Part shown: piece by piece, positions 1 through 64,000 of the stretch
How the letters are laid out: each line of letters starts with the position of its first letter
How positions within the stretch are numbered: the stretch's first letter is position 1
Virus record (IMG/VR): IMGVR_UViG_3300020011_000226
Location: 53,541-117,540 of that record
Length of the DNA stretch: 64,000 nucleotides
Direction: 5' to 3' (one strand)
Source: a virus
Lineage: Duplodnaviria > Caudoviricetes
The notes under the pieces: generated by a model
What the model was told of the DNA's origin: nothing
Databases searched by the model: none
Seen by the model: the letters and a program-made list of their open reading frames with translations, nothing else
Made by a program: the position numbers and the translations under genes

Positions 1-3000
1 GCATTTATCCATAAACTCTGACTCATCATCGGCATTAAACACATACTCTCCAGATTTTAGCTGCAAGGCACTCTTCAAAGTCTCCAACTGCTTGACTGTC
101 GTAGGAACAGCAAAACCTTCATCAGCCAAGCACTCTCTTTCTGCATCAGAGAACATATTAAGAGCTACAGGATTACTTCCTCTTGCACCAGGGTTATTCA
201 GATAGAATCTCTCAACTCTTTCCAGCATACCTTGTACAGTATCATACTTATCTATGTCAGCGGCATTGCGGAAGATGCCATCCTTCAGCTTTAGTTTTTT
301 GGGTGTCCTGCCTAACATATCTCCAGAAGCATTGTCTATTGCAAACACCTCATCACCATCCACTATCTCATAGGCATCAATCAGTTTCATGGAATTACCT
401 TCATGGTCATATACCCTCATCTTATTGCCCATTGCATAGTAAGGGATAGTTTGCATATAGTGATCTCCACTTGAATAAGGAAGCATCATGGTATGGGAGA
501 ACCAACTCCATAGTCTGTTGTCCAAGACACTCATAGCTTTGGTGTCATACTTCTGGTCATGCAGGAAGCTCCTATTTTCACTAAGGATGTTCCAGTGCCT
601 GATCCATAAAGAGTTTTTGTCATCTGGTCTTTGTACATTGGCAAGGCTTAATCCCATTGTCTTCATAAGGCCATCAAAATACATCTGATGGGCAACATTC
701 ACATCAGCCATAGAGAAGTTCTCCCCTGCTACTGCCTCCTTGAATATCTCAAACATACCAGTGCCAGTATTGACAATTCCACCGTGGAGATTGCCGTAAA
801 GTAAAATTCTACCACCAATAGAGGAAAGATTATTGGCAAGCTTTCTCCACATGCCTTTTCTGTCCCAAGAAGGAGGGTCTACATTAATACCATATATTTG
901 CTTCTCCAAGAATTTGACATACCTACTGTAGGCTCTCGACTCTTCTTCTCTATTAGCCTCAATCTTATTACCCACCTTACGCTGCTTCAACACATCTCTT
1001 CCTAACTCAAAGATGTCTACTACCTGCTCCATAGCTTTATAGGTTGCAGCCATAGAGCCATAGGAAAGCATAGTACCAAAGAGGTCAGTAGACAAATCCT
1101 CCATGTTTTTCAGCTTATTGATGCCATAAAGAGGAAGCCTGTTTACCTTCTCCCTCTCAAAGAACATAGGATTCTCCAGAGGGTCTTCCGTAATCTCATT
1201 GAACTCATTGTTAGAACCAAAGAGATAGGCTTCATCAGGACGTACTGCCCAGAAGTCTTGGGCTTTCCTTCTCATAGCATGACCAAAAGCAGGTAAGCTA
1301 TTGCCCATTTGTGCTCTCAGATTCCTAAACCTATGTGAGAACCTGCCAGTCATTTGAGGTGCTCTCCAACGTACAGTAGCATTCTGAGGAAGCAGGCTGT
1401 CCATTTCATCCTTTAATTCCATAAAGGCATTATACCATTTAAGCCTTTTAGTCCTCTCAGCTACTTCTTGAGCAGTTAGGCTAGGATTGGTAGTGTCAAA
1501 CAAGGCATCCCATTGGCTATTATGATACTTTACGTGGTTAGGAACCATTCTCTTCTTTCCTAAGGCAGACTTATCCTCTTCAGAGTTTTCTTCATGCCAC
1601 CTCTGCCATTGAGGATCTACAAAGTTATGATAGAAGATAGCTCTCTGTTGGTCAGTTAGGCTAAAGGTGTACCCAAGAACTCCTTTGTTGGCCTCATAGG
1701 CTTTTCTTTTCAGTTCAGCAAGATACTCATTGAAATCTCTTTTTAGCTGTTGAGCAAACTCATGGCGAGCCTTCTCCCATTCTCCATAGTTTACTCGAGA
1801 CACAAGGTTGCCTGTCTTAGTTCTATGACCTTCAGTATCTACTGTTTCTTCAAAGAGCATGGTACAATCAGTACTGCCAAAAGCCTCCTGCATCTGAAGC
1901 CTTAAAGCTTCTACCTGATCCCAGAACCTTGAAGCAATTCTGTCAGCCTGCATATTAGCATTCTTAGTTACTTTATTGCCTACTGCTGTTACAAAGTCTC
2001 CACAGTCAGCAGCTGAACTAAGATACCTGTCAAGCCATGATATATCCTCATCCATAGAGTCTATCATGTCTTGAATTTCTATATGCCTGTTACCACTCTT
2101 GACCAGTTTGAATTTCCACCCTTTTTGCTGCCAGACCTTACCAGCATTCATCTCGATAAAGTCCTTACCGTAGAAATTACTGATGGCATCAATGAAAATC
2201 TGCCTTCTCTTTAGTTCCATTACCTTCTGAATACCATTCACCTGCTGCTCTGCACCTTGAGTATCTGTATAGGTTTCATCAGTACCAACTAATACATCTC
2301 CTAACCTCTTGACAGCTTCACGCAGGTTAGTTACCACCTGATTACCATCTGCATCAGGGAATTGTACAACATCATTAGCATTCAAAGTGTCAAGCTTGCT
2401 GGAGATAGCCAGATAGAGTTCAGCAATATTCTTGATTGCAGTATTGACAGTTCTCATATTTCTGGCATTCGTAGAGATGCTGGCATAAGACTGTGCTCTA
2501 TCAGCAGGCTGAATCTGATCAAGCAGGCTTCTGATGTCAGTATCAAGAATTTGGGTAATACCCTCCAAGGCAACCACCATACCCTCTATTGAAGCCCCTT
2601 TGGCAAACAAATCCAGTGACATCTGGGAACCATAATTAGCCTGAATGCCTTTAGTCAAGGTCTTCAGCTTGTTAAGAATATCTCTATTGGTTGGACTTTC
2701 TGCCCTTCCTATAGAGGTTCTTAGTCTTGAAATCATGTCCTTCAAGCTACCAACAGTATCATAGTAAGCTCCGACATTCCTTCTGACATCATCAGACAGT
2801 CTTTTGCTAACACTTCCCCCTACAAAAGTTTCCTGAGTATTTAAGGCCTCTGCTACATCAGCATCATCAGGATTAGTAATAAATCCTTGAGCGGCCGTAG
2901 AAGCAGCTTCTCTTGCCCTCTCTACCATTCTTTGAACCTCATCAGGCTTGTACATGCCAAAGATTCTCTTTACAAGATTAGACAGCTTTTTCAACAGCCA

Positions 3001-3912
3001 TTTTACTGTCTGGGGAATAGAGTTACCTACAGCAGCACTTTTGGTTTTTTGTGCATCACGGAAGGGCTGCAACAACTGCCTACCGATCAGAATACCAGCA
3101 GCCTCTCTTGCAGATGCCTCAGATACAATAAAGTCATCCCTCATCATGTCAGAGTCTACATTGCGGAAAATAGCTGTCTGTACCTCAGGAGTGAGCATGT
3201 TTATCAGTCTTTGTACCATAGGGCTATCCTGCATAGCAGCTACTATAAAGTGTCCAGCTGCCTCTGCTGTCTCCAAGGCACTGCTTTGTCCGTCCAGAAT
3301 ACTTGCTACAGCCATAAGGCCGTCAGTATCAAGATGGGCATTGTGCGTAGAATACCGTACTGCATAACTTGGATTATTCAGGAACTCTATAGAAAGTCCT
3401 TTGTCTTGTAGTACCAGTCTAAGTGCATCAGTCAGAATCTTGTTTTGCACATGGTCAGCCAGTTCATACTCTGTGGTTGGATTTCTCTCTACCACCTTAA
3501 CAGAATACTTACCATCCTCTTCCTGTTTCAGTGTGGCCAGGAAGTCTTGGTTAAACTGATTCTGCTTGTTGAATTTCAGCACATTGTCAAGAGCCTCAGA
3601 GTAGTCATACTTACCAGCAATCTCCCTGTTCAAGTGCTCCAAAGTTCTTGCATTAGATAAATCACTGTATTCCCCATCTCTCTCCAAAGCCTTTTTCAAT
3701 GAGGCAATAGTAACTTCCCCATCAGCATCAAACTCCAGTATATCACTGTTCTCACGCAGGAAGTTACTATCCTTAGTGAGAAAATAATGGGTAACAGCAG
3801 CACGTCTGTCACCTTTAAAGAACTTAGAGAGTTCATTCCAAAGGGCAGACACTTTAATCTGCCCCCTGGAATCCCTCACATTACATGTCAATGAACATTT
3901 TTCACCTGCCAT
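1..3912 (-). CDS. Giant virion cargo (ejected) protein, crAss-like; 3' end lies outside the window
   Basis: Not in the ORF track because it runs off the left edge. ATG at 3912 (MAGEKCSLTCNVRD...). The frame is open in the parts I translated (first ~240 codons and the last codons, ...ESEFMDKC at position 1). It lies directly downstream of the RNAP gene and carries a degenerate zincin-like ETAEAAGHF motif. Confidence 0.8.
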   Translation of the reverse strand, partial: MAGEKCSLTCNVRDSRGQIKVSALWNELSKFFKGDRRAAVTHYFLTKDSNFLRENSDILEFDADGEVTIASLKKALERDGEYSDLSNARTLEHLNREIAGKYDYSEALDNVLKFNKQNQFNQDFLATLKQEEDGKYSVKVVERNPTTEYELADHVQNKILTDALRLVLQDKGLSIEFLNNPSYAVRYSTHNAHLDTDGLMAVASILDGQSSALETAEAAGHFIVAAMQDSPMVQRLINMLTPEVQTAIFRNVDSDMMRDDFIVSEASAREAAGILIGRQLLQPFRDAQKTKSAAVGNSIPQTVKWLLKKLSNLVKRIFGMYKPDEVQRMVERAREAASTAAQGFITNPDDADVAEALNTQETFVGGSVSKRLSDDVRRNVGAYYDTVGSLKDMISRLRTSIGRAESPTNRDILNKLKTLTKGIQANYGSQMSLDLFAKGASIEGMVVALEGITQILDTDIRSLLDQIQPADRAQSYASISTNARNMRTVNTAIKNIAELYLAISSKLDTLNANDVVQFPDADGNQVVTNLREAVKRLGDVLVGTDETYTDTQGAEQQVNGIQKVMELKRRQIFIDAISNFYGKDFIEMNAGKVWQQKGWKFKLVKSGNRHIEIQDMIDSMDEDISWLDRYLSSAADCGDFVTAVGNKVTKNANMQADRIASRFWDQVEALRLQMQEAFGSTDCTMLFEETVDTEGHRTKTGNLVSRVNYGEWEKARHEFAQQLKRDFNEYLAELKRKAYEANKGVLGYTFSLTDQQRAIFYHNFVDPQWQRWHEENSEEDKSALGKKRMVPNHVKYHNSQWDALFDTTNPSLTAQEVAERTKRLKWYNAFMELKDEMDSLLPQNATVRWRAPQMTGRFSHRFRNLRAQMGNSLPAFGHAMRRKAQDFWAVRPDEAYLFGSNNEFNEITEDPLENPMFFEREKVNRLPLYGINKLKNMEDLSTDLFGTMLSYGSMAATYKAMEQVVDIFELGRDVLKQRKVGNKIEANREEESRAYSRYVKFLEKQIYGINVDPPSWDRKGMWRKLANNLSSIGGRILLYGNLHGGIVNTGTGMFEIFKEAVAGENFSMADVNVAHQMYFDGLMKTMGLSLANVQRPDDKNSLWIRHWNILSENRSFLHDQKYDTKAMSVLDNRLWSWFSHTMMLPYSSGDHYMQTIPYYAMGNKMRVYDHEGNSMKLIDAYEIVDGDEVFAIDNASGDMLGRTPKKLKLKDGIFRNAADIDKYDTVQGMLERVERFYLNNPGARGSNPVALNMFSDAERECLADEGFAVPTTVKQLETLKSALQLKSGEYVFNADDESEFMDKC

Positions 3913-3940
3913 ATTGTTATCCTCTTAATCATTTTATACC

Positions 3941-6900
3941 TTAACATACATCTACTACCTCGCCTTTATCATCCAATGTCTGCATTCTTTCTCCTCTACC
4001 AATTCTTTTTGCAAGATCATTGAGAATATCTACATTTTGACTATCAGAAGTGTCTTGCATCAGGGATTTAAAGTCCTGAGCACTAAAGCCCTGCATATCA
4101 TCCCGTGCAAAAACTTTCTCATTATCTTTTCGGAATTGCTTAAACATTCTTTCCCATTCTGTGTCAGTAAACATCTGAGATACATCAGTACCTATCTCAA
4201 TATGGGCTCCTTCAGGAGTGGCAGGGGCTTCGCCCTCAACAGCTTCATTGTTGGCAATGGAGTTATCAGTTACAGTTTCTTCTACTGAACGGAAGTTATT
4301 AAGACTGCCAGACCTCTGATAAGCTTCAAAGGCTGCATTACCAAAGTACTGGATATGCTGGCCCTTGATACCTTGTGCATGTACCAGTTTATAGGTCATA
4401 GTACCATCAGCAGAAGAAGTGACATTGAACCTGTCACCCCTTGAGTTAGCCATGTAGTAGACAGTGCTTCCATCCCTTTCCAATGCAATTACAGGTCTGA
4501 ACGCATTTTCACCCTTTGCCAAGGTGTCATCATAGATGGTAAAGAGGCTTGCCACATCTTTGCCTACAGACTTAAGGGAAATGGAGAATTCATTGTTCCA
4601 GTACTTTCCCTGCTCATTATAAGCCAGATTATTGACAGTGCTTCTTGCATTACCTTTGGGAGTAAATACAAATTTCTTATTATCCAGATGATTCAGAATA
4701 TACTGCTTGGCAAAGCTTATCAGGTCATTGCTATCCATGCTAACATTGCCATCAATCACATCGTTGATGAAATCTATATAACCTTCTTCAGTAGAGTTGT
4801 TATTAACTCTAAGACCAAGCTTCAATAAAGTAGGAGCAAGACTCATGGAAGATGTAGGATGGAAATTATAGCCAAGCTTATAGAAATTGTAGAAATACAA
4901 ATCTTCAGCCAGCTGTTTGACAGGAATATCAACCTGAAGGAAGTTACTATGAACTATCTCATCAGAATTATAAGCCTGCGCCCATGCTTCAGTAATTAGG
5001 TTGGATGTCCTTGTTTGAAGGCCTCCCATACCTTGTACTGAAATCTGTAGAGGATTAGTCTCTGCATCAGCATCTGCATCTCCTGTGATAGTCAGTGCAT
5101 CAAAGAAAGGTATGTGCGAAAGTACCCCCTCTGCCTTGAGAGCATGGAGTAGCATAGGATAGTGTTGGGTATAATACTGGCGGTTAGTGATATTACCAGT
5201 CGGATCTACAAATAGATTGGCAGTCTCACCATCAAATGAACTTCCCCGTTGTTTTGATAACAAATAAAGAATGAACTCCCTATGTAGAGAATTGACTGTA
5301 TCAGCATCCAAGCCACCATACTTAGTCAGCCTACGCATAATATTTCTCATGTTGCTGTACAACTGGGTATAGTAGGGGAAATGCTTCTTAAAGAGGCTCC
5401 TTGTGGTCTTTCTTGACAAGTCCATCATACATTGCTCAAAAGCCAGAGGATTCCTTGACATCTGAGACATATATTCCTCAGGAGTCAAGTCTAATAGCTC
5501 CTCGTCAATATTAAGAATGCCTTGATTATTCTCAGATACTGCCTCTTCTCCTGCATGAAGAACTCTGTTGCTTCTTGCTTCAGAAGGGTCAAAGAGCTGA
5601 AAGGCAAGTCTTCTTGGATCTACAGGCCCTGTAGGCTCTTTCATGTATTTCTCAATAAAAGTCCTTACTCTCTCTTCTTGTGCCAGCTGTTCTCCCCATG
5701 TAGAGCCTACAGAATTGGCAGCAGTAAATCTGGTACACTGCACAAAGCTGTTCACATCAGCAGTATCTGCCATCAACTCATTGAAAAGCCACAACACCTG
5801 AAGCTGTCCTTGCTTAAACTCTTGAGGCATATTACTCTTATCGATGGTTCTGTCAGTAAGGATGTTATCTGCCAGCTTATCAGAGGTGGCATTGATAGCA
5901 TCATACTTAATGTTCTCCAACTGCATTCTGCTGCCTCCATACCTTTTCAGCATTTCAGCTATGGCCACATCGGTAGAAACACTCTCATTGGCTATATAGT
6001 TACACAGTTCCTTGATGATAGGCTGATTGAACAGTAGGCCAATCTCTTGGGGAGTATATCCTATTCTTGCCAACAGTGCTCCTGCATCAGCAGTTGTCAA
6101 GTTGAGGTTTAGGAAGTTCAGCACAGGGTCTTTCACAGCATCTACAGAAGCAGCCAAGTATTCAGCTACATTAGTATCTACATCTATACCCTCAGGAGCA
6201 TGAAGCATATCAAACAAGCCTCTTGCACTATGGTTACCAAACTTAATAGGATCTCTCAATGATAACTCATGGAGAGTAGAAGCATACACGTGGTTGGTGT
6301 TTTGGTTGGCAAAGATACCAATCAACTTACCTGCCACCTGATTCTGCTGATTATACACCAAGATGGCAGTTGGGTCAGAGACATCATACTCAGGCTCAGG
6401 GTCTTTCCTTTCACCTCTGTTAATGCTCTCCACATAACTGTCTACCTTTGACCAGTCAATCTTACCATTGGTAGTGATGTCTTCTTTGTCAGCAAACTGA
6501 AGGACTCTCATTCTCAAGGCTGCATCCCTGTTAGATTCAAATCCACCAGGAGTATAGCGAGCTTTCAAGGTTTCCTTATCCATCAATCTTTGTCTGATAA
6601 GGTCTATCAGCATATTGTTTCTGGCTACACGGGAGTTACCTTTAGTAACCACCTCACCATTTTTCCCTATCACAGGGTTCAGTGGTGAAGCCTCTGGGTT
6701 ATAGGTGTCAAATACAGGATACTTATCTCTATGGTCTTCCAGATATTTGGTAAATGCCTCTTCTGGAGTTCCTTCAAGACCTGCTGATTCCCAGTAATAG
6801 TACAACCTGTCCTTATGCTTGGTCTGCTTATTCAGCTCACCCAGTCCAGAGAAGTCATCCTTGAATCCTGTTGCCAAGACATCCATTAGCTTTAAACCTA

Positions 6901-9900
6901 ACTGATCATTGTCTCTTGCCTCGCGCAAAGCCTCTTTCCATTGTGGATGCATCTCATAGATACTATTCCAGATATTCTCAATATCCTTGTCTGACAAATG
7001 AGTCTGAGCAAACTCCCTCATGAAGAAGTAGAGCTTATCAATATCAAAGTCAAAGCCAGCAGTGGTAGTTCTGGAAGAAGGAACCTTCAGAGTACCGCCA
7101 GCCAGAGGATTAGAGAACCTGAATACCTTGGCGTTTACCATAGAGTAGTCACGCTCTGTGGGAATACGGTAGGCTATAATATCAAGAATACCTTTGTACT
7201 TAGTCTCAATCAGAGGTACATAGTAGCCTTGCTCAGGGTCAATAGCTCTACCATACTTGTCTCTACCACTTACAGGCCAAGACAGATACTCTTTTGCGTC
7301 ATCACCATATACTATTTGGTCAGACATCTTCAGTGTACCATCTGGATTACACCAGTCCTCAAATCTTAAACCTACATTCTTGCCAGTAGCAGAAGTATAG
7401 CTTAGATTCCAAGGCATCTCTATCTCGTCATAGAGTACATTGTCACCTTCAGGACTGACTACCTCAAACAAATCACCTGACTCCTCATAACCAGAAAGAC
7501 CTAAGGCAGAAGCCTGAACAGCAGAACCACCCTTAATCTTCTGCTTGTTGACACCCTTCTTGAAGAGTGAAAATAGTAGAGCTGTAGCATCATGTTCAAG
7601 ACCAGGTTCACCAAGAGGCACTACAAACTGTCCCTTGTTTTCACCATCCTCAATGATAGAGAATCCAAAAGCATTATCCTCAGACTGATTGGCATTAGAT
7701 ACAATGTTCTGAATCATCTTATCAGAGAGTTTCTGATTAGTAGCAGTCTCAGTAGCAAACCTATTGTAACTGTCAAACAGGTTACCCATCACCAGACAGT
7801 TATAGAGGCTCACCAAGTTCCTACCACTAAGATGCACCTTACCCATACCAGGCAGATAGACTGTAGGGCCTAGAGCATCCTCAGACTTACCCAATATATT
7901 AGAAAGGTAGTCATAGTTGTGACTCTTATTGATACCAGCAAGAATCAGTTTTCTTATCTGAGTACCAAACAGCTGTGCATGGTTTAGATGTTCAGGAACA
8001 CCAGACTGAATCCTATAGTCACTCCAAGGCAGATTATGCACATAAGCCTTATCAAGAGCTGCATTGATAGTTTCAGTGGTGTTAGCTCCTTTTAAGTCAG
8101 AAGAACCAAAAGCACCCACCTTGACACACTTGGTAGAAGCTACAAGGTCAATATCATTGTTCTCCATCCAAACAGCCATATCCTTCAGCTTGCCTTCCAT
8201 CATCAATTCAGGAATCAGGACAACTTCTGCATATTTGTGCTGTACAGGAATTAAAGCCATATCACCCTCATCATTAATCTTCAGCTTCTCAAGACTATAA
8301 AGATAAGGTTTAATAGGTTGAAAGATGACTGCCAACTGAGCAATCTCTTGAATGTCTGCTTCAGTAAGAGGCTGTCCATTATTCCTAATGTTCATGATTC
8401 TCTTGTAAGCCTCTTCCATAGGTCTTGTCCATTCGCCAGCCATACCTTTTACAGCACGGTAGGAAGAAAGAGATCTATAGCCCTGACCATCAGTGAGAGT
8501 ATTCTCTTTGTAGGCTTTTACCACAGGGCTATTATCTCCAAAAGTCTTTTGGAGTAACTGGAAGAAGAGAGGATTGACATCCTCTGAACTGACTGCAATA
8601 TCATCAAAGTAAACAACCTTCTCATAGCTTCTATTACTGTAGAGATTTCCATCAAAATCTCTTGCTTCAGCACTCACACCTTTACCAGGAGCATAGATTT
8701 CCTTGTATCTCTTCTGCAAGTCCTTAACAGGATACCTATGGTCATAGAAGGCAGGGTCAACAGTAAACAACTGAAGTTGCTGAATAGTAGCATACTTGGT
8801 ATTCCAGAAGAAATCATCAACCAGACTGTCAATACTGTTATTGAACCACTTGACATTCTGACCAAAGTAGCCCTTGGGGTCAGTATAAGTAATAACTCCA
8901 CCTTCCCCCTTAACCCTCTCTATGACTCCTGCATTAGCCAACTTCTCCATAAAGTCAGCTTTAGAATCATCCATATAGGTCTGAATAGCATCAGTCAAAG
9001 CATCAGTTCCAAGAGCATCCCTGGCAGCATCAATAGCTTCCTCACGGGACATAACCTTCATCTCAGCATCAGTCATCTGCTGGTTGCCAGTCAAAATTTT
9101 CCAATACTTACCATCGACAAAGTTAGGATTAAGGAACTTCATCATAGTGAATTCATCGGCAGTTTGAGAGAAGTTGTCAATAGTCTTAAAGCCGCCTTTC
9201 TCCAATACCTCATTGGTAGCCTTGACATACTTCATTCTCTCGATCTCCTGACGGAATACATCCTTCATACCTTCCATAATCTCAGCCTTAGAATATCTCT
9301 TGGCAGTAAAGAACATCTGAGCACCTGAGTCACCTAAGATAAAGCAAGGATACTTAGCCAGCCTGCTCTTACCATGACTTTGGTCAAGCAGCTGAACAAA
9401 CTGCTTCATCATTGCTTCTGCATGCTGCTTCTCAGTGAAATTCTCAAAGATAGCCACCTGCTTATCTATGTTAGAGCCAAGGAACTCATCAAACTCAAAG
9501 ACCTTAGCCAAAGCATCGAAATCAATGATAACATTGCCCTTGCTATCAGTTCTGATAGAATCATACATCTCCTGAAGCCACTTATTAAGAAACCTTCCTT
9601 CAGCCTTATCATAGAAGAAAGAGGACTGTCCCCACTTATCCATGATGAATGACTTCAGTCCCTCAGCATCCCCCTCATTGACAAACTCATGGATTTTATC
9701 TACCATATCACCCATATAAGAGGGAGTCCTGTCTGAGTATCTGGAGTTAGCCTTACCCTTTCTGTCAAACCAAGAGACCCTGCGTTCTGTCTTTAATCTG
9801 CTGTCTACACTGGCTAAAGCATCCAGCATTTTGATAATGCGGTCATTACCAGCACCTCTGGATTTATCTTGATTCTTACCATACTTTTTAGCACGGAAAT

Positions 9901-11665
9901 TTTCATAGCTAACATCTTTGCTTCTTAAAGACTCAAGAGCATTATCATATTCCTCTCTGGCTTCTACTGTAAAACCAGCATTGACAGAGGGCCTGATGCC
10001 CTGATATTTTTCAATAACTTCCAAAGCATTTCTAATATCTCCTTTATATGCATTTCTTGTTTCAGTCCTAAACTCCTGTAAAGCTGTCAGGTAAGCTTTC
10101 CTCAAGCTGGCATTATTGTAGATCCTGCGAGCAGCCTTGTCAGTCATAGGAATGCCTAAGGCTCTGGCAGACCTCTTCATGAAGTCTATACGCTGAGGAA
10201 AAGACACTTGATAAAAACCTGCAAATTGCTGGTTATTGAACAAGTTGTTTCTGTTCTCTTCATTAGGAACAGTTAACAGACCCTTATTTTCAACATTCCA
10301 TTGAGCCAGTTTCTCCCAATCGACTTTTCCTTGCTCATCATAGATAGAACTACTTCTATCAAGAGCCTGATGCAGCTGCATCCTCAATACAAACTCATCA
10401 TGCAAAGGGTTGGCCTGTCTATTGAGTATCTTAGCATATATATTACCTGCCTTAGTCTTAAGCAATGCAGAATAAGGAACCATGTTCTTATGCATGTCAA
10501 TAAGCAGCTGAGTCAAGATAACAGGGTTCTTAGGCTTGTTGCTATTATCTATAGACTTACTTAAATCTGCCTGAGAAGCTTTTGCTAATGCATCAAACAC
10601 AGCTTTTACCTTAGGGTCAGAGTCTGACAAACTCTTTAGTTTTCTGACCATACTGCTCTCAGAGGTAATACCACGCAGAATATCAGATAGATACTGATGA
10701 GTTTCTACTGGATCCATCTTAATAAGATAGCCTAAGTCATCAGTCATCCTCTCTCCAGCTTCATCTACATCTGTAATAGTAGAAAGAAATCTCCTGACCT
10801 CAGAACCCAAGGAACCAAAAGCTGAGGTTTCTGACTGATGGGTCATCCAAGCCTCACGGACTGACTCTTCCAGATTGTAGGTATCCTCCAAGGGAGAGTC
10901 CATAGAGAAGTTATCGGGGGAAGTAGGAGCAGCATACTCCAAAGTATTAACCCCCAACTTCACACTCTCCACATCCCGTAAAGACATTCTGGCGAAAGTA
11001 CACAAAGCAGACCAGTTCTGAAGAATCTTAGGATACTCCCGAACAATCATCCTTGCCCTTTCTACATCAGCCTTATCAGCTTCATCAAGACCATTTAGCT
11101 CATCTTCGGAAAGTCCTTCTACCTCTTCCATAATAGCTCTTGCCTCATTGAATCTGCCTACAAACTTGTCAAAGATAGACTCAAAGATACTAAGCTGACC
11201 TTCATGGTACTGTCCATTTCGCTTATAGCCATTAACTACCTGTTCTCTTGTCAAAGAGATACCAGCTTTCTTAGCAGCTGCCATTCTACGGCTTACCTCA
11301 TTGGTAAATTCAGAGGCAACCATATTGATTCTATTTCTACGAGTAGTCTCATTCCATCCTGGAACATGGTATAACTGATTAAAAGTGCCTGCCATATGAT
11401 TGGTAGAGCTTCTCATTTCCTGAAGATGCCTTTCAGCCTGCTTATGCTTATAGTCCATCAGTTGAGTAGCTACATTGGCAAGTTCAAGTCCTTGGATAGT
11501 CTTATCATCTACAAGAGGATCAATAAGAGGTTTTGCATTATCCATGTCATAAAGACCTCTTAGAGTGCCAATATCTTCTTTGGTAAGACCTTCTCCAAGA
11601 AACTGTGCAATCCTATCATCAATGCCTCCAGCTGGAGATATGTGGCATATAATCTGCTTGCTCAT
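3941..11665 (-). CDS. Virion-packaged single-chain two-barrel DNA-dependent RNA polymerase (crAss-like)
   Basis: 2574 aa. It has YRIPT followed by the catalytic GFDFDIDKL motif (~7031-7057), typical of crAss-like virion RNAPs. Confidence 0.92.
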   Translation of the reverse strand: MSKQIICHISPAGGIDDRIAQFLGEGLTKEDIGTLRGLYDMDNAKPLIDPLVDDKTIQGLELANVATQLMDYKHKQAERHLQEMRSSTNHMAGTFNQLYHVPGWNETTRRNRINMVASEFTNEVSRRMAAAKKAGISLTREQVVNGYKRNGQYHEGQLSIFESIFDKFVGRFNEARAIMEEVEGLSEDELNGLDEADKADVERARMIVREYPKILQNWSALCTFARMSLRDVESVKLGVNTLEYAAPTSPDNFSMDSPLEDTYNLEESVREAWMTHQSETSAFGSLGSEVRRFLSTITDVDEAGERMTDDLGYLIKMDPVETHQYLSDILRGITSESSMVRKLKSLSDSDPKVKAVFDALAKASQADLSKSIDNSNKPKNPVILTQLLIDMHKNMVPYSALLKTKAGNIYAKILNRQANPLHDEFVLRMQLHQALDRSSSIYDEQGKVDWEKLAQWNVENKGLLTVPNEENRNNLFNNQQFAGFYQVSFPQRIDFMKRSARALGIPMTDKAARRIYNNASLRKAYLTALQEFRTETRNAYKGDIRNALEVIEKYQGIRPSVNAGFTVEAREEYDNALESLRSKDVSYENFRAKKYGKNQDKSRGAGNDRIIKMLDALASVDSRLKTERRVSWFDRKGKANSRYSDRTPSYMGDMVDKIHEFVNEGDAEGLKSFIMDKWGQSSFFYDKAEGRFLNKWLQEMYDSIRTDSKGNVIIDFDALAKVFEFDEFLGSNIDKQVAIFENFTEKQHAEAMMKQFVQLLDQSHGKSRLAKYPCFILGDSGAQMFFTAKRYSKAEIMEGMKDVFRQEIERMKYVKATNEVLEKGGFKTIDNFSQTADEFTMMKFLNPNFVDGKYWKILTGNQQMTDAEMKVMSREEAIDAARDALGTDALTDAIQTYMDDSKADFMEKLANAGVIERVKGEGGVITYTDPKGYFGQNVKWFNNSIDSLVDDFFWNTKYATIQQLQLFTVDPAFYDHRYPVKDLQKRYKEIYAPGKGVSAEARDFDGNLYSNRSYEKVVYFDDIAVSSEDVNPLFFQLLQKTFGDNSPVVKAYKENTLTDGQGYRSLSSYRAVKGMAGEWTRPMEEAYKRIMNIRNNGQPLTEADIQEIAQLAVIFQPIKPYLYSLEKLKINDEGDMALIPVQHKYAEVVLIPELMMEGKLKDMAVWMENNDIDLVASTKCVKVGAFGSSDLKGANTTETINAALDKAYVHNLPWSDYRIQSGVPEHLNHAQLFGTQIRKLILAGINKSHNYDYLSNILGKSEDALGPTVYLPGMGKVHLSGRNLVSLYNCLVMGNLFDSYNRFATETATNQKLSDKMIQNIVSNANQSEDNAFGFSIIEDGENKGQFVVPLGEPGLEHDATALLFSLFKKGVNKQKIKGGSAVQASALGLSGYEESGDLFEVVSPEGDNVLYDEIEMPWNLSYTSATGKNVGLRFEDWCNPDGTLKMSDQIVYGDDAKEYLSWPVSGRDKYGRAIDPEQGYYVPLIETKYKGILDIIAYRIPTERDYSMVNAKVFRFSNPLAGGTLKVPSSRTTTAGFDFDIDKLYFFMREFAQTHLSDKDIENIWNSIYEMHPQWKEALREARDNDQLGLKLMDVLATGFKDDFSGLGELNKQTKHKDRLYYYWESAGLEGTPEEAFTKYLEDHRDKYPVFDTYNPEASPLNPVIGKNGEVVTKGNSRVARNNMLIDLIRQRLMDKETLKARYTPGGFESNRDAALRMRVLQFADKEDITTNGKIDWSKVDSYVESINRGERKDPEPEYDVSDPTAILVYNQQNQVAGKLIGIFANQNTNHVYASTLHELSLRDPIKFGNHSARGLFDMLHAPEGIDVDTNVAEYLAASVDAVKDPVLNFLNLNLTTADAGALLARIGYTPQEIGLLFNQPIIKELCNYIANESVSTDVAIAEMLKRYGGSRMQLENIKYDAINATSDKLADNILTDRTIDKSNMPQEFKQGQLQVLWLFNELMADTADVNSFVQCTRFTAANSVGSTWGEQLAQEERVRTFIEKYMKEPTGPVDPRRLAFQLFDPSEARSNRVLHAGEEAVSENNQGILNIDEELLDLTPEEYMSQMSRNPLAFEQCMMDLSRKTTRSLFKKHFPYYTQLYSNMRNIMRRLTKYGGLDADTVNSLHREFILYLLSKQRGSSFDGETANLFVDPTGNITNRQYYTQHYPMLLHALKAEGVLSHIPFFDALTITGDADADAETNPLQISVQGMGGLQTRTSNLITEAWAQAYNSDEIVHSNFLQVDIPVKQLAEDLYFYNFYKLGYNFHPTSSMSLAPTLLKLGLRVNNNSTEEGYIDFINDVIDGNVSMDSNDLISFAKQYILNHLDNKKFVFTPKGNARSTVNNLAYNEQGKYWNNEFSISLKSVGKDVASLFTIYDDTLAKGENAFRPVIALERDGSTVYYMANSRGDRFNVTSSADGTMTYKLVHAQGIKGQHIQYFGNAAFEAYQRSGSLNNFRSVEETVTDNSIANNEAVEGEAPATPEGAHIEIGTDVSQMFTDTEWERMFKQFRKDNEKVFARDDMQGFSAQDFKSLMQDTSDSQNVDILNDLAKRIGRGERMQTLDDKGEVVDVC

Positions 11666-11690
11666 TATATCACTTATTAAAATTCTTAGG

Positions 11691-11698
11691 CAAAGGTA
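11691..11698 (-). promoter_or_regulatory. Bacteroidota -7 promoter element (TACCTTTG) for the RNAP/cargo operon
   Basis: Matches TAnnTTTG, ~26 nt upstream of the RNAP ATG. Confidence 0.7.
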
Positions 11699-11818
11699 CT
11701 ATAATTACTTGGGAGTTATGCAAGTTTAAATAAAACCTTAACCTACTTTAAAGGGTTGTTAAGAAAAGAAAAGGGAAACAGCATTGCCATTCCCTCTTGA
11801 TAGCTTTTTGATGTTTGT

Positions 11819-12091
11819 TTACCTGTCTGTGGTTGCTTCATTATGTTTATCTGGGACTTGTATTTTGGTAATATCCCAATGACCCCCTCCACCTCTAAAT
11901 GATGTGTCATGTACACTGAAAAATATATTTTCTTCTGGACAATAAACAAACCAAGTTTCATCTCTACAGTAATCGGTATCACCTCTGGCAAGAATATAAT
12001 CTAATTCAACACAATTATAGCGTTTTCCTTCGTATATAACATCCATCTTATTCTCACCCAATCGAAAAAAATCATTTTTTGGTTTTTCCAT
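11819..12091 (-). CDS. Hypothetical protein
   Basis: 90 aa ORF abutting the upstream gene. Confidence 0.6.
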   Translation of the reverse strand: MEKPKNDFFRLGENKMDVIYEGKRYNCVELDYILARGDTDYCRDETWFVYCPEENIFFSVHDTSFRGGGGHWDITKIQVPDKHNEATTDR

Positions 12092-12664
12092 TTATTCTTC
12101 TATCTCAAATTCATGGACATAAATAAAGTTTTCATCATCAGTACCAGAGTCTTCATAGTCAGAGTTGAACTTCTCCACATCCTCCTTAGACTTCACTCTG
12201 CCATAAGTCAGTTTGGCAAGCCACTCATAGACCTGTTCTTCAGTTTTAAAGTATTCAGAGTTGTAGATGTCATCAATAGCAGTATCTACCCAGTATCTAT
12301 CATGGAAGTATTTTCCTTCCTTGTCATTAGTACAGTAGATTTCCATATCAGACTCCTCTACAACCCAATATACCTTGATGTCAAGGAACTGTTTCTCCAG
12401 AAGCTCCGCAAAGTCCTGTAAGCCCCATCTTTCCTCAGACCAGAACCTTAAAGCCCCAGTCTTCTCATCCCATGTAGGCTCTTCCTCTATTTCACCTCCA
12501 AGCCTTGTGCCATCAGTGATAGGGAGTTTCAGATACTCTGCTGCCTGATACATCTCATACCTTTTATCATCGCTGTTGACTGCTACTATAAGGGCTTCTG
12601 CTATCTTCTTCAGGGATTCCTCAGAGCCTTCAATGGCATAAGCCACACTTGCCATATTTGCCAT
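12092..12664 (-). CDS. Hypothetical phage protein
   Basis: 190 aa acidic ORF, tightly packed in the operon. Confidence 0.75.
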   Translation of the reverse strand: MANMASVAYAIEGSEESLKKIAEALIVAVNSDDKRYEMYQAAEYLKLPITDGTRLGGEIEEEPTWDEKTGALRFWSEERWGLQDFAELLEKQFLDIKVYWVVEESDMEIYCTNDKEGKYFHDRYWVDTAIDDIYNSEYFKTEEQVYEWLAKLTYGRVKSKEDVEKFNSDYEDSGTDDENFIYVHEFEIEE

Positions 12665-12971
12665 ACTATTTCTTTGGTTTTGGTAATTGTTTGTCTATCC
12701 ATCGAATAGTCTTCTCAAGATAGCCTTGCAGTTTCTCTCTTTCAGCTGTTGTCAGGCATGAGCCTTCAATAGCTGCACAGGAATCACACTCTCCATACAG
12801 ATTGGATAGTTGATTCCTTAATCCTATAATCCACTTATGCCTAATCATGATTATTCTCCTTTTTCATATAAATCTTCTGGTACAAACACAGCTCCATCTA
12901 TCTCTGTACAGATGTAGCAGTTTTCTCTTCCTATAAACTCTTGGCTCTCAGGCCACTCTACTAAATAATAT

Positions 12972-13310
12972 TTATCCATGTTGATCTCTTTTAGGGTTAG
13001 GGTATGCTTTCAGGAAATCATCAACTGTCTCAAAGAACTCTCTTTCCTTGGAGAAATAGTCGTCCCAGGTTAGCCACACTTTGATTCTCTCTTCTGGACT
13101 GAGCTTATTTATCTCTTCTCCATCAGTTTTATCAGTACCCCCCACACCATGAATATCTCTATAGAAATGCTCATCGGGGTGATAGACAAGCCATACAGAG
13201 TCTTTAAACTTAGCACATGCACAGACATAGTATCCTGCATCCTCCAGTTTCTTTCTAATTTCTGGAGAGTTCTGTTTGATAAATACTGTCTTGCTCATGG
13301 TTGTGTGCAA
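12972..13310 (-). CDS. Hypothetical protein
   Basis: ORF packed in the minus-strand operon. Confidence 0.65.
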   Translation of the reverse strand: MHTTMSKTVFIKQNSPEIRKKLEDAGYYVCACAKFKDSVWLVYHPDEHFYRDIHGVGGTDKTDGEEINKLSPEERIKVWLTWDDYFSKEREFFETVDDFLKAYPNPKRDQHG

Positions 13311-13657
13311 TACTGGCCAAACATAGAACTGAACATAGACTGCTCCATATAGCAGACAGGACTATTGATGTCTTTGAACATTCTCTCCTTGGCATCCTTA
13401 GTTATTCCTATTAACCTGCCTGTGCGATAGGGATTCTTTCCTGATTCTCCATCTCTCACCTCAATAATCATCAGACCTTTAGCATCAATGACTTTCTTGC
13501 AGTCATCACAGAGTCCCATAGCTACATCACGGGGAGCTTCTGCATCTGCCTTAAGCCTGCCAAATAAGGCAAGACCAATCTCTTTTCCACAGCACTCACA
13601 ATGGTTTATTGATGAATTTAACCCATGTTTAGAGGATAAAATAATGCTTTTTCCCAT
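13295..13657 (-). CDS. Zn-binding hypothetical protein
   Basis: CxxC...CxxC pairs (CECCG, LCDDC). Confidence 0.7.
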   Translation of the reverse strand: MGKSIILSSKHGLNSSINHCECCGKEIGLALFGRLKADAEAPRDVAMGLCDDCKKVIDAKGLMIIEVRDGESGKNPYRTGRLIGITKDAKERMFKDINSPVCYMEQSMFSSMFGQYCTQP

Positions 13658-13661
13658 GGTT

Positions 13662-13907
13662 TTACTCTATTAGTTCATTTATAATTGTTTTAACTTTACC
13701 CACATAGCCATTAGTCATCTCAATAATATGGACATACTCCATGTTAGAGAGGCTGTAGATAAGAAGAGGATTATGGATGACTGCTATCAGCTGCACCTGA
13801 GGGTGCTCATAGGAAAGCATACCCTTGATGTGCTGAAAGTTCTCTAAGTCAGGAAGATAGCTGCTAGCAGCCCTTTGATTGTCTTTGATTACTAACTTAT
13901 GAATCAT
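13662..13907 (-). pseudogene. Internally deleted ABC/AAA-type ATPase remnant
   Basis: Has an ATPase-like N-terminus (MIHKLVIKDN) and an H-loop C-terminus (QLIAVIHNPLL), but no Walker A/B. Confidence 0.45.
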
Positions 13908-14259
13908 ACTCTTTCCAGTATAGCTTATTCATTAGAAATATTTTAGGAATTAATATGAGTGTGATTTGGTCTTTACACTGATTGGAGTATATCACGTACT
14001 TGAAAGGATTAAAGTTATCCCTCATGTCGATGTGCTCATTAGAGACTGCTTCATCATCTTCATAGAAGGTAAATTCAAGCTTATGCTCCCCATATTCAAT
14101 CTTGAAATCAACCCATTTGTCTGTGGTGTTTATGAGGATCTTGATAATACCAGTGTAGTGAACACTCTTATAAACTGATTTTATCATAGCATTATTTCTT
14201 TAGTTATGCCAATCTCCTATTTGAATATCTTTTGTGTCCATAACAAATACTGTTTACTC

Positions 14260-14871
14260 TTAGCTAAACTCTGTATAACCTGCAAATCTTAAACCATCTG
14301 AATAGAAGTCAAAATTATTATGGGAGGTAAACTCATAGCCTTCAGCTTTGAGAAGGTCTGTCAGTTCTCCTGTGATTGGGTAAAGGTGACCAGGATGCTC
14401 ATCTTCATAGGCAGCTCCATCCCAACCCTCATCTTTCTTGTCATGGCCCCACTCAAGAGCCATCTTCCAGAACTCTTCCTTGTCCAGAAGCTCATCATAC
14501 TCATCATAAATAAGTACATCTTCACGGAAGATAAAGTCATGGAGCCCCTTCTTGGTCAGAGGATAGGTGTAGAGAGCTGTAGATGGTTCTTCCTTCCAAC
14601 CTCTCATACCATTCTCATCCACCAGATGCCCATGCCTGATGACAAAGACGTTTGGATTCCACAGGAATTTCCAGCTACAGCTCCTTTTACCAAGATGTAC
14701 TCTTCCACCTAAAATACAATTAGTATCACTGTCCCACTGCTTGTATATGTCCCCATATAGCTCTGAAATCAGCCTCTCTATCAGGCCGAAATCATTTGCT
14801 TCTATGGCATCATGCAGTTTCTGCCTTTTCTCCTTTGAGGGGATTATATGTGCATAATAGTTTGTACTCAT
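14260..14871 (-). CDS. Hypothetical phage protein
   Basis: 203 aa; MSTNYY...HLGKRSCSWKFLW pattern common in phages. Confidence 0.75.
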   Translation of the reverse strand: MSTNYYAHIIPSKEKRQKLHDAIEANDFGLIERLISELYGDIYKQWDSDTNCILGGRVHLGKRSCSWKFLWNPNVFVIRHGHLVDENGMRGWKEEPSTALYTYPLTKKGLHDFIFREDVLIYDEYDELLDKEEFWKMALEWGHDKKDEGWDGAAYEDEHPGHLYPITGELTDLLKAEGYEFTSHNNFDFYSDGLRFAGYTEFS

Positions 14872-15577
14872 ATTTCCTAAGTATTAATGTTACGCTTGTC
14901 TTTGAATGATGTTCTCATCCCATTTGGCAGCTCTCTCAGCTTCAGCAATGTATCTTTTTGCCTGTACTTTGGTTCTGCCTCCTTTGTTCCAGTACCATTC
15001 CTTCCAGTAACCTGGCTTATGGTAGTCTTTCTTCATACTCTTTGATTGCTGGGTAATACCTCAAAAGGCTTGCCTTTGAGGGAAGGTCTTTGCTCCTCCA
15101 CATATTTTACAAGTTCATCATAGTCATAGCCCTCAACCCATTCACCATTGACTAAGGTAGGAAAGCCACGCTTAGTGTATTTCAATTGGCCTTTATAGAC
15201 ACCATTGAGCATAATGTCAAGGAAGATTGGTTTCATGTGAGAATGCCTTTATGACTGATTATCTCTATATCCTCACCAAACATCCAGCTACAGTTGCTGC
15301 AATGGTAGCCAATCTTCTCCAAGTATTCCTCATCAATATTGGCTTCGGTATCTACATTGTGGATATGCACAGTAGAAGTACTGTAATCCAGAATAACTAA
15401 TTTCTCCATATTACTTTAGCTTTTTTAATATTTGCTCACTTGCTTCTGTAAGCTGCTTACAGTAGCTTTTATGCCACTGCATGTCATAGTCATCTCCTTC
15501 TGACTTGATGCTAGAAGCTATAGATTTTACCCTCATTGCAAATACTATTGCCTCATGAATTTTATCTTTTTGGGTCA

Positions 15578-16018
15578 TTACTTTTTCTTTTTAGTTGTTT
15601 TTATTTTCTTCTTATCAAGATAGTCTTTCCACTCATAGGAAGCACCATTAAGTAGTCTGAATACAGTACCTAACAAATAGCAGAAGGGCTCTTGGTCAGC
15701 ATAGTTTACATGAGCACCAATATAATTGAATATCTCTAAGACAACATGACCACACTCATGGCAGAAATAAGAACCCTTTGAGTTCTCCATATCAGGAATC
15801 CAGACAAGCAGGCAGAACTGCTGGGATTCTTTGTTTCTTACATGATAGGTAGTAGCCCCATAGTCTTCCTTAGGCTTTCCTATCTTAGTGTAACCCTTAT
15901 CCAGAGGCTCATAGTATTTATTAACCTCCTCCTCCACATCCCCAAACACTGCTACAAATGGTACAGGGTAGACTACCAAATCAAACTCCTTGATTATTCC
16001 CTTCTCGCTCAGTATCAT
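15578..16018 (-). CDS. Zincin-like (HExxH) protein
   Basis: CHECGH followed by a downstream EPFCYLL. Confidence 0.65.
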   Translation of the reverse strand: MILSEKGIIKEFDLVVYPVPFVAVFGDVEEEVNKYYEPLDKGYTKIGKPKEDYGATTYHVRNKESQQFCLLVWIPDMENSKGSYFCHECGHVVLEIFNYIGAHVNYADQEPFCYLLGTVFRLLNGASYEWKDYLDKKKIKTTKKKK

Positions 16019-16241
16019 TGTTTACTCCAATTAAAGTGTCCTCAGGGACTTCATCCCATGCCCCACACTTAGAACAGTGAAAGACATGAAAGAATCCCTT
16101 CTCATTCTCTTTGGTATAGACATGAAGCATTCTATGCCCACAATAAGGACATCTATGCAAATGGTATGCTATGAATAAGTCAATACCAATAAACAGTGCC
16201 ATACCTGATATAAAGATACATATTCCTATAAGAATGCTCAT
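15981..16241 (-). CDS. Membrane-anchored Zn-ribbon protein
   Basis: Hydrophobic N-terminus; CPYC and CSKC. Confidence 0.6.
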   Translation of the reverse strand: MSILIGICIFISGMALFIGIDLFIAYHLHRCPYCGHRMLHVYTKENEKGFFHVFHCSKCGAWDEVPEDTLIGVNNDTEREGNNQGV

Positions 16242-16335
16242 TGTATTAATTCCTTGTTTTTGTTAGCCATAGTAAAGTAGTGCAAATAATCACTGCTACC
16301 ACTAATCTTAATGCGATTTCTTGTCCTGTCATACC

Positions 16336-16755
16336 TTAATTCTCCATAAATACAGTTTCATCCTCTACCCAGCCTTCACACTCTTTGATTAAGCCCTCTG
16401 TAAATCCTGGACTCTTAAATACCAGTCCATTTCTTAAATTCTCTTCAAGACATTGCTTAAAGAGCCCTAATAATTGTAAGGGAGTATGATTGCCCCCATC
16501 ATGGTATTCATCCGCCCAATTAGTGTCAGAGGTGTCTGGGTTATCATGATAGGGTATTGCCATAGTACCACCCTCATCATCCATCTCATAGTCCACTCCA
16601 GAAGCTCCTGGAATATAGTTGTTGGTGGTCACTGTGACAGTTTTACTGAGGGACTGGGAACAGGTTATCTCAAAGTCCTCATCGGGTACTACTTCTTGGT
16701 TCCAAGGCGCGTCTGCTGTATCAGCCCCTAGGGGGTAGTGGTTGTTGTCGTACAT
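16336..16755 (-). CDS. Hypothetical phage protein
   Basis: YPLGA...APWNQ motif; packed ORF. Confidence 0.7.
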   Translation of the reverse strand: MYDNNHYPLGADTADAPWNQEVVPDEDFEITCSQSLSKTVTVTTNNYIPGASGVDYEMDDEGGTMAIPYHDNPDTSDTNWADEYHDGGNHTPLQLLGLFKQCLEENLRNGLVFKSPGFTEGLIKECEGWVEDETVFMEN

Positions 16756-17204
16756 TACTTCTCCTCCTTCAGGTCTAACTTGTTAAGTCTGTCGATGATG
16801 TTGTTGCGAGTATCAATAAGATACAAATTATCAACACAGTTCAAACCAAAGAGAATAACATCCTGCTCCTTATAAGCCTGTTCAACACGTTTCTCCAGTT
16901 TTTCCTTATGGGGGCTGTCCTCCTTCAGAATCCAAGGATTGTCAAAATAATAATTCTGAAGCACAGTTTCCTTATTTTCCTCAGTCTCCATCTTGACAGC
17001 AAGAATCTTGTTGCCCTCATTACCCCCCATCAGTTCCCAACCATCATACTGGTCATTGACTATCAGCTTCTTGAGTTTAGCTCTGAGGATTCCCCGAGCA
17101 CTCTCCTCATACTTTACACACTCTTCCTGTGACCTGAATGTGGTTCCATCTACAGCCTCATACATAATGTCATAGACTGTCCTCTTTTCTTCTATAGTTT
17201 TCAT
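16755..17204 (-). CDS. Hypothetical phage protein
   Basis: YEAxDGTxF...C..YE motif; coupled start and stop. Confidence 0.7.
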   Translation of the reverse strand: MKTIEEKRTVYDIMYEAVDGTTFRSQEECVKYEESARGILRAKLKKLIVNDQYDGWELMGGNEGNKILAVKMETEENKETVLQNYYFDNPWILKEDSPHKEKLEKRVEQAYKEQDVILFGLNCVDNLYLIDTRNNIIDRLNKLDLKEEK

Positions 17205-17812
17205 GATTGTTTCCTTCCTGTTAATTCTAAAAATTTATTTTGCAGATATATCTCCGTCGCTTCTTTACCTTTACGATAGTATCTGTTCATAAGGGTCTTA
17301 TATGGTATATGAACTAAGTCAGCACATTCTTTTGCAGTCTTAGAAGTTCCTTCAAGTAAGAATCGTATAGTAGTAGTTCTATTCTGATTTTGTTGCAGGT
17401 ATGTTGCCCATCTACAATTATCAGGAGAATAATCTTTGCTATTGTCAATTCTATCAATAGTTAGGGTGTCATTATAACCATTACTAATAGCCCATTTCTC
17501 AAAAACTTTATATGAATTTGCCCACTCATCACAGACTTCAATCCCCTTACTCCCATAAATATAATTGTAGCTGGGATTATTTGCATTAAAGCATCTGGTT
17601 TTCATATTAGTCCATATCCTATAAAGTCTTTCACTGACAGGATGAATACAACTACAACCATTACTGCCCCTGTAGAAATGACTTCTCCACATGGTGAATG
17701 TGTTGCTACATAAAGGACACTTGCATAGAAGTAGAACATTAGCTTCTTTCCTCTCTAATTCTTGAAGTTTTTCTACTCCAGCTTTATTTTTGCTAACCTT
17801 ACTTCTTCTCAT
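17201..17812 (-). CDS. HNH-type homing endonuclease
   Basis: LYRIWxNMKxRC...YGxKGIxVCxEW...TIDRIDN..YSPxNCRWAT signature. Confidence 0.85.
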   Translation of the reverse strand: MRRSKVSKNKAGVEKLQELERKEANVLLLCKCPLCSNTFTMWRSHFYRGSNGCSCIHPVSERLYRIWTNMKTRCFNANNPSYNYIYGSKGIEVCDEWANSYKVFEKWAISNGYNDTLTIDRIDNSKDYSPDNCRWATYLQQNQNRTTTIRFLLEGTSKTAKECADLVHIPYKTLMNRYYRKGKEATEIYLQNKFLELTGRKQS

Positions 17813-18300
17813 TCATTTAGCTCTAAATATTTATTTAAGTACCATACTGCTTTGAGTACATCAGTCTTACCATTCTTGAACTGATGTCTAAAGATGTATT
17901 TAAGAGCATTGCAGATACAGAAACTTGCTGCTTCTTCATTACCAAAAGCTGCCCTCATGCAAGATATAGCATCTATGTTTAAATCAGGAACCTTCGACTG
18001 GTAGTGGCTTGGGTTATTCACTTGGTCATCATCGGGATCAGGTTCTACATTAGTTTCTTTCTCAGTATCCTTATATTCAGAAGGGGCATTTTTTGCAATT
18101 ATTACTGCCTTGTTGAAGTCAAAATCATCCTTAAGATCCTCTGCTGTAAGTGATTTACCTACATTCATTATCGTTTTTTCCATACTAGGATCTTTCATTC
18201 CCTTGGCAATCAGATAGATAATGGCTTTTGTGCTTTCTAAATTATACTTAGTTGTCATTCTGTGGCTCATCCTCGGTGTTAGTTGTTTCAGATAATTCAT
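17809..18300 (-). CDS. DUF3310-like protein
   Basis: DQVNNPSHY...NALKYIFR...KNG..D..KAVWY. Confidence 0.85.
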   Translation of the reverse strand: MNYLKQLTPRMSHRMTTKYNLESTKAIIYLIAKGMKDPSMEKTIMNVGKSLTAEDLKDDFDFNKAVIIAKNAPSEYKDTEKETNVEPDPDDDQVNNPSHYQSKVPDLNIDAISCMRAAFGNEEAASFCICNALKYIFRHQFKNGKTDVLKAVWYLNKYLELNE

Positions 18301-18712
18301 TCAGGTACTCATAGTCAACCTGTTTGATTCCTTCTATTTGCATGTCATAGCCTTGACGGGCAAGCTGAGAGGCGTTGGCATTAGCTTCTGTGAGAGAGTT
18401 AGCCCATAAGAGGACTTTGTATTTCAGCTTCTTCTCAGTACCATCATTATCCAACCAGATGTCAATAAGAGTAGCTAAATAAGAATAGTCCCCACTAATA
18501 AACTGTGTAGCTACTTCCTTGATGGGAGACTGTCTTAAAGATAAAATCTCTGAACTTTCTATCAAGCCTTCCTGCTGTTCTGTGGTAAGTTTGGAAAGGA
18601 CAGCATACTCTGCTTCTGAGAAGAGTTCTCTGTCAAGAACAAAGCTTTCAACTTTCTTTCTTGTCTTGCCATCAATGACTCTGGCAACTTTTGCTTTTAC
18701 TTCTATTAACAT
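18248..18712 (-). CDS. DUF4494-like Bacteroidota protein
   Basis: DG..KKV.E.F.....FSEAE ... G.EKK....L..A pattern. Confidence 0.65.
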   Translation of the reverse strand: MLIEVKAKVARVIDGKTRKKVESFVLDRELFSEAEYAVLSKLTTEQQEGLIESSEILSLRQSPIKEVATQFISGDYSYLATLIDIWLDNDGTEKKLKYKVLLWANSLTEANANASQLARQGYDMQIEGIKQVDYEYLNELSETTNTEDEPQNDN

Positions 18713-18740
18713 GTTACATCTTTTTAAATCAGTTTGTACA

Positions 18741-18998
18741 CTATAAAGCTGCTGCTATACGGGATATTCCACATTCCTTCATCTTGGAATTGATGTAGTT
18801 GTTGCGGAATATAGAGAGCTGCTGGATTATCTCTTTGGTAGTCCATGAGGAATCTATAGGGGCAAGAGGAGTACCATTATAGGCTATGTACAGGTTATTG
18901 TCAAAGTCTTGTATGGTGATACTATCCTCTGCCTGTCTTGCAATCTCAGCCTGTCTGGCTGTCTGATGCTTTTCTTTGAGTGTTCTTATTAGTTCCAT
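18741..18998 (-). CDS. Hypothetical protein
   Basis: 85 aa ORF downstream of polA. Confidence 0.65.
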   Translation of the reverse strand: MELIRTLKEKHQTARQAEIARQAEDSITIQDFDNNLYIAYNGTPLAPIDSSWTTKEIIQQLSIFRNNYINSKMKECGISRIAAAL

Positions 18999-19024
18999 AC
19001 TATAAATAAGTTCTATCTGTTATG

Positions 19025-21094
19025 TCAGTGTTTCCAGAATTTTCCAACTTCTTCTTGGGCAGGAAGGGGCAGTTTATGACAGTAAAGAGCTCCAATAGAT
19101 TCCATGAAATGCTTAGTTGCAGTTACAACTTCATCAGTCAGTTCTTCTGGTGCCTCAAGACAAATCTCATCATGAACAGGAACACAGAAGAGAACTTTAT
19201 TGAAATATCCTTTCTCTATAATCCACTTGTATAGCTCATAATTGAATTGCTTGAATATAACAGCACCCAGTCCTTGAGTAGTTGAGTTGACGGAGTTCTT
19301 GTCCCACTTGCTCCAAGCAGCAAAATGTTCCTCATATATAGAAGGAATTGGCTCCTTAAGCTCTTCAAATCTTCTCTTGGCCTCTTTGTAACCCTCCCAA
19401 AACTCTGTAGAATGTTGTCTTTTATACCACTTATCCCAATCCCACCATTTAGCTATATGACCTGTTTCCTTGCAGATATAGATAATGCCTGACTTCTCAG
19501 TTCTTTGCTTACACATTTCTTGATACTTAGTAGCCCCTGCAAAACCCTTCTTGTAGTTGTCTTCGATGGTTTGGGCTTCTTCTTTTGGCATACCATAGTT
19601 CGCTACAAGAGTTGCCCAATTCCCCAAAAAAGCGAATGTAAACTCTGGACCTTTGGCTTTTTGTCTGAGGTCATGAAAATCCTTTTTTATTTTTCTGATG
19701 TCTATATCTCTTGGAATTAATTCTGGATAAATAAGATAGGCCACATAACTATGCATATCATAGCCTTTTTCAAAAACTTCAAGCATTCCTTTATCTCCAG
19801 ATAGACTGGCCAACAGCCTTGACTCTTCACTGTTATAATCAATGCTGATGAAGTTATTGCCTTCTTCGGCAATAAAGCAAGCTCTTACTTCATCTGTATT
19901 AGGGAGATTTTGAACTTGGGGATATGCACATTTTAGTTTTGGATCATTGGTTTTTAGTGGAAGTTTTTTCAGTTTAGCCAAATCTTCATTGGTCTTTTTG
20001 CTGCCACATGCAAGTCTTCCTGTATCAGTACCAAGTGCTCTAAACTCTGTATGTATTCTGCCTGTTATAGGGTTTATCGCATTAATATATTGCATTCCAT
20101 AGGTAGAGCACAATTTCTGAAGTCGTGAATACTCTGCAAATAGCTCGACAAATTCAGGATTTATCTTTTTCTGCTTCTTGATAAGTTTCAGTTCTTTGCT
20201 CTCAGTGTCTTCCTTTTTCTCCTTGTTATAGCCTTTAGTGCTGAACCCAAGAGCTTTAAGCAGGGGAACCACATCATCAGTACTATTCCAATTGATATTG
20301 CACTTAGGTGTTAAATCCCACCCATCAAAAAGATCTCCCTGAGTGTTAATATAAACAAACTTTGGATTGTTAAGAGCCACTACAAAGTCATCAAGAGCTT
20401 TCTTAGCATTCTTGAAGTCCTGAAGATTCTTTTTATAGAGAGCAATCCATGCTTTCTCATTAAGCTTTACTCCGCAGAACTCATAATAGGCACAGGGGAT
20501 AGTGAAAAGGCATTCGATTTTAAGAGCCTTTATAGCGTCGATAGATTTGAAATAAGCCACCTGCTGATTCATAATGTCTATAAGATCTACCACATCATTA
20601 GCAGCATAGACTATCACTTCTGTCACTAAACCAAGCTGGTTAATTTTTCCTCTAATAGACTTATCTATATCTTTACCAAGATACCTAAGAGCAACCTCCT
20701 TTAGGGACATTCTATACATTCCCTGAGGATAGGCCAAATATCTAAGCATCTCTGCCACCATAGTATCATAGCATCTCATCGGGCATATCCCAACAGCAAA
20801 TAGCATCTTAATATCATATTTCAGGTTATGTCCAATGAGAAAGCCGTTCTCTATTACCTTTTTATATAATAGAGGGTCAATAGTCATCAAGTCTACTACA
20901 ATCTGAATACTTTTATCAATACTTCCAAATTGCATAGTCAGCATCCTTGCTATATGGCAATCAAGTCCTGTGCCTTCAGTATCAAATTGAATCATTCGCC
21001 AAGAAGCAATCTCTTTGAGAGAATCCTCAACAGACATTATCTGATAATGGGGATTCTCAAAGAGTTCTTTTTGTTGGGTAACCAAAAATATCAT
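19025..21094 (-). CDS. polA: Family A DNA polymerase with 3'-5' exonuclease
   Basis: ExoI DTEGTG, ExoII GHNLKYD, ExoIII YAANDV; motif A DYNSEESR, motif B RQKAKGPEF, motif C VHDE. Confidence 0.95.
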   Translation of the reverse strand: MIFLVTQQKELFENPHYQIMSVEDSLKEIASWRMIQFDTEGTGLDCHIARMLTMQFGSIDKSIQIVVDLMTIDPLLYKKVIENGFLIGHNLKYDIKMLFAVGICPMRCYDTMVAEMLRYLAYPQGMYRMSLKEVALRYLGKDIDKSIRGKINQLGLVTEVIVYAANDVVDLIDIMNQQVAYFKSIDAIKALKIECLFTIPCAYYEFCGVKLNEKAWIALYKKNLQDFKNAKKALDDFVVALNNPKFVYINTQGDLFDGWDLTPKCNINWNSTDDVVPLLKALGFSTKGYNKEKKEDTESKELKLIKKQKKINPEFVELFAEYSRLQKLCSTYGMQYINAINPITGRIHTEFRALGTDTGRLACGSKKTNEDLAKLKKLPLKTNDPKLKCAYPQVQNLPNTDEVRACFIAEEGNNFISIDYNSEESRLLASLSGDKGMLEVFEKGYDMHSYVAYLIYPELIPRDIDIRKIKKDFHDLRQKAKGPEFTFAFLGNWATLVANYGMPKEEAQTIEDNYKKGFAGATKYQEMCKQRTEKSGIIYICKETGHIAKWWDWDKWYKRQHSTEFWEGYKEAKRRFEELKEPIPSIYEEHFAAWSKWDKNSVNSTTQGLGAVIFKQFNYELYKWIIEKGYFNKVLFCVPVHDEICLEAPEELTDEVVTATKHFMESIGALYCHKLPLPAQEEVGKFWKH

Positions 21095-21582
21095 TTCTTA
21101 CTGTAGGCTGTTAGGTTCTGATAGTCTAAGATTACTTGATGCTCACGGAGGAATCTGGAGCCAATAATGCCATGCATAATGACTCCTGTCTCCCTCTTCA
21201 GCAGCTTGAGGGCTTCCTGCATATCATTGACAATGAACTTGTCAGTATATTCCTCATCACCACACTTGAATGTAATGCTGCATGCAGATACATTTGAGAC
21301 TCCTCCTACACCAGACAGGGTGTTTGGCATGGATGGGTCATCTAGGACAGTATGAGTAATGGTTGATAATACAGATTTATCTATAATATTATGTTCTGAG
21401 CCAGAATCTAGTAGGAAAATCAGTTCTTTATCTCCTTGATGGAATGTAGCCAAAGGAACATTAGGACTGATAAAACCTTGTCTGAAGGACACAGAGAAGA
21501 AAGAGGAAGTGTTTTCTTTATTGTTCATACCTTTAACAAAAATAATTGTTAGATTGGTTCTTATTGCCAGTGCCTTCTCCAA
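21091..21582 (-). CDS. Retropepsin-like aspartyl protease
   Basis: FLLDSGS catalytic motif and GIIGxxFL. The true start is probably the internal Met (MNNKEN). Confidence 0.8.
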   Translation of the reverse strand: MEKALAIRTNLTIIFVKGMNNKENTSSFFSVSFRQGFISPNVPLATFHQGDKELIFLLDSGSEHNIIDKSVLSTITHTVLDDPSMPNTLSGVGGVSNVSACSITFKCGDEEYTDKFIVNDMQEALKLLKRETGVIMHGIIGSRFLREHQVILDYQNLTAYSKK

Positions 21583-22099
21583 TACCGCCTCTTGAAGGAT
21601 TGCCGAGGTTATTAACTTTTTTGAGTTTTACCTTCGAGGAGAAAAGCCAATGAAGTTTTTGCCAAATGGTGGCCTGCTGTTTTAGTTGAATTCTGAACTG
21701 TGCTATTCTTGTACCTTTAGGAATAGTAAGAGTTCTTGTTGCTATGACAGGGAGCTTCCATTCATCATTGTTTCCACAAAAACTACAGTCAATAATACCT
21801 TCAGAATTGGTTTGGATGATGCCCCAGTTCTTAAAAGTAGAGCTACGAGGAACCAAGATGGCCTCATATCCCGCAGGAATTTTCATTGCCACTCCCAAAG
21901 GAATCAAACAAGAAAAGAACTCCACGTCTCTTGTTCTAACTTCATGGCTTGGGTTCTTACCTGTACTCCTAACGTGCATCTTATGTGCCTGAGGAGCTTT
22001 GAGGACTATATCATCCGCTGTAGATAGATCAATATAGTCGCCTATTTTAAATTCTTGCGGAAAGCATCCTTCTGTTTTTTCTAAAACTTTAATTGTCAT
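21533..22099 (-). CDS. dut: Trimeric dUTPase
   Basis: PRSS, GIIDxSF, RIAQ and RGGxGxG motifs. Confidence 0.92.
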   Translation of the reverse strand: MTIKVLEKTEGCFPQEFKIGDYIDLSTADDIVLKAPQAHKMHVRSTGKNPSHEVRTRDVEFFSCLIPLGVAMKIPAGYEAILVPRSSTFKNWGIIQTNSEGIIDCSFCGNNDEWKLPVIATRTLTIPKGTRIAQFRIQLKQQATIWQKLHWLFSSKVKLKKVNNLGNPSRGGIGEGTGNKNQSNNYFC

Positions 22100-22246
22100 G
22101 TATTTTTTCTAATTCTTTTAATTGGGATTTAAAACTTTTGATTGCTGTGTTGATGTTCACATTGTTACCTGGGAATTCATTGGCTATCTCTTCCAGCCAA
22201 TCTACCCAGCTTTTCAGTTTGTGATACCTGCTTATAGATTCCATTG

Positions 22247-22720
22247 TCATTTCTTCCAAAAGAGGTCTGTAATATTGTTGTGCCATGATGTCCCATCACC
22301 AAGATGGCTTATTTTATATAGTCTTTGGTTGGTAGTAGGGGAGTCAAGACCCCCAAGTTCCATGTCATAATGTCCAGTCTTAAGAAAATCCAAGTACTGA
22401 CAAATGCCTACTTTATCCTTAGGAATCCTGTCTAAGCCACAATACCATGCTGTCTTGATTTTCTTATGGAAATGCATGAAGATTTCTATGAGGGCATCAA
22501 TATCTCTTTCTCCTCCCATAAGAAGCAGGCATGTGATGCCTTGGTGCTGGTCAAGGAGCTTGTCAAGTCCTTCAATAGAAAGAAGAGGGCCTTTGTCTTC
22601 CCACAATTCCCTGCTATGACAGCCTGGACAATGTATTTGGCATCCTGAGATAGCTATGGCAAGGGACATCTCATTGGGTATTTCCTGAAAGACCTCCTTT
22701 TGATACAGATATTTAAGCAT
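22247..22720 (-). CDS. nrdG: Anaerobic ribonucleotide reductase activating protein (radical SAM)
   Basis: FQEIPNE..LA..ISGCxxxCxGCHS and TTNQR. Start taken at MLKY (22720). Confidence 0.85.
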   Translation of the reverse strand: MLKYLYQKEVFQEIPNEMSLAIAISGCQIHCPGCHSRELWEDKGPLLSIEGLDKLLDQHQGITCLLLMGGERDIDALIEIFMHFHKKIKTAWYCGLDRIPKDKVGICQYLDFLKTGHYDMELGGLDSPTTNQRLYKISHLGDGTSWHNNITDLFWKK

Positions 22721-23018
22721 AGAGTTTAGATATGTTTTTGAATTTATACTTCTTGGTAACTTCATCAATGGTTTCCTGCACAACAGTTTCCACCTTACTG
22801 TCTATCACATCAGGATTAGGATGCCATGACTTCAATATAACAGTGAATCTTGCCGTGGAAGATGACCTGAACTTCTTGACAGAGACAGTGGTAGGAACCT
22901 TAAACAGGTTCTCTATCTTGTCTGTAAACATTTGGGTAAGCTCCTCAAAATGTTCAGACAAGACAGACCACTTGATTGTGGTTTTGATAGAGAACTGTTT
23001 TTGGTTTTTTGTGTACAT
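22713..23018 (-). CDS. Hypothetical protein
   Basis: Coupled ORF, 101 aa. Confidence 0.6.
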   Translation of the reverse strand: MYTKNQKQFSIKTTIKWSVLSEHFEELTQMFTDKIENLFKVPTTVSVKKFRSSSTARFTVILKSWHPNPDVIDSKVETVVQETIDEVTKKYKFKNISKLYA

Positions 23019-24064
23019 CAGACATCCTTCAGCTTTAAGCAGTTAATGATGTTGACTCCATGCTGATTAATACCATTGGGGACAGGAGGCCTGCAATCAA
23101 GATAGCCCTGAAGCTCCTTGCCTATCTCAAAGGGGTCTCTGTACTCATTACCCTCATCATCTATAAGAGTGCCAGGGAATTTTGTCAATGGAAACTCCCA
23201 GACAAGAGGGGTCAAAGTATGCTTATTAACTACAATGAATCTGTAAGGCATGAGTTCAAAGTTTTTAAAGTACTCATCCCTCTCTATGTTAGCCTTAATA
23301 CATCTCCAATACAAGCGGGCTTGGATCATATAAGACCACTGCATGAAACTATGCTCAAAGTTCCATTCACTCATTCCAGATGTCTTAAGGTCGCAGGGAT
23401 AGATGACTTTTTTCTCATAATTCACGGCTATCATGTCTGCCATGCATCTGTAAGTCACACTCCCAAACTTTGCTCTGAATTTGAGCTGATAGTACCTTCT
23501 TACAGGAGACAGCTCATCATTGTCAGCAAAATATCCAGCAGTAGCAGGGCTTTCCCTTAGTGCTCTGACCATAGCTTGAACCTGTTCAAAGGTTTTAGTA
23601 TCAAGAATAGTCTTGTCACTGTGTTTTAAGGCATTATAGTATTCTGCTATGTTACCAGTTTCCAAAACCTTCTTGTACCTTACCTTATCCCACTTGTCTG
23701 CTTGCCAGAATCCTGCTGCCTTGGCTGCTTGGGAAACTATGGATTCAGGGATTTCCTCAAAAGAACCAAAGGGCAATCCCATATTAACCAACTGGCTGCA
23801 AGTATCTTTACCTCCATCAGTGATGTTAATGTCAAGTACTATGAAATTAGCATTGAACTCATCAGCACCTCCTGTAATTATTGCATCAACTGCCGATCCT
23901 TCTGTGAGTGAGGGAGTGCTGATGTGCTCAAACAGCTTATCCAGCTTATCGAACCCTTCTCTCTCATATTTAGCCAAAGTAGAATAGCTTAAAGCTGGAT
24001 CAGCTCTATAAGTTGGCTCATCTACTTGCCAGCTAATATCCTTTAACTCTTTCAGTATTTCCAT
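23018..24064 (-). CDS. PD-(D/E)XK exonuclease (RecE/ExoVIII-like)
   Basis: LSYSTL, GSAVD, D...DLKT and YxIQAxLY motifs. Confidence 0.85.
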   Translation of the reverse strand: MEILKELKDISWQVDEPTYRADPALSYSTLAKYEREGFDKLDKLFEHISTPSLTEGSAVDAIITGGADEFNANFIVLDINITDGGKDTCSQLVNMGLPFGSFEEIPESIVSQAAKAAGFWQADKWDKVRYKKVLETGNIAEYYNALKHSDKTILDTKTFEQVQAMVRALRESPATAGYFADNDELSPVRRYYQLKFRAKFGSVTYRCMADMIAVNYEKKVIYPCDLKTSGMSEWNFEHSFMQWSYMIQARLYWRCIKANIERDEYFKNFELMPYRFIVVNKHTLTPLVWEFPLTKFPGTLIDDEGNEYRDPFEIGKELQGYLDCRPPVPNGINQHGVNIINCLKLKDV

Positions 24065-24318
24065 TAGTTACCTTTGTTAAAGTGATAGGTTTCATGCAGT
24101 TTCTCGATGCATTCACCCAGACTAATAAGCTGATTGACCTTGTTGCTAAAGATAGCAGGAGCATTACCTCTGTCAATCTTCTCCTGAAGAGAGTGAATTT
24201 CCTTCTCGATAAGGTCAAGACCCTTGTCAAAGTTCCAATTAATAAAGCTGTTGATGTTGGCAATATGATCTGATACTGTTTTGCCATTACTCTTGTATTT
24301 ACTAAAACGACTTTCCAT
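24064..24318 (-). CDS. Hypothetical protein
   Basis: Coupled ORF. Confidence 0.55.
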   Translation of the reverse strand: MESRFSKYKSNGKTVSDHIANINSFINWNFDKGLDLIEKEIHSLQEKIDRGNAPAIFSNKVNQLISLGECIEKLHETYHFNKGN

Positions 24319-24323
24319 AATTT

Positions 24324-24905
24324 TTACAATACTATTTTCTTAAGTTTCCAATTGTAGTTATAAGCATACTCTGTATGTCCTGTGAGAGAGCGGAGAATAG
24401 AAGCCATGGACTTGCCTTTAAGACCAAGCTCTTCCATTGCCTGACTAATAGAGTCATACAAAGTGACTGCATCACTTTGCACACTATCTTTTGTTTTCTT
24501 GGGTTTAGGTCTGACTTCTATGCAATAACCAAGATATTGCCAATGGTTATCCAGAACCTCAAGAAGCTGCTTGTTGTTCTTGACCATATAGAAGATGGCA
24601 TTAGGGTCATTCTCCTTGAGATATTTATACAACAGCTTCTTCTTGATTTTCCAGTCAGGAGTCTCAAAGCCTTTGGTCTCTATCATGATAGGGCCTATAA
24701 TGAAATCTGGGATGTAGTTAATTGCCTTTACTTTGTCTTTTTGGTATTGACAATAGAAGCCTTCCTGGAGAGTAATCTTTTTAGTTTCATACTCCCAGGA
24801 CAGCCCCATTTCATCTAGTGTTTTAGCCGTATTGGCTTCAAGGGTACTACGGTATTTCCTGCCATTGTAGACTTTAGGCTCTACTCCAACAATATGCTCG
24901 CTCAT
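24324..24905 (-). CDS. PD-(D/E)XK endonuclease (T7 endonuclease I/DUF1064-like) with C-terminal NUMOD1-like domain
   Basis: YRSxLE...YxPDF...IETKG; C-terminal YDSISQA..ELG. Confidence 0.8.
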   Translation of the reverse strand: MSEHIVGVEPKVYNGRKYRSTLEANTAKTLDEMGLSWEYETKKITLQEGFYCQYQKDKVKAINYIPDFIIGPIMIETKGFETPDWKIKKKLLYKYLKENDPNAIFYMVKNNKQLLEVLDNHWQYLGYCIEVRPKPKKTKDSVQSDAVTLYDSISQAMEELGLKGKSMASILRSLTGHTEYAYNYNWKLKKIVL

Positions 24906-25258
24906 TACTTCTTCTTCAAAGCTTTCTGGATGTTGAGCACAGTGGCATGAATAGTCTTTACCAGACTTTCCATAGACTCCAGTTTCTCTATTCTCTCTTC
25001 CAGCTCTCCAACCTTGTCTACCAAGCCTTCAAGGGCTTTGCAGGGAGCACTGTCATCAAAGTCAAGGAGATTATCCTCATTAGCTTCACGCTCTTCTACA
25101 TATCCCATCTCAACAAGCCATCCTTGTGTCTGCTCATTGAACGCAATATCCTTCTCTACGGTTACTGTGCCTCCCTCAATTTCCTTGAAGAGGCTTACTG
25201 TGATAGAATCACCATACTCTACAGGCTCATCAGTCTCTACTACAAAATACTTTTTCAT
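24905..25258 (-). CDS. Hypothetical protein
   Basis: 117 aa with a C-terminal coiled coil. Confidence 0.65.
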   Translation of the reverse strand: MKKYFVVETDEPVEYGDSITVSLFKEIEGGTVTVEKDIAFNEQTQGWLVEMGYVEEREANEDNLLDFDDSAPCKALEGLVDKVGELEERIEKLESMESLVKTIHATVLNIQKALKKK

Positions 25259-25279
25259 CTTTTTAAATCCTTTAATATG

Positions 25280-25987
25280 TTAATACTCTTGATACCACTC
25301 TATGCCATAACCGTTCTGGCTGATTAGAATATCATTTATCCGTTTCCATAAGTCAGAAGGCATCTTGGCTTTAGTCCTTGCATAGTATGAGGGGTGTCTG
25401 ATGCGAATTACATAGTTGAACTGCTTATTGATGTACATATCGAAACTCTGTGCAGCAGTCCCCATGAGAACATAGACAATACCACATGTATGCTTGGACA
25501 AGTTAGTGAGCAAGGACTTGATGAAAGGTCTCCACAAAAGGCTGTGTGAGCCTACTCTTCCTACTTCACAGGAAAGTGCTGAATTCAACATCAGCACCCC
25601 CTGTGCTTCCCACTTCTCCAAACTTGGGTCAAAGTTAACATATCCATGTGGGACAGTGTAGTCTATTACAGATTCCCTTAGGACTTCTAAGGATGGAGAA
25701 TAAGAAGGCTCTGGAGTATCAGGAGAGTTAGCAAAAGCTATTCCTGTGGCTACTGGGACTGTGGTAATACCATTGCCAATAGAAGAAGGCTTAAGAGTTG
25801 GATAGGGGTCTAAACCTAAGAGTACCACACGAAGGTTACTGAGGGGACAGAGAGTGAATGCTTTGAAGATGTCTTTCAGTTGAGGGCATATCACACAATG
25901 AGAGGCTGACAGTTTCCTTAGGATTCTATCAGCCTCATTTAGGTCTACCGCTTTAGACCAGTCACCAAAATACTCTTGTACGGTCAT
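25280..25987 (-). CDS. ung: Uracil-DNA glycosylase family 1
   Basis: VVLLGLDPYP, GIAF, SPSL, QGVLMLN, HPS. Confidence 0.92.
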   Translation of the reverse strand: MTVQEYFGDWSKAVDLNEADRILRKLSASHCVICPQLKDIFKAFTLCPLSNLRVVLLGLDPYPTLKPSSIGNGITTVPVATGIAFANSPDTPEPSYSPSLEVLRESVIDYTVPHGYVNFDPSLEKWEAQGVLMLNSALSCEVGRVGSHSLLWRPFIKSLLTNLSKHTCGIVYVLMGTAAQSFDMYINKQFNYVIRIRHPSYYARTKAKMPSDLWKRINDILISQNGYGIEWYQEY

Positions 25988-26733
25988 CAGATTATCTCCT
26001 CTATATGGTCTCTAGCCACTTGCAACAGGTCTTGATTGGAGATGGTAACAGGAGGAGGAATGACTTTTGTAATGGCAAAAGGACTTGCGCCTATTTCTAC
26101 TACTGGATATGCTCTTGTTCTTTCAGTGATGGTAAACAGCTCATTTTTAATAGGAACATCATTCACTAAAGTGGTTAGAGCAGTATTAATAAACTTTTTT
26201 GCAAGAAACTTTTCCATGCTGTTATGCTGGTTCAAGAAACAGTCAGGATGAATCCTTATGATGGGACGAAGGTAGCTAAAAACAGTATTTCCATCTACTT
26301 GTAGCCTCTCCATTTCCCAACTGCACATCATCAGAGGTTCGAAATTAGTGTCAAAGACAGCTCCGTAAGTACCATAGTATTTTATGGTATCTTCCCCTTG
26401 CTTTACCTCCAAATCAATAAAACGCATTGATGGATAATGTGTTATCAGAACATCACACATAAAACGGCTTACTGTTTTATGGCTTGGTTTACGTCCTTTT
26501 GTGTATAGTTCTGCAACCAAAGTACTTACTTTGGGATTGTTACTGAGAGAGGAGAAAGCCTTGTTAAATAGGAATAAAGGAATCTCAAAGACTGGCTTGC
26601 CGACAGGTATCTCCATTTGCGCACCATCTTTTCTATGGAGCTGGTCTTTATGCATATAGACAAGTCCATCATCTGATGCATTGACACGACATTCAAAGAT
26701 TCTCTCTGTTATGCTATTCAGTGTCTGTGTCAT
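25987..26733 (-). CDS. Hypothetical protein coupled to the ThiF/E1 gene
   Basis: 248 aa; 1-nt overlaps with both neighbours. Confidence 0.75.
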   Translation of the reverse strand: MTQTLNSITERIFECRVNASDDGLVYMHKDQLHRKDGAQMEIPVGKPVFEIPLFLFNKAFSSLSNNPKVSTLVAELYTKGRKPSHKTVSRFMCDVLITHYPSMRFIDLEVKQGEDTIKYYGTYGAVFDTNFEPLMMCSWEMERLQVDGNTVFSYLRPIIRIHPDCFLNQHNSMEKFLAKKFINTALTTLVNDVPIKNELFTITERTRAYPVVEIGASPFAITKVIPPPVTISNQDLLQVARDHIEEII

Positions 26734-27884
26734 TAGTTCTCAGTTTTAAATAACATGTTCTGCGCATCATACTCAGTAAAGAAGGGCAAATCATAGGGGA
26801 TTACAGGATCAAGGTTGCTAGCCACAAAGTTCACAAAGAGATTGGTCATCAATGCTCCTATCATACAAGCCATATAGGTGGTCTGTTTCATAGAGCATAC
26901 AGTAGCATCTGCATCCTCATCAGAGAAGAGGAACTCCTGCTCATATCTATCCATGTTATAGAGGTCATCTCCTTTGATGCATAGAATTTGAAGGGTATCG
27001 ACTGATAGTCTGCCATCAAGATAGAGGCAGTTCTTTCTGTTTTCTTCATCTAAGCACTCAACACGACGAAGCCAGCTGTTAAAGAATGCTCTTCTGGCTT
27101 TCATATTATCAAAGCCACATATCATGATGTCAGTAGGAGTACAGTCAGTCGTAAATCTCCTTGTATAGCAGTAGATGTTGGAAGTATTGGTACCCCTTTG
27201 GACTATGTTAGCTATAGCATTTACTTTGTACTCTCCTACATCATTGAGGCTAAAGAGCTGACCAGACAGATTGGCTCTCTCCACTCTATCATCATCATAC
27301 AGGTATATACACATTGGATGCATTCTTCCTATTTGAAAGGCAACGTGACTACCAATGCCACCGCATCCAGCAATGGTTAGGTATTGTCGTTTGATAGCCT
27401 CATACCATTCTGCTCCAGAAAACCTTGAAGTGGCTTCCTCTAAGAGTAGGGTAGGGGAGTTTGGGGGTAATAGAGGTTCCTGGGAGGGAGGAACAGCAGT
27501 ATCATTGCTGCCAATTGAAGAAGGTGCTGACCATGCCTGTACTGGAGCTATATTGCCTGTTGCCTCCTGTGTGTCCCAATCAGCATCCTCTTCAGCATCA
27601 AGGTCTCTGCCTTCTCCTATATTCTCATCATAGATTTCCTCTTCCCCATCAGTAACTTCTTCTGCATCGGCTGCATGAACTTCCTGAAAGCCGTTCTCAG
27701 AAAGAATATCATCAACATCATCACCTGAAAGGACTTGGGGTTGAGATTCTACTACTTCTGGGATAGAAGGATAGGCTGCTTCAAGTGCTGATGGAGAAGC
27801 AGTCCCTGAGGCAGGTAGTGTAGCATCTGAGTCATCATCCACTCCAAGGGAATTCAACCAGTCATCAATATTTATATTATTCAT
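26733..27884 (-). CDS. ThiF/E1-like adenylyltransferase with acidic disordered N-terminus
   Basis: GCGGIGS, DDDRVERANLSGQ, CGFDNMKAR, and a candidate catalytic Cys in ATVCS. Confidence 0.9.
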   Translation of the reverse strand: MNNINIDDWLNSLGVDDDSDATLPASGTASPSALEAAYPSIPEVVESQPQVLSGDDVDDILSENGFQEVHAADAEEVTDGEEEIYDENIGEGRDLDAEEDADWDTQEATGNIAPVQAWSAPSSIGSNDTAVPPSQEPLLPPNSPTLLLEEATSRFSGAEWYEAIKRQYLTIAGCGGIGSHVAFQIGRMHPMCIYLYDDDRVERANLSGQLFSLNDVGEYKVNAIANIVQRGTNTSNIYCYTRRFTTDCTPTDIMICGFDNMKARRAFFNSWLRRVECLDEENRKNCLYLDGRLSVDTLQILCIKGDDLYNMDRYEQEFLFSDEDADATVCSMKQTTYMACMIGALMTNLFVNFVASNLDPVIPYDLPFFTEYDAQNMLFKTEN

Positions 27885-29076
27885 AGATATAGCGGTTTAA
27901 TACTTCAATATATTCCTGAATGAAGGGATTTTCTGAATATTGATAAAGCTCTGCCTTCATTGCCTTAGCAATCTTGGACTGATATAATTCCCAGTCATTA
28001 TAGAGACCCTCAGGAGGATTTGCTTCCACATGTCTGTTAATGCAGAATTCTACAACAAACTCTTTCCACTCATCAAAGTTGTCTGAATCGGGGAATATCT
28101 CTTCATACTTTTTATTCATGTGACGAGTGACCCACTGCTTCAGATCGAGGTCTTTGTTGACAATGAAAGAACAGGTAATCATCTGGCATATTAAATGGTG
28201 AATCTGCTCAGCATCAGGCTTCCACTCGGATAAATCAGTTATTTCCTCCACTTCTTTCTCTGCGAAGAGTATCTGCTCTTCTGCTTCAGCCTTCTGGGCA
28301 TTTCTCCATGTATTAAAGGAGAAATCATTGTCCCCCTTGATAGCAGATGGGACTGTAGCTAATGGGAATTTATCAAGCTCTTGTTTCTTCTGAGCTTCAA
28401 TTTCCTCAAACCTCTTATCAAGGAAGTCATAGGGATTGTCTACTACCTCTCGACGCACATCCAGTATGAAATACTCAATGGTAGTATTGTCTGTAGTAAC
28501 CTCAGTGACTTCACCTCCCAGATTAAGTTGCTTTTCACCCTCACCAAAGAACTCATAGGAATCACCAAGGTTTATAGTAGTTACTTTCTGCTTTGTTTTT
28601 ACTTTTCTGGTAATAGCAGCCTGATATGTGCCTTTAGTATCTACAATCAGAGAGATAAAACAGTTGGTGTCATTACCTTCTGACCAAAGGGTCTTTAAGT
28701 CTTGGCCACTGAAAAACGCACCCATGGTGTGGTGTGAATGCACCAATGACAAATCACAGTCAAATAATTCTATGTTTTTTGCCATATATGCAGAGACATC
28801 AGGAGTCATTTTGAACTCTGTCCATCCATTTGTACCTATGTCCATAGGAAACAAGTCTACACAATAGATTTCCAAGTCTCCATTTTCAAAAGTTCCAGAA
28901 TGGGTAGTAAAGAGTACTCCAGACCACTCAGTATGAGGAAACTTTCTGATGAGATACCTGATTTTCCCTTCTACCTCGCGTGGTACAAAGAGCTTATATG
29001 TAGCAGATTGTTTGATCAGTCTGGGCAGGATTTTGATTTCCTCCTGCTTCTGGTAATTGTTTGGGTTTATTTCCAT
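27877..29076 (-). CDS. JAB/MPN+ (JAMM) metalloprotease
   Basis: EWSG plus HSH-x7-S-x2-D (HSHHTMGAFFSGQD). Start taken at MEINP. Confidence 0.9.
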   Translation of the reverse strand: MEINPNNYQKQEEIKILPRLIKQSATYKLFVPREVEGKIRYLIRKFPHTEWSGVLFTTHSGTFENGDLEIYCVDLFPMDIGTNGWTEFKMTPDVSAYMAKNIELFDCDLSLVHSHHTMGAFFSGQDLKTLWSEGNDTNCFISLIVDTKGTYQAAITRKVKTKQKVTTINLGDSYEFFGEGEKQLNLGGEVTEVTTDNTTIEYFILDVRREVVDNPYDFLDKRFEEIEAQKKQELDKFPLATVPSAIKGDNDFSFNTWRNAQKAEAEEQILFAEKEVEEITDLSEWKPDAEQIHHLICQMITCSFIVNKDLDLKQWVTRHMNKKYEEIFPDSDNFDEWKEFVVEFCINRHVEANPPEGLYNDWELYQSKIAKAMKAELYQYSENPFIQEYIEVLNRYIYE

Positions 29077-30214
29077 AATGATAGTCAATGATTCTTAGAA
29101 TGTTGTTTAGGATGGACAATGCCAGTACCTTGTTCAGTATAAGGGTTGCTCCCTCTTCGTTATTGCTTGAAGTACTGAAAATTTTCAGTTTGATGTCTTC
29201 TCCTTTAAACCAGAGGACATGCCTGCCTTCATACTGTTGGAGATTGGTAGAATCCAGATTATTGTATGAATAGAACTTACCATCTACAACAAATGTCTTG
29301 ATAAGCCATTTGTTAGTGAAAAGAGGTTCTACATCTTCTTTGCTGAAAGACTGGTTGAACCAGCTGATAAAGGCATTGGAAATATCAATCATAAAGTCGA
29401 AGAAATGCATACCACACTGGTATCTTCCGTTAATAAAACAAAGTTGCAGAGTTCCCAAAGACAAGTAATAGTCTGTGAAAGTCCTAATATGACGTTCAAA
29501 TACTCCTGTATGCGTTTTATCAAAGAAGAGAAGAGCCTTAGGGTCAACATCCTCAAACTGGGTGTATTCTTTCATTGGCGCTTTTCTTCCAATCTCCTCT
29601 AGCTTTCTATATGGGCCACCAGTAAGAGACTCAACAGTAACATATCTTGACAGTTCCTCACAGAAAAGCATCCATGCGATTTCATCACAATCGTTCTTCA
29701 AGTCAGCAATAGTATTGCCGATAGGCCCTGTTCCCAGACAAGGATCCTGGAAACCAACCTCTTCATCCATGCGATACCTTCCTGGTACATGAGAATGTAT
29801 ATACCCTGATACAAACTGAATATCTGAGAAAGTGCTTCTTTCTAATTGGAATCCGTAGTTTTCATAGGGTATTCGACCTTCCATAGTCAGTTTAATCTTT
29901 GCATAGAGGTCTTGGATTTCCACAGATTTATTATGTTCATTGGTGACAGTCACCTTAGGCCACCATACATAAATGTATGGTTGGATGGATGCAAATGATT
30001 CCTTAATATCATCCAGCTGAATGTCAGGAATGTCATACCTTCCGTCAGGTTCTGCTGCTATTCCTAAATTTCGGACAGCATGTACTATCATAGAGTCACC
30101 AGCAATGCCTTGTATATCCACATACTCCTCCTTGAAGAAGTCTACAAAAATCTGATAAACTAAGTGGACTTGGGAAAATATAGTATCCCGAAGCTCATTG
30201 ATTGTGTACAACAT
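28994..30214 (-). CDS. Prokaryotic E2 (UBC-like) domain protein
   Basis: YIHSHV...FQDPCLG resembles the E2 HPN/H-x(n)-CLG active-site segment; it sits between the JAB and Ubl genes. Confidence 0.65.
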   Translation of the reverse strand: MLYTINELRDTIFSQVHLVYQIFVDFFKEEYVDIQGIAGDSMIVHAVRNLGIAAEPDGRYDIPDIQLDDIKESFASIQPYIYVWWPKVTVTNEHNKSVEIQDLYAKIKLTMEGRIPYENYGFQLERSTFSDIQFVSGYIHSHVPGRYRMDEEVGFQDPCLGTGPIGNTIADLKNDCDEIAWMLFCEELSRYVTVESLTGGPYRKLEEIGRKAPMKEYTQFEDVDPKALLFFDKTHTGVFERHIRTFTDYYLSLGTLQLCFINGRYQCGMHFFDFMIDISNAFISWFNQSFSKEDVEPLFTNKWLIKTFVVDGKFYSYNNLDSTNLQQYEGRHVLWFKGEDIKLKIFSTSSNNEEGATLILNKVLALSILNNILRIIDYHYGNKPKQLPEAGGNQNPAQTDQTICYI

Positions 30215-30235
30215 AAGAATGATTTAAATTAGAAT

Positions 30236-30268
30236 AAAAGAGGCAGGATAACTTAACACCCTGCCTCT
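30236..30268 (-). terminator. Intrinsic terminator after the Ubl gene
   Basis: AGAGGCAGG/CCTGCCTCT stem followed by a T-run on the minus strand. Confidence 0.65.
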
Positions 30269-30294
30269 ATAGACACAACCAAATACAGTCAGAC

Positions 30295-30972
30295 TTAGAG
30301 GTCTGCTATCATTTTGTCAACAACATCATCAGACACCTTAGGCTCAGCCTCTTTCAGACGGCCAGCCAGCTCTGTGACAAGCTCTGCAAGCACCACTACA
30401 TCATCAGCATAAAGCAGGCGGTCATTAACCATAGCCTTGATACCATCATAGAACCAGTCAACTGTATTGGCATGGGGAGCTGTTACAGCAGGAGTTGGAG
30501 TATTAACTTTCTCTTCCTTCTTACTGCCAAAGTTGTCAAGCTCCTCGCGGGTTTCCTCCAAAACATCTGCACCTCTACGGTTGATGTCAATATACTGCTC
30601 AAGTACATCAGTCTTCACGCGGGTGTAGTTCTGACCCTCCCCCTCAAGAATAGCACCCATAAGTTTCATTTCCTTCACCAAACGGTAAGCTTCCTTTCTA
30701 TCCATAGCACCAGAGGCAATCTGCTTGTTGGGATTGGTCAGCAGGATTACCAGGTCATTGGTAGGCTGTCCCTTGTACATAATGTTAGAGGGCAGCTGAG
30801 TATCTCGACTCAACAACTGGGTCTTGGTAATACCCTCAGTGAATGACATACCAGAGAAATCAATACCTTGGGCAATCATCTGATCTTGGAGTTCACCCAA
30901 CGTGGTGGCTGAAGTCTGAATAGTGTGACGCTGTTGAGTCTTAGTGTTGGCAATTCTAATTGTTCTTTCCAT
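30295..30972 (-). CDS. Ubiquitin-like (beta-grasp) protein with C-terminal helical extension
   Basis: The first ~88 aa follow a strand-strand-helix (ATTLGELQ)-strand...LP..DLVILL pattern ending in KQIASG. First gene of the E2/JAB/E1 cluster. Confidence 0.6.
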   Translation of the reverse strand: MERTIRIANTKTQQRHTIQTSATTLGELQDQMIAQGIDFSGMSFTEGITKTQLLSRDTQLPSNIMYKGQPTNDLVILLTNPNKQIASGAMDRKEAYRLVKEMKLMGAILEGEGQNYTRVKTDVLEQYIDINRRGADVLEETREELDNFGSKKEEKVNTPTPAVTAPHANTVDWFYDGIKAMVNDRLLYADDVVVLAELVTELAGRLKEAEPKVSDDVVDKMIADL

Positions 30973-30989
30973 AATATAAAACGTTTTAA

Positions 30990-32003
30990 TTAATGAAATA
31001 ATGTTTCTAGTTTTTTAAAATCTTCTTTATTGGCAAGGGACTTATAGTGATCGCTCAAATCTTTCTCCTTGCCTAAGTCAGGCACAATATTAGTAAATCC
31101 TGTAGCCTGCGAGAGTTTAATGGCATCCTGTCTACCTGCCTCATCGGTATCATAGCAGATAAACACTTTCTTGTATCTTCTTCTGAGTTCCTTTACAGCG
31201 GTGTCTGAAAGATTGTAGGCTTCTCCCTGAGGAGCAATAGCTGGAATGTGTAATTGGCAGGACAGACAAAGGCTATCCTTAAGGCTGCTACATATGACAA
31301 TCCTATCACCATACTCAGGAACTTTAGTCCAAAGTGAGATGACTGAGGAATCCATGCAGCTGCACCATTTAAATCCTTTAGTATCGAATGGGCTATAAAT
31401 CTTCAGCTGTAGGTTGCCTTCCTTTCTTTCTACATAGCAGTAGCAATACTTTGGGGATGGGAAAATGTATGTCCTGGTTTTACCAGTATCCTTGTCCTTC
31501 TTAGTGATAATCTTATGTGAAACAGCATACACCTCCCCATACTTCAACCATTGTTTCTCTATACCATAAGAAGCCCAGTAGTCATAGTCATATTGCTGCC
31601 AAGGCCTCACCTTGACCTGTATCTTTGTAAGCTCTGAGAACTCCTTGCGTGTGAGGGTCTTGATAGGCTTCATCTTGACAGAAGGGGAGACCCCTTTTGC
31701 ACTGTCCTGCATGACTTGAAGGATTCTGTCAAAGACCTGATTAAAGGTACATTTCCACTTCTTGCATAGCAAGTCAAGCAAACTGCCTCTACAGCCTGGG
31801 TCACCAAAGTCCTTGAACTTAACATGGTGGTCATCGTCCAGATAGATACTGAAGGAGGGGTTGGCATCAATCCTGAAAGGAGAGTTGATTATACATGGGA
31901 TACTGGTTACCTCTGGAAATACTGTGGTCAAGATATTAACCTCAGGATACTTCTCAAAGAGTTCTAGGATGGAGATACTGGTGGATGTCTTGCCTACTAT
32001 CAT
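30990..32003 (-). CDS. DNA primase (crAss-type, TOPRIM)
   Basis: SPFRxDxNPSF, FKDFG, SSLKD, ICYDTD.AG, KDLSD. Confidence 0.9.
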   Translation of the reverse strand: MIVGKTSTSISILELFEKYPEVNILTTVFPEVTSIPCIINSPFRIDANPSFSIYLDDDHHVKFKDFGDPGCRGSLLDLLCKKWKCTFNQVFDRILQVMQDSAKGVSPSVKMKPIKTLTRKEFSELTKIQVKVRPWQQYDYDYWASYGIEKQWLKYGEVYAVSHKIITKKDKDTGKTRTYIFPSPKYCYCYVERKEGNLQLKIYSPFDTKGFKWCSCMDSSVISLWTKVPEYGDRIVICSSLKDSLCLSCQLHIPAIAPQGEAYNLSDTAVKELRRRYKKVFICYDTDEAGRQDAIKLSQATGFTNIVPDLGKEKDLSDHYKSLANKEDFKKLETLFH

Positions 32004-32094
32004 AAGATTATCACTGAAGAAAGATTAGAAAATGGGATTGGGAGGAAGATTGAAACCATAAGAACTTCCTCCCTTGGCTATCTGCCACTAACCA

Positions 32095-33045
32095 TTAGCC
32101 ATCCCAAGGCATCTTATCGCTGTTGTCACTGCCTGAATCAGCAGGAGCCTGCTCCAGATTGGTAGCTTCTACTGTGTACTCCTGAAGCTCCTGTACACGG
32201 AACTCTGTAGTAGTGAAAGCACCATTCTGCTTAGCCTGTGCAAGAACCTTCTCCAGTCTCTCATAAGCCTTGCTGCCTGCACTGTTGCGGAGAATCATAT
32301 CCCCACGGGAAGCAATGGTCTGATACTGCTTGCCCTCCTCAGTAGTACGGACACCATAGAGCAACTTCACCTTATTGTTAGCACGAATGCCAATGGCTTC
32401 AGAAAGCTCAGAGAAATTGCCAGTAAAGTAATCCTTGATGTGCTCCAGCTTGAACACATACTCCTGTGCATTCTCCTTCTTGACCCACACACCATTAACA
32501 TAGTTGAAAACATCTTCTGCACAGAGATAGGCCTTAAGGAAATCAACTAGGTCACACTCTCCTACACATGCCATACGATACTTTGTATCAATCTTCTGAG
32601 GATTGCCATCATCCTTCATAATGGGCTTGTTGGCCTTGGCATCTTCCTCATTGACCCATGTATGGTTGCCATAGTCATCAATAACCTGTACCTTGGTCTT
32701 GTCACGGTTATAAGCAGGCTCTAAGCGAAGGGTAAACATCAGGCGATTGGTTACCTCTATGCCATTGTTAGCCTCTGGGTCTGTGCGCACAATAAAGTTG
32801 ATATGAGCCTCCTTGCCATTCTCACCTTCCTTGATATATTCAGGATCACTCTGGCTCTCATAGCCCATCAGCTCATCCAGCTTGCCCTTCTTAGGATTGA
32901 CAGCCAGTACAAAGCTACTGCCTACACCAACATAACGTGCAAAACTTTCACCAGTCTCTTTACTCTCCTGAGTCTTGCCAATAGCAAGGAAGCTGACAGT
33001 GGCCTTCTTGCGGTCTGAATAATTGTTGTTTAAATTCTCTTTCAT
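32095..33045 (-). CDS. Putative single-stranded DNA-binding protein
   Basis: Located between the primase and the AAA ATPase; acidic tail ending DKMPWDG. Confidence 0.6.
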   Translation of the reverse strand: MKENLNNNYSDRKKATVSFLAIGKTQESKETGESFARYVGVGSSFVLAVNPKKGKLDELMGYESQSDPEYIKEGENGKEAHINFIVRTDPEANNGIEVTNRLMFTLRLEPAYNRDKTKVQVIDDYGNHTWVNEEDAKANKPIMKDDGNPQKIDTKYRMACVGECDLVDFLKAYLCAEDVFNYVNGVWVKKENAQEYVFKLEHIKDYFTGNFSELSEAIGIRANNKVKLLYGVRTTEEGKQYQTIASRGDMILRNSAGSKAYERLEKVLAQAKQNGAFTTTEFRVQELQEYTVEATNLEQAPADSGSDNSDKMPWDG

Positions 33046-33080
33046 ATTATTATTCTGTTATTAGTTATGTTAATAATCCA

Positions 33081-33635
33081 TCATTGGTTCTCCCAGGGCA
33101 TCTTGTTCTCTGACTCTTGCTCATTGGCAGGCTCAGCACCAACTCCTGCTCCTCCACGCTCATCTTCTGCATTATCTGCCTCAGGCTGAAACTCAGGCTC
33201 TTCAACAGGGTTCTCTACAGTGTCAGCCTGCTCATCAGGAACAGTGATGACATACTCCTTGGTAGTAGTGTCGTAGGAGACAATATCAGTAGGGATATAC
33301 TTAGTAACCTTGTTACCTTTAGAGTCAGTCTCAATAACCTTCTTCACAAGGTCGGTAGCCTTGAAGCCAATAATCTGCACAATGCCTGCCTCTATGCCAT
33401 CAATCTGGGAGTTCTTGTCTGCTACCTCAGCTTCCAAAGCTGTCTTCTTGGTCTCTAGCTCAGTCTTGATTCTATCCTTAAGCTTAGCAAGAGCCTGCTC
33501 TGCCTTTGCTTTGAACTCCTCATCCAGACCATCAATCTGGGCTTGGATTCTGTTTCTCTGACGGATAATGGGGTCAATAGCCTTGGCCACACTTTTTGCA
33601 CTTTGAAATTGTACAAATGAAATTCTTTTTTCCAT
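33081..33635 (-). CDS. Coiled-coil protein with acidic tail
   Basis: Its tail ends NKMPWENQ, like the neighbouring SSB-like protein. Confidence 0.7.
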   Translation of the reverse strand: MEKRISFVQFQSAKSVAKAIDPIIRQRNRIQAQIDGLDEEFKAKAEQALAKLKDRIKTELETKKTALEAEVADKNSQIDGIEAGIVQIIGFKATDLVKKVIETDSKGNKVTKYIPTDIVSYDTTTKEYVITVPDEQADTVENPVEEPEFQPEADNAEDERGGAGVGAEPANEQESENKMPWENQ

Positions 33636-33698
33636 TGTTTTGTTATGAATTAAATTAATTAATATTTCTTAGACAGACTGGCAGAACCAGCCTGCACA

Positions 33699-34400
33699 CT
33701 ATACCATTTTGTAGTACTCACGGATTCTGTCATCTACCAGTTTTAGGCTGTTGGGAATCTCAAACTCAGAGAATAAGCCCAGCGGAGTTTTGGCTGAAGA
33801 GTGATTGGCCTTAGTCTGAAAGAAGTGCTTATTATCTCCATTGTCTCCGTAGTCTACTCTAGTCATCAAGACAATAGGATAGAACCCCTCTGGCTGAGTC
33901 TTGGTAAGCTTCTTGCCAATCACTGAGAACACCATCTTCTCTGTACCATCCTGCTGTGTCTGGAGCATGGTATGACCAAAGATATAGACTATCTGGTCAT
34001 CACGTAGTGTTGAATTACACAGGTCATTGAGTTCAATAACATCGTTTGCAAGATCCCTCCACTGATCGAAGGACATCTTCTTGCGGTCATTGAATTCCTT
34101 CATGGCCAGCCAGATGTTAATTGTATCAATAGACACAGACTTAATTGCGCGGTTGTCTTTACAATACTTTAAGGCTTTTCGGATGTCCTCAAAGTTAGCA
34201 GGTTCCATATAATTGTGTTGTTCAGTTCCCCACATGCCTGCTGGGAAAGGAAGAGTCTTTCTATCCAAATTAATAATGAAATGACTCTTTGGATTCATAC
34301 CCTGATAGTTCTTTAGGTCAAAGTTACCATCAGGATTAATGATGGTTGAAGTTGTTTTGCCATCGCCTGATGGACCTAAAATTGCAACTGTTACTGCCAT
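33699..34400 (-). CDS. AAA_24/Sak4-like ATPase
   Basis: Walker A GPSGDGKTTS; Walker B SIDT. Confidence 0.85.
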   Translation of the reverse strand: MAVTVAILGPSGDGKTTSTIINPDGNFDLKNYQGMNPKSHFIINLDRKTLPFPAGMWGTEQHNYMEPANFEDIRKALKYCKDNRAIKSVSIDTINIWLAMKEFNDRKKMSFDQWRDLANDVIELNDLCNSTLRDDQIVYIFGHTMLQTQQDGTEKMVFSVIGKKLTKTQPEGFYPIVLMTRVDYGDNGDNKHFFQTKANHSSAKTPLGLFSEFEIPNSLKLVDDRIREYYKMV

Positions 34401-34500
34401 TTTTTCTTCTACTCTTTTAAATTGTTAGTGACTGCAAAGTTATTCTTCTCGAAGAAGAAGAAAGCCTTGCTAAAAATTATAATATGAAAATTGAAGGGAA

Positions 34501-35652
34501 TTACTTAGGATGAGTTAATTCAAGAGGTTGAACTTCTGCCTCTGACTGCCATTGTTTAATGAGGCTATAGTACCTGTTAAGTCTTTCTGTCTCTGTAGAC
34601 TTAGGAAGCTCTTTAAAGGTACTGGTAGCACCATCAAAGAAGAGAGGGCACTCAAACCCATTAGCACCATAATCTCTATCCTCAAGTATTTCAAGAAACC
34701 TGCAATAACCTTCTAACTTGGCTATGTCATAGTTGTTGTGTTCCTTTTTCTTGAATTTATAGGGACTATATAGCCCAATAATACAGTTAGCATCTCTTGA
34801 AGTGGTTTTACAATCCCCCAATCCATCTGTTGTTGGGTGGACTCTATCCATTTTAAGGTTCTCAATGCCTTCCTGAGACTGGGCTTGATGCTGGATGAAT
34901 ACTACAACATAGTTGAGCTGTTTTCTTAAGGTTATATTGTACTTACTCATCTTCTCAATAGCCTCTCTTTGGTCTTTACATCCTTTTTCTACTGTGAGAT
35001 TGGCAGCATTATCCAGTATAATGATTCTGTACTCATCCTCATCATCCTGAGTGTATGGCTTGATGGGGTCAACAACCCTTTTATCCTCCAAGTCACCTGT
35101 AAGCTCGTTGGTTACTTTGATGGTGGTGTAGTTCATGTGGCCATGCTCCATAGCATAATCCCTGCATTTTTTATTGATGCCTGTAGGGTTTTTATCAGTA
35201 TCATTGAAGATAACCATGTTTTCATAAGCTTGTATATACCTCTGATACCTTTCAGACTCCAATAGTTCAAAGATGCGAGGATCACAAGGATTATCCACAC
35301 TCCTTAACCTACGAGTATCAATATGAATATTATCCAGCCTGAAAAGCAGATGACACAAAAATTCATTGTACTTTTCTTTTGCCCCCATCTCTAATGAGAA
35401 ATAAAGCACCTTTACTTTCAATTCCGGGTGCTCCATCATATAAAATAAAGGCTCATAAATAAAGAGGTAGTCTGCAAGCTTTGATTTACCTACCTTCTGA
35501 TTTGCAGTTATTATTAAATACTTACCTTGCTCTACTCCTGGATAAATTCTTCTAAACCTTTCAAATGGAAACGGAAGACAATTGTACTTACCCTCAATAA
35601 CTCTTTCTCTTCTTTGTCTATTTTCTGCTTGAACCTCTTGGAATTTGCTCAT
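34501..35652 (-). CDS. dnaB: DnaB-like replicative helicase
   Basis: ANQKVGKS, YFSLEM, IILDN, IQHQ, RDAN. Confidence 0.88.
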   Translation of the reverse strand: MSKFQEVQAENRQRRERVIEGKYNCLPFPFERFRRIYPGVEQGKYLIITANQKVGKSKLADYLFIYEPLFYMMEHPELKVKVLYFSLEMGAKEKYNEFLCHLLFRLDNIHIDTRRLRSVDNPCDPRIFELLESERYQRYIQAYENMVIFNDTDKNPTGINKKCRDYAMEHGHMNYTTIKVTNELTGDLEDKRVVDPIKPYTQDDEDEYRIIILDNAANLTVEKGCKDQREAIEKMSKYNITLRKQLNYVVVFIQHQAQSQEGIENLKMDRVHPTTDGLGDCKTTSRDANCIIGLYSPYKFKKKEHNNYDIAKLEGYCRFLEILEDRDYGANGFECPLFFDGATSTFKELPKSTETERLNRYYSLIKQWQSEAEVQPLELTHPK

Positions 35653-36137
35653 AGCTCCTCTAATAGGTCATTAAGATGCTGGTGCTCTATGGATAGGAGT
35701 TCCTTGTATTTCTTATAGGTAAGAGACACACAATCTTTCTGAGGAAAATTTTGAGGACTTGTAGCTGTAATAGCTGTGCCTCCATTGCCATACAGCATAG
35801 CATAGTAGTGATGGAGAATCTTGGAGCAAAGAGTACACATGAACTTATAGAGCTTAATCTTAGCTCTTGACTCCGCAATTCTCTCTCCAACCACAGCATC
35901 AAAGGCTTCCCCTTCTGCACATTTGGACTTGCCTGTGACAATGATAAGGTTCCTACTACCAGCAAGGATGCCCTTAAACTCTACAGACGGATGATAGCTT
36001 ATCCAGACAAAGATGTGATCTGGTACAAAATGCCACCACTCAGGAAGACTTACTCTGCCAGTCAATGTTACCTCAGTCACTCGATTGTTGGAGGTCTGCA
36101 CCTTCTTGAAATTGTTTTTAAAACTTACTTTAAACAT
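35649..36137 (-). CDS. Hypothetical phage protein
   Basis: GKSKC...D...GERIAESRA motif. Confidence 0.7.
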   Translation of the reverse strand: MFKVSFKNNFKKVQTSNNRVTEVTLTGRVSLPEWWHFVPDHIFVWISYHPSVEFKGILAGSRNLIIVTGKSKCAEGEAFDAVVGERIAESRAKIKLYKFMCTLCSKILHHYYAMLYGNGGTAITATSPQNFPQKDCVSLTYKKYKELLSIEHQHLNDLLEEL

Positions 36138-36140
36138 ATT

Positions 36141-36770
36141 CTATACAATTTTTGTAGTCCAGTCATCATTATTAACCTCACCAACCTCCCCCTCACTCTC
36201 CTTATTTTCAAGGAATGTCTCAAGATCAGATACTTGATTAACCTTTACATTACCCTCATCATCCTCCTTCTTCTCATCTTTGAGGATAAAGTACTTGATA
36301 AGCCTCATGCTGGAATAGTTAGTGCGACTGTGAGCAGCAACATATCTACGGGTAGCATCCAATATCTCATCATCAGAATAGTTGCCACGCTGAGTGATGA
36401 ATCTCTTCAGGGCCTTTACCACCTCGGAGTTGTTACAGCGAAAGTAATAGGGAGTCTCACGGCCAAACCTGTCTTTCATCTTGCCCTTGGGATAGAGTTC
36501 CCTCATCTGCTGGGCAAGATTCAGCAGTCTTCCATCATCAATACCTTCTACCTTTAGGGAGTCAGCAAGAATTTCATCCAGCACGTCAGACCAATGCTGA
36601 GTAACCAGCAGGTCGTTGTTAGGCCCCCTGTTGACTATCACCTCTCTGTTCTTGAGGTTTTCCTTTACCTCCCTGATAGATTTGACAGTCCTAATAGTCA
36701 ATGTCACAAGAAACTCCTCTATTGAGAGCTTATGCTTATGGCATTGTTTTTCATCAATTGTTATCTTCAT
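36141..36770 (-). CDS. Putative replication initiator / helicase-loader-type protein
   Basis: Lies upstream of dnaB; LYPKG...ILDAT.RY...YFILK pattern. Confidence 0.5.
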   Translation of the reverse strand: MKITIDEKQCHKHKLSIEEFLVTLTIRTVKSIREVKENLKNREVIVNRGPNNDLLVTQHWSDVLDEILADSLKVEGIDDGRLLNLAQQMRELYPKGKMKDRFGRETPYYFRCNNSEVVKALKRFITQRGNYSDDEILDATRRYVAAHSRTNYSSMRLIKYFILKDEKKEDDEGNVKVNQVSDLETFLENKESEGEVGEVNNDDWTTKIV

Positions 36771-37167
36771 CTTCTGTTGTTTCTGATTTTGGTTTTGGTG
36801 TATAAAAGTCTAACCAATAGGCTACATCAGGTTGATTCCATCCACCCTTATCATAAGCAAGGGGATGCATAGTGAGGGACTCACCATCTATACAGGTATT
36901 AATCTCTTCATTCTCATTTACTCTATGAGCATAGACTACCTTGAATCCACTTGCACAAGGTACAAGGGCTATGACCTCTCTGTGTACCTCTGGCAAATCC
37001 TCACCTTGGGCATCTTTCCACAAGCTCTTTAGGACATCAGAAGCTCCTTGGATGTAGGCTTTTCTCCTTGGAAGGTTAGAGTCATACTCTCCAGTAGCTT
37101 TCTTGTTCTGCTTGTGCTTAATAGGAAACAGCTCCAAGGCTTTTTCCATAATTTGTTTTCTTGTCAT
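36754..37167 (-). CDS. Hypothetical phage protein
   Basis: Packed ORF. Confidence 0.65.
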   Translation of the reverse strand: MTRKQIMEKALELFPIKHKQNKKATGEYDSNLPRRKAYIQGASDVLKSLWKDAQGEDLPEVHREVIALVPCASGFKVVYAHRVNENEEINTCIDGESLTMHPLAYDKGGWNQPDVAYWLDFYTPKPKSETTEDEDNN

Positions 37168-37369
37168 TGTTATTTCAGTTTAATTGTTACTTTACCCATA
37201 TTGAATACAATAGAAGCCTCTTCTCCTCCTATACACTTCTCAGCAAGGTCATTGACTATTGCCTCCAGTTGGCCATAGTGCTTCATAACCAAGTCCTTGA
37301 GAGCAAAAGTACCTTTACTCTGGCTTCTATGAGGAGTAGGGTCTATAATTTTGTCTTTTCTTAAATCTA

Positions 37370-38554
37370 TCATATCTCATTTACTGAATAAATGGTTTTA
37401 ACTTTACTGAAGCCTTCAATAGCTTTTAGCACCAACTCTTCCTCACGGGTTCCTTTATAATATGGAAAGATGATAACTGGGTCTTTGTGACGAAGACTAC
37501 GGCCTATCCTCTGAGGCACTACAACATCGGAGGAAGAAAGATTGCAGAATACTGCATACTTACAATCTACAAGATTGGCATTCTCATTGAGGATATTCAC
37601 TGCTGTGATATGGTCAATCTTCTTGGCATTGAAATCTTCATATACCTTTGTAGCCAACTTGTTCTGAGAATGGATACAGTTCTTGCCAAGCTGTTCAGTC
37701 TGGGCAATAGTCTTACAGAAAGTAATAGTACGCTCCTTGTCAAGATGGTGGAGGATAAGCTTCACCCATTGCAGCTTACAGTCAGCAAGGAATTCCAATC
37801 TCTTGCCACACATATAGAGCCAAGTCTGCTTCATAGCAGGATTACCTGTCATGGTTTTCTTCTTATACCACTCTATCATCTGGTCAAGTTCCATCAGCTT
37901 TTGCTTCTGAGTGCAACGGAGGATGGCATGGACTTTCTGTTTCTTGTATTTCCAGTAGTCTTTGTACTCTCCCCGCACAGTAGGGCCTTTTGCCTTTGGA
38001 TTCAGCTCAATGGTCTCACTCAGACGGGTGTTCTCTACTTGAAGGGGGAAGAGCAGAATAGTAGGTTCTGGCAGCACTTCATCTTCAATAGCCTCTATGA
38101 TGTCACAGGAGACCACCTGAGAGTGATACCTATACTTGAAGAATTGCTTTACTGTGCGGGGAATAGTGGCACTGAGACCAATCATGTAGTCATACTTGAT
38201 AGTCTTAAGAGCCTCTAAACGCATCTCACTACCTACATGGTGGACTTCATCAAGAATGATTATATTCCACTTCTCATTACAGTGCTTGTGAAGAGACTCA
38301 TAGCACTCCATAGTAACATCACATTGAATGCCTCCCCATTTCTCTATCTCTTCTTTCCAAGTCTGCTTATGCACCCTTTTAGCTACCAACAACAACACTT
38401 TAGGTCTGTAGGACTGCCAGACAGACTCAGCTAACCAATTAGCCAATTTAAGACTAACAGCTGTTTTACCCATTCCAGTTGCAGCCTCTAAGAGTAGTAC
38501 ATTGGTTTTAGTAAGGGCTCTCTGACATGCCCCATAGATTTCATCTCTTGTCAT
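37370..38554 (-). CDS. SF2 DEAD/H-box helicase
   Basis: ATGMGKT, DEVHH, LSAT, QRIGR. Confidence 0.92.
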   Translation of the reverse strand: MTRDEIYGACQRALTKTNVLLLEAATGMGKTAVSLKLANWLAESVWQSYRPKVLLLVAKRVHKQTWKEEIEKWGGIQCDVTMECYESLHKHCNEKWNIIILDEVHHVGSEMRLEALKTIKYDYMIGLSATIPRTVKQFFKYRYHSQVVSCDIIEAIEDEVLPEPTILLFPLQVENTRLSETIELNPKAKGPTVRGEYKDYWKYKKQKVHAILRCTQKQKLMELDQMIEWYKKKTMTGNPAMKQTWLYMCGKRLEFLADCKLQWVKLILHHLDKERTITFCKTIAQTEQLGKNCIHSQNKLATKVYEDFNAKKIDHITAVNILNENANLVDCKYAVFCNLSSSDVVVPQRIGRSLRHKDPVIIFPYYKGTREEELVLKAIEGFSKVKTIYSVNEI

Positions 38555-38590
38555 AATTAACTATACCAAATTTCTGGAATACCTGTTATA

Positions 38591-38845
38591 TCATGCTGCT
38601 TCATGTGCTTCAATGCTTGAGAGATAGCTGTCAGCCTCACTGTCAAGGAATTCATTGTAGGCAATTTCCTCATCAATGGACTTGCTGATTAGCTGATTGA
38701 GTTCATAGATGCAATCCATTACACCGTCTTTATAGGAAGAAGGGTAGATTGAGGAATCTACCCTTCCTTGCCAGCTATTGACAAGCTGCTGTAAGTCACT
38801 AATGTAAATCATAAGCCACAGATAATATTCACCAGTCTGCGCCAA
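38591..38845 (-). CDS. Hypothetical protein
   Basis: Packed ORF; the start is probably at MIYISD. Confidence 0.55.
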   Translation of the reverse strand: MAQTGEYYLWLMIYISDLQQLVNSWQGRVDSSIYPSSYKDGVMDCIYELNQLISKSIDEEIAYNEFLDSEADSYLSSIEAHEAA

Positions 38846-39123
38846 ATAGATGGAGGAGTTTCTACACCCATACCATTCTTACGGTTCTTAGAGACATGGC
38901 AGGTACTGGCTGTAAAGAAGCATAGTGCTTCTGGTTTCTTAGAGAGTACTGTGTACCAATGAGACTGCACAGCTGCTGGGGTACGCCCAATCTCCTCTGC
39001 TACAATGAAGAAGCACCGAGTGAGGTTCTGTGGACGAGCCTTGATCTGTCTTAACAGGCGGTCATCTTCTGTAATTGTCCACTTCTTGTTAGCATTCTCA
39101 ACTGTTGAATTGTTGTTTGACAT
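38809..39123 (-). CDS. Myb/SANT-like HTH DNA-binding protein
   Basis: KWTxxEDxxL...AEEIGRTPAAVQSHWY. Confidence 0.7.
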   Translation of the reverse strand: MSNNNSTVENANKKWTITEDDRLLRQIKARPQNLTRCFFIVAEEIGRTPAAVQSHWYTVLSKKPEALCFFTASTCHVSKNRKNGMGVETPPSIWRRLVNIICGL

Positions 39124-39149
39124 AAATTTAAAGAATTAATTATTAATAA

Positions 39150-39616
39150 TGATGCTGCCGTAGATAGCAGCATGATGAACTGTTACAAAAACACATCCTA
39201 CCTTCACAGGCAAGATGTGATCACTAATAACTGAAAACTCGAAATACATAAAATTTAATAACAATAAAAAGTACAATACCACCGTATTGAAAAATGAACG
39301 TAATAGTATTATGAAATACGGGAATTAGCAAAAGAAAGCAGTCTGGTCTGTCTCAGATAAGACTGCTGGTGTCCTATGGTACTGATTTTTATGTATAAAC
39401 AACCCATAGGACTGAGAATTAAAAACCTAAAACTTAAACATTACTACTAAAACAAATCTATGAAAACACCGCTGTGTTAAACTTTAAATATAAGACACAT
39501 GAAGAAATTTGTCTTTGAAAAAGCTGTCTTATGTCTTCACAGATTGAGACAGCCGTATCATCCTAAAACAATCTTATTACCGAAATGACTAAAATATTTT
39601 ATTAACTTAACTTATG
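39150..39616 (-). ncRNA. Tandem array of about three small-RNA-like units (U-rich tract plus terminator hairpin)
   Basis: ORF-free. Hairpins at 39192-39219, 39337-39367 and 39523-39553 are each followed by a T-run on the minus strand and preceded by U-rich tracts. Confidence 0.55.
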
Positions 39617-39705
39617 TGGTACTGACAGGATTCCAACCTGCAACACTCTTTTGAGTGACCTCTTTAGGAGAGAGGGGCGGTCATGCAGTTACGCTTTACA
39701 GTACC
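39617..39705 (-). tRNA. tRNA-Arg(CCT), atypical (long variable arm, C19-G56)
   Basis: Acceptor GGTACTG/CAGTACC; anticodon arm CCTCT-CTCCTAA-AGAGG; variable arm CACTC-AAAA-GAGTG; T arm GCAGG-TTGGAAT-CCTGT. Confidence 0.8.
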
Positions 39706-39712
39706 TTATAGA

Positions 39713-39835
39713 CTATGCTCTTCTATAGTATTGACTTTTACCATTTGGAGCATTCTTGTTTCTACTACCAAAGTTTTCTGTTAGAGCATGACAATTAGAA
39801 CAAAGAACTTGAAGATTACTTTCTTCATTATTACG
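39713..39835 (-). pseudogene. HNH endonuclease C-terminal remnant
   Basis: Translates as RNNEESNLQVLCSNCHALTENFGSRNK...*; there is no start codon and an in-frame stop lies upstream. Confidence 0.7.
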
Positions 39836-39855
39836 GAACAGTTGTTTTTAATGAT

Positions 39856-39884
39856 GCCGCTACTATCCGCTGAGCTACAGGGCC
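39856..39884 (-). pseudogene. tRNA 5'-half fragment
   Basis: GGCCCTG-TA-GCTC-AGCGGATAG... with no 3' half; just downstream of a TATCTTTG promoter (39901-39908). Confidence 0.55.
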
Positions 39885-40093
39885 TTGATTAAACATGGTG
39901 CAAAGATACTATCCTCGCACCATTTATGGAAGAACCTTAATTTCTCATTTAGGAATTAGGTGTCAAAGTATAGAGGCGGTGATGTGTGGCTTGACTGCTT
40001 GCCTGATCACTGCTCAGGAGGATTCAGATACAAGGAAGGTGTAATTAACAAGTATTCCTCTATGCGGCTATACCTAATATTAATAACCTCCAC

Positions 40094-43000
40094 CTACACC
40101 CTCACCCCTTCTCTTTCAGCTTCTAATGCAAGTCCTTTCTCTATCAGTCCTCTATAATCAATATGATGTTCATTAAGCCAATCCAGTAATTTGGAACAAC
40201 TTTCTTCTCCAACAAAGACCGATTCATTTTTATCCCATTTTCTACTATCGGATATTATACCACCGTTGAAAATCTGAAAAAATCCTTCAAATTTATTTTC
40301 AAAATCTTTTTTCTCTTCTTCAGTAATGGAATCTATAGAGCGAAGGTATGGGACGGCACGATACTTTATGATACTATAAATTATACTCTGCGTCAAAGTC
40401 ATAGAGGTTCTACCATCTAATTCAAAATCATTTCCTACCTCTTGATTTTTCATTACTACTCCGTAAGGCAATCTAGCACAAAGATCCCTTAATAGAAGTT
40501 CCTTATCTTCTTGTGTCATAACTTTCTAATATCTTTTTTATTGTTTTTATAATATTCAATTAACCAATCAAGGTAATCAAGTCTTCCTGTAGACCAATCA
40601 CCTACTGGCCACCAATAACAAGATTCGTGATTATTATACGCTCCAAAATCAAAGACTTTTCTTCCACCAAATAATGGAAAATAATACTGAATAAATTCAA
40701 TAGAAGGATAAAGACCAGTCAATGGGCGTAAAGTACAAGCAATAGCATTACATAGACACTTATATCTACTATGATTTTCCCTTACAGCCATAAGTACATC
40801 AACCCTATAAATAGGTCGATGGAAAAGCTTCTTGAGTTTTAATTTTGTTGTTGCTTTCATAACTATTTCCTATACTTTTTATGATAATAACAATCAATCA
40901 TAATAAATGCAATCAAGAGTCCCCAATTAAACACTGGAGAAAAGAGTAAAAACAAGAAAAGCCAATCAGTAAAATCTATTCTATTACCTTTATAATAAGT
41001 CCACACTATAATAATTACAGTAGGCAATAACAATAATATTAACCATAATATTGTCATAACTATTCTTTTTATAGTCTATCAAAATCTTCTATTGTTGGTA
41101 TTTCTGGACGTTTCATTTCATCTACAAAGAAAAGAATTATTCCACAAATAAATGTTACCATTATAATAATAAATGTTTTCATAACTATTTCTTTTTAAAT
41201 ATTACTACTGAATCAACTGGAACATTACCCTCATAGGTAATTTTTAGTTCTGTCTTGCCTTGATATACATCAAGAGCTGTAGGAGTGGTTATAACTGTAT
41301 ATAATAACCACATCGACAATATAAATATGCCGATAAATATACTATTGAGTATTTTTATAGCCTTTTTTCCCATAATCTTATTCTCCTTTCATTTCTTTAC
41401 GATAATATTCTATAATTTCATCAACTTTAACTGTAAATTGCATTCCTGCTTTATCAGTATAAGTCTTAGCAGTACAAATGTTTTCTTTTAGCCACTTACA
41501 AGTTTCTTCAATCACTTCTTCTTTTACAATCTTAGCAACTTCTCTTACGTTATCAGGAGTGAGCCAAGGTTCAAAACCATAAATGTTCGCAGTAAGTGAT
41601 TTTGAGAGGTTACTACCACTCTTTGCATGTTGCTTAATAAATTCTTCTGCTTTGCTCATAGTTGTATTATTTACCCTCTTCTTTAGTACCGTATATTGTG
41701 AAACGAAGCTTATACCTACAGTCTGGGCAAATACACCGTCCACCAAGATTATAAGATTCTCTACTGTTAAAAGGCTTATTGCATTGATGGCAAATTATTC
41801 TATATTTAAGTGGTATTTTTTTATTCATAACTATTTTTTCTTAATATAGTTGTTTTTTAACAACCAAATAACCATTTCATAAGCTGCCTCTATGAGATTA
41901 TCGTAGTATTGTGTAGCATGAGCATACGTGTCAAATTGATAACCATCCCAATGTCTTAATATAGGATATTCTTTTGGATAATCTTTATATTTAATCATAG
42001 GCATAGCATCAATAAGAGCTCCGACAGACCAACAAGGGAGATAATCAAACACACGTTCCTCACCTCTTTCTGCTAAATCATCTTTAATAAAAGGAGACCC
42101 CAGAACAGTACTTCCATCATCCCTATGTAACAAATATTCCATATCAGCAGTATTAGGGTCAAGACCCAACTCTAATAATTTCTTGGACTGTTCTATAGAC
42201 GTATAATATTTCATAATGATTCTCCTTTTAATTCTCTAACTTTAGCTTCAAATAGTGCTCTTACAATAGTTCCCTTTCCCAGTGCTGCTATAAGAGGTTC
42301 AAACTCTTTAAGCATAGCATAAGCACCATCTTCAAAATTTGTTTGTAATCTACATGCTTTAGCGGCATTAATTGCTGCCATTTCTTTTATAGTCATAGTT
42401 ACTCTCCTTTAAGTTGTTGTTCTTTCTGCCACCGAGCACCTGCCTTGAAAGCAATAGCAATATCATCTTCCCAGTCATCACCGCCATTGCCGTTATCATT
42501 TGATGTGTAGTCGGTGGCATACTGCCTTGATACTTCCTCCAAGTTCTCACTTGCAGGCTCTTCGGGAAGAGAATTGATGAATCTTAAAATATCATCTAAT
42601 GCCATATCTTGCCCACATTTAACATCTAATTCATATTGAGCATAGTCTTTGTCATCAGATGGCTTATAGACTTTTTTCAGCCTTGCAATCTCAACTAAAA
42701 TCTTATCTTTAATATTCATAGTTACTCTCCTTTAAGTTGTTTTAAATCATTATAAAGAGATTTCAACAATTTGTTATGAGGATAATATTCTTGTACAAAC
42801 ATACCCAATGCTTCAACTTGTTCTTCACTTGGTTTCCAATGAGACTGAGGACGAAGGGATTTGAGCCAATCAACGCACCTATCTCTGTCAATTTGCACAC
42901 AAAATCCTGCACGTAAAGCACTATCTATAATATCCTTAGATAGTCTGATACATTTCTCATCCTCTTCACTCCATTCAGCAGACTTCTGTTCAAACATTCT

Positions 43001-44760
43001 ACGAAAGCTGTTATCTTGAAGATTCTTTTTAATTTGCTCTTTATCCACAACTTTCTTCAATTCTTTATTATCAGTATCCCATCTTCGTACATATTTTGAA
43101 ATTTTTGGAAGATATGTATTAAGAAAATCAATAATATTAACTCCAGTAGCTTTACCATTTTCTAAAATTTTGTAAGGAAATAATAAACCCTCAGAAACTC
43201 CATCTTTAAGTTCACTTATTTCTTTATAACCTTCCTTACGTTTGGCATTTATTCTACTTTGAAGTTCGTTAACATTCTTCTTAGTGATAGTAATATGCTT
43301 TGTATGAAGATTTCTTCCAACAAGACCATATTGAATATCTATATATTTTATAGGGCCATCAGGAGAATCTTGACTTATAATTTCTTTAGCAGACCATACG
43401 AGAGGTTTGTCATTACTAGACCTTTTATAAAGTGTTATCATAATTCTATTATATTTAAAATAATACTTTTATCATTTTCTGCCTTAAAACATTCAAAAGC
43501 TCCTTTTTTAGAAAAAGATTAATAATACGTATTACCGTATTTATTCGGAGGAATAAAATATACTATTATATATTCATTCATATTCTTTCTAATTTAATTT
43601 CAACTTTAATAGGCTCATCTCTATAACAAAGATTTTTAAATTCAGGAAATTCTTCATCTTTAAGTTCCATGTAATCCTCACTCATCCAAACTTTAAGCCT
43701 ATCATTATTTTCTGGAATATCTCTATGAAACCAAAGAGAACCATCTGCATCTCTAGCTACATATCCAATCATAACTTACTCTTTCTTTAATTTTTTACAT
43801 TCATTATAATAACCAATACTAACTTTAGGATTATCTTCACATTCTTCACAAAGAAAAGAATCGCGAAGAGGAACATTATACTTTTTACATTTCATGATTT
43901 AATCTTTAAAACCTCTGTCATCTATAATATCTAATTCTTTTAATAAAATATTATAAGACTTATCAGATAATTTACTGCCATAAATACCATCTCTTATATC
44001 AGCGTTAGTCCAAATATAATGAGAAGACTTTTCATCACTTATTAAAGCTATATTATGAATAGGAATAATAGTTCCATTTTCACTTCTAATACATTTAATT
44101 TTATCCATGATTTAATCTTTCTTAGGAGGTTTAATTTTAAAAGCTCATCCTCACTCTCTGCAAGTTGTTGAAATACAGCAAGTAGATATGATTTTCCAAT
44201 AGAACTTGCATTAGGATTATTATGCCATTCTTTTGCTCTTTCAAGAGCTTTGTCATAAGCTTTTGCTTTTTGCTCTGTTGTAAGTTCTTTCATAATTGTT
44301 TATTATTTATCTAAGTCGATAACTTTTTTATCCCAATGATATTTTAAGAAATACTCCAAGTGAATAAACCTACCCATAATTATTGGTTCTTCGCTGTAAG
44401 ACCAATCCATAGTCATAAGTGTTTCTCCACTTTCCGTGTCAATGATTGCATATATAAAGCATAATTCGCCATTGTTCATGTCCAACAACTTTTGTAGGTC
44501 TTTGGATTTATATAAAGTCATGCAATGGTTTTTACCATGTGAAGCATCAAAAAGAAACGCTTTTGCTTTTTCTTTATCCATAATCACAACATTTTACGTT
44601 CGTGTAATTTTAGTACCATCTCATAGCAAGCATCAATAGGGTTGCTTGTCTTAAATATTTCAGTACTTAGACTTTCTCTTGCGCCTACATAATACCTATC
44701 AGCATAATACATGATGCCGTACTTTTTATAAGCTTTCTTACGTAGTTTCTTTAATAATTT
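40094..44760 (-). other. AT-rich cluster of small accessory phage genes (e.g. 40094-40519, 40516-40860, 41831-42214, 42399-42719, 42722-43441, 43578-43772, 44303-44587)
   Basis: Densely packed short minus-strand ORFs of types common in Bacteroidota phages; visibly higher AT than the replication block. Confidence 0.7.
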
Positions 44761-44784
44761 TGTTTATTAAAGATGAAATAAAAA

Positions 44785-45438
44785 AGGATGCGGCAGACCT
44801 CTGACCTTATTGGAACTCTTGCAAGGTAGCATTTTACTAAGGCTCAGCATCTTATGCTGGGGTTTTCAACATGCTAAATTCCAATTTTTACGGTTTCTTC
44901 TGTAAGGGCAGATAGTAAGCAGAAATACCACGTCTGGTTATGCTCCAGCCATGCAAGATACATGCGCTGTTTTAACTATTGCCATCTTTGGTCTCACAAG
45001 AAAACAATCTTCAACAACCCAAATTACCAATTGCTGATAAAGTGCTCCGTTTTTCCATTGTATTCACCATTTACTATCTGTGGAACTCTTTGGAATTACC
45101 CACATACCCTCATGGATATAGCACTTAAAATGTTTTCTCTCGGTTAAAAGTCTCTATACCTTATTGTTTCAGTACGACTACTTACTTTTCTCGGAAAATG
45201 GCTCAACATTGAGAATACTCAAAGTCCACGTTCCTACTTAATGTTTTTCTACTATCCTTCTCTTTGTAAGTGAAAGACTTTTTCCCGATTTTAGAAGATT
45301 CACAAGAAGTATCGTCTGGAGGATGTCTTTACATGCATCAATATAGGCTATTTGCCACCTCCTCCGTCCTTTAGCATCTGCAACTCTTCTTGCTTTTTCC
45401 GACACAGGATTTCTGCCTGTGCCATATTACCGCATCCT
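44785..45438 (-). ncRNA. Large ornate structured RNA (~654 nt), ROOL-like candidate
   Basis: No credible ORF. An 11-bp terminal helix AGGAUGCGGUA/UGCCGCAUCCU is followed by a U-run. Many nested helices and two perfect pseudoknot pairings. Confidence 0.75.
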
Positions 45439-45449
45439 ATATGAAAATC

Positions 45450-45460
45450 TTTCAAAGAAC
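45450..45460 (-). promoter_or_regulatory. boxA-like antitermination element (GTTCTTTGAAA)
   Basis: Matches an rRNA-leader-type boxA; 12 nt upstream of the large RNA. Confidence 0.5.
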
Positions 45461-45461
45461 T

Positions 45462-45695
45462 CTATGTACTGAATAGATCAAGGACATCTTGTTGTGTGTA
45501 TTCTCCATCATCAGGATGGTGGAAGCCTTTACTGAAGACTATTTCCTGTTGTACTGGCTGGATGTTTTGGGGTATCTGCTGTATTGCCCTTCCCTCAAAG
45601 AACCCTCTAAGCACTTCAAACAGGTCAGTATGCCAGCTGATGTGATTGTCCTTGATATATTGTACTAACTCTCCATACTCAATCATCTTCATCAC
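45462..45695 (-). CDS. Hypothetical protein
   Basis: 77 aa ORF ending right before the boxA. Confidence 0.6.
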   Translation of the reverse strand: MMKMIEYGELVQYIKDNHISWHTDLFEVLRGFFEGRAIQQIPQNIQPVQQEIVFSKGFHHPDDGEYTQQDVLDLFST

Positions 45696-46114
45696 CTGAT
45701 ATACGGTTAATGATGTATTGCTGTACTCCTACTACAAACAGGAAAATGAGAGCTGTGACTATAAATGCTATTATCATTGCTTTGTATAATATTTGTCATA
45801 ATTATTGTATTTTATCTCTCCCTTACAGAAGAAACAATGAGCAACCAGTTGGGAGTTTGCTGGAGTAGGTGAGGAGAGTGGGTTGATAATACTCTGGCTC
45901 TTGAGCTGTTCTCTCACCAATCTGCGCATAATTGGGTTTAACTTTGCATTAAAAGCTATGAAGCTCCTGCTGTTTCTTTTCAAGTCCTCTTTAATATCAA
46001 GGACTGCTTGCTGTTGTGCTGTCATAATGTCTATTGTTTTTAGGATGAATGATTTCTTGTAATTCCTTGTACACATCTGTATAGTTGATTTCCATACTTT
46101 ACACAGTATATCAC

Positions 46115-47119
46115 TTAGACTTTTTTCTTGTTTGTAGAAGCATAAAAAGGAACAACTCTGCAAGCGTAGAGCTTGCTGTCCTGATAACAGTTCGTTTTTC
46201 CCCCGCACAGGCTACAGTTCCATGAGGTGCTAGAGTTGTACTCAGAGCAAGACCAGTACCAACCTTCAGCATTAATAATGAAACCAAGACCGGTTATCAT
46301 GTGTGCAGCATTGAGATATACTGCATTGTCTAACATAGTCATGTTCTCACCAAGGCTACCAAAGTACCAATTTTCCTTCTTATCCTTGCGATAGTTGATA
46401 CACTTTTCAAAGGCAGCAAGCCTCTCTTTGTCATTACCATCAATCCGCTTCTGATACTGGGCAGTAACCTCTCTACCATTAAACAACTTCATGGCTTTCT
46501 CCTGTGATGTATATTCTCCAATCCTAGAGTCATACTTAATGTTCCAGTTCTCTCTGAACATTTCCAAGGCACAGACAATAGGACTTCCATCTTCATAGAA
46601 TCCACATACTATATCTCTTACTTTGGTCTTGGCAATCTTCTTGGTAGGATGAACAAAGGAATCATCAGTCATTTGGTAATCACCAATACGCACACCATTC
46701 TTTTCAGGAGCATCTTCCAATATCTCCTTAAAGAACTGAATGTCAACTGATTCGTTGCTGCCTCTTTTTTCAGTGATAAGCATCTGCTTAGCAGCTATCT
46801 CAGTACCAAATGGGTTCATCCAGTACTCAGTTCCCGCAGGAATAATAGCTTTAGCACAATAGTTGCCATAGCCACCACCCTCGCTCAGCTTAGCATGGAT
46901 TACTCCGCCTTTTATGATAGATATTTCTCTGTCATAGAGGTCTTTGCCCAAATGACTAATGTGGGGGGTTTTAGGCTGTGCAACCATCAACTCACCCAAT
47001 GTGACAGGTGTTCCCAGACATGGGCTTGAGTATCTTTCACCTTCTTTCCGTAGATACTTCAATACCACAATGTCCCTCTTGGCAACTTGTGGCTTCCTGT
47101 TTATAATGTATAAACACAT
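46115..47119 (-). CDS. Protein with C-terminal C-type-lectin (DUF1566-like) domain
   Basis: WYFGSLGE...WYWSCSEYNSSTSW...RVVPF. Confidence 0.75.
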   Translation of the reverse strand: MCLYIINRKPQVAKRDIVVLKYLRKEGERYSSPCLGTPVTLGELMVAQPKTPHISHLGKDLYDREISIIKGGVIHAKLSEGGGYGNYCAKAIIPAGTEYWMNPFGTEIAAKQMLITEKRGSNESVDIQFFKEILEDAPEKNGVRIGDYQMTDDSFVHPTKKIAKTKVRDIVCGFYEDGSPIVCALEMFRENWNIKYDSRIGEYTSQEKAMKLFNGREVTAQYQKRIDGNDKERLAAFEKCINYRKDKKENWYFGSLGENMTMLDNAVYLNAAHMITGLGFIINAEGWYWSCSEYNSSTSWNCSLCGGKTNCYQDSKLYACRVVPFYASTNKKKV

Positions 47120-47254
47120 AAGCGACTAAAATTATTTGTTTTGTTTAAGAAGTATTTTGATATATCTAAGGGCAATAAAAAGAGAGGAAGAAGAGGCTAT
47201 TATAACCTCAACTCCCCCCTATAACAAACACTTTAAATAACATGAAAATGTTTG

Positions 47255-47329
47255 TGAGCCTGAGGGGACTCCAACCCCTAACCGTGATTTTAGAGGAATC
47301 ATGCTCTAATGCAGTTGAGCTACAGGCCC
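47255..47329 (-). tRNA. tRNA-Arg(TCT), atypical (C33, C19-G56)
   Basis: Acceptor GGGCCTG/CAGGCTC; D arm GCTC/GAGC; anticodon arm TGATT-CCTCTAA-AATCA; T arm AGGGG-TTGGAGT-CCCCT. Confidence 0.8.
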
Positions 47330-47341
47330 TAATGTTTAGTT

Positions 47342-47809
47342 TCATATATATCGTTTATAATTTGCAACAACATTACTATTTATTGCTTGTTGTATTTGTG
47401 GTGTTAATCCATTTGTCTGAATATATCTATATAGTTTACCTCTACATGTATTACAGCAACAAGTACAATGATATTTGGATGGCTTTTGAAGGTGTGTTAA
47501 ATTTGTATATTTAACAAATTCCTTTTTACACCAAGGACATATTAACTTTATTACTTTTCTACTATGTTCAAGACTATGTAATTTTATATGTGCAATTCTA
47601 TTTATTAACTCTAAATTTTCTATAGAATTATTCTTTTTGCTGTGGTCTTTATGATGAACTACTTCTTCATCAGTTAATAATCTGCCTAAATAATTCTCCA
47701 TAACAATTCTATGCATAAGCACATAATGATTTTTTGTTGCCTTTGGGTGCTCTGGTACTACAGCATAGATATAATCTCCTTTACTTACTGTCTTCTGAAT
47801 ATTCCACAT
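47342..47809 (-). CDS. HNH homing endonuclease
   Basis: HRIVME..LGR.L...EVVHHKD..K.NN...NL plus a C-terminal Zn finger; AT-rich; has its own TAATTTTG promoter at 47829-47836. Confidence 0.88.
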   Translation of the reverse strand: MWNIQKTVSKGDYIYAVVPEHPKATKNHYVLMHRIVMENYLGRLLTDEEVVHHKDHSKKNNSIENLELINRIAHIKLHSLEHSRKVIKLICPWCKKEFVKYTNLTHLQKPSKYHCTCCCNTCRGKLYRYIQTNGLTPQIQQAINSNVVANYKRYI

Positions 47810-47904
47810 AATGTTATCCTTTTTATTGCAAAATTAACATACAAAAAGCCCCAAAGCTCATGGATAAAGCACATTGTTACACCTTCTAAAAGGAATTATT
47901 AGAA

Positions 47905-47944
47905 CGGGATTACAGTTGCTCTATCCAATTGAGCTATGGGAGCG
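47905..47944 (-). pseudogene. tRNA 5'-half fragment
   Basis: GCTCCCA-TA-GCTC-AATTGGATA-GAGC-A-ACTGT, with no T arm or 3' acceptor strand. Confidence 0.6.
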
Positions 47945-48131
47945 AAAGTCCCCACACTAGGGGACTGTCGATGATAAAATTAAAAGTAAAAATGAATTTG
48001 ACACACTGCTTCACAGCAGCTATAAAAATGTATTAAGGAAATATCTCTACTATTCAGACGCAAAGGTAACAAGTATCTATGTGGTCTGGAATAATCTTAG
48101 GATTTAACTTAGAACTGATGCTTCCTGCATC

Positions 48132-48635
48132 TCATATGCCTTTCTGGTGGCATTGAATGAGTAAAGCTGCAAGAGCATAGATAGGATACTCATACTCTGC
48201 CATGAGATACTCCTTATTATAATAGTCTTGCCATTTCTCCCAATCAAAATCTGGAGTCTGATGGGCATAGTAGGAACTGTAATAGTGAGGGGGATAAGCA
48301 CCATCTACAATTAAACACAAAGCTCCTGTAAACTGCTTATTATCTTTTGTGACATGGATATAGTCCTTGAGTTTGTTAAACAGCTCTGAGACTGTGTAAG
48401 TAGGACAGCCCCAGTTGTACTCTAAGGCGGGAAGACATCCTGGCATATCTTTTATCCAAGACAATTCCTCTTTGAGTGCTACCTTTATATTATCCCTCGT
48501 CTTAAAAGCACTTCCTATTCTCAAAGAGACTATATAATACTTAGCATCACTCATATCCACTCCTGCATCCAAGAGCTTTTGTACCCATTTCTCATTGAGG
48601 AAGTCTTGCTGGGTTTTATCATTTAGATCTATCAT
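48132..48635 (-). CDS. Hypothetical protein (distantly like 41831-42214)
   Basis: QKLLDAGVD...PTYTVSEL; start taken at MIDLND. Confidence 0.65.
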   Translation of the reverse strand: MIDLNDKTQQDFLNEKWVQKLLDAGVDMSDAKYYIVSLRIGSAFKTRDNIKVALKEELSWIKDMPGCLPALEYNWGCPTYTVSELFNKLKDYIHVTKDNKQFTGALCLIVDGAYPPHYYSSYYAHQTPDFDWEKWQDYYNKEYLMAEYEYPIYALAALLIQCHQKGI

Positions 48636-49051
48636 AAAGCTTCTATCTGTTTCATTAGATTCAGGGTTTCTTCCTTTATCCTTTCGATAGTCCAAAACTC
48701 TCTGGTATCATTAGCATGTAAAGTATCAAAGCCAATCACTCTACATTTGTTGAATGCCTCTAAATCAGGGATATTGGTCAAAGGAATGATTGGCTCATCT
48801 GGAAATTCAGATTTGAGTTTATCAAAGGTAATGCCCCCATGAACATGCACCATGCTGTCAAGAGTACCTTCCTCATCAAATTCTACTCCTCCCTGCCACG
48901 AGTTAGGAAGTTCCTTGTCAAAGGCTACATATGGGTGAAAGAGTACCTTTTCTTTTCCTTCACGCCAATCTTCATCACATGTATAGCCCCTGCGGTCCGA
49001 GTTATAAGTGAAATTGCTCACTATATTTGTAAATCTGATTCTTGCTTTCAT
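48632..49051 (-). CDS. Hypothetical phage protein
   Basis: VHGGITF...IGFDTLHAND motif. Confidence 0.75.
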   Translation of the reverse strand: MKARIRFTNIVSNFTYNSDRRGYTCDEDWREGKEKVLFHPYVAFDKELPNSWQGGVEFDEEGTLDSMVHVHGGITFDKLKSEFPDEPIIPLTNIPDLEAFNKCRVIGFDTLHANDTREFWTIERIKEETLNLMKQIEAL

Positions 49052-49105
49052 ATAGCTTGTTAGTTTAAATGATTACAGCATGATCCAACCTGTCCATAGT
49101 ATTGT

Positions 49106-49441
49106 TTAAAGGGCTACTAAATTTCTGTAGTCAATACCGTCTGGAGTATAGATTTGAGTAAATCCATTGGGATGGTCTCTGGTGGTAGCATCTTCAAACC
49201 AATCATGGTACTTGCCTGATTTAGTCATCTTAAGAGCATCTGCAAATAATATGTCTTCAGTCCAATAGTTTTGAATAACTGTTGCTATATCGTTAAGGGA
49301 AAGGCATCCCCAGTAAGATATTGCACATTCTCCACTAGGATCTACATGAATACTTCTAAGGGAAAGCCCTTTAAGGTTTAAGACATAAGCCGCATTAGCA
49401 AGAAATGGAATTTCAATTTCTGATGAATTTGTCCAATACAT
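49106..49441 (-). CDS. Hypothetical protein
   Basis: 111 aa ORF. Confidence 0.6.
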   Translation of the reverse strand: MYWTNSSEIEIPFLANAAYVLNLKGLSLRSIHVDPSGECAISYWGCLSLNDIATVIQNYWTEDILFADALKMTKSGKYHDWFEDATTRDHPNGFTQIYTPDGIDYRNLVAL

Positions 49442-49703
49442 AGTATTAAAGGGTTAGTGAATTATTTGGGCAAGGGGGTAGAAGGTAGTGGGAGTTAATA
49501 CATATAATTATTATCCTCACCATCCCCACTATTCCCTCCTGTAAACAGTGATATTGCTATACCTGCAAGGGCTATCATAATGACCCAGAAGATGAAAGAT
49601 ATTGTGCTTTGGAAAAAGTCCCACATAATAATATAAATTTGTTGCTCATACCTTTATAAGAAAAAGAAAGGACAATAGGAACTTCTCCTACTGCCCAATC
49701 ATT

Positions 49704-49988
49704 CTAGATGGCTATACGGGTAATATCCTCACTGCCATCCCTATGCAAGGTAAGCACCTTAGCCTTGGAGAGGTCTACAGCATCTCCCACTCCTAAGGTA
49801 GAGTCCTTGGAAAGAGGAATGTAAGACTGTCCTCCAGCTGCCATAAAGAAGCAGACACTGAGGCCATAGTCAGAAGATACAACTTCTGCCCTTGAAACGG
49901 CATTAATCTCCTCTGCGTTCATGTTTCTGGAATCTACTACATTCCATTTACCTCCATACACCTGAAGTCCACTGAAAATGTTACTCAT
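49704..49988 (-). CDS. Early small beta-rich protein, paralog 1 of 3
   Basis: Clear similarity to 51722-52006 and 52242-52523; followed by a terminator. Confidence 0.85.
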   Translation of the reverse strand: MSNIFSGLQVYGGKWNVVDSRNMNAEEINAVSRAEVVSSDYGLSVCFFMAAGGQSYIPLSKDSTLGVGDAVDLSKAKVLTLHRDGSEDITRIAI

Positions 49989-50652
49989 TGTAATTCACCC
50001 ATGCCCTTGGGATTTGTTTTGGTATCTGGCACACCTGGTTTGCTGTTTGATGTTTGTTGTTTAAAGTGGACTGACAAGAAGTTACTGATGAATAGCTTTA
50101 TGTCAGTCAAGTACAAAGGAGGTGTAATTTGTAGGTGTTCCTCTATGTGTCTTGTAAGAAAAAAGAGAGTAGAGGGTAGTATAAGATGTATTCAATTGTA
50201 CTCAATTTTTGTGGAATAGCCAAAACTTTATGGTTAAAAATGATCTAAGCAAAGAATAAAGGACTGATATTTGTTAGGGTGGAATAGGAGAGAGGAGCAT
50301 AAACTATATAGTGTGATGAGGATTAAAAGTGTAATGCTATAGAAGATGAGGATTCTGAGGGTGAAATTTAGCTGTTGTTGAAGAGGGAGGTGGAGGGGTA
50401 TAAGCCGCTCCTTACATCCACATAATCAACTAAATATAAGCAAAAGCAATTAAGACTGTTAAAATTAACATTTGAATTGTTAAAGTGTTAATTAGTAACC
50501 TCCACAACTACAACCCACAACCCTCTTCTATGTGTCTTATTGCTTATATCTTAATTATATAAATAAGAAATACTAAAGGTTATTATTATATATCTTATCC
50601 TGTTATAACTTATTATTAACTTTGCATTGTTAAATATTAAAAGGATAACATT

Positions 50653-50952
50653 ATGAGACAAGAAAAACAAGATTATTGCTACCTGAACATTGAAAAGATG
50701 GTAGAGCTTTCCAGTAAGCTGGAAGGAAGTGAAATTAAAATGTTATTTGCCATCATCTACTGCATTAATAACAGTGATAGTAGCCTATTCCTCAATAATG
50801 CAGAAAGCAGGGCAAAAATTGCTGAAATGGGATTTTCTAAGACTCCTGAGAGATTCAGTGCTATACTTGGATCCTTGGTTAAGAAGGAGGTTATCAGAAG
50901 AGAAATTAATGGAGTTTATAGTATCTCAGAAGACCTGTTTATTGTTCCCTAA
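50653..50952 (+). CDS. Winged-helix / RepL-like small protein
   Basis: LxxLVKKEVIRRExNGVY wing motif; TAACTTTG promoter at 50617-50624. Confidence 0.7.
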   Translation: MRQEKQDYCYLNIEKMVELSSKLEGSEIKMLFAIIYCINNSDSSLFLNNAESRAKIAEMGFSKTPERFSAILGSLVKKEVIRREINGVYSISEDLFIVP

Positions 50953-51011
50953 ATAATATAATATAGGAGAAAAAAGTTAAAATGTTAAATACCAATAAGT
51001 TACAAAAAATC

Positions 51012-51095
51012 ACATCCTCAAATATGAGTAAAACATCCTCAAATATGAGGCAACTTGTATCAAATATGAGGAAAACTTCCTCAAGAAATGAGGAA
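51012..51095. repeat. Four iteron-like repeats with exact 21-bp period (core TCAAATATGAG)
   Basis: Cores start at 51018, 51039, 51060 and 51081; a fifth variant is at 51126. Confidence 0.85.
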
Positions 51096-51132
51096 AAGTT
51101 AATCATTTGATTGAGTAAATTATAATCAAGAT

Positions 51133-51594
51133 ATGAGTAAATACAGTACAAGAAGCGTTCATAGCGAAATAACTGACCCCAATACAGGAGAGATTAGAAG
51201 TTACACTGATAGAGTAGAAGTAGTCAAGAATGAAGTAGAGCCCTTCTTTCTGACTTATAGCAGGGAAATACTGGCTCTTTATGGCAAGTCCATATTTAAT
51301 GCGACTACCAAAGTGTTATGGAAGCTGTTGGAGATAGCTGAGTATAATACAGGCAAGGTATATGTTACTACCGAAAGAAGGAACAGTATCATGGATGCTT
51401 GTAGTATCTCTAGAGCCTCTTATGACAGAGCTGTCAGAGATTTGGTAGAAGCGGAGATTATCAAGAAGGACGGAAATACTTATACCATTAGACATGATAT
51501 GTTCTGGAAGGGAGACAGGGATGAGAGGAGAAAGTTGTTAAATGCCAGGCTTAGAATATCATTCACTCCAATGTTTCCTGAATCTGAGCAGTAG
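51133..51594 (+). CDS. RepL-like replication/HTH protein
   Basis: DPNTGEI N-terminus, HTH ISRASYDRAVRDL, and Y.I...MFWKG, typical of the RepL family. Confidence 0.7.
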   Translation: MSKYSTRSVHSEITDPNTGEIRSYTDRVEVVKNEVEPFFLTYSREILALYGKSIFNATTKVLWKLLEIAEYNTGKVYVTTERRNSIMDACSISRASYDRAVRDLVEAEIIKKDGNTYTIRHDMFWKGDRDERRKLLNARLRISFTPMFPESEQ

Positions 51595-51721
51595 TCACTC
51601 ATTGCTCCCACTCACTTATTGCTCTCACATCTCCCGCAAAAAAAAATAAAGGCAGAGCCTCCCCATACCCAAGGGAAGCCCTGCCAGTCATTCTATTTAA
51701 CCCACAATGTCTGCCAGATGA

Positions 51722-52006
51722 CTATGCGTCAATTCTGGTGATGTCACCACTACCATCGCGGTGTAAGGTGAGAATCTTGGCCTTGGTAAGGTCTACAGAG
51801 TCACCCACACCCAGCGTAGACTGGTTGCTCAGTGGGATATAGGTCTGCCCACCAGAAGCCATGAAGAAACATACTGACTTGCCATAGTCAGAGCTGACCA
51901 CCTCAGCCTCCTTGACGGCTGCTACTTCCTCTGCCTCAAAGCTGCGCGAACCTACTACCTTCCATGAACCACCGTAGACCTGTAAACCTGCAAAAATGTT
52001 ACTCAT
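51722..52006 (-). CDS. Early small beta-rich protein, paralog 2 of 3
   Basis: VVSSDYGxSVCFFMxxGGQxYIPLS is shared among the paralogs; terminator at ~51648-51685. Confidence 0.85.
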   Translation of the reverse strand: MSNIFAGLQVYGGSWKVVGSRSFEAEEVAAVKEAEVVSSDYGKSVCFFMASGGQTYIPLSNQSTLGVGDSVDLTKAKILTLHRDGSGDITRIDA

Positions 52007-52241
52007 AATTGTTTGTTGTTTAAAATGTTAATAATGTTGTTTGTTGTCTGGAGACTGCACTGCTAGCCGTACAACCTCAAATACAGGGGAAGTGTAATTG
52101 GTTCTTCATCCTCTATGCCCCTCATTGCTCCCACTACTGCCCTCAAAAAGTTAATCTGTTGCTGTTGTCGATGGGACTTTGGGATAAAAAATAAAAGGCA
52201 GACAGCCGAAGCCATCTGCCTTAAATGCTTAGAGGATTATA

Positions 52242-52523
52242 CTAAAGCTCTACTCTCAAGATAGGATTACTGCCATCTCTCTCCAGTGTGAGGACAGTCA
52301 GTTTATTAACATCCACAACATCCCCAACCTGGGCCACAGAATCTCTACTGAGCGGGATGTACTGCTGACAGCCAGAGGTCATGAAGAAGCAGCATGATAA
52401 GCCATAAGAGCTGCTGACCACTTTAGCTGATAAGATACCTGACAACTCTTCCTCATTGAGAGGACGAGAGTTTGTCACTGCATACTTAGTTGCATACTTG
52501 GTTAAACCTGCGAAAATATTCAT
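52242..52523 (-). CDS. Early small beta-rich protein, paralog 3 of 3
   Basis: Same motif; terminator AAGGCAGA/TCTGCCTT at ~52195-52222. Confidence 0.85.
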   Translation of the reverse strand: MNIFAGLTKYATKYAVTNSRPLNEEELSGILSAKVVSSSYGLSCCFFMTSGCQQYIPLSRDSVAQVGDVVDVNKLTVLTLERDGSNPILRVEL

Positions 52524-52589
52524 AATTCTAATTATTTAAAGGGTTTATAATTCTATTTAATGTGTTCTCATGGTATCAGACTCTTCAGG

Positions 52590-52892
52590 CTACTTCTTCT
52601 CCTTGTAAGCCTCTGGATTAATCTGCTTGCCAATCTCAGGAACATACTGTCTGTATTCCTTGCCAGTCTTCTTGGAGACTTTCTTGATGAAAGCCTTGCC
52701 AGTAGATGAGAGATACACAGGATACACTACACCTTTGTTATCAGTGTAAGTGTACTGAGTCTTGGTCTCCTTACCAGCAGGCTTCTTGTTGGAAACTTGG
52801 GTAAAGGTATTACCCTGACGTGACACACTCTGAGCATAGATGCCCACATTCATACTGAGCAGCATCATGGCTGCAATGATTAACTTCTTCAT
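52590..52892 (-). CDS. Secreted small basic protein
   Basis: Sec signal peptide MKKLIIAAMMLL...AQ. Confidence 0.75.
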   Translation of the reverse strand: MKKLIIAAMMLLSMNVGIYAQSVSRQGNTFTQVSNKKPAGKETKTQYTYTDNKGVVYPVYLSSTGKAFIKKVSKKTGKEYRQYVPEIGKQINPEAYKEKK

Positions 52893-53192
52893 AATTGTTT
52901 TGTTTTATAGGTTATACATGTGTCATCACATAGTCAGCTTTCTTGATAAGGTCAGTATTTCCTGTAGCCTTAATCTCATCATAGATAGCATGAATATCGC
53001 TCCAGTCCTCAGGACCGCCATTGCAAGCTGAAATCAGCTCATTGATTAAATTTCTCATAATTACTTTATCATTTAATTGTCCAACTTGAATTTCCATAAA
53101 CCAGCTTATAGTTACTGGCAGCTTGGTAAGAGGTGAACCCACCCCTCACCAAGTTTCCGAGAGAATCAAATACTCTGTACATAGTACTAGTA

Positions 53193-53465
53193 TTAGTAAA
53201 TCTTCATGACCACTTTAAGGCCATCACCTCTTTGTTTATACTCTTCAAAGGATAGCTTGAGAGTCCAGTCACCACCAAGAGTAACAACCACTTGCCTTGG
53301 ATTCTTGGCAACCTTGATTCTAGGTCTCTTAGCTTTTGGTTTGAATCCTCTGGCAATAAGAGCCTTCAGTTCCTCACTCTCATGATTCCTCATGAGTTCC
53401 CTTCTTCTCTCATTGAAGTCTGAGCATCCTGCCCATTCTCCACGGTAAATACCATTCTGCTTCAT
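53193..53465 (-). CDS. Hypothetical early protein
   Basis: 90 aa ORF. Confidence 0.6.
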   Translation of the reverse strand: MKQNGIYRGEWAGCSDFNERRRELMRNHESEELKALIARGFKPKAKRPRIKVAKNPRQVVVTLGGDWTLKLSFEEYKQRGDGLKVVMKIY

Positions 53466-53478
53466 TGTCTTATAGTTT

Positions 53479-53745
53479 TTAGTAACACCAATAATAGTTT
53501 CTTATCTCATCCTTGGTAATAACTGCTTCAGGATCACAGTCAATATTATCCACATAGTCATAGTAGATTTCCTCAGCATCATTGCCAAGGTTATCCATCA
53601 TGATTCTACAGATGTCTGACAGCATGCAAGCTGCCTGATAGTCCTTAGAACCTACATTCTCCTTGGAATTTCTTCCAACCTGATAGCTCACCGCGCTTGT
53701 TGCAAGTAGCAATGCTACAGCTGCCAAAACTTTAATTTTCTTCAT
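53479..53745 (-). CDS. Hypothetical exported protein
   Basis: N-terminal signal-like segment. Confidence 0.65.
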   Translation of the reverse strand: MKKIKVLAAVALLLATSAVSYQVGRNSKENVGSKDYQAACMLSDICRIMMDNLGNDAEEIYYDYVDNIDCDPEAVITKDEIRNYYWCY

Positions 53746-53894
53746 ATTATTTCGAGTAAATAGTTATCCAATACATAGTCCAGAGTAACCACATGATGCC
53801 AAAATAACCCAGAATGAGGATTATGAATCCCCAATCTGAGTCAAAGAACCAGCATAGTATCTTCTCAATTCTCTTCATTGTCTTAGTAGTTTAA

Positions 53895-54293
53895 TTAGCA
53901 GTACATTGCTTCCCATGCATCACAGTATGCATCATACATAGCTTCATCTTCTGCCTCATAGCATTCAGCAAGATAGTTCTCTGACAGCTCATAGAACTCC
54001 AACATACACATCAAATCTTCAGTGGTAATGCCCATATCCTCACAGAACGTCTTGCCTTTCCAGAAGGCAACCAATGAGGTATAGTCACTCACATACATAG
54101 TTGAGGTAATCTTGTCTTTGTCCCATAGGGCAATACTTAACAAGGTTTCCTCCTCATCATCACATTCACCAATGGTGTCCAGCTCAAGAGCCTGCTGGTT
54201 TCTTACCATTTGTTTGATTGTCTCAAAGTTCACCGTCTTCCAGTTGAGCTTCTCTGCTATCATCTTGATAGCCTTGAATTCAGCTTTGTTCAT
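53895..54293 (-). CDS. Acidic hypothetical protein, first gene of the leftward operon
   Basis: 132 aa with an acidic C-terminus. Confidence 0.7.
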   Translation of the reverse strand: MNKAEFKAIKMIAEKLNWKTVNFETIKQMVRNQQALELDTIGECDDEEETLLSIALWDKDKITSTMYVSDYTSLVAFWKGKTFCEDMGITTEDLMCMLEFYELSENYLAECYEAEDEAMYDAYCDAWEAMYC

Positions 54294-54470
54294 AATACTT
54301 TTATTTAATAGGGTTTGTTAATGTTGTGACAGCTGGTATCTCCTGCCTTGTCTCAGCTACTGAGCTGATGTAACTCCTGCTATAGATATAGCTGGAGACA
54401 GTCAGTCTGCAAAGACCCAGGGGGGGATAGACCCCACACTGTCAAAGACAGGGGGAGGTGTGATATGTTA

Positions 54471-54676
54471 TGTTCCCCCTTTACACATACCAAAAAAATT
54501 TCGACCTGTACGGTTGAAAAATTTTCATAGAAATACTATCCTTCCCTTTTATACATGCAGTTCAAATTATCAAAACACTATCCTCCACTTTTATACATAC
54601 CTAATATTTTTCCAAAATGTTCCCCCTTTATACATATCACGATTTTTTCTATAATATCCTCAGCTTTTACATACTC
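54471..54676. repeat. Five degenerate direct repeats (core roughly CC..CTTTTATACATAC) at the divergent strand switch
   Basis: Copies at ~54471, 54535, 54577, 54618 and 54654. Confidence 0.7.
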
Positions 54677-54791
54677 TGCATTTTTCCTAAATTCCCTCTG
54701 GTAACTTTTTTATTTCTTCCAGCTTAGCCTTCCTTACAATAGCTTTTATACTGAAGAAAATAGCCTTTTCTTATAGTACTTTTGCATTGAC

Positions 54792-55178
54792 ATGGGAAGA
54801 GTACAAGAACATAATAAAGAGATCAGGACTTCTGCTGAGTCAAGAGCCAGAGAGATGCAGACATGGCCATCTCCCTTAGAGGAGAAGATGCAAGTATTTC
54901 TGGATAAGCATGGTATTTACTATGAGTTCCAGAAAGTATTCTATATTACTGATGATAATGGCTGGATAACAAGATACTATATAGCAGACTTCTATCTGCC
55001 CCAGAAGAAGGTTATCATCGAGGTGGATGGCAAGTTCCATGATAAACATAAACAGCATGACAGGGATAGGACTAGAACTATTCAGGAATACTACCATGGA
55101 ATAGAGGTTCTAAGGTATAAATGGAAAGACATGTCTGATAAGGAAGTTCTATCTGATTTATTGCACAGGGTAGCATAA
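54792..55178 (+). CDS. DUF559/Vsr-like endonuclease
   Basis: YIADFY....IIEVDG..H...DxxRT; TACTTTTG promoter at 54777-54784. Confidence 0.85.
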   Translation: MGRVQEHNKEIRTSAESRAREMQTWPSPLEEKMQVFLDKHGIYYEFQKVFYITDDNGWITRYYIADFYLPQKKVIIEVDGKFHDKHKQHDRDRTRTIQEYYHGIEVLRYKWKDMSDKEVLSDLLHRVA

Positions 55179-55229
55179 TAGTTTGGTGTTCTCGTTTATT
55201 ATTTGTACCTTTGCAGCAAAGTTATTTAT

Positions 55230-56717
55230 ATGGACAACTATAAGACATCTTATTATCATGAGTCTCTTGTTCGGACAGAATGGGATAGTCTTCCTTTAAT
55301 GGAGAAGATGAATATTATGAGGTCATGTGTCAGGAATGGAATCCTCAACATGGAGGACATCAGGACTGCATATAGTAATTATGTGTCAGGAAAAAATATC
55401 TTTGATGGTATTTCTCTTGATGCTCCTGATGTAGAAGGTTTTGCCAATTTTTTGGCTGGGGGAGGTAAGACTAAAAAGGAAGAGCTAGAGGTTACTTATG
55501 GCCGGCCTTACTATTCCTATGATAGTCAGGGTAGGAAGGTGGATAATACTCTCAATTATAATGCTACTATTCCTGAGGTGGTAATTTATGGTAGAAATAG
55601 GAAGCCTGATTATATTGAGAGGGCTAAACAGGAAAGGCAAAGACAGGGACAGATAGCCAAAAGTTATTTTACTGCTGCTCCATCGGTAACTAATATTGCT
55701 AAAGGCATAGAAGCTTTGGTAAATTCTTCTCCGTTAGTAACAACAGCTTCTTCTGAGAATCCTTTTGCCTTTATCGGCGATGCTCCAAGTGGTAGCGTGA
55801 AAGGCAATCCTCTGAATAGTACAACAAGCAATCTGTTAAAATGGTTAGGGAAACCTCTTACGTATAGGCCTAAAAATCCTTTGTCCCAAGCTTCTATTGA
55901 AGATTTGGCTTTCAAAAAGATTGAAGGTACTGATAAATATATGTACCCAGGATTAGAGAGAATGCTATATTTATGGAAAGAAAAAGGCGCGGACTTAACT
56001 AGATTTGGGGTAGATGATTTAGATGATATATTTAGACTTAGAAAAGCCGCATTGGCAGAAAACGCACCTTATAGACATACTATTGCTAATAAGATAGGTG
56101 GAGAGTATCTGCTATCGGATTTTAGAGGCGGAGAAGAAGTGGGTAAGATAGATCTAGGGATAGATGCTTCTGGAAATACATTTATGGATAATATTCATAA
56201 TCTAACAAACTCTTACCCAAAAGGGGATCCAAGAAAAGTTCACGGTGTACAAAGAAGAGGGTTAAATTCTGCAATAGCTGTAGCCCAGTCTGAGGGTGGA
56301 GAAGGTGTTTTTTCTGGTAACCAGTTGCAATCTGCACCAAAACAATATCCTGCTATATTTGAACATCCAGAAAGGCAGGTGGTTGGGCAGGGATTTCATA
56401 CAAACGAAAAGATGGTTCCTGTTGGAGAATATGGAATGTTTGGAGGTCTCAGTGGCCCCAAAGAAGCCAAAAGTGTTGAGGAGCTTTGGGCCAATGGAGA
56501 TAAATCGCCCATGCAGCTTTTACCAGCTCCTGTGTGGAAATTAACCAAACAGTCTTTTTCAGCCCCAACCAAATCTTATTCCTTCAATCCACTAATAGTT
56601 GATAGTAATGGGAAAATGCATGTAGACTGGAATTCTGCTGATATATTTAAAGGGTTGGTCATACCCACATTATTCGGAACTACGTATAACCTTTTTGAAG
56701 ATAGTCATGACAAATAA
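55230..56717 (+). CDS. crAss-type FxxGG-motif protein with variable C-terminal domain
   Basis: FLAGGG and TIPEVVI motifs. The promoter TACCTTTG at 55206-55213 places the start at 55230. Confidence 0.7.
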   Translation: MDNYKTSYYHESLVRTEWDSLPLMEKMNIMRSCVRNGILNMEDIRTAYSNYVSGKNIFDGISLDAPDVEGFANFLAGGGKTKKEELEVTYGRPYYSYDSQGRKVDNTLNYNATIPEVVIYGRNRKPDYIERAKQERQRQGQIAKSYFTAAPSVTNIAKGIEALVNSSPLVTTASSENPFAFIGDAPSGSVKGNPLNSTTSNLLKWLGKPLTYRPKNPLSQASIEDLAFKKIEGTDKYMYPGLERMLYLWKEKGADLTRFGVDDLDDIFRLRKAALAENAPYRHTIANKIGGEYLLSDFRGGEEVGKIDLGIDASGNTFMDNIHNLTNSYPKGDPRKVHGVQRRGLNSAIAVAQSEGGEGVFSGNQLQSAPKQYPAIFEHPERQVVGQGFHTNEKMVPVGEYGMFGGLSGPKEAKSVEELWANGDKSPMQLLPAPVWKLTKQSFSAPTKSYSFNPLIVDSNGKMHVDWNSADIFKGLVIPTLFGTTYNLFEDSHDK

Positions 56718-57000
56718 AATAATAGCAACTCTTGAAGAAAGATATGCAAAAGCAGTGGTAGATAGTAAGGGTTACACTGTCTTTGAGCCCCTAGCTGAAT
56801 TCTACCTTGATATGCTTTGCTATGGCAGTACAGGAAGAGTTTTTGTAGAGAGACTGGAGACAGAACTGTTAAACTTGGGATTGCTCAAAAGCAAAATTAG
56901 TGCATGGAATGATCTTATTGACAATAGAGTTTGGGATGGCGATTTTAACAGAATGCTTTTTTATTTCTTCCGTATCAAAGAAAGAAACCCGTATCAATGA
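56707..57000 (+). CDS. Small protein overlapping the upstream stop (immunity-like)
   Basis: ATG at 56707 overlaps the end of the upstream gene. Confidence 0.6.
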   Translation: MTNKIIATLEERYAKAVVDSKGYTVFEPLAEFYLDMLCYGSTGRVFVERLETELLNLGLLKSKISAWNDLIDNRVWDGDFNRMLFYFFRIKERNPYQ

Positions 57001-57686
57001 CAATATTATCCTACGAAGAGTACCACGAAAGATATAATCAATTAGTGGCTAAAAGAAATGTAAATGCTATTATTGAATTTGAAAGAAACTACGGCTATAT
57101 GCTGGCAGATCCTATTTTTGAAAAAGAAAAGGCATGACAAATAGTAGTTATTATGGAATCTTGGATTGAGCAGATAAAGAAAAGAACAGTCTCTGACACA
57201 CTATATACAAAAAATATGGCCAGCTGATATTGTACAATATGTTTCAGGAACTAGAGTACCTGAGATTAAAATACTGGGGTAGTTCTGAGGATTACACTGA
57301 GGATATACGCAGGGTTATTCAGGTGTATAGTATTGACAATGAAATGACTATGCTGATGGGATTGCCTAAATTGATAAGCAGATACAAGACTATCTTTCCA
57401 GCAATGGGTCATTGTTAGGTTACCTAAAGCCCTATTTTGGTATGGAGGTATATTATGATGGGACTCAGTGCGTTTTGGTAGAACAAATAGAAGAGCTTTT
57501 TAAAAGATTAGAGCGAGCTTTTCTTTGGTGAGACTACCCTATTATATTATACTAGTCAAAGCAGCCGAAGGCTGCGAGAGCCTATTGGTATATCCAACAG
57601 AGTTAGGGCAGTATTTCTTCTGTGAATATTGCTATCTTAGCTTCAAAAAACATATTATGATTAATTATTGGTATATATTATTGATG

Positions 57687-57748
57687 TTAGAGTAATTTTT
57701 AATCTGCCGTTAGAGGGATTTTTAACATTTCATTAGAGGGATTTTTAA
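57687..57748. repeat. Three direct repeats TTAGAG(TA/GG)ATTTTTAA, 23-bp period
   Basis: Start at 57687, 57710 and 57733. Confidence 0.75.
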
Positions 57749-57829
57749 TGCTGAAAATTCAGAAAATCCCTTTATTTCTTGGTAGTTTCAGAGATTTTTC
57801 ATACCTTTGTAGTGACAAATATAATTTTT

Positions 57830-58408
57830 ATGGTTTACTACAAATATCTCTTCCTGCACATGGAAGATTTAACTCCTAACGAAGGGCTGGTATATTCAGA
57901 ACTGCTCCTCAACTCTTTAGTCTCCAACGAAGACTACAAGACAGGTGAACTACTATATATAGATAAGGCAAAAGACGAACTGGCCAACTTTCAGTTATTG
58001 CAGTGGGGAGAAGAAGTTACCTACTATGAACTGAAAGTACCCATTCTGATAAAGAGAACTGAGATGACTTTCCCTACAGTTAAAAAGGCTCTTGGGGAAT
58101 TAACTCGGAAAGAGTATATCAAAGGTGGTTATATTAAATGTCCACTTAATTTGCTGCGAGATGGCTACATAAAAATTCCAAACGGAACAGGTGCTAAAGG
58201 AAGGCAACTTGTCTTTTATGGTTTTTTGCTTGACAGATCCAGGAGATACAAAGGCATTATAGACACTTGGGCCTACAGGTTCAGTGAGCTTTGTGGTGTA
58301 GATGCTGATGATGCTTACTTTATGATACAGCAGCTAAAAAAGAAAGGGTTAGTGGAGAGACTTGAAGATGGCAGGCTACAGATAAATAAGCCTGTTCGGA
58401 GAAAATAA
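57830..58408 (+). CDS. Double winged-helix DNA-binding (Rep-like) protein
   Basis: Two wHTH-like segments (TFPTVKKALGEL..K.YI; IQQLKKKGLVER); promoter TACCTTTG at 57802-57809. Confidence 0.7.
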   Translation: MVYYKYLFLHMEDLTPNEGLVYSELLLNSLVSNEDYKTGELLYIDKAKDELANFQLLQWGEEVTYYELKVPILIKRTEMTFPTVKKALGELTRKEYIKGGYIKCPLNLLRDGYIKIPNGTGAKGRQLVFYGFLLDRSRRYKGIIDTWAYRFSELCGVDADDAYFMIQQLKKKGLVERLEDGRLQINKPVRRK

Positions 58409-58467
58409 AAAGGAAGAAACTTCACAGCCTCTTCCTTAGGGACAAATATAATTTTCAGTACTCAAAT
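58403..58467 (-). ncRNA. Small antisense RNA candidate with GUGA-loop terminator
   Basis: Has its own TACCTTTG promoter (58474-58481), 15-nt complementarity to the 5' UTR of the 57830 gene, and a hairpin at 58410-58437 plus a U-run. Confidence 0.6.
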
Positions 58468-58653
58468 ATGATGCAAAGGTAAGAATAAATTGTGATACCT
58501 GCAAGAATTTCTGGGAAATTTTTAGGAATGAGCACTTGATTCTTATAACAATTTATATACCAACGTGTTGCAGATTTTTGTGGTAATGTTTTGCTAATAA
58601 AAAGTTTCTTCGTACCTTTGCAGCTGAAAAGAGATATGTTAAACTAAAACTGC

Positions 58654-59010
58654 TTGGTAATGAAGGGGTTAAAGGAGTATATAGCAAAACATGGATTTCA
58701 TTTTACTGAGGAGCTGGCTTACAAGGCTGCTGGTGGTAAGAAATGGAGTGCTGACAAAATAGCTGTAGCAGCCCAGAAGAGAGTGTATTATAATGTAACC
58801 CGCTCTACTCTGGGAGATATGACCTACTCAACCAATGCTATTTATTTCTGTTGCAACTCTTCAGGCTATAATACTCTTGCCAGATGTATCACAATCATGC
58901 TTAATGATGTAGGCTGCTTTGAGTACTTTGGCTATGGAGGTATCTTTAGTCTATGGTTAGAGACAATGCATAGGCATGGGGAAGAGTTTGACTTTACCCA
59001 GTTCATCTAA
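58654..59010 (+). CDS. Hypothetical Bacteroidota phage protein
   Basis: YIxxHGxHFTxxL motif; promoter at 58613-58620. Confidence 0.7.
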   Translation: MVMKGLKEYIAKHGFHFTEELAYKAAGGKKWSADKIAVAAQKRVYYNVTRSTLGDMTYSTNAIYFCCNSSGYNTLARCITIMLNDVGCFEYFGYGGIFSLWLETMHRHGEEFDFTQFI

Positions 59011-59186
59011 ATATTTTCCTTAGAGTATTGGTACCCAGGTGAGAATCAAGTACTTTTGCACTGAGAAATTTTCGGTCCATACGCAATGTGGGAGTACCTT
59101 CCGTCTGGGTATTCCCACTTTTATTTTTACTTCTAAGGAGAAATAAGGGCTTTATTAAGGTCTTAGGTATTTCCTTATATCCTTTT

Positions 59187-59194
59187 TATCTTTG
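59187..59194 (+). promoter_or_regulatory. Bacteroidota -7 promoter (TATCTTTG) for the portal gene
   Basis: TAnnTTTG ~29 nt before the ATG. Confidence 0.7.
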
Positions 59195-59222
59195 CAATCA
59201 GTAAGATAAAAAGATTGTTTTT

Positions 59223-61637
59223 ATGGCAAATAATTTAATGGGAGGATTTCCAGTACAACAGTTGCCTTTTAGCAAGAAGACCAAACTGTGGAGAACCCAA
59301 TGCGTTGATTTTGGGGATCGACACAGCATTATGCATCACCATGTGGCAAGGAAGTCGTGGCAAAAGATGAAAATCAACTATGACTTGCTCAATGGTATCT
59401 TGCACATGGAGGACTTGAAGGCACTTGTCAACCCTTATAACTTGGATGCGTCTTTCATTCCAGATAATATTCAGCACTATAGCATCATCAATTCCAAGCT
59501 GAACGTACTGAGGGGTGAGGAGGCTAACAGGCTGTTTGACCCAAGAGTGGTAGTCACTAATCCTGGGGCAATCTCTTTGATGGAGGAGGAGAAGAACAGA
59601 CAGGTTAATATGGCTATACAGCAGTTGGTTCAGGACTATAGTCAGTCTGAGGAGGATTTTCAGGAGGAGCTGAACAGGCTGAACAACTATTTCAAGTACC
59701 AGTACCAAGACAAAAGAGAGGTAGAGGGTAACTATTTTTTGAACCATTATATCAAGGAGCTGGACATCAATGAGAAGTTCAACATGGGTTTTGTTGATGG
59801 CTATGCGGTTGGTGAGGAAGCCTACCAGTGTGATATAGTCGGAGGAGAACCTACCTTTGAGAAGATTAATCCGAGGGAAATGAGAGTGCTGATGTCTGGC
59901 AATTCTAATATGATAGAGGATGCTGACATGATTATCATTGAGGGGTACAAGAGTCCTGGAGCAGTCATTGATGCCTACTGGGATCAGCTTTCCAAGAAAG
60001 ACATAGAGGCCATTGAGACTGGTTCTGGTGCTGCATATAGTACTCCTGCCGACTCTATGGGAAACATAGATGCAAGAGTTGGCAATCCCTTGAGGTCTGC
60101 CGTACAGCTTAATATGATGGGAGGACAGTGGCAGGCTGGTGAGTATGTTATGACATCAGCAGACCTGTTTGAAGATGATTCCCTGAGCATCCTGACGCCC
60201 TATGACCTGAATGGCAATGTGAGGGTGTTGAAGGTCTACTGGAAGTCAAGGAGGAAAATCAAGAAGGTAAAAAGCTATGATCCAGAGACAGGTGAAGAGC
60301 AGTTTGATTTTTATCCTGAGACCTACAGATGCAGAGAGGACTTGGGTGAAGAAGAGCAGACCTTCTGGGTTAATGAGGCATGGGAAGGCACTAAGATAGG
60401 TGCAGACATCTATGTTAATATGAGACCAAGGCCTGTACAGTACAACAGGATGAGCAATCCTTCAAGATGCCACTTTGGTATTGTGGGCAGCATATATGCT
60501 ACCAATGGCGAAGAGCCTTATAGTATGGTGGACATCATGAAGCCCTATGCCTACTTTTATGATATTATACATGACAGGCTGAACAAGACACTTGCCAAGA
60601 ATGCAGGAAAACTCATCAAAATGGACTTTGCCAAAGTGCCTAAGGGATGGGATGTGGACAAATGGCTACATTTCATCATGGTCAATGGTGTGGTAGTAGA
60701 GAATTCATGGAATGAGGGTGATGTTGGTGCAGCTACTGGAAGGCTGGCAGCATCCTTGAATAATGCTTCTAATGGTGTGGTGGATGCTTCTTTGGGAACA
60801 GAAATACAGAGTTACATCTCCCTGCTTGAGTGGATTTCCAATAAAATAGGTGACCTTCCTGGTATATCAAGACAGAGGGAAGGGCAGATTTCCAATAGAG
60901 AGACTGTTGGAGGTGTAGAGAGAGCAACCTTGCAGTCCAGCCATAGCACACAATGGTTGTTTACCTTCCATGATAGTGTGAAGAAAAGATCCTTGGAGTG
61001 CTTCTTGGAAACAGCCAAGATAGCTTATAGAGGCAGGAAGATTAAGTTTGACTACATCATGAACGATGGTTTCAAGAAGACTATTGAGATTGATGGGGAT
61101 GATTTTGCTGAGTGTGACTATGGCTTGGTTGTAGATACTAATAATGATGTTCAGGAGCTTAACCAGAACCTTGGCCAGTTAGCACAAGCAGGCTTGCAGA
61201 ATGACAAGATGAACTTCTCAACCTTGATGAAGATATATACCACTAAGTCAGTTGCTGAGAGAATGAGGCTTATAGAGAACTATGAGGAACAGGTAATGAT
61301 ACAGCAACAGCAGGCTCAGCAGATTCAGCAGCAGCAATTCCAACAGCAGCTTGAACAGCAGGCACAGCTTGAGAGAGAAAAGTCTGAGAGAGAATACCAG
61401 ATGCATACTGAAAAGCTTCAGACTCAGATACTTACTGCGAGGATTAATGGGCAGGCCGAGGCAGATAGGCTCATCCTGATGAACCATGATAATGATGAAG
61501 CCAATACTCTTGAAAGGGAGAAGATTGCTGAGGATGCAAGGCAGTTTGATAGAAGATTGGAGTTTGACAAACAGAAGCTTAAGGCAGATACAGCTGTCAA
61601 GGAAAAGCAGATTGCCAAGAGTAACAGTAAAAATTAG
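59223..61637 (+). CDS. Portal protein (crAss-like)
   Basis: 804 aa; FPxQ.LP..KK, INYDL.NG, GISRQREGQI..RETVGGVERA; Q-rich coiled-coil tail. Confidence 0.9.
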   Translation: MANNLMGGFPVQQLPFSKKTKLWRTQCVDFGDRHSIMHHHVARKSWQKMKINYDLLNGILHMEDLKALVNPYNLDASFIPDNIQHYSIINSKLNVLRGEEANRLFDPRVVVTNPGAISLMEEEKNRQVNMAIQQLVQDYSQSEEDFQEELNRLNNYFKYQYQDKREVEGNYFLNHYIKELDINEKFNMGFVDGYAVGEEAYQCDIVGGEPTFEKINPREMRVLMSGNSNMIEDADMIIIEGYKSPGAVIDAYWDQLSKKDIEAIETGSGAAYSTPADSMGNIDARVGNPLRSAVQLNMMGGQWQAGEYVMTSADLFEDDSLSILTPYDLNGNVRVLKVYWKSRRKIKKVKSYDPETGEEQFDFYPETYRCREDLGEEEQTFWVNEAWEGTKIGADIYVNMRPRPVQYNRMSNPSRCHFGIVGSIYATNGEEPYSMVDIMKPYAYFYDIIHDRLNKTLAKNAGKLIKMDFAKVPKGWDVDKWLHFIMVNGVVVENSWNEGDVGAATGRLAASLNNASNGVVDASLGTEIQSYISLLEWISNKIGDLPGISRQREGQISNRETVGGVERATLQSSHSTQWLFTFHDSVKKRSLECFLETAKIAYRGRKIKFDYIMNDGFKKTIEIDGDDFAECDYGLVVDTNNDVQELNQNLGQLAQAGLQNDKMNFSTLMKIYTTKSVAERMRLIENYEEQVMIQQQQAQQIQQQQFQQQLEQQAQLEREKSEREYQMHTEKLQTQILTARINGQAEADRLILMNHDNDEANTLEREKIAEDARQFDRRLEFDKQKLKADTAVKEKQIAKSNSKN

Positions 61638-61648
61638 GAGGAGCAGCT

Positions 61649-61957
61649 ATGTTTAATTTCAAAAAGCTGGTAGTCAAATACCTTAAGGAGGTTGCAGAAA
61701 AGATAGAGGCAGGCACTTCTGAGATAACAGAATCCCAAGCTGTGGATATTCTCAGGATAGTTGCCCATGAGGTACTGACTAAAGAACAGGCCTGCAACTA
61801 CCTTAATATGTCGAGAAGCAAGTTTGATGGTTATGTCAGGGAAGGTATTATTCCTAAAGGTAGGAAAACTACTGGTTCAAATGAGCTGAAATGGTATAAG
61901 GATGAACTGGATACTGCTGCCTATAAATTCCAGAATGCCAAAAAAGTGGGAGGGTGA
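61649..61957 (+). CDS. HTH_17/excisionase-like DNA-binding protein
   Basis: LTKEQACNYLNMSRSKFDGYVREG.IPKG. Confidence 0.75.
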   Translation: MFNFKKLVVKYLKEVAEKIEAGTSEITESQAVDILRIVAHEVLTKEQACNYLNMSRSKFDGYVREGIIPKGRKTTGSNELKWYKDELDTAAYKFQNAKKVGG

Positions 61958-62056
61958 TTTTCTGATTATGATAGCACTTTCTCATATACTGTATCCTGAA
62001 AGAGTACCCTCAGAGAATTGATAGAGACGTGGAAGTAACATTTAAATAGGTTAATT

Positions 62057-62668
62057 ATGAAGCAAGTAACATGTTGGCTGGTGATAGTGGCTATAGTTCT
62101 GCTGGCAGTTGTTCACGCAGAATGGCAACAGGTTAAACATGCAAATAGCAAGTGGGAGACAGCAGAAGCCAATGTTAAGGCTTATGCTGCACAGCTGTCT
62201 GAGTCAGGCAAGAAGAACACAGCTTTACAGCTAACTGTAGATCAGTTGGGCTACCTAAAGGATTCAGTCCTCCAAGAGCTTGATAACACAAGGAAAGAAC
62301 TGGAAGTTAAGGATAAGAACCTTAAGGCCCTTCAGTCTGTGTCTTCCTGTTTCAGCAAAAAGGACTCTATTATCCTCAGGGACACCATATTCAAAGACCC
62401 TGAGTTTGCCATGGATACACTGCTGGAAGATAGTTGGTACAGCCTGAAGCTAGGACTTAAATATCCTTCTGTGGTTACAGTAGAACCAGAGTTTAAGAGT
62501 GAGAAACATATCATAGTCTCCAGTAAGAAGGAGACTGTTAATCCCCCGAAGAAGTTCTTTCTTCTAAGATGGCTGCAAAAGAAACATTTGGTGCTGCATG
62601 TTGATGTGGTTGAGAAGAATCCTTATGTGAGTGAAGAGAAGAGTGAGTATGTTGAGATAATCAAGTAG
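62057..62668 (+). CDS. Membrane-anchored coiled-coil protein (Rz/i-spanin-like)
   Basis: N-terminal TM helix, coiled coil, and a KKFFL.RW...NPY tail. Confidence 0.6.
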   Translation: MKQVTCWLVIVAIVLLAVVHAEWQQVKHANSKWETAEANVKAYAAQLSESGKKNTALQLTVDQLGYLKDSVLQELDNTRKELEVKDKNLKALQSVSSCFSKKDSIILRDTIFKDPEFAMDTLLEDSWYSLKLGLKYPSVVTVEPEFKSEKHIIVSSKKETVNPPKKFFLLRWLQKKHLVLHVDVVEKNPYVSEEKSEYVEIIK

Positions 62669-62671
62669 GGC

Positions 62672-62857
62672 ATGGAGGGGTTATTAATAATCGGTTATAT
62701 TGTAGGAGCACTGGTCACCTATTATATTATAAGCAGGCACTTTGACAGGGTGGAGATAGAGGCAGGCTCTGTTAGTACTGCCTGTATTATGTGGCCTCTG
62801 ACCTTCCTTATAGTAATATTACTGTGTATGGAGGGTCTATTCATAAAGAATTCGTAA
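62672..62857 (+). CDS. Small membrane protein
   Basis: Two hydrophobic segments. Confidence 0.55.
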   Translation: MEGLLIIGYIVGALVTYYIISRHFDRVEIEAGSVSTACIMWPLTFLIVILLCMEGLFIKNS

Positions 62858-62935
62858 TAATTAGTTGTAATCATACAATAGATTTGTTTTTCATTGATCA
62901 TTTTTTCTCCCGTCTTTGTGAAAAGGTGGGAGTTT

Positions 62936-64000
62936 TTATATATCCAAACTGGCTATGGCATCCACCACAGTCTCATCAAGCAGTTTGGCATACACTTGCT
63001 CAGTTATCTTGGTAGATGAGTGTCCGCATATCTTCGAGACTATCTGCATGGGAACCCCCTCATTTAATAATAAGGTAGCACCTGTATGCCTTGCCCAGTG
63101 AGTAGAGAGAGGCTTGTCTATCCCAGCAGCCTGTGCTACCACTTTAAGGTACTCATTGTATTTCACATTGCTTATGATGGGCAGCTTTCCTTCATACTTA
63201 TGCAGGATGTCCAAGGCTGGGGATAGCAGGGGAATGGTAAAGGTCATATTGGTCTTATGTCTATTACCCACATACACACTCATGCCCTTCACCTCCTGAA
63301 TCATCCTACTGTTAAAGTCCCTCAGGTCTGAGTAGCTGAGGCAGGTGTAGGTCTGGAAAACAAAGACATCCCTGACTCTGCTGATACATTCTGTGGGCAT
63401 AGGCAGGGTTTTGAGCCTCCTAAATTCCTCTGGAGTCAGACACCTTCTAATACCATTAGTAGATTTATCCTTGTCTATATTCACCCATCTGTAGGGGTTC
63501 TTTTTCATGTATCCTGCATCTATGGCATCCAGTATGAAACTGTTTAGGAATCTGTGGTAATTATTCCATTTACTGTAGGGCTTCATTCCTGTATCAGCCA
63601 AATACTTATCGTAGGAGATGATACTTCTCTCATTAATGTCTTCAAAGCTCTTGATTTTGCCCCACTTAGTAAACAGTCTGATGAATCTGTTATACCTTTC
63701 CTGACTGTCTGGCTTCTTACCATATTTCCTCACTACAGCTCTTTGATTACAGAACTCCAAGAAACTGATTTTAGGTTGATTCATTTTTTCCAGCTCTTCA
63801 GGAATAGTATTAATATCAACCTCCCCCTCCTGCATCATCCTGAGTATAATCTGCCTGACATTGGAAAGCATGGTATCCAGAGTCTGACTAATCGGCATGA
63901 TGTCTGGACAGTTGACGATCTTCCCGTTCTTCCACTGAGTAGAGTAGAGCTTGATACCAGTTGAGATAATCTTCTGTTTGTAGTTATAGGTGATTCTCAT
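62936..64000 (-). CDS. Tyrosine recombinase/integrase (Bacteroidota Arm-SAM-Int type), probably 5'-truncated by the window
   Basis: RIT...STGI arm domain, TCLSYSDL box I, HWARHT, GH...T..VY. Confidence 0.9.
   Translation of the reverse strand: MRITYNYKQKIISTGIKLYSTQWKNGKIVNCPDIMPISQTLDTMLSNVRQIILRMMQEGEVDINTIPEELEKMNQPKISFLEFCNQRAVVRKYGKKPDSQERYNRFIRLFTKWGKIKSFEDINERSIISYDKYLADTGMKPYSKWNNYHRFLNSFILDAIDAGYMKKNPYRWVNIDKDKSTNGIRRCLTPEEFRRLKTLPMPTECISRVRDVFVFQTYTCLSYSDLRDFNSRMIQEVKGMSVYVGNRHKTNMTFTIPLLSPALDILHKYEGKLPIISNVKYNEYLKVVAQAAGIDKPLSTHWARHTGATLLLNEGVPMQIVSKICGHSSTKITEQVYAKLLDETVVDAIASLDI

Follow-up and report, generated by a model that had tools for sequence, protein, structure and literature searches.

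Genomic setting of the locus

The window analysed here is a stretch of 64,000 nucleotides that corresponds to bases 53541-117540 of its 117,540-bp source record, which IMG/VR classes as a provirus. The phage is a crAss-like gut phage. Its SF2 helicase shares 41-44% identity with the helicases of crAss001, the IAS virus and their relatives, and the same phage encodes a crAss-type portal, a family A DNA polymerase and a primase. The locus of interest lies in a gene-free gap (39124-40093), with small low-G+C open reading frames on one side and the replication module on the other. The genes flanking 39124-39616 are all on the minus strand. The replication module opens with a gene for a Myb-like DNA-binding protein, followed by a helicase and then a DnaB-like helicase. 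On the minus strand, 39124-39616 holds no credible open reading frame but just short frames crossing hairpins, which bears out the roughly 470 nt without open reading frames reported in a preliminary description of this DNA. The features of the gap and its border are given below in the direction of transcription.

39899..39908, minus strand: Bacteroidota host-type -7 box, TAnnTTTG then CA, ahead of the tRNA region (from reading of the sequence)
39841..39884, minus strand: tRNA 5'-half-like fragment (acceptor and D arm only), aligning with the tRNA 5' halves of relatives
39755..39818, minus strand: relic of an HNH homing endonuclease gene, 83% identity over 64 nt to an HNH endonuclease of Salmonella phage Arash, adjoining tRNA-Leu
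39617..39705, minus strand: tRNA-Arg(CCU)-like gene, D arm atypical and variable arm long (cloverleaf fold z -2.95; synteny with relatives)
39554..39616, minus strand: unit 1 tract, the tRNA trailer, with an exact 12-nt copy of the start of the host U-rich block at 39562-39573
39518..39553, minus strand: terminator T1 (hairpin 39523-39553), GUGA loop and run of five T, -14.7 kcal/mol, z -3.1
39419..39461, minus strand: unit 2 tract, a diverged copy of the invariant U-rich block of a Prevotella RNA (host-RNA profile match and local alignments)
39371..39412, minus strand: extra hairpin of 9 bp with a long loop, between the unit 2 copy and T2, -15.3 kcal/mol, z -3.3
39330..39367, minus strand: terminator T2 (hairpin 39337-39367), GAGA/AGA apex and T-rich run, -15.2 kcal/mol, z -4.3
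39220..39327, minus strand: unit 3 tract, a U-rich spacer, one block of which aligns with the post-tRNA spacer of relative L004 (score 32, best shuffle 31)
39187..39219, minus strand: terminator T3 (hairpin 39192-39219), 12-bp stem, GUGA loop and run of five T, -18.1 kcal/mol, z -5.3
39152..39173, minus strand: hairpin of 8 bp that lacks a T-run, directly ahead of the Myb-like gene, z -5.0
38809..39123, minus strand: Myb-like DNA-binding protein gene, 104 aa, opening the replication module (Pfam PF13921, PF00249; orthologues in eight relatives)

The tRNA-Arg(CCU)-like gene departs from standard models. ARAGORN makes no tRNA call at 39617-39705, nor does Rfam (RF00005) at E up to 5. The minimum-free-energy fold is nevertheless a cloverleaf, in which a 7-bp acceptor stem, an anticodon arm with a CCU anticodon and a T arm are joined by an additional 5-bp variable arm. 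The gene is aligned and syntenic with canonical tRNA-Arg(CCT) genes of four relatives (L002, L004, L036 and L107), compared with which it carries an 11-nt insertion. The tRNA-Arg(CCT) placed ahead of the stretch in the preliminary description hence holds up in fold, anticodon and synteny but not in automated calls. The -7 box found upstream also precedes the canonical tRNA-Arg(CCT) in L002 and L036. Boxes of the TAnnTTTG type are 3.5-fold enriched in the intergenic DNA of this phage, 25-45 nt before genes.

On the minus strand, no open frame in the HNH relic reaches 30 aa, and the tRNA 5'-half-like fragment has no matching 3' half. The adjacency of the two relics suggests that the gap collects debris. 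Rfam 15 gave no meaningful match at E up to 5 for positions 38000-41000. The HNH relic was the sole match of the region in blastn searches against phages, and blastn of the gap against six relatives produced no useful match.

Hairpins and terminators

Folding energies of hairpins were compared with those of shuffled sequences and are expressed as z-scores. T1, T2 and T3 each combine a stable, G+C-containing stem-loop with a U-run immediately after it, as expected of intrinsic terminators. The three hairpins followed by T-runs had been noticed before at 39523-53, 39337-67 and 39192-219, and their z-scores of -3.1 to -5.3 confirm them. They resemble Rho-independent terminators with GNRA tetraloops in their stem, GNRA-type apex, T-run and position downstream of a gene in the direction of transcription. 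The hairpins at 39371-412, 39282-321, 39152-173 and 48006-19 are weak or without a T-run and do not qualify as terminators. Two extra hairpins had also been proposed, of which the one at 39371-412 is stable (z -3.3) but the one at 39282-321 folds at chance level (z -0.8). The hairpin at 39371-39412 has no counterpart in the relatives. A further proposal was that the same hairpin recurs at 48006-19 and 58410-37. The latter site indeed holds a strong hairpin (-15.2 kcal/mol), but the former has a weak 6-bp stem (z -1.3) and no T-run. The hairpin at 39152-39173 was missing from the earlier list, and L004 has a similar one at the same place.

A genome-wide scan found about 25 intergenic sites with a hairpin and a T-run, with varied loops, in about 11.8 kb of intergenic DNA. 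A stricter scan, for a perfect GNRA hairpin in a fixed window, gave 3 matches, and its criterion was too strict. The intergenic density predicts about one terminator in the ~0.47 kb considered here, hence the three observed represent only a mild local excess. GNRA loops also cap the terminators of this phage at 58410-37 and 62907-32. Together with the correct orientation of the three main hairpins and their fit to the terminator pattern, such observations agree with an account in which the locus is plumbing only. Stacked ordinary terminators would then shield the replication module from host-polymerase transcripts of the tRNA unit, and the U-rich copy would be a decaying relic without function. 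The spacers of related phages and the copies of the element elsewhere bear on this account and are described below.

The same site in crAss-like relatives

Protein-guided searches recovered seven relatives with the Myb-helicase gene pair (L002, L004, L005, L036, L043, L051 and L109), with helicase identities of 55-76% at the amino acid level. The plan of the site is the same in all seven. A U-rich spacer of 80-165 nt is followed by one terminator with a GNRA-type cap and a T-run, and then by the Myb gene. Upstream of the spacer lie a -7 box and a tRNA (usually Arg-CCT) in L002 and L036, a tRNA in L004 and L043, a tRNA-like stretch in L051 and an open reading frame in L005. In crAss001 and the bajarodcaudo virus, this tRNA/Myb organization is missing. 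T3 is the counterpart of the single pre-Myb terminator of the relatives, where a GNRA-capped terminator occurs in 7/7 cases, and the apex of T3 is common to terminators of L093 and L104. T2 shares about 80% identity with a hairpin that lacks a T-run and lies ahead of the tRNA-like gene of L051. A search of viral contigs for the exact T2-type hairpin pattern gave no match.

Global alignment of the spacers with MAFFT was uninformative because of expansions, and local alignment with shuffled controls was used instead. Each of the three tracts has portions that match blocks in the single spacer of the relatives. The initial 25 nt behind the tRNA align with L036. The signal is strongest for the region 39490-39400, which aligns with L036 at a score of 55 (best shuffle 33) and with L051 at a score of 48 (best shuffle 45). 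The preliminary description had read the stretch as a tandem array of three like units and had named related phages as a check on that reading. All seven relatives carry a single spacer and a single terminator, which argues that the three units of the window are not a tandem array of like genes; nor are the units paralogues. Judged by these alignments, the version in the window looks like a single ancestral spacer that was expanded and interrupted by two more terminators.

The retention of recognisable blocks in the spacer between tRNA and terminator, across relatives with 55-76% protein identity, speaks against an account based on plumbing only. Terminators alone also need no U-rich sequence of ~150-190 nt between them.

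A conserved small RNA of Prevotella

The best-conserved words of unit 2 served as a search pattern. This core pattern is present in at least 120 bacterial genome contigs, mostly from the rumen. Among the matches listed, the genomes belong to Prevotella, Prevotellaceae or Xylanibacter (including Xylanibacter ruminicola), with one metagenome-assembled genome labelled only Bacteroidales. The host element is a stand-alone RNA gene of roughly 280 nt (median about 282 nt), as for example at L188:1141-1424, and was defined from 92 distinct copies. Its promoter follows the Bacteroidota consensus, TTG-N19-21-TAnnTTTG then CA, and lies 20-80 nt upstream. Near the 5' end, a U-rich block of 58 nt (L188:1148-1209) is identical in the 92 distinct host copies. 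Behind this block come a covarying hairpin domain with a GYGA cap and then variable GNRA-capped hairpins. Towards the 3' end, another invariant block (L188:1357-1380) precedes a G+C-rich terminator with 6-11 T. RNAalifold predicts 57 pairs, with compensatory changes in 21 of them, and the invariant blocks are essentially unpaired or take part only in invariant A-U/G-U pairs.

The host RNA gene is single-copy in the five cultured genomes checked and adjoins ispF in all five loci checked. At the host locus, Rfam reports only an unrelated tRNA at gathering score and otherwise chance-level matches at E up to 10. Exact copies were found in only 3/301 genomes sampled from the GTDB family of the host, a count that expresses the restriction of the exact pattern among the genomes searched and leaves diverged forms outside. 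Such rarity suggests that the RNA is confined to a subclade of Prevotella. The block sequence was not found in the literature searched. The host gene is a so far undescribed small RNA of Prevotella, not in Rfam.

Copies of the host block in the window

A profile of the whole host RNA has one significant match in the 117.5-kb phage record, at 39453-39420 on the minus strand (E 0.0011, composition-corrected), which falls in unit 2. The match covers the first block only. The host promoter, the GYGA hairpin domain, the second invariant block and the G+C-rich terminator find no match in the phage record with the same profile. Since the host profile matches nothing else in the record, the window element is a copy of one domain and not a full member of the RNA family. 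Compared with the host consensus, unit 2 retains about 40 nt of the 58-nt block with two substitutions and six missing bases, and it differs at three positions of the minimal 32-nt core (L188:1172-1203). The same core is exact in L109 and L107 and differs at about two positions in L036. L109 is the closest relative (helicase identity 76%) and has the exact host-type block and one GAGA-capped terminator directly before the Myb gene. L107 ends with a tRNA-Arg(CCT) and then the block, 74 nt apart, and is apparently the partner contig of L109. The U-rich block stays unpaired in the centroid folds computed for the units of the window, L109 and L036.

The 12-mer of unit 1 (39562-39573) occurs a single time within the 64-kb window. 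Unit 3 resembles the 3' end of the host block no more than expected by chance, and we rejected it as a copy of that end. With T1 placed between the tRNA promoter and unit 2, the main copy needs either read-through or a promoter of its own. The only two candidates for a local promoter, one of them matching TAnnTTTG (39460-39453) and the other sigma-70-like (39515-39487), are imperfect. The TAnnTTTG match falls within the U-rich element itself. Its standing as a promoter is weakened by the presence of the same letters within the transcribed part of the host RNA, and by the lack of the box in L036 and L051.

Copies in other phages

The core pattern occurs in 33 viral contigs. Phage copies have only the first host block in common, with 32-50 nt exact and unrelated flanks, and the G+C content of these loci ranges from 0.32 to 0.58. 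A stable hairpin with a T-run follows 5-69 nt downstream in 23/24 distinct phage copies. The loops of these hairpins are strict GNRA in 13 cases, and in a further five or so the same letters occupy a loop of 5 or 3 nt. A GNRA apex is thereby found after the element in 13/24 copies by the strict and in ~18/24 by the loose definition, against 3 of ~21 other intergenic terminators of this phage. Such enrichment after the element, as well as the covarying GYGA hairpin of the host RNA, sets these hairpins apart from plain GNRA-tetraloop terminators. The hairpin may thus belong to the module instead of acting as a stop signal alone.

Phages have repeatedly captured the block in linkage with tRNA genes. 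The block lies 41-74 nt behind a tRNA-Lys (L084), a tmRNA (L100), a tRNA-Arg(CCT) (L107) and a tRNA-Arg(TCT) (L108), on the same strand in each case. In L104, a portal gene with 49% identity precedes the block by about 100 nt. The unit in the window fits the layout of the phage module, with a stable hairpin and T-run within ~70 nt and a tRNA-like gene upstream. From the core copy it is 52 nt downstream to the start of T2 and 156 nt upstream to the tRNA-like gene. Many phage copies also have a short motif with an opposite-strand ATG just 5' of the block, and it is this ATG that the preliminary description took for a start region. Frames that begin there on the opposite strand are 3-48 aa long, with one of 88 aa, and vary among close relatives. 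We rejected a coding or leader function of the opposite strand because the frames are short and not conserved.

An element that is obviously constrained in 33 other viral contigs, over a G+C range of 0.32-0.58, is difficult to reconcile with stacked terminators and a functionless relic. The state of the copy in the window fits such an account better, as it is diverged where that of the closest relative is exact, and the neighbouring HNH and tRNA-fragment relics show a gap that gathers debris. A pure terminator stack may account for this particular worn copy, but we consider plumbing alone rather unlikely.

An exact match of many phages to one single-copy host gene also has the look of an attachment-site core. 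The block could accordingly act at the DNA level, either as an attP matching an attB in the host RNA gene or as a binding site of the Myb-like or a replication protein. The record is a provirus by its IMG/VR class and codes for a tyrosine integrase. The tract, rich in A and T, adjoins both the gene of a DNA-binding protein and the replication module. The integrase, though, sits at one extremity of the record (window 62936-64000), with 23 kb between it and the block. At the opposite extremity the record carries host-like DNA of 53% G+C and a degenerate tRNA 3' piece, which places the prophage junctions elsewhere than at the block. The block is present once in the record. Among five complete carrier genomes, three have no tyrosine integrase, and in the other two it is 3.5 kb and >36 kb away. 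The fixed orientation of the block relative to upstream tRNAs and downstream terminators is a signature of the RNA level. For this phage we rejected the attP reading, given the single block in the record and its distance from the tyrosine integrase, the class of recombinase considered, and from the prophage junctions, and we regard any function at the DNA level as very unlikely.

Complementarity to translation start regions

The preliminary description had proposed three parallel trans-acting antisense small RNAs that silence the A-rich start regions of host mRNAs, such as those of defence or receptor genes. Small RNAs of Bacteroides such as GibS reportedly pair with start regions. The tracts are U-rich, predicted to be single-stranded and have terminators behind them, and the host RNA from which unit 2 stems has an invariant block that could serve as a long seed. 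The duplex energies give a different picture. The host block and units 1-3 were paired with 120 of 372 Prevotella start windows and reached z-scores of -0.9 to +0.3 against shuffled tracts, in a crude test with approximate gene starts and with Prevotella genomes as stand-ins for the host of the phage. Complementarity of the tracts to start windows was no better than to inner coding windows. Near-complements of the most conserved 18 nt were no commoner than those of a reversed control in five Prevotella genomes, again in a crude test.

The opposite strand had been described as reading like A-rich start regions with ATG codons. The plus-strand ATGs in the A-rich stretches open frames of only 3-6 codons. 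An A-rich complement is what any U-rich tract yields, and the ATGs are expected from base composition. As the units are not paralogues and the relatives have one only, we find a set of antisense RNAs directed at start regions highly improbable. What survives of the proposed phage RNA cassette is a U-rich copy of a host-RNA domain ahead of a terminator, whereas the tandem array and the pairing with start regions do not, and none of the findings points to defence or receptor genes. A phage copy of a host small-RNA domain is a more interesting and more testable result than an antisense cassette.

Discussion

The stretch very probably carries information at the RNA level. The tract is likely, by a modest measure, the non-coding trailer of a tRNA unit driven by a host-type promoter in a crAss-like (pro)phage of Prevotella, and would carry a copy of the 5' U-rich domain of a host small RNA. 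Its best reading, which we hold with some but limited confidence, is that of a tRNA-linked phage mimic of the host small-RNA domain that was expanded, diverged and cut up by terminators. The unit of the relatives is simple and consists of a promoter, tRNA-Arg(CCT), the U-rich domain and one GNRA-capped terminator, followed by the Myb-like and replication genes. Expansion in the window would have placed a 12-nt partial copy and T1 directly behind the tRNA. The main diverged copy would come next, with the extra hairpin and T2, and a third spacer last, with the ancestral terminator T3.

We infer that the phage tract is transcribed and processed, and any regulatory effect would follow from there. 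Host RNA polymerase could transcribe the tract from the tRNA promoter and perhaps also from a local start. Processing of the tRNA end, as well as the terminators, might then release short U-rich RNAs of ~100-140 nt. Because such RNAs would show the same sequence as the host RNA, they might act on the partners of the host RNA or titrate them. More broadly, Prevotella phages of several kinds, crAss-like phages included, may have repeatedly captured the 58-nt front end of the host RNA, which is invariant in at least 90 species-level genomes, as a mini-gene behind a tRNA or tmRNA. The capture would serve to take over or neutralise the regulon or protein partner of the host RNA, and the window would represent an expanded, partly duplicated capture. 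We offer this scenario tentatively, as a conjecture that falls somewhat short of probable.

Phages and prophages are known to encode small RNAs that copy or counter host riboregulators, as for AgvB and AsxR of EHEC prophages and for DicF. Further examples include the pseudo-ToxI of phage TE and RNA anti-CRISPRs that copy CRISPR repeats. Like these RNAs, the element described here is a short non-coding gene of a mobile element with an intrinsic terminator and a sequence that copies part of a host RNA. It could likewise act on the partners of the copied RNA or titrate them. In contrast to this group, the copied RNA is an undescribed RNA of the Prevotella core genome, and only its U-rich 5' block was copied. 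The phage copy is also often the trailer of a tRNA or tmRNA, and it is known from sequence alone. A tRNA-linked small RNA is represented by 3'ETS-leuZ of E. coli, which is released from an external transcribed spacer. As with 3'ETS-leuZ, a functional-looking RNA segment lies between the 3' end of a tRNA and the terminator of the operon, and tRNA processing would release such a segment by virtue of its position. The segment here differs in being a horizontally acquired copy of a domain of another gene, and T1 separates most of it from the tRNA in the window.

Prevotella dominates the rumen and many human gut communities, and its riboregulation is almost uncharted. A 58-nt block that is unvarying across ~90 species and repeatedly copied by unrelated phages indicates an unusually strong constraint. 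The system offers an experimental handle, in which a single host gene can be deleted and a single short phage RNA expressed. If the phage copies are true mimics, they would be the first RNA-level device for host take-over described for crAss-like phages, and a new way for phage tRNA islands to carry regulatory cargo. If mimicry proves false, the work still contributes a conserved, so far unannotated RNA family of Prevotella and explains the assembly breaks of these phages at the site of the block.

Transcription data exist for another crAss-like phage, phi14:2. Host-type promoters often precede its tRNA genes (bioRxiv 10.1101/2020.03.07.982082), and intergenic stretches of its early region yield abundant non-coding RNAs in RNA-seq (bioRxiv 10.1101/2020.03.07.982082). 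The phage studied here is likewise crAss-like, with non-coding stretches among early/replication genes and host-type promoters before tRNA genes. Unlike the RNAs of phi14:2, which were seen by RNA-seq, the element in the window was recognised in the genome sequence only, and it has a host homologue.

On the host side, small RNAs of Segatella (Prevotella) copri include SrcF (272 nt) and the conserved ScnR157 (bioRxiv 10.1101/2024.04.05.588293). The U-rich block has no matching sequence in that paper or its supplements (bioRxiv 10.1101/2024.04.05.588293). The same study describes these bacteria as lacking all known small-RNA chaperones (bioRxiv 10.1101/2024.04.05.588293). The host RNA resembles the S. 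copri small RNAs as a stand-alone RNA of Prevotellaceae, within a range of 90-300 nt, with a TAnnTTT-type promoter and a terminator. SrcF, compared by description, is near the host RNA in size (272 nt against a median of about 282 nt). The RNAs of S. copri show little conservation outside the S. copri complex (bioRxiv 10.1101/2024.04.05.588293), whereas the host RNA described here occurs mostly in rumen Prevotella and Xylanibacter.

The U-rich block in host and phage DNA

Prevotella and Xylanibacter genomes carry one copy of an RNA gene, about 280 nt long, that lacks annotation; host locus L188:1141-1424 (+) exemplifies it, and about 90 other loci among L114-L233 were recognized. Along with a promoter and terminator of its own, the gene contains two U-rich blocks that do not vary and GNRA-capped hairpins with covarying pairs. 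It is adjoined by ispF, and Rfam holds no family for it.

Many phage copies of the U-rich block are immediately preceded on the 5' side by four to seven T and then CAT, a word that the host RNA gene lacks at this position:

window 39459-39467 (-), T-run and CAT
same word at viral loci including L082, L084, L085, L096, L098, L112 and L113

The word could be part of a promoter or the 5' end of an RNA. It also explains the plus-strand ATG of the preliminary description, which had read the opposite strand of the tracts as A-rich start regions. Elsewhere, the block accompanies a phage-encoded tmRNA gene:

L100:2481-2861 (-), tmRNA gene, with the block 41 nt behind and then a terminator

Two contigs from one sample, L107 and L109, both end exactly at the U-rich block and look like two contigs of a single crAss-like phage. 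The presence of the block in host and other phage DNA as well may be what interrupts assemblies at this point.

tRNA-like gene and remnants

Two tRNA-related features lie in the gap upstream of the Myb-like gene:

window 39617-39705 (-), tRNA-Arg(CCU)-like gene with a 3-bp D stem, a 12-nt D loop and the T loop TTGGAAT
window 39755-39884 (-), 5' half of a tRNA lacking the 3' half, then 64 nt left over from an HNH homing endonuclease gene

An 11-nt insertion forms a long variable arm in the tRNA-Arg(CCU)-like gene, and tRNA finders make no call at this position, though a canonical tRNA occupies the equivalent place in relatives. The HNH relic is 83% identical to a homing endonuclease gene beside tRNA-Leu in Salmonella phage Arash. 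In the second feature, a homing endonuclease insertion seems to have destroyed a tRNA gene and later to have decayed itself.

Conserved flanking elements

The window and four relatives share a conserved element ahead of the tRNA unit, made up of a purine-rich run and then an AT palindrome. When the gap was compared with relatives by blastn, this element gave the sole match, to L005. A second conserved word, five or six T followed by GTRAYARTTC, lies between the last terminator and the Myb-like gene.

Purine-rich run and AT palindrome
window about 40065-40095 (-)
L002:2625-2660
L005:2470-2505
L051:2445-2480
L043:2495-2525

Region of the T-run and GTRAYARTTC
window 39152-39191 (-)
L002:2960-2990
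L004:2333-2362
L036:583-600

In the window and L004, an 8-bp hairpin lacking a T-run also stands ahead of the Myb-like gene, before which no host-type -7 box was seen. This agrees with the replication module being transcribed in another way, like the early genes of phi14:2.

Integrase and record ends

The record terminates in an integrase gene:

window 62936-64000 (-), tyrosine integrase gene

Directly beside it, window 62877-62932 (+) contains the opening 13-14 nt of the U-rich block, matching the variant found at 39461-39448, and after a further 16 nt a GUGA-capped terminator. Here the block-plus-terminator module may be present a second time in truncated form. The opposite end of the record (G000:C1:1-520) comprises about 400 nt of host-like coding DNA (53% G+C versus 39% for the phage) and a degenerate piece resembling the 3' end of a tRNA. 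The record would be an integrated crAss-like provirus, a state that, if true, is unusual among crAss-like phages.

Follow-up and report, generated by a model that had tools for sequence, protein, structure and literature searches.

What occupies a gap of about 750 nt in a phage genome that is otherwise tightly packed? The window, by which we mean the whole stretch of 64,000 nt of DNA analysed here, is the final 64 kb of a 117,540-bp IMG/VR virus record. From 1 to 50 kb nearly all of its genes lie on the minus strand, and between a 77-aa open reading frame (ORF) and a 42-aa ORF about 750 nt hold no believable ORF. A preliminary description had placed in positions 44785 to 45438 an ornate, pseudoknotted non-coding RNA of the ROOL/GOLLD kind or of a new class, bounded by a terminal helix and a U-run and carried by a crAss-like phage.

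A non-coding stretch in a crAss-like phage

The portal protein of the phage is ~54% identical to those of the uncultured crAss-like phages cr126_1, cr116_1, cr128_1 and IAS virus, which bears out the proposed affiliation. A DNA polymerase, a primase, helicases and ORFs of over 1300 and 2574 aa are also encoded.

The stretch is truly non-coding, as had been proposed. Specifically, TAA, TAG and TGA each occur in all six frames of positions 44713-45461, so that no stop-codon recoding opens it. Log-odds of codon usage, with the long genes of the phage itself as training set, range from −0.14 to +0.09 in the frames of the region, compared with 0.34 ± 0.15 for true frames and −0.15 ± 0.13 for wrong frames, and a 55-aa ORF placed inside the stretch by the JGI caller has a codon score of 0.06. 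The small ORFs inside the stretch have no PHROG match, and tblastx of the stretch against related phages returned nothing.

The boxA block and the closing helix

The syntenic locus of a related phage, L002 (helicase 75% identical), has the order tRNA-Arg, 83-aa gene, small ORF and a unit like the one described here. The only block common to the window and L002 is 26 nt long and lies at the 5′ edge of the stretch (AGAGTTCTTTGA.AG.TTT.CATATA, 45463-45438 on the minus strand), where it overlaps the TAG stop (45464-45462) of the upstream 77-aa ORF. A scan of collections with this block returned a few phage contigs and one bacterial match, a Prevotella MAG, in which 25 of the 26 bases are as in the window and the block lies 205 nt upstream of a 16S rRNA gene. 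Among 121 genomes of the host family, 16 carry the block in rrn leaders, in 1-5 copies each and mostly at contig ends; its distance to the 16S 5′ end, where that end falls within the fetched locus, is 130-205 nt. Most host copies consist of a TAnnTTTG promoter box, 40-60 nt, and then AAGAAA-GAGTTC[T/A]TTGA[A/T]AGAyTTACATAgAC. A reversed-pattern control on the 121 genomes found almost nothing, and apart from a few 2-mismatch matches elsewhere, the block occurs in rrn leaders and a few phages.

The core of the block, GTTCTTTGAAA, fits GYTCTTTAANA at 10 of 11 positions, this being the gamma-proteobacterial boxA consensus (PMC5725501). Judged by sequence, the block is the boxA of a Prevotella/Bacteroidaceae rrn leader, in the sense orientation of the transcript and of the flanking genes, and its near-identity to Prevotella-type leaders provides a host clue for an uncultured phage. 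The block occurs once in the phage genome, whereas the short core by itself is found at chance frequency; a second boxA-like match at 13027-13040 was rejected, being inside a coding region. Against annotated GenBank phages the block gave no significant match. Shortly upstream of the boxA of the window there is no boxB-like hairpin or promoter, which counts against an rRNA-operon-style arrangement; upstream of the boxA, L002 has a promoter, and L060, a locus in an unrelated phage, has a promoter and a boxB-like hairpin. An early-promoter motif proposed elsewhere in the genome (CATAGAGG-N10-...) was rejected for the site at 45466, which fits only CATAGAG.

Directly after the boxA block, at the base following ...CATAT, begins the helix that closes the stretch. 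On the plus strand 10 of its 11 positions pair, with one C-A mismatch, while on the minus strand all 11 pair, one of them as G-U. In addition, a U-run follows the helix on the minus strand only (44784-44776, TTTTTATTT), there being none after 45438 on the plus strand. The G-U pairing and the location of the U-run indicate that the RNA, if any, is a minus-strand RNA, like the flanking genes. The preliminary description had named no strand and had overlooked the rRNA-leader boxA directly upstream of its terminal helix. That helix stands, and the U-run proposed to follow it holds for the minus strand but not for the plus strand.

A closing helix of at least 10 bp starts at the corresponding base in the window, in L002 and in L060, so that boxA and helix keep the same placement in three phage lineages (Table 1). 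The arms of the window helix differ from those of L002 and L060 on both strands and are still complementary. Between L060 and L002 the helix differs by two G-U wobbles, valid only on this strand; with these two G-U pairs, the L060 helix has 7 further pairs inward. When the boxA register dictated the 5′ arm and 5000 shuffled downstream sequences per phage served as targets, an equally good complement was found in 2 of 5000 shuffles for the window, 1 of 5000 for L002 and 68 of 5000 for L060. A tRNA-Gln(TTG) gene comes after the closing helix in L002 (2205-2276, 95 nt on) and in L060 (4782-4853, 6 nt on); in the window no tRNA lies directly behind the helix. The bodies of L002 and L060 have a ~170-nt 3′ domain in common, and a search with the 3′ motif CTTGCAAGAATCTCYGAAAG recovered the known units together with matches that read as coding sequence. 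Some relatives do not have the stretch: in L004 there is no gap at this place.

The same geometry is seen in a complete host rrn operon from Bacteroidaceae (L100): here the leader segment adjoining boxA forms a duplex with the 16S trailer (RNAduplex −45.9 kcal/mol), in agreement with what has been published on boxA, boxC and the leader-trailer helix (PMC10250234). The E. coli 16S leader-trailer helix is essential for 30S biogenesis, and its 5′ strand, with boxC in it, is located 18-19 nt past boxA; the antitermination complex has been proposed to retain the leader at the exit channel for RNA while the trailer is still to emerge (PMC10250234). The phage helix has 11 bp, as against 25-40 bp in the rrn operons of Enterobacteriaceae (PMC10250234), a difference that counts against an rRNA-operon-style reading.

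Table 1. Positions of features at the locus (window coordinates) and arms of the closing helices in the three phage lineages
Feature	Position	Strand	Sequence	Remarks
tRNA-Arg(TCT)	47254..47329	(-)		1.8 kb upstream in the same orientation; a syntenic tRNA-Arg precedes the L002 unit
Upstream 77-aa ORF	45462..45695	(-)		no family
boxA block	45438..45463	(-)	AGAGTTCTTTGAAAGATTTTCATATA	by sequence a copy of the host rRNA-operon leader; 25/26 bases as in the Prevotella MAG
boxA core	45460-45450	(-)	GTTCTTTGAAA	
5′ arm of leader-trailer (closing) helix	45428..45438	(-)	AGGAUGCGGUA	starts 11 nt after boxA core
Untranslated RNA body	44796..45427	(-)		632 nt; no recognisable family
Second X2 piece	45234-45271	(-)		looser similarity beyond
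Core in RNA run X2	45017..45160	(-)		~93% identical; 181-nt contig, 10 differences in 144 nt
3′ arm of closing helix	44785..44795	(-)	UGCCGCAUCCU	
U-run	44776..44784	(-)	UUUUUAUUU	directly after 3′ arm; U5AU3; terminator-like with closing helix
Downstream 42-aa ORF	44584..44712	(-)		start 63 nt past U-run; no promoter box of its own
Closing helix, window			AGGAUGCGGUA / UGCCGCAUCCU	654 nt enclosed
Closing helix, L002 (identical in L058 and L061)			AAAGUGGCAC / GUGCCACUUU	504 nt enclosed
Closing helix, L060/L059 (unrelated phage)			AAAGUGGUGC / GUGCCACUUU	214 nt enclosed

Folding and relatives of the RNA body

All eleven complementary pairs listed in the preliminary description are present, ten of them as perfect Watson-Crick helices. 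Against 120 dinucleotide shuffles the 654-nt RNA folds with z = −3.2 on the plus strand and −3.5 on the minus strand, none of the 120 shuffles being as good; twelve coding control windows gave z values of +1.3 to −2.2 in the same kind of comparison. When natural 654-nt windows of the genome (n = 716) serve as the reference and composition is regressed out, the RNA comes 66th (z = −1.3). The stability expected from the preliminary description is thus found relative to shuffles but not relative to natural windows, and this ordinary folding energy counts against the rRNA-operon-style reading. Windows shifted by 100-220 nt off the chosen ends have no folding excess, indicating that much of the gain is due to the terminal helix at those ends. 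Local 150-nt windows are unremarkable, like the flanks.

The internal helices are real but are roughly what an AT-rich window gives, not clearly above chance. In particular, perfect inverted repeats of 7 and 8 nt number 28 and 11, within the top 13% and 9% of genome windows, a typical genome window has ~70 complementary 6-mer pairs, and complementary 6-10-mers are about equally frequent in other windows of the genome. Eight of the ten nested helices fit the minus-strand thermodynamic ensemble with pair probabilities of 0.65-1.0. The two crossing pairings proposed as pseudoknots found no support, and the ornate fold as a whole has the z scores against shuffles as its one positive argument, its internal helices being near the chance level of the genome by both inverted repeats and natural windows. 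As a separate observation, positions 44893-44908 in the body and 45820-45835 in the 83-aa gene (codons for CFFCKG) form a perfect 16-nt reverse complement, through which the RNA body may pair with the mRNA of that gene; with E ~0.04 within the window, this match may also be due to chance.

Membership in the ROOL or GOLLD families was not borne out. Rfam 15 searched over the whole window gave nothing at gathering scores, and between 44300 and 45900 there was no match at E <= 10 to ROOL (RF03087), GOLLD (RF01183), OLE, HEARO, introns, RNase P or tmRNA. Likewise, neither Rfam nor ARAGORN found a group I or II intron, RNase P, tmRNA, tRNA, OLE or HEARO in the stretch. A RAGATH-9 match (22.5 bits against a cut-off of 75.2, E = 0.37) was discarded as noise, similar matches being present in control genomes.

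Searches for homologues of the body found none in GenBank phages and INPHARED (blastn), none in IMG/VR, JGI metagenomes and GTDB genomes when exact 19-22-mers from the conserved core were used, and none by nhmmer, blastn and tblastx in related phages, whose loci and complete records had been identified by way of the helicase and the 83-aa neighbour. The bodies of L002 and L060 have no significant similarity to that of the window. A JGI contig of the same strain, L042, is identical to the window across the RNA; the body is known from this one phage lineage, with nothing similar in related phages, and a body that is not conserved could be a spacer.

One public gut metatranscriptome, X2, contains a relative of the RNA (Table 1). 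The run is represented by contigs only, which report presence in an RNA library and not ends, strand or level, and at 80% likeness none of its contigs matches the flanking genes. We take the X2 relative as a faint indication that the RNA is expressed and has a conserved core. Two X2 substitutions fall inside the 10-bp pseudoknot arm at 45071-45080, the partner arm lying outside the X2 coverage. Among the six X2 differences listed there is no compensatory pair, and two of them break predicted pairs, which counts against the rRNA-operon-style reading.

Interpretation of the locus

The reading that we prefer, and to which we give slightly better than even chances, is that of an rRNA-operon-style cassette on the minus strand, made up of boxA, a closing helix, ~630 nt of untranslated RNA and a U-run, and yielding a discrete RNA. 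The stretch is probably made as a discrete non-coding RNA, and transcription probably enters through the upstream 77-aa ORF; the minus strand has no TAnnTTTG promoter box from 45440 to 47800. Host RNA polymerase would enter from the upstream genes and transcribe a boxA nearly identical to that of the host rrn leader. By analogy with rrn operons, the boxA RNA would recruit NusB/NusE together with NusA, NusG and SuhB, and the polymerase would then resist Rho-dependent termination across the ~650 nt of untranslated RNA. If the published model of rrnTAC applies here, the 5′ end would be kept near the RNA exit channel, which may help the ends to pair. The 11 nt that start 11 nt past the boxA core could then pair with the last 11 nt of the unit, immediately before the U-run. 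The helix would close the RNA and would probably serve as a terminator, a processing site or both, leaving a discrete RNA of ~650 nt. What has been shown is the identity and place of boxA, the helix with its placement in three lineages and the non-coding body; Nus factor use, protection from Rho, processing and any function of the body are inferred. As no separate promoter serves the downstream genes, the polymerase must read through the U-run at least partly.

The closest counterpart of such a cassette is the bacterial rrn leader (boxA, boxB, boxC and the 16S leader-trailer helix, with NusA, NusB, NusE/S10, NusG and SuhB). The phage boxA is near-identical to that of the host family, a long-range helix a few bases past boxA closes an untranslated RNA, and in the sister cassettes tRNAs lie behind the helix as they do behind 16S in rrn operons. 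Unlike an rrn operon, the phage unit encloses a ~630-nt RNA in place of 16S rRNA, its shorter helix is followed by a U-run, and in the window no promoter or boxB hairpin directly precedes it. BoxA elements upstream of CRISPR arrays shield long untranslated transcripts from Rho. In E. coli, Rho termination triggered by a non-coding insert of 567 bp is relieved by an rrn boxA (PMC4807359), and that reporter resembles the phage unit in having boxA before a long untranslated transcript. Both the reporter and the CRISPR arrays are cellular loci for which no enclosing helix has been described, unlike the phage unit.

A serious though unlikely possibility is that the boxA acts as a lambda nut-like site or polarity suppressor for the genes from 44712 leftward, the 650 nt being an untranslated leader or spacer. 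The downstream genes without a promoter box of their own, the position of boxA in L002 and L060 just after a host-type promoter and at the head of a gene block, and the lack of conservation of the body between phages all speak for this. Such a role, however, needs no helix linking the nucleotide next to boxA with a site 200-650 nt further downstream, and the maintenance of that helix in three lineages with different sequences argues, if not decisively, against it; moreover, a U-run or a tRNA comes after the helix, and a 650-nt spacer is costly in so compact a genome. The lambda nutL and nutR sites (boxA and boxB, with protein N) are similar in that a phage-borne boxA would, by analogy, recruit host Nus factors, whereas the window has no adjoining boxB hairpin or known N-like protein, its boxA is of the host rrn type, and it has the closing helix that lambda nut sites lack. 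We consider it highly improbable that the stretch is a decayed gene or junk spacer with helices due to chance and a boxA block left over from captured host rrn DNA. In its favour are the lack of homologues of the body, the lower number of stops in one minus-strand frame (10 versus 15 and 21 in the other two) and two short peptide motifs that this frame has in common with an L002 ORF, but this peptide similarity is insignificant (E = 0.08) and is equalled by matches in other frames, all frames are non-coding by codon usage, and tblastx is empty. In addition, a boxA block kept at 25 of 26 bases, with a helix register conserved across lineages, argues for selection.

A large, ornate, pseudoknotted RNA of the ROOL/GOLLD kind, or a new class of comparable tertiary complexity, appears improbable. 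Its size of hundreds of nucleotides, its phage setting and the tRNAs that adjoin the sister cassettes are shared with ROOL (RF03087) and GOLLD (RF01183), and the closing helix, the z scores against shuffles and the agreement of eight of ten nested helices with the minus-strand ensemble are in its favour. Unlike those families, the stretch has no covariance-model match and no sign of a conserved complex fold, and it is known from one phage lineage; the internal helix count near genome chance level, the unremarkable local windows, the X2 substitutions inside a proposed pseudoknot arm and the unrelated sister bodies, ranging from 214 to 654 nt, weigh against this proposal. The chances of a DNA-level element, either a replication origin or a small mobile element with terminal inverted repeats, seem to us almost negligible. 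Inverted repeats at both ends and the absence of the stretch from relatives such as L004 would suit it, but there is no AT-rich dip, no iterons, no target-site duplication at the ends and no other copy in the genome or the collections, and the G-U pairs complete the helix only as a minus-strand RNA.

If the rRNA-operon-style cassette is real, a crAss-like phage, from a group that is very abundant among gut viruses, employs the host's signals for rRNA transcription and folding for a long RNA of its own, which would explain how 650 untranslated bases are transcribed without Rho cutting the transcript short. A host-type boxA with a closing helix offers a sequence handle for phage non-coding RNA genes missed by covariance-model libraries, and the RNA body, known from one lineage only, may be a new functional RNA. 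A broader proposal, speculative and in our view rather unlikely, is that Bacteroidota phages, including crAss-like phages, carry host rrn boxA and a leader-trailer helix as a portable frame for different large RNAs. On this proposal the body in the window would be a new folded RNA with high expression, owing both its synthesis and its folding to the rRNA transcription machinery of the host; during infection it would act on the host, perhaps as a decoy or scaffold.

Several further features were recorded around the locus. On the plus strand, a Bacteroidota −7-type box (TAATTTTG, 44755-44762) lies 23 nt before 44785 and points into the ORF-free stretch; it may drive an antisense transcript, and with a frequency of about once per 1.75 kb it may also be a chance occurrence. 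Between the U-run and the next gene, positions 44748-44773 hold a perfect 10-bp inverted repeat of A and U only (TCTTTAATAA / TTATTAAAGA). Upstream, the 77-aa protein found no relative besides itself in a homologue search, and the 144-aa ORF at 45774-46208 (minus strand) probably represents an 83-aa gene with its start at 46025, conservation in L002, L004 and nine database relatives being confined to residues 62-144. This 83-aa gene is shared at 60% identity by L052 (3665-4825), L053 and L054, where an RVT_1 reverse transcriptase lies just upstream and a Band_7 gene downstream. The 334-aa gene at 46115-47119 has no counterpart at the corresponding place in L002, and a link to a reverse transcriptase was rejected, as this neighbour is not a reverse transcriptase and the genome has none. 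An HNH endonuclease gene (47342-47809, minus strand) adjoins tRNA-Arg(TCT). The same-strain contig L042, with 3 mismatches in 5 kb, does not have ~180 nt present at ~41157-41337 of the window.

A further boxA cassette was seen in three IMG/VR phages (L101, ~11630-12200 on the minus strand; L102; and L103, 12100-12700). In order, it consists of a tRNA-like 3′ domain that ARAGORN does not call, the boxA block and a conserved RNA of ~330 nt, and a protein gene comes next. L103 also has an Rfam RT-3 RNA match at 4865-4984 (50.4 bits, cut-off 40.5). The ~330-nt RNA has no Rfam match, and it shows a compensatory change, CGGGG..CCCCG in L101 and L102 being replaced by CGGAG..CTCCG in L103.

Follow-up and report, generated by a model that had tools for sequence, protein, structure and literature searches.

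A winged-helix gene with the same word at either end

The window, i.e., the whole 64-kb stretch of DNA analysed here, is the right-hand part of a 117,540-bp virus record. Its portal gene (59223-61637; phrog_6547, E 7e-138) encodes a protein 53-54% identical to the portals of cr126_1, cr116_1, cr128_1 and IAS virus, and on account of this homology we placed the phage among the crAss-like phages (Crassvirales), the most abundant phages in the human gut. The locus considered here consists of a gene for a winged-helix protein and the sequences at both of its ends, with the following features:

57686..57774, plus strand: three iteron-like direct repeats with a 23-bp phase (57687-703, 57710-726 and 57733-749), upstream of the winged-helix gene
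57763-774: inverted partial copy of the iteron-like repeat, upstream of the winged-helix gene
57779..57809, plus strand: predicted Bacteroidota-type promoter of the winged-helix gene, TTG-N20-TACCTTTG
57814..57828, plus strand: copy 1 of the word, proposed target of the small RNA (sRNA), accounting for nearly all of the 5' UTR predicted for the winged-helix mRNA
57830..58408, plus strand: winged-helix gene, 192 aa, two winged-helix domains, with weak TrmB/HTH_36/MarR and DnaD-like (phrog_186) signals
57835..57848, plus strand: additional site of weaker pairing, within codons 3-7, with the 5' end of the predicted sRNA as its complement
58402..58437, minus strand: predicted intrinsic terminator of the sRNA, a 12-bp hairpin (58437-58410) and a U-rich run, overlapping the last codons of the winged-helix gene
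58441..58455, minus strand: copy 2 of the word, the complement of which is the single-stranded sRNA seed AAAAUUAUAUUUGUC
58456..58470, minus strand: 5' segment of the predicted sRNA, its start assumed from the promoter position at about 4 nt past the -7 box (+/-3 nt)
58474..58504, minus strand: predicted sRNA promoter, TTG (58504-02)-N20-TACCTTTG (58481-74)

An alignment of the protein family fixes the start codon of the winged-helix gene at ATG 57830, the start named in the original prediction, which is conserved across the family. Sequence searches with the 192-aa product returned weak signals: its Pfam matches (TrmB, HTH_36 and MarR_2) were all below cut-offs, its PHROG match was to the DnaD-like helicase loaders of phrog_186 (E 2e-5), and a profile search of PDB sequences gave marginal HTH matches at best. 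The AlphaFold2 model (pLDDT 87) has two winged-helix domains. In a fold search, the C-terminal domain retrieved many winged-helix regulators at Z ~7-9; the RepA_N "MDR initiator" 4pta was matched at Z 8.6 over 92 residues, a score that generic winged-helix regulators equal. Judging from the model, the product would be a DNA-binding protein encoded beside iteron-like repeats, and a role as initiator (Rep) is plausible. All homologous loci have a comparable triple repeat upstream, and by sequence these repeats form 3-4 classes. Among GenBank phages we found neither a DNA nor a protein match to the locus, and no homolog of the winged-helix gene.

The 15-mer GACAAATATAATTTT occurs exactly, as originally claimed, at 57814-57828 (copy 1) and at 58441-58455 (copy 2), both times on the plus strand. 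These are its only two occurrences in the entire 117,540-bp record even with one mismatch allowed, and the match between them grows to 19 nt with one mismatch (57810-28 vs 58437-55). In 60 first-order Markov simulations with the dinucleotide make-up of the window, about 0.07 exact 15-mer direct repeats less than 1 kb apart were expected per window, with a maximum of one, and the repeat is therefore real and beyond chance. Copy 1 begins 4 nt past the -7 box and stops 1 nt short of ATG 57830, so that the word makes up almost the entire predicted 5' UTR, and copy 2 sits 32 nt past the winged-helix stop codon. Other repeats of the window include a 26-nt exact direct repeat (42393-42418 and 42716-42741), which spans the region of ribosome binding and start in each of two neighbouring genes on the minus strand (42399-42719 and 42722-43441), and further exact 15-mers at 40855/41177, 43893/44106 and 51598/52121.

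Around copy 2, we predict from the minus-strand sequence a promoter, a transcription start and a terminator that together would delimit a small RNA unit. A promoter box had been proposed at 58474-81 and a terminator at 58410-37. The former could be extended by a TTG 20 nt upstream (58502-04), and the latter was recovered as a hairpin of 12 pairs with a GUGA loop, followed on the minus strand by a U-rich run. Full TTG-N19-21-TAnnTTTG sites number just nine in the 64-kb window, the minus-strand site among them. About 33 nt between this promoter and the hairpin are predicted to be unpaired, including the complement of the word, and the seed is unpaired in both the MFE and the centroid structures. 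The hairpin folds at -15.7 kcal/mol on the minus strand (z = -2.5) vs -9.5 to -10 kcal/mol on the plus strand, and its two G·U pairs exist on the minus strand only. A role of the hairpin as a plus-strand terminator is not supported, given the weaker fold and missing U-run on that strand, and no plus-strand terminator was found between the winged-helix stop codon and the RNA promoter. Rfam covariance models gave no match at E<=1 over positions 50000-64000, and a covariance model of the RNA unit detected no second copy elsewhere in this genome.

Several observations concern neighbouring or similar elements. Codons 7-13 of the winged-helix mRNA (57849-57867) can form a hairpin, CTCTTCC...GGAAGA, with arms of the same sequences as those of the sRNA terminator (GGAAGAG.../...TTTCTTCC). 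This style of one purine-rich and one pyrimidine-rich arm recurs across all loci, and the likeness may be due to chance or may provide an extra contact. Five of the nine full promoter matches cluster in 55183-59058, suggesting that this is the part of the genome that host RNA polymerase transcribes. A short ORF-less plus-strand unit (59028-59128), directly preceding the portal gene, comprises a full TTG-N-TACTTTTG promoter (59028-58), about 30 nt, a strong 12-bp terminator hairpin (59088-59118) and a U-run; no complementary target of at least 10 nt was found for it elsewhere in the window. Outside the window, G000:C1:47642-47715 (the same as L018:1501-1574) gave a weak 30-bit match to the sRNA covariance model. 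It holds a plus-strand hairpin with a U-run and a stem close to that of the sRNA terminator, preceded by TTTTGACAAAAG, and is probably just a terminator of similar style.

Conservation and co-variation in related phages

A search of 5.8 billion proteins yielded 35 related protein clusters. Protein-guided scans of the IMG/VR, JGI metagenome and GTDB genome collections gave no further relatives, and all comparative loci therefore stem from 12 exact-protein look-ups, which gave us the DNA of 12 distinct homologous loci in independent metagenomes. The homologous winged-helix proteins are 54-76% identical to that of the window. One architecture is common to 11 of the 12 fetched loci, which with the window makes 12 loci that are related to one another and not fully independent.

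On the side of the gene start, this architecture consists of the plus-strand TTG-N20-TAnnTTTG promoter (conserved at the motif level in 12/12 loci), a spacer of exactly 4 nt after the -7 box (12/12), GACAA, a variable A/T-rich word and, 1-6 nt on, the ATG. On the downstream side, the hairpin is followed by the same word, 17-27 nt, the complement of TAnnTTTG and, exactly 20 nt further, TTG; the minus-strand promoter is thus kept in all 12 loci with both boxes and their spacing, and so are the seed and the terminator of the unit. The covariance model of the RNA unit scored 52-81 bits at every locus having the architecture. In the RNA, the invariant GACAA reads UUGUC and immediately precedes the terminator on its 5' side; it may have been kept by constraints on the transcription start, as a nucleation site or as a motif bound by a protein. 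At the one remaining fetched locus (L012), the winged-helix gene lacks a separate promoter and UTR, and downstream of it the RNA unit is missing as well. An upstream Cys-rich HNH-like segment is here (L012:1251-2072) joined to the winged-helix protein, by in-frame fusion or by translational coupling, and iterons are absent.

The word that follows the invariant GACAA falls into at least eight types among the loci (e.g., GACAAAAAATAAATT, GACAAAAATAAAATA, GACAAAAATTAATAT, GACAATAAATAATTCGCA and GACAAATGTAATT). At word positions 6-15, identity between loci is 0.53-0.57, whereas comparing the two copies of each locus gives 105 agreements in 120 positions (~88%). When the longest complementary word was determined for every UTR against every RNA unit, the cognate pairs summed to 154; 20,000 permuted pairings had a mean sum of 97 and a maximum of 138, so that none reached the cognate sum, and the cognate sRNA ranked first to third of 12 for every UTR. 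Co-variation of the two copies in homologous loci, which the original prediction had proposed as a check, was thus found. Seed matches are imperfect at three loci (L009, L010 and L015), with a 1-nt bulge or just 10 nt exact. Transitions between the copies were G·U-compatible in eight cases and incompatible in three, and this bias in the direction of wobble is suggestive at most, as the counts are few and the difference is not significant.

Two groups of loci show a more complex history. L009 and L010 have identical 3' gene ends and sRNA units together with different leaders and N-terminal protein halves, and this shared downstream half and differing upstream half indicate recombination within the winged-helix gene. 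Both leaders pair with the shared sRNA only via a 1-nt bulge, and the L009 leader fits the L003 sRNA (16 nt) better than its own. The minus strand of L013:1-73, at the contig end and upstream of a DUF559 gene, carries a second intact sRNA-like unit with a TTG-N20-TATCTTTG promoter, a seed and a G·U-containing terminator (65 bits to covariance model R1). The leader that its seed complements is of the L003/L009 type, GACAAAAAATAAATTC, whereas the leader of L013 itself is no exact complement; the unit may represent a paralog, or its RNA may be directed against a related phage.

The strand on which the downstream unit functions can be read from its hairpin, which in 11 of the 12 loci folds more stably as minus-strand than as plus-strand RNA and in all 12 is followed by a U-run on the minus strand. 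Over the loci, the hairpin holds 25 G·U pairs on the minus strand vs one on the plus strand, and these pairs indicate that it is selected as minus-strand RNA. In the model-fitted alignment, double-sided changes occur in 8 of the 10 modelled stem pairs, a count to be read with the fitting of this alignment to the structure and its inclusion of some weak matches.

The winged-helix ORF passes through the hairpin into copy 2 in 8 of the 12 loci, which means that the winged-helix mRNA must overlap the RNA gene there, and it stops before the hairpin in the other four. Since the hairpin and the word are kept whether the ORF stops or reads through, they are conserved as nucleic acid and not as protein, and the coding sequence appears to overprint the RNA gene at the hairpin and copy 2. 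The read-through ORFs (58402-58455 and homologous loci) have variable Lys/Gly-rich C-terminal tails (e.g., KKGK...) that are dictated by the RNA structure. A coding role of copy 2 was rejected, as these tails are not conserved as protein and four loci stop earlier; its pseudo-initiation region was likewise rejected as coding, with the ATG lost or a stop reached after 2-4 codons.

The resemblance between the two ends of the gene extends beyond the word. Copy 2 is a degenerate 35-40-nt direct duplicate of the UTR and the first ~8 codons, perfect in the UTR part and marked by indels and loss of the ATG or frame in the part corresponding to codons 1-8. Because the whole initiation region is duplicated, the 5' end of the sRNA can also pair with codons 3-7. 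In comparison with shuffles, this pairing reached p <=0.02 in L003, L008, L013 and L015, was marginal in the window (57835-48; p ~0.05) and was absent in about half of the loci. The 15-nt pairing originally proposed is thus exact over its 15 nt and understated in extent, leaving out the 5' part of the RNA and its contact with codons 3-7. Whole-duplex energies averaged -23.7 kcal/mol for cognate vs -16.7 kcal/mol for non-cognate pairs, and the UTR-only duplexes are modest (-10 to -21 kcal/mol) because the seeds are A/U-rich. No other non-self site in the window offers the seed as long a match as the UTR does (15 nt, vs 13 nt for the runner-up).

Proposed antisense control of initiation and its alternatives

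From the anatomy, conservation, co-variation and strand asymmetry observed at these loci, we infer that the RNA is transcribed, pairs in vivo, represses its target and has a biological role. Specifically, we consider it likely that an antisense sRNA of 65-70 nt blocks translation initiation of the winged-helix mRNA. The antisense reading had been put forward in the original prediction, and the conserved unit, the co-variation of seed and UTR and the G·U bias toward the minus strand all support it at the level of sequence. Host RNA polymerase would transcribe the non-coding RNA of 65-70 nt from the minus strand, from ~58470 to ~58402 and convergently with the winged-helix gene. Its seed would remain unpaired between the 5' end and the terminator hairpin and present an exact complement to the A/U-rich leader (57814-28), and the RNA would also pair, more loosely and variably by locus, with codons 3-7. 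This pairing would cover the region that ribosomes of Bacteroidota need free for a start independent of Shine-Dalgarno sequences, such that synthesis of the winged-helix protein would be repressed; decay of the mRNA may be promoted too. As the mRNA probably reads through the RNA gene, there would be full complementarity at the mRNA 3' end and mutual interference of transcription, both of which probably add to the repression. The RNA gene itself would appear to have arisen by partial direct duplication of the initiation region of its target and the gain of an antisense promoter.

A different view is that both words are DNA sites for a sequence-specific protein, either the winged-helix protein or another phage regulator, and that the small transcript is incidental. 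Binding at the +1 of the gene promoter and again downstream could then serve autoregulation, looping or a roadblock. This would agree with the DNA-binding fold of the gene product, with the overlap of copy 1 and the predicted transcription start, and with the invariant GACAA, which could serve as a recognition core. The word, however, is not a dyad, has no more copies in the genome and varies in sequence and length, such that the protein and both sites would have to change together. It is also unlike the iterons, the same iteron class being accompanied by different words, and its distance to the RNA promoter varies from ~17 to 27 nt, which makes an operator for the neighbouring protein unlikely. 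Finally, protein binding does not account for what surrounds copy 2, a minus-strand promoter that is conserved and a terminator with G·U bias. The protein operator, already named as an alternative in the original prediction, is thus improbable on the sequence evidence.

We consider it very improbable that copy 2 is what a partial tandem duplication has left behind, without function and kept alike by gene conversion or as a recombination substrate, with promoter and terminator motifs that serve something else, such as ending leftward transcription. Copy 2 does align with the UTR and the first ~8 codons as a degenerate direct duplicate, the identical downstream half of L009 and L010 shows that recombination occurs in the region, and concerted evolution through recombination between the two copies is possible. 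Gene conversion should, however, homogenise the whole duplicate, yet the UTR word alone is exact, and the homology is very short for such exchange (15-40 nt at a distance of 630 bp). The arrangement is moreover older than the divergence of proteins 54-76% identical to that of the window, yet the match between the copies has persisted. It would also be an unlikely coincidence for a promoter, an unpaired seed and a terminator to have come to lie so exactly about copy 2 in 12/12 loci.

About as improbable is a small RNA that acts mainly in cis, through convergent interference or pairing with the mRNA 3' end, or that is directed at host mRNAs, with the 5' UTR match being secondary. The OOP RNA of lambda, which pairs with the 3' end of cII, offers a parallel for action in cis. 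Overlap of the mRNA with the RNA gene is required in the 8 of 12 loci in which the ORF enters copy 2, and the missing plus-strand terminator between stop codon and RNA promoter points the same way. Complementarity from overlap is automatic, however, and does not explain why the seed is tracked by a UTR word 627 bp away, and the rank of the UTR as best non-self target in the window (15 nt vs 13 nt) speaks against a secondary match. Target-site duplication, the other alternative of the original prediction, was ruled out because all loci share homologous flanks around both copies, with a word that differs and co-varies.

Known antisense systems and meaning for crAss-like phages

In layout, the locus appears closest to par of pAD1, a type I toxin-antitoxin system (RNA I/fst mRNA and the RNA II antitoxin) with convergent promoters, direct repeats read in opposite directions and sequestration of the initiation site (PMC7472228). 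The likeness lies in predicted convergent promoters (here plus 57779-809 and minus 58504-474), in direct repeats whose opposite transcription creates complementarity over the translation initiation region, and in a terminator stem-loop region common to both RNAs (PMC7472228). Unlike in par, the terminator of our locus is not bidirectional, as the plus strand has no U-run and the ORF reads through in eight loci, and 627 bp separate the repeats, one at each end of the gene. The predicted target is a soluble-looking winged-helix protein of 192 aa instead of a 33-aa membrane toxin (an Fst/Ldr-type hydrophobic peptide), and the setting is a Bacteroidota phage without Shine-Dalgarno-based initiation.

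Co-variation between phages brings to mind c4 of P1 and P7. The c4 RNA is co-transcribed upstream of its target in the same operon and then processed, and the target operon encodes an antirepressor. The RNA described here differs in having its own predicted convergent promoter downstream of the target, and heteroimmunity would be deduced solely from the diversity of its seeds. In the immI immunity system to which c4 belongs, a small phage RNA pairs around the ribosome-binding region of a phage regulatory gene, and RNA and target sequences differ together between related phages, thereby defining specificity (PMC12197685). At our loci, too, RNA and target sequences change together between related phages.

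The countertranscripts of plasmid Rep genes (ColE2 RNAI, R1 CopA and the RNAI of pSK41-type RepA_N plasmids) are small RNAs complementary to the rep leader or initiation region. They are encoded opposite the leader itself as true cis-antisense RNAs, and changes in RNA and target sequence would create new specificity groups. A constitutive-looking promoter and complementarity to the leader of an iteron-associated, possibly initiator, gene are likenesses of the predicted RNA to these countertranscripts. It differs from them in lying at the other end of the gene, 627 bp downstream, where it would be transcribed from a duplicated copy of the leader. No minus-strand unit with promoter and terminator was found overlapping the leader, where the covariance model gave only a chance-level match of 22.8 bits.

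Short antisense RNAs have also been described from other phages, namely OOP of lambda and sar of P22, which are convergent with a regulatory gene and overlap its end or start (PMC12197685). Those RNAs act by cis overlap only, in contrast to our candidate, whose proposed target lies apart from it, at the far end of the mRNA, and co-varies with it. Among sRNAs of Bacteroides thetaiotaomicron, GibS and FopS have sigma-ABfr promoters and unpaired seeds and pair with translation initiation regions, and Bacteroides sRNAs repress at such regions without Hfq or ProQ, which are absent from the phylum (PMC11697453). The phage RNA would resemble them in its sigma-ABfr-type promoter, unpaired seed and predicted pairing with an initiation region. 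GibS and FopS are, however, chromosomal, multi-target and unrelated in sequence, whereas the RNA considered here is apparently dedicated to one phage gene. The action of the phage RNA would be akin to that of c4, OOP/sar and the countertranscripts, from each of which it differs in the place where it is encoded.

By analogy with these systems, the matched diversification of seed and target between related phages is the behaviour expected of a specificity determinant of the immunity or incompatibility type. As matched seeds diversify and an integrase lies near the module in relatives, a role in immunity, incompatibility or copy control would be the most attractive reading. More speculatively, and with considerable doubt, the seed/leader pair may be an RNA code of immunity or incompatibility in temperate or persistent crAss-like phages, by which silencing in each lineage is confined to the iteron-associated winged-helix regulator or initiator that it carries itself. 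If this were true, a resident phage would be able to silence an incoming relative by means of an extra sRNA gene with a foreign seed, such as that of L013:1-73.

Our literature searches turned up no account of a regulatory RNA whose target had been identified, either for crAss-like phages or for Bacteroidota phages at large. The locus thereby offers a small and directly testable RNA/target pair. It also suggests a route to a dedicated antisense regulator, in which the initiation region of the target itself is duplicated and then read backwards, and its seeds diversify like specificity determinants. Given its position amid host-type promoters, beside iterons and, in relatives, near an integrase, the locus could open up the control of replication and persistence in these phages.
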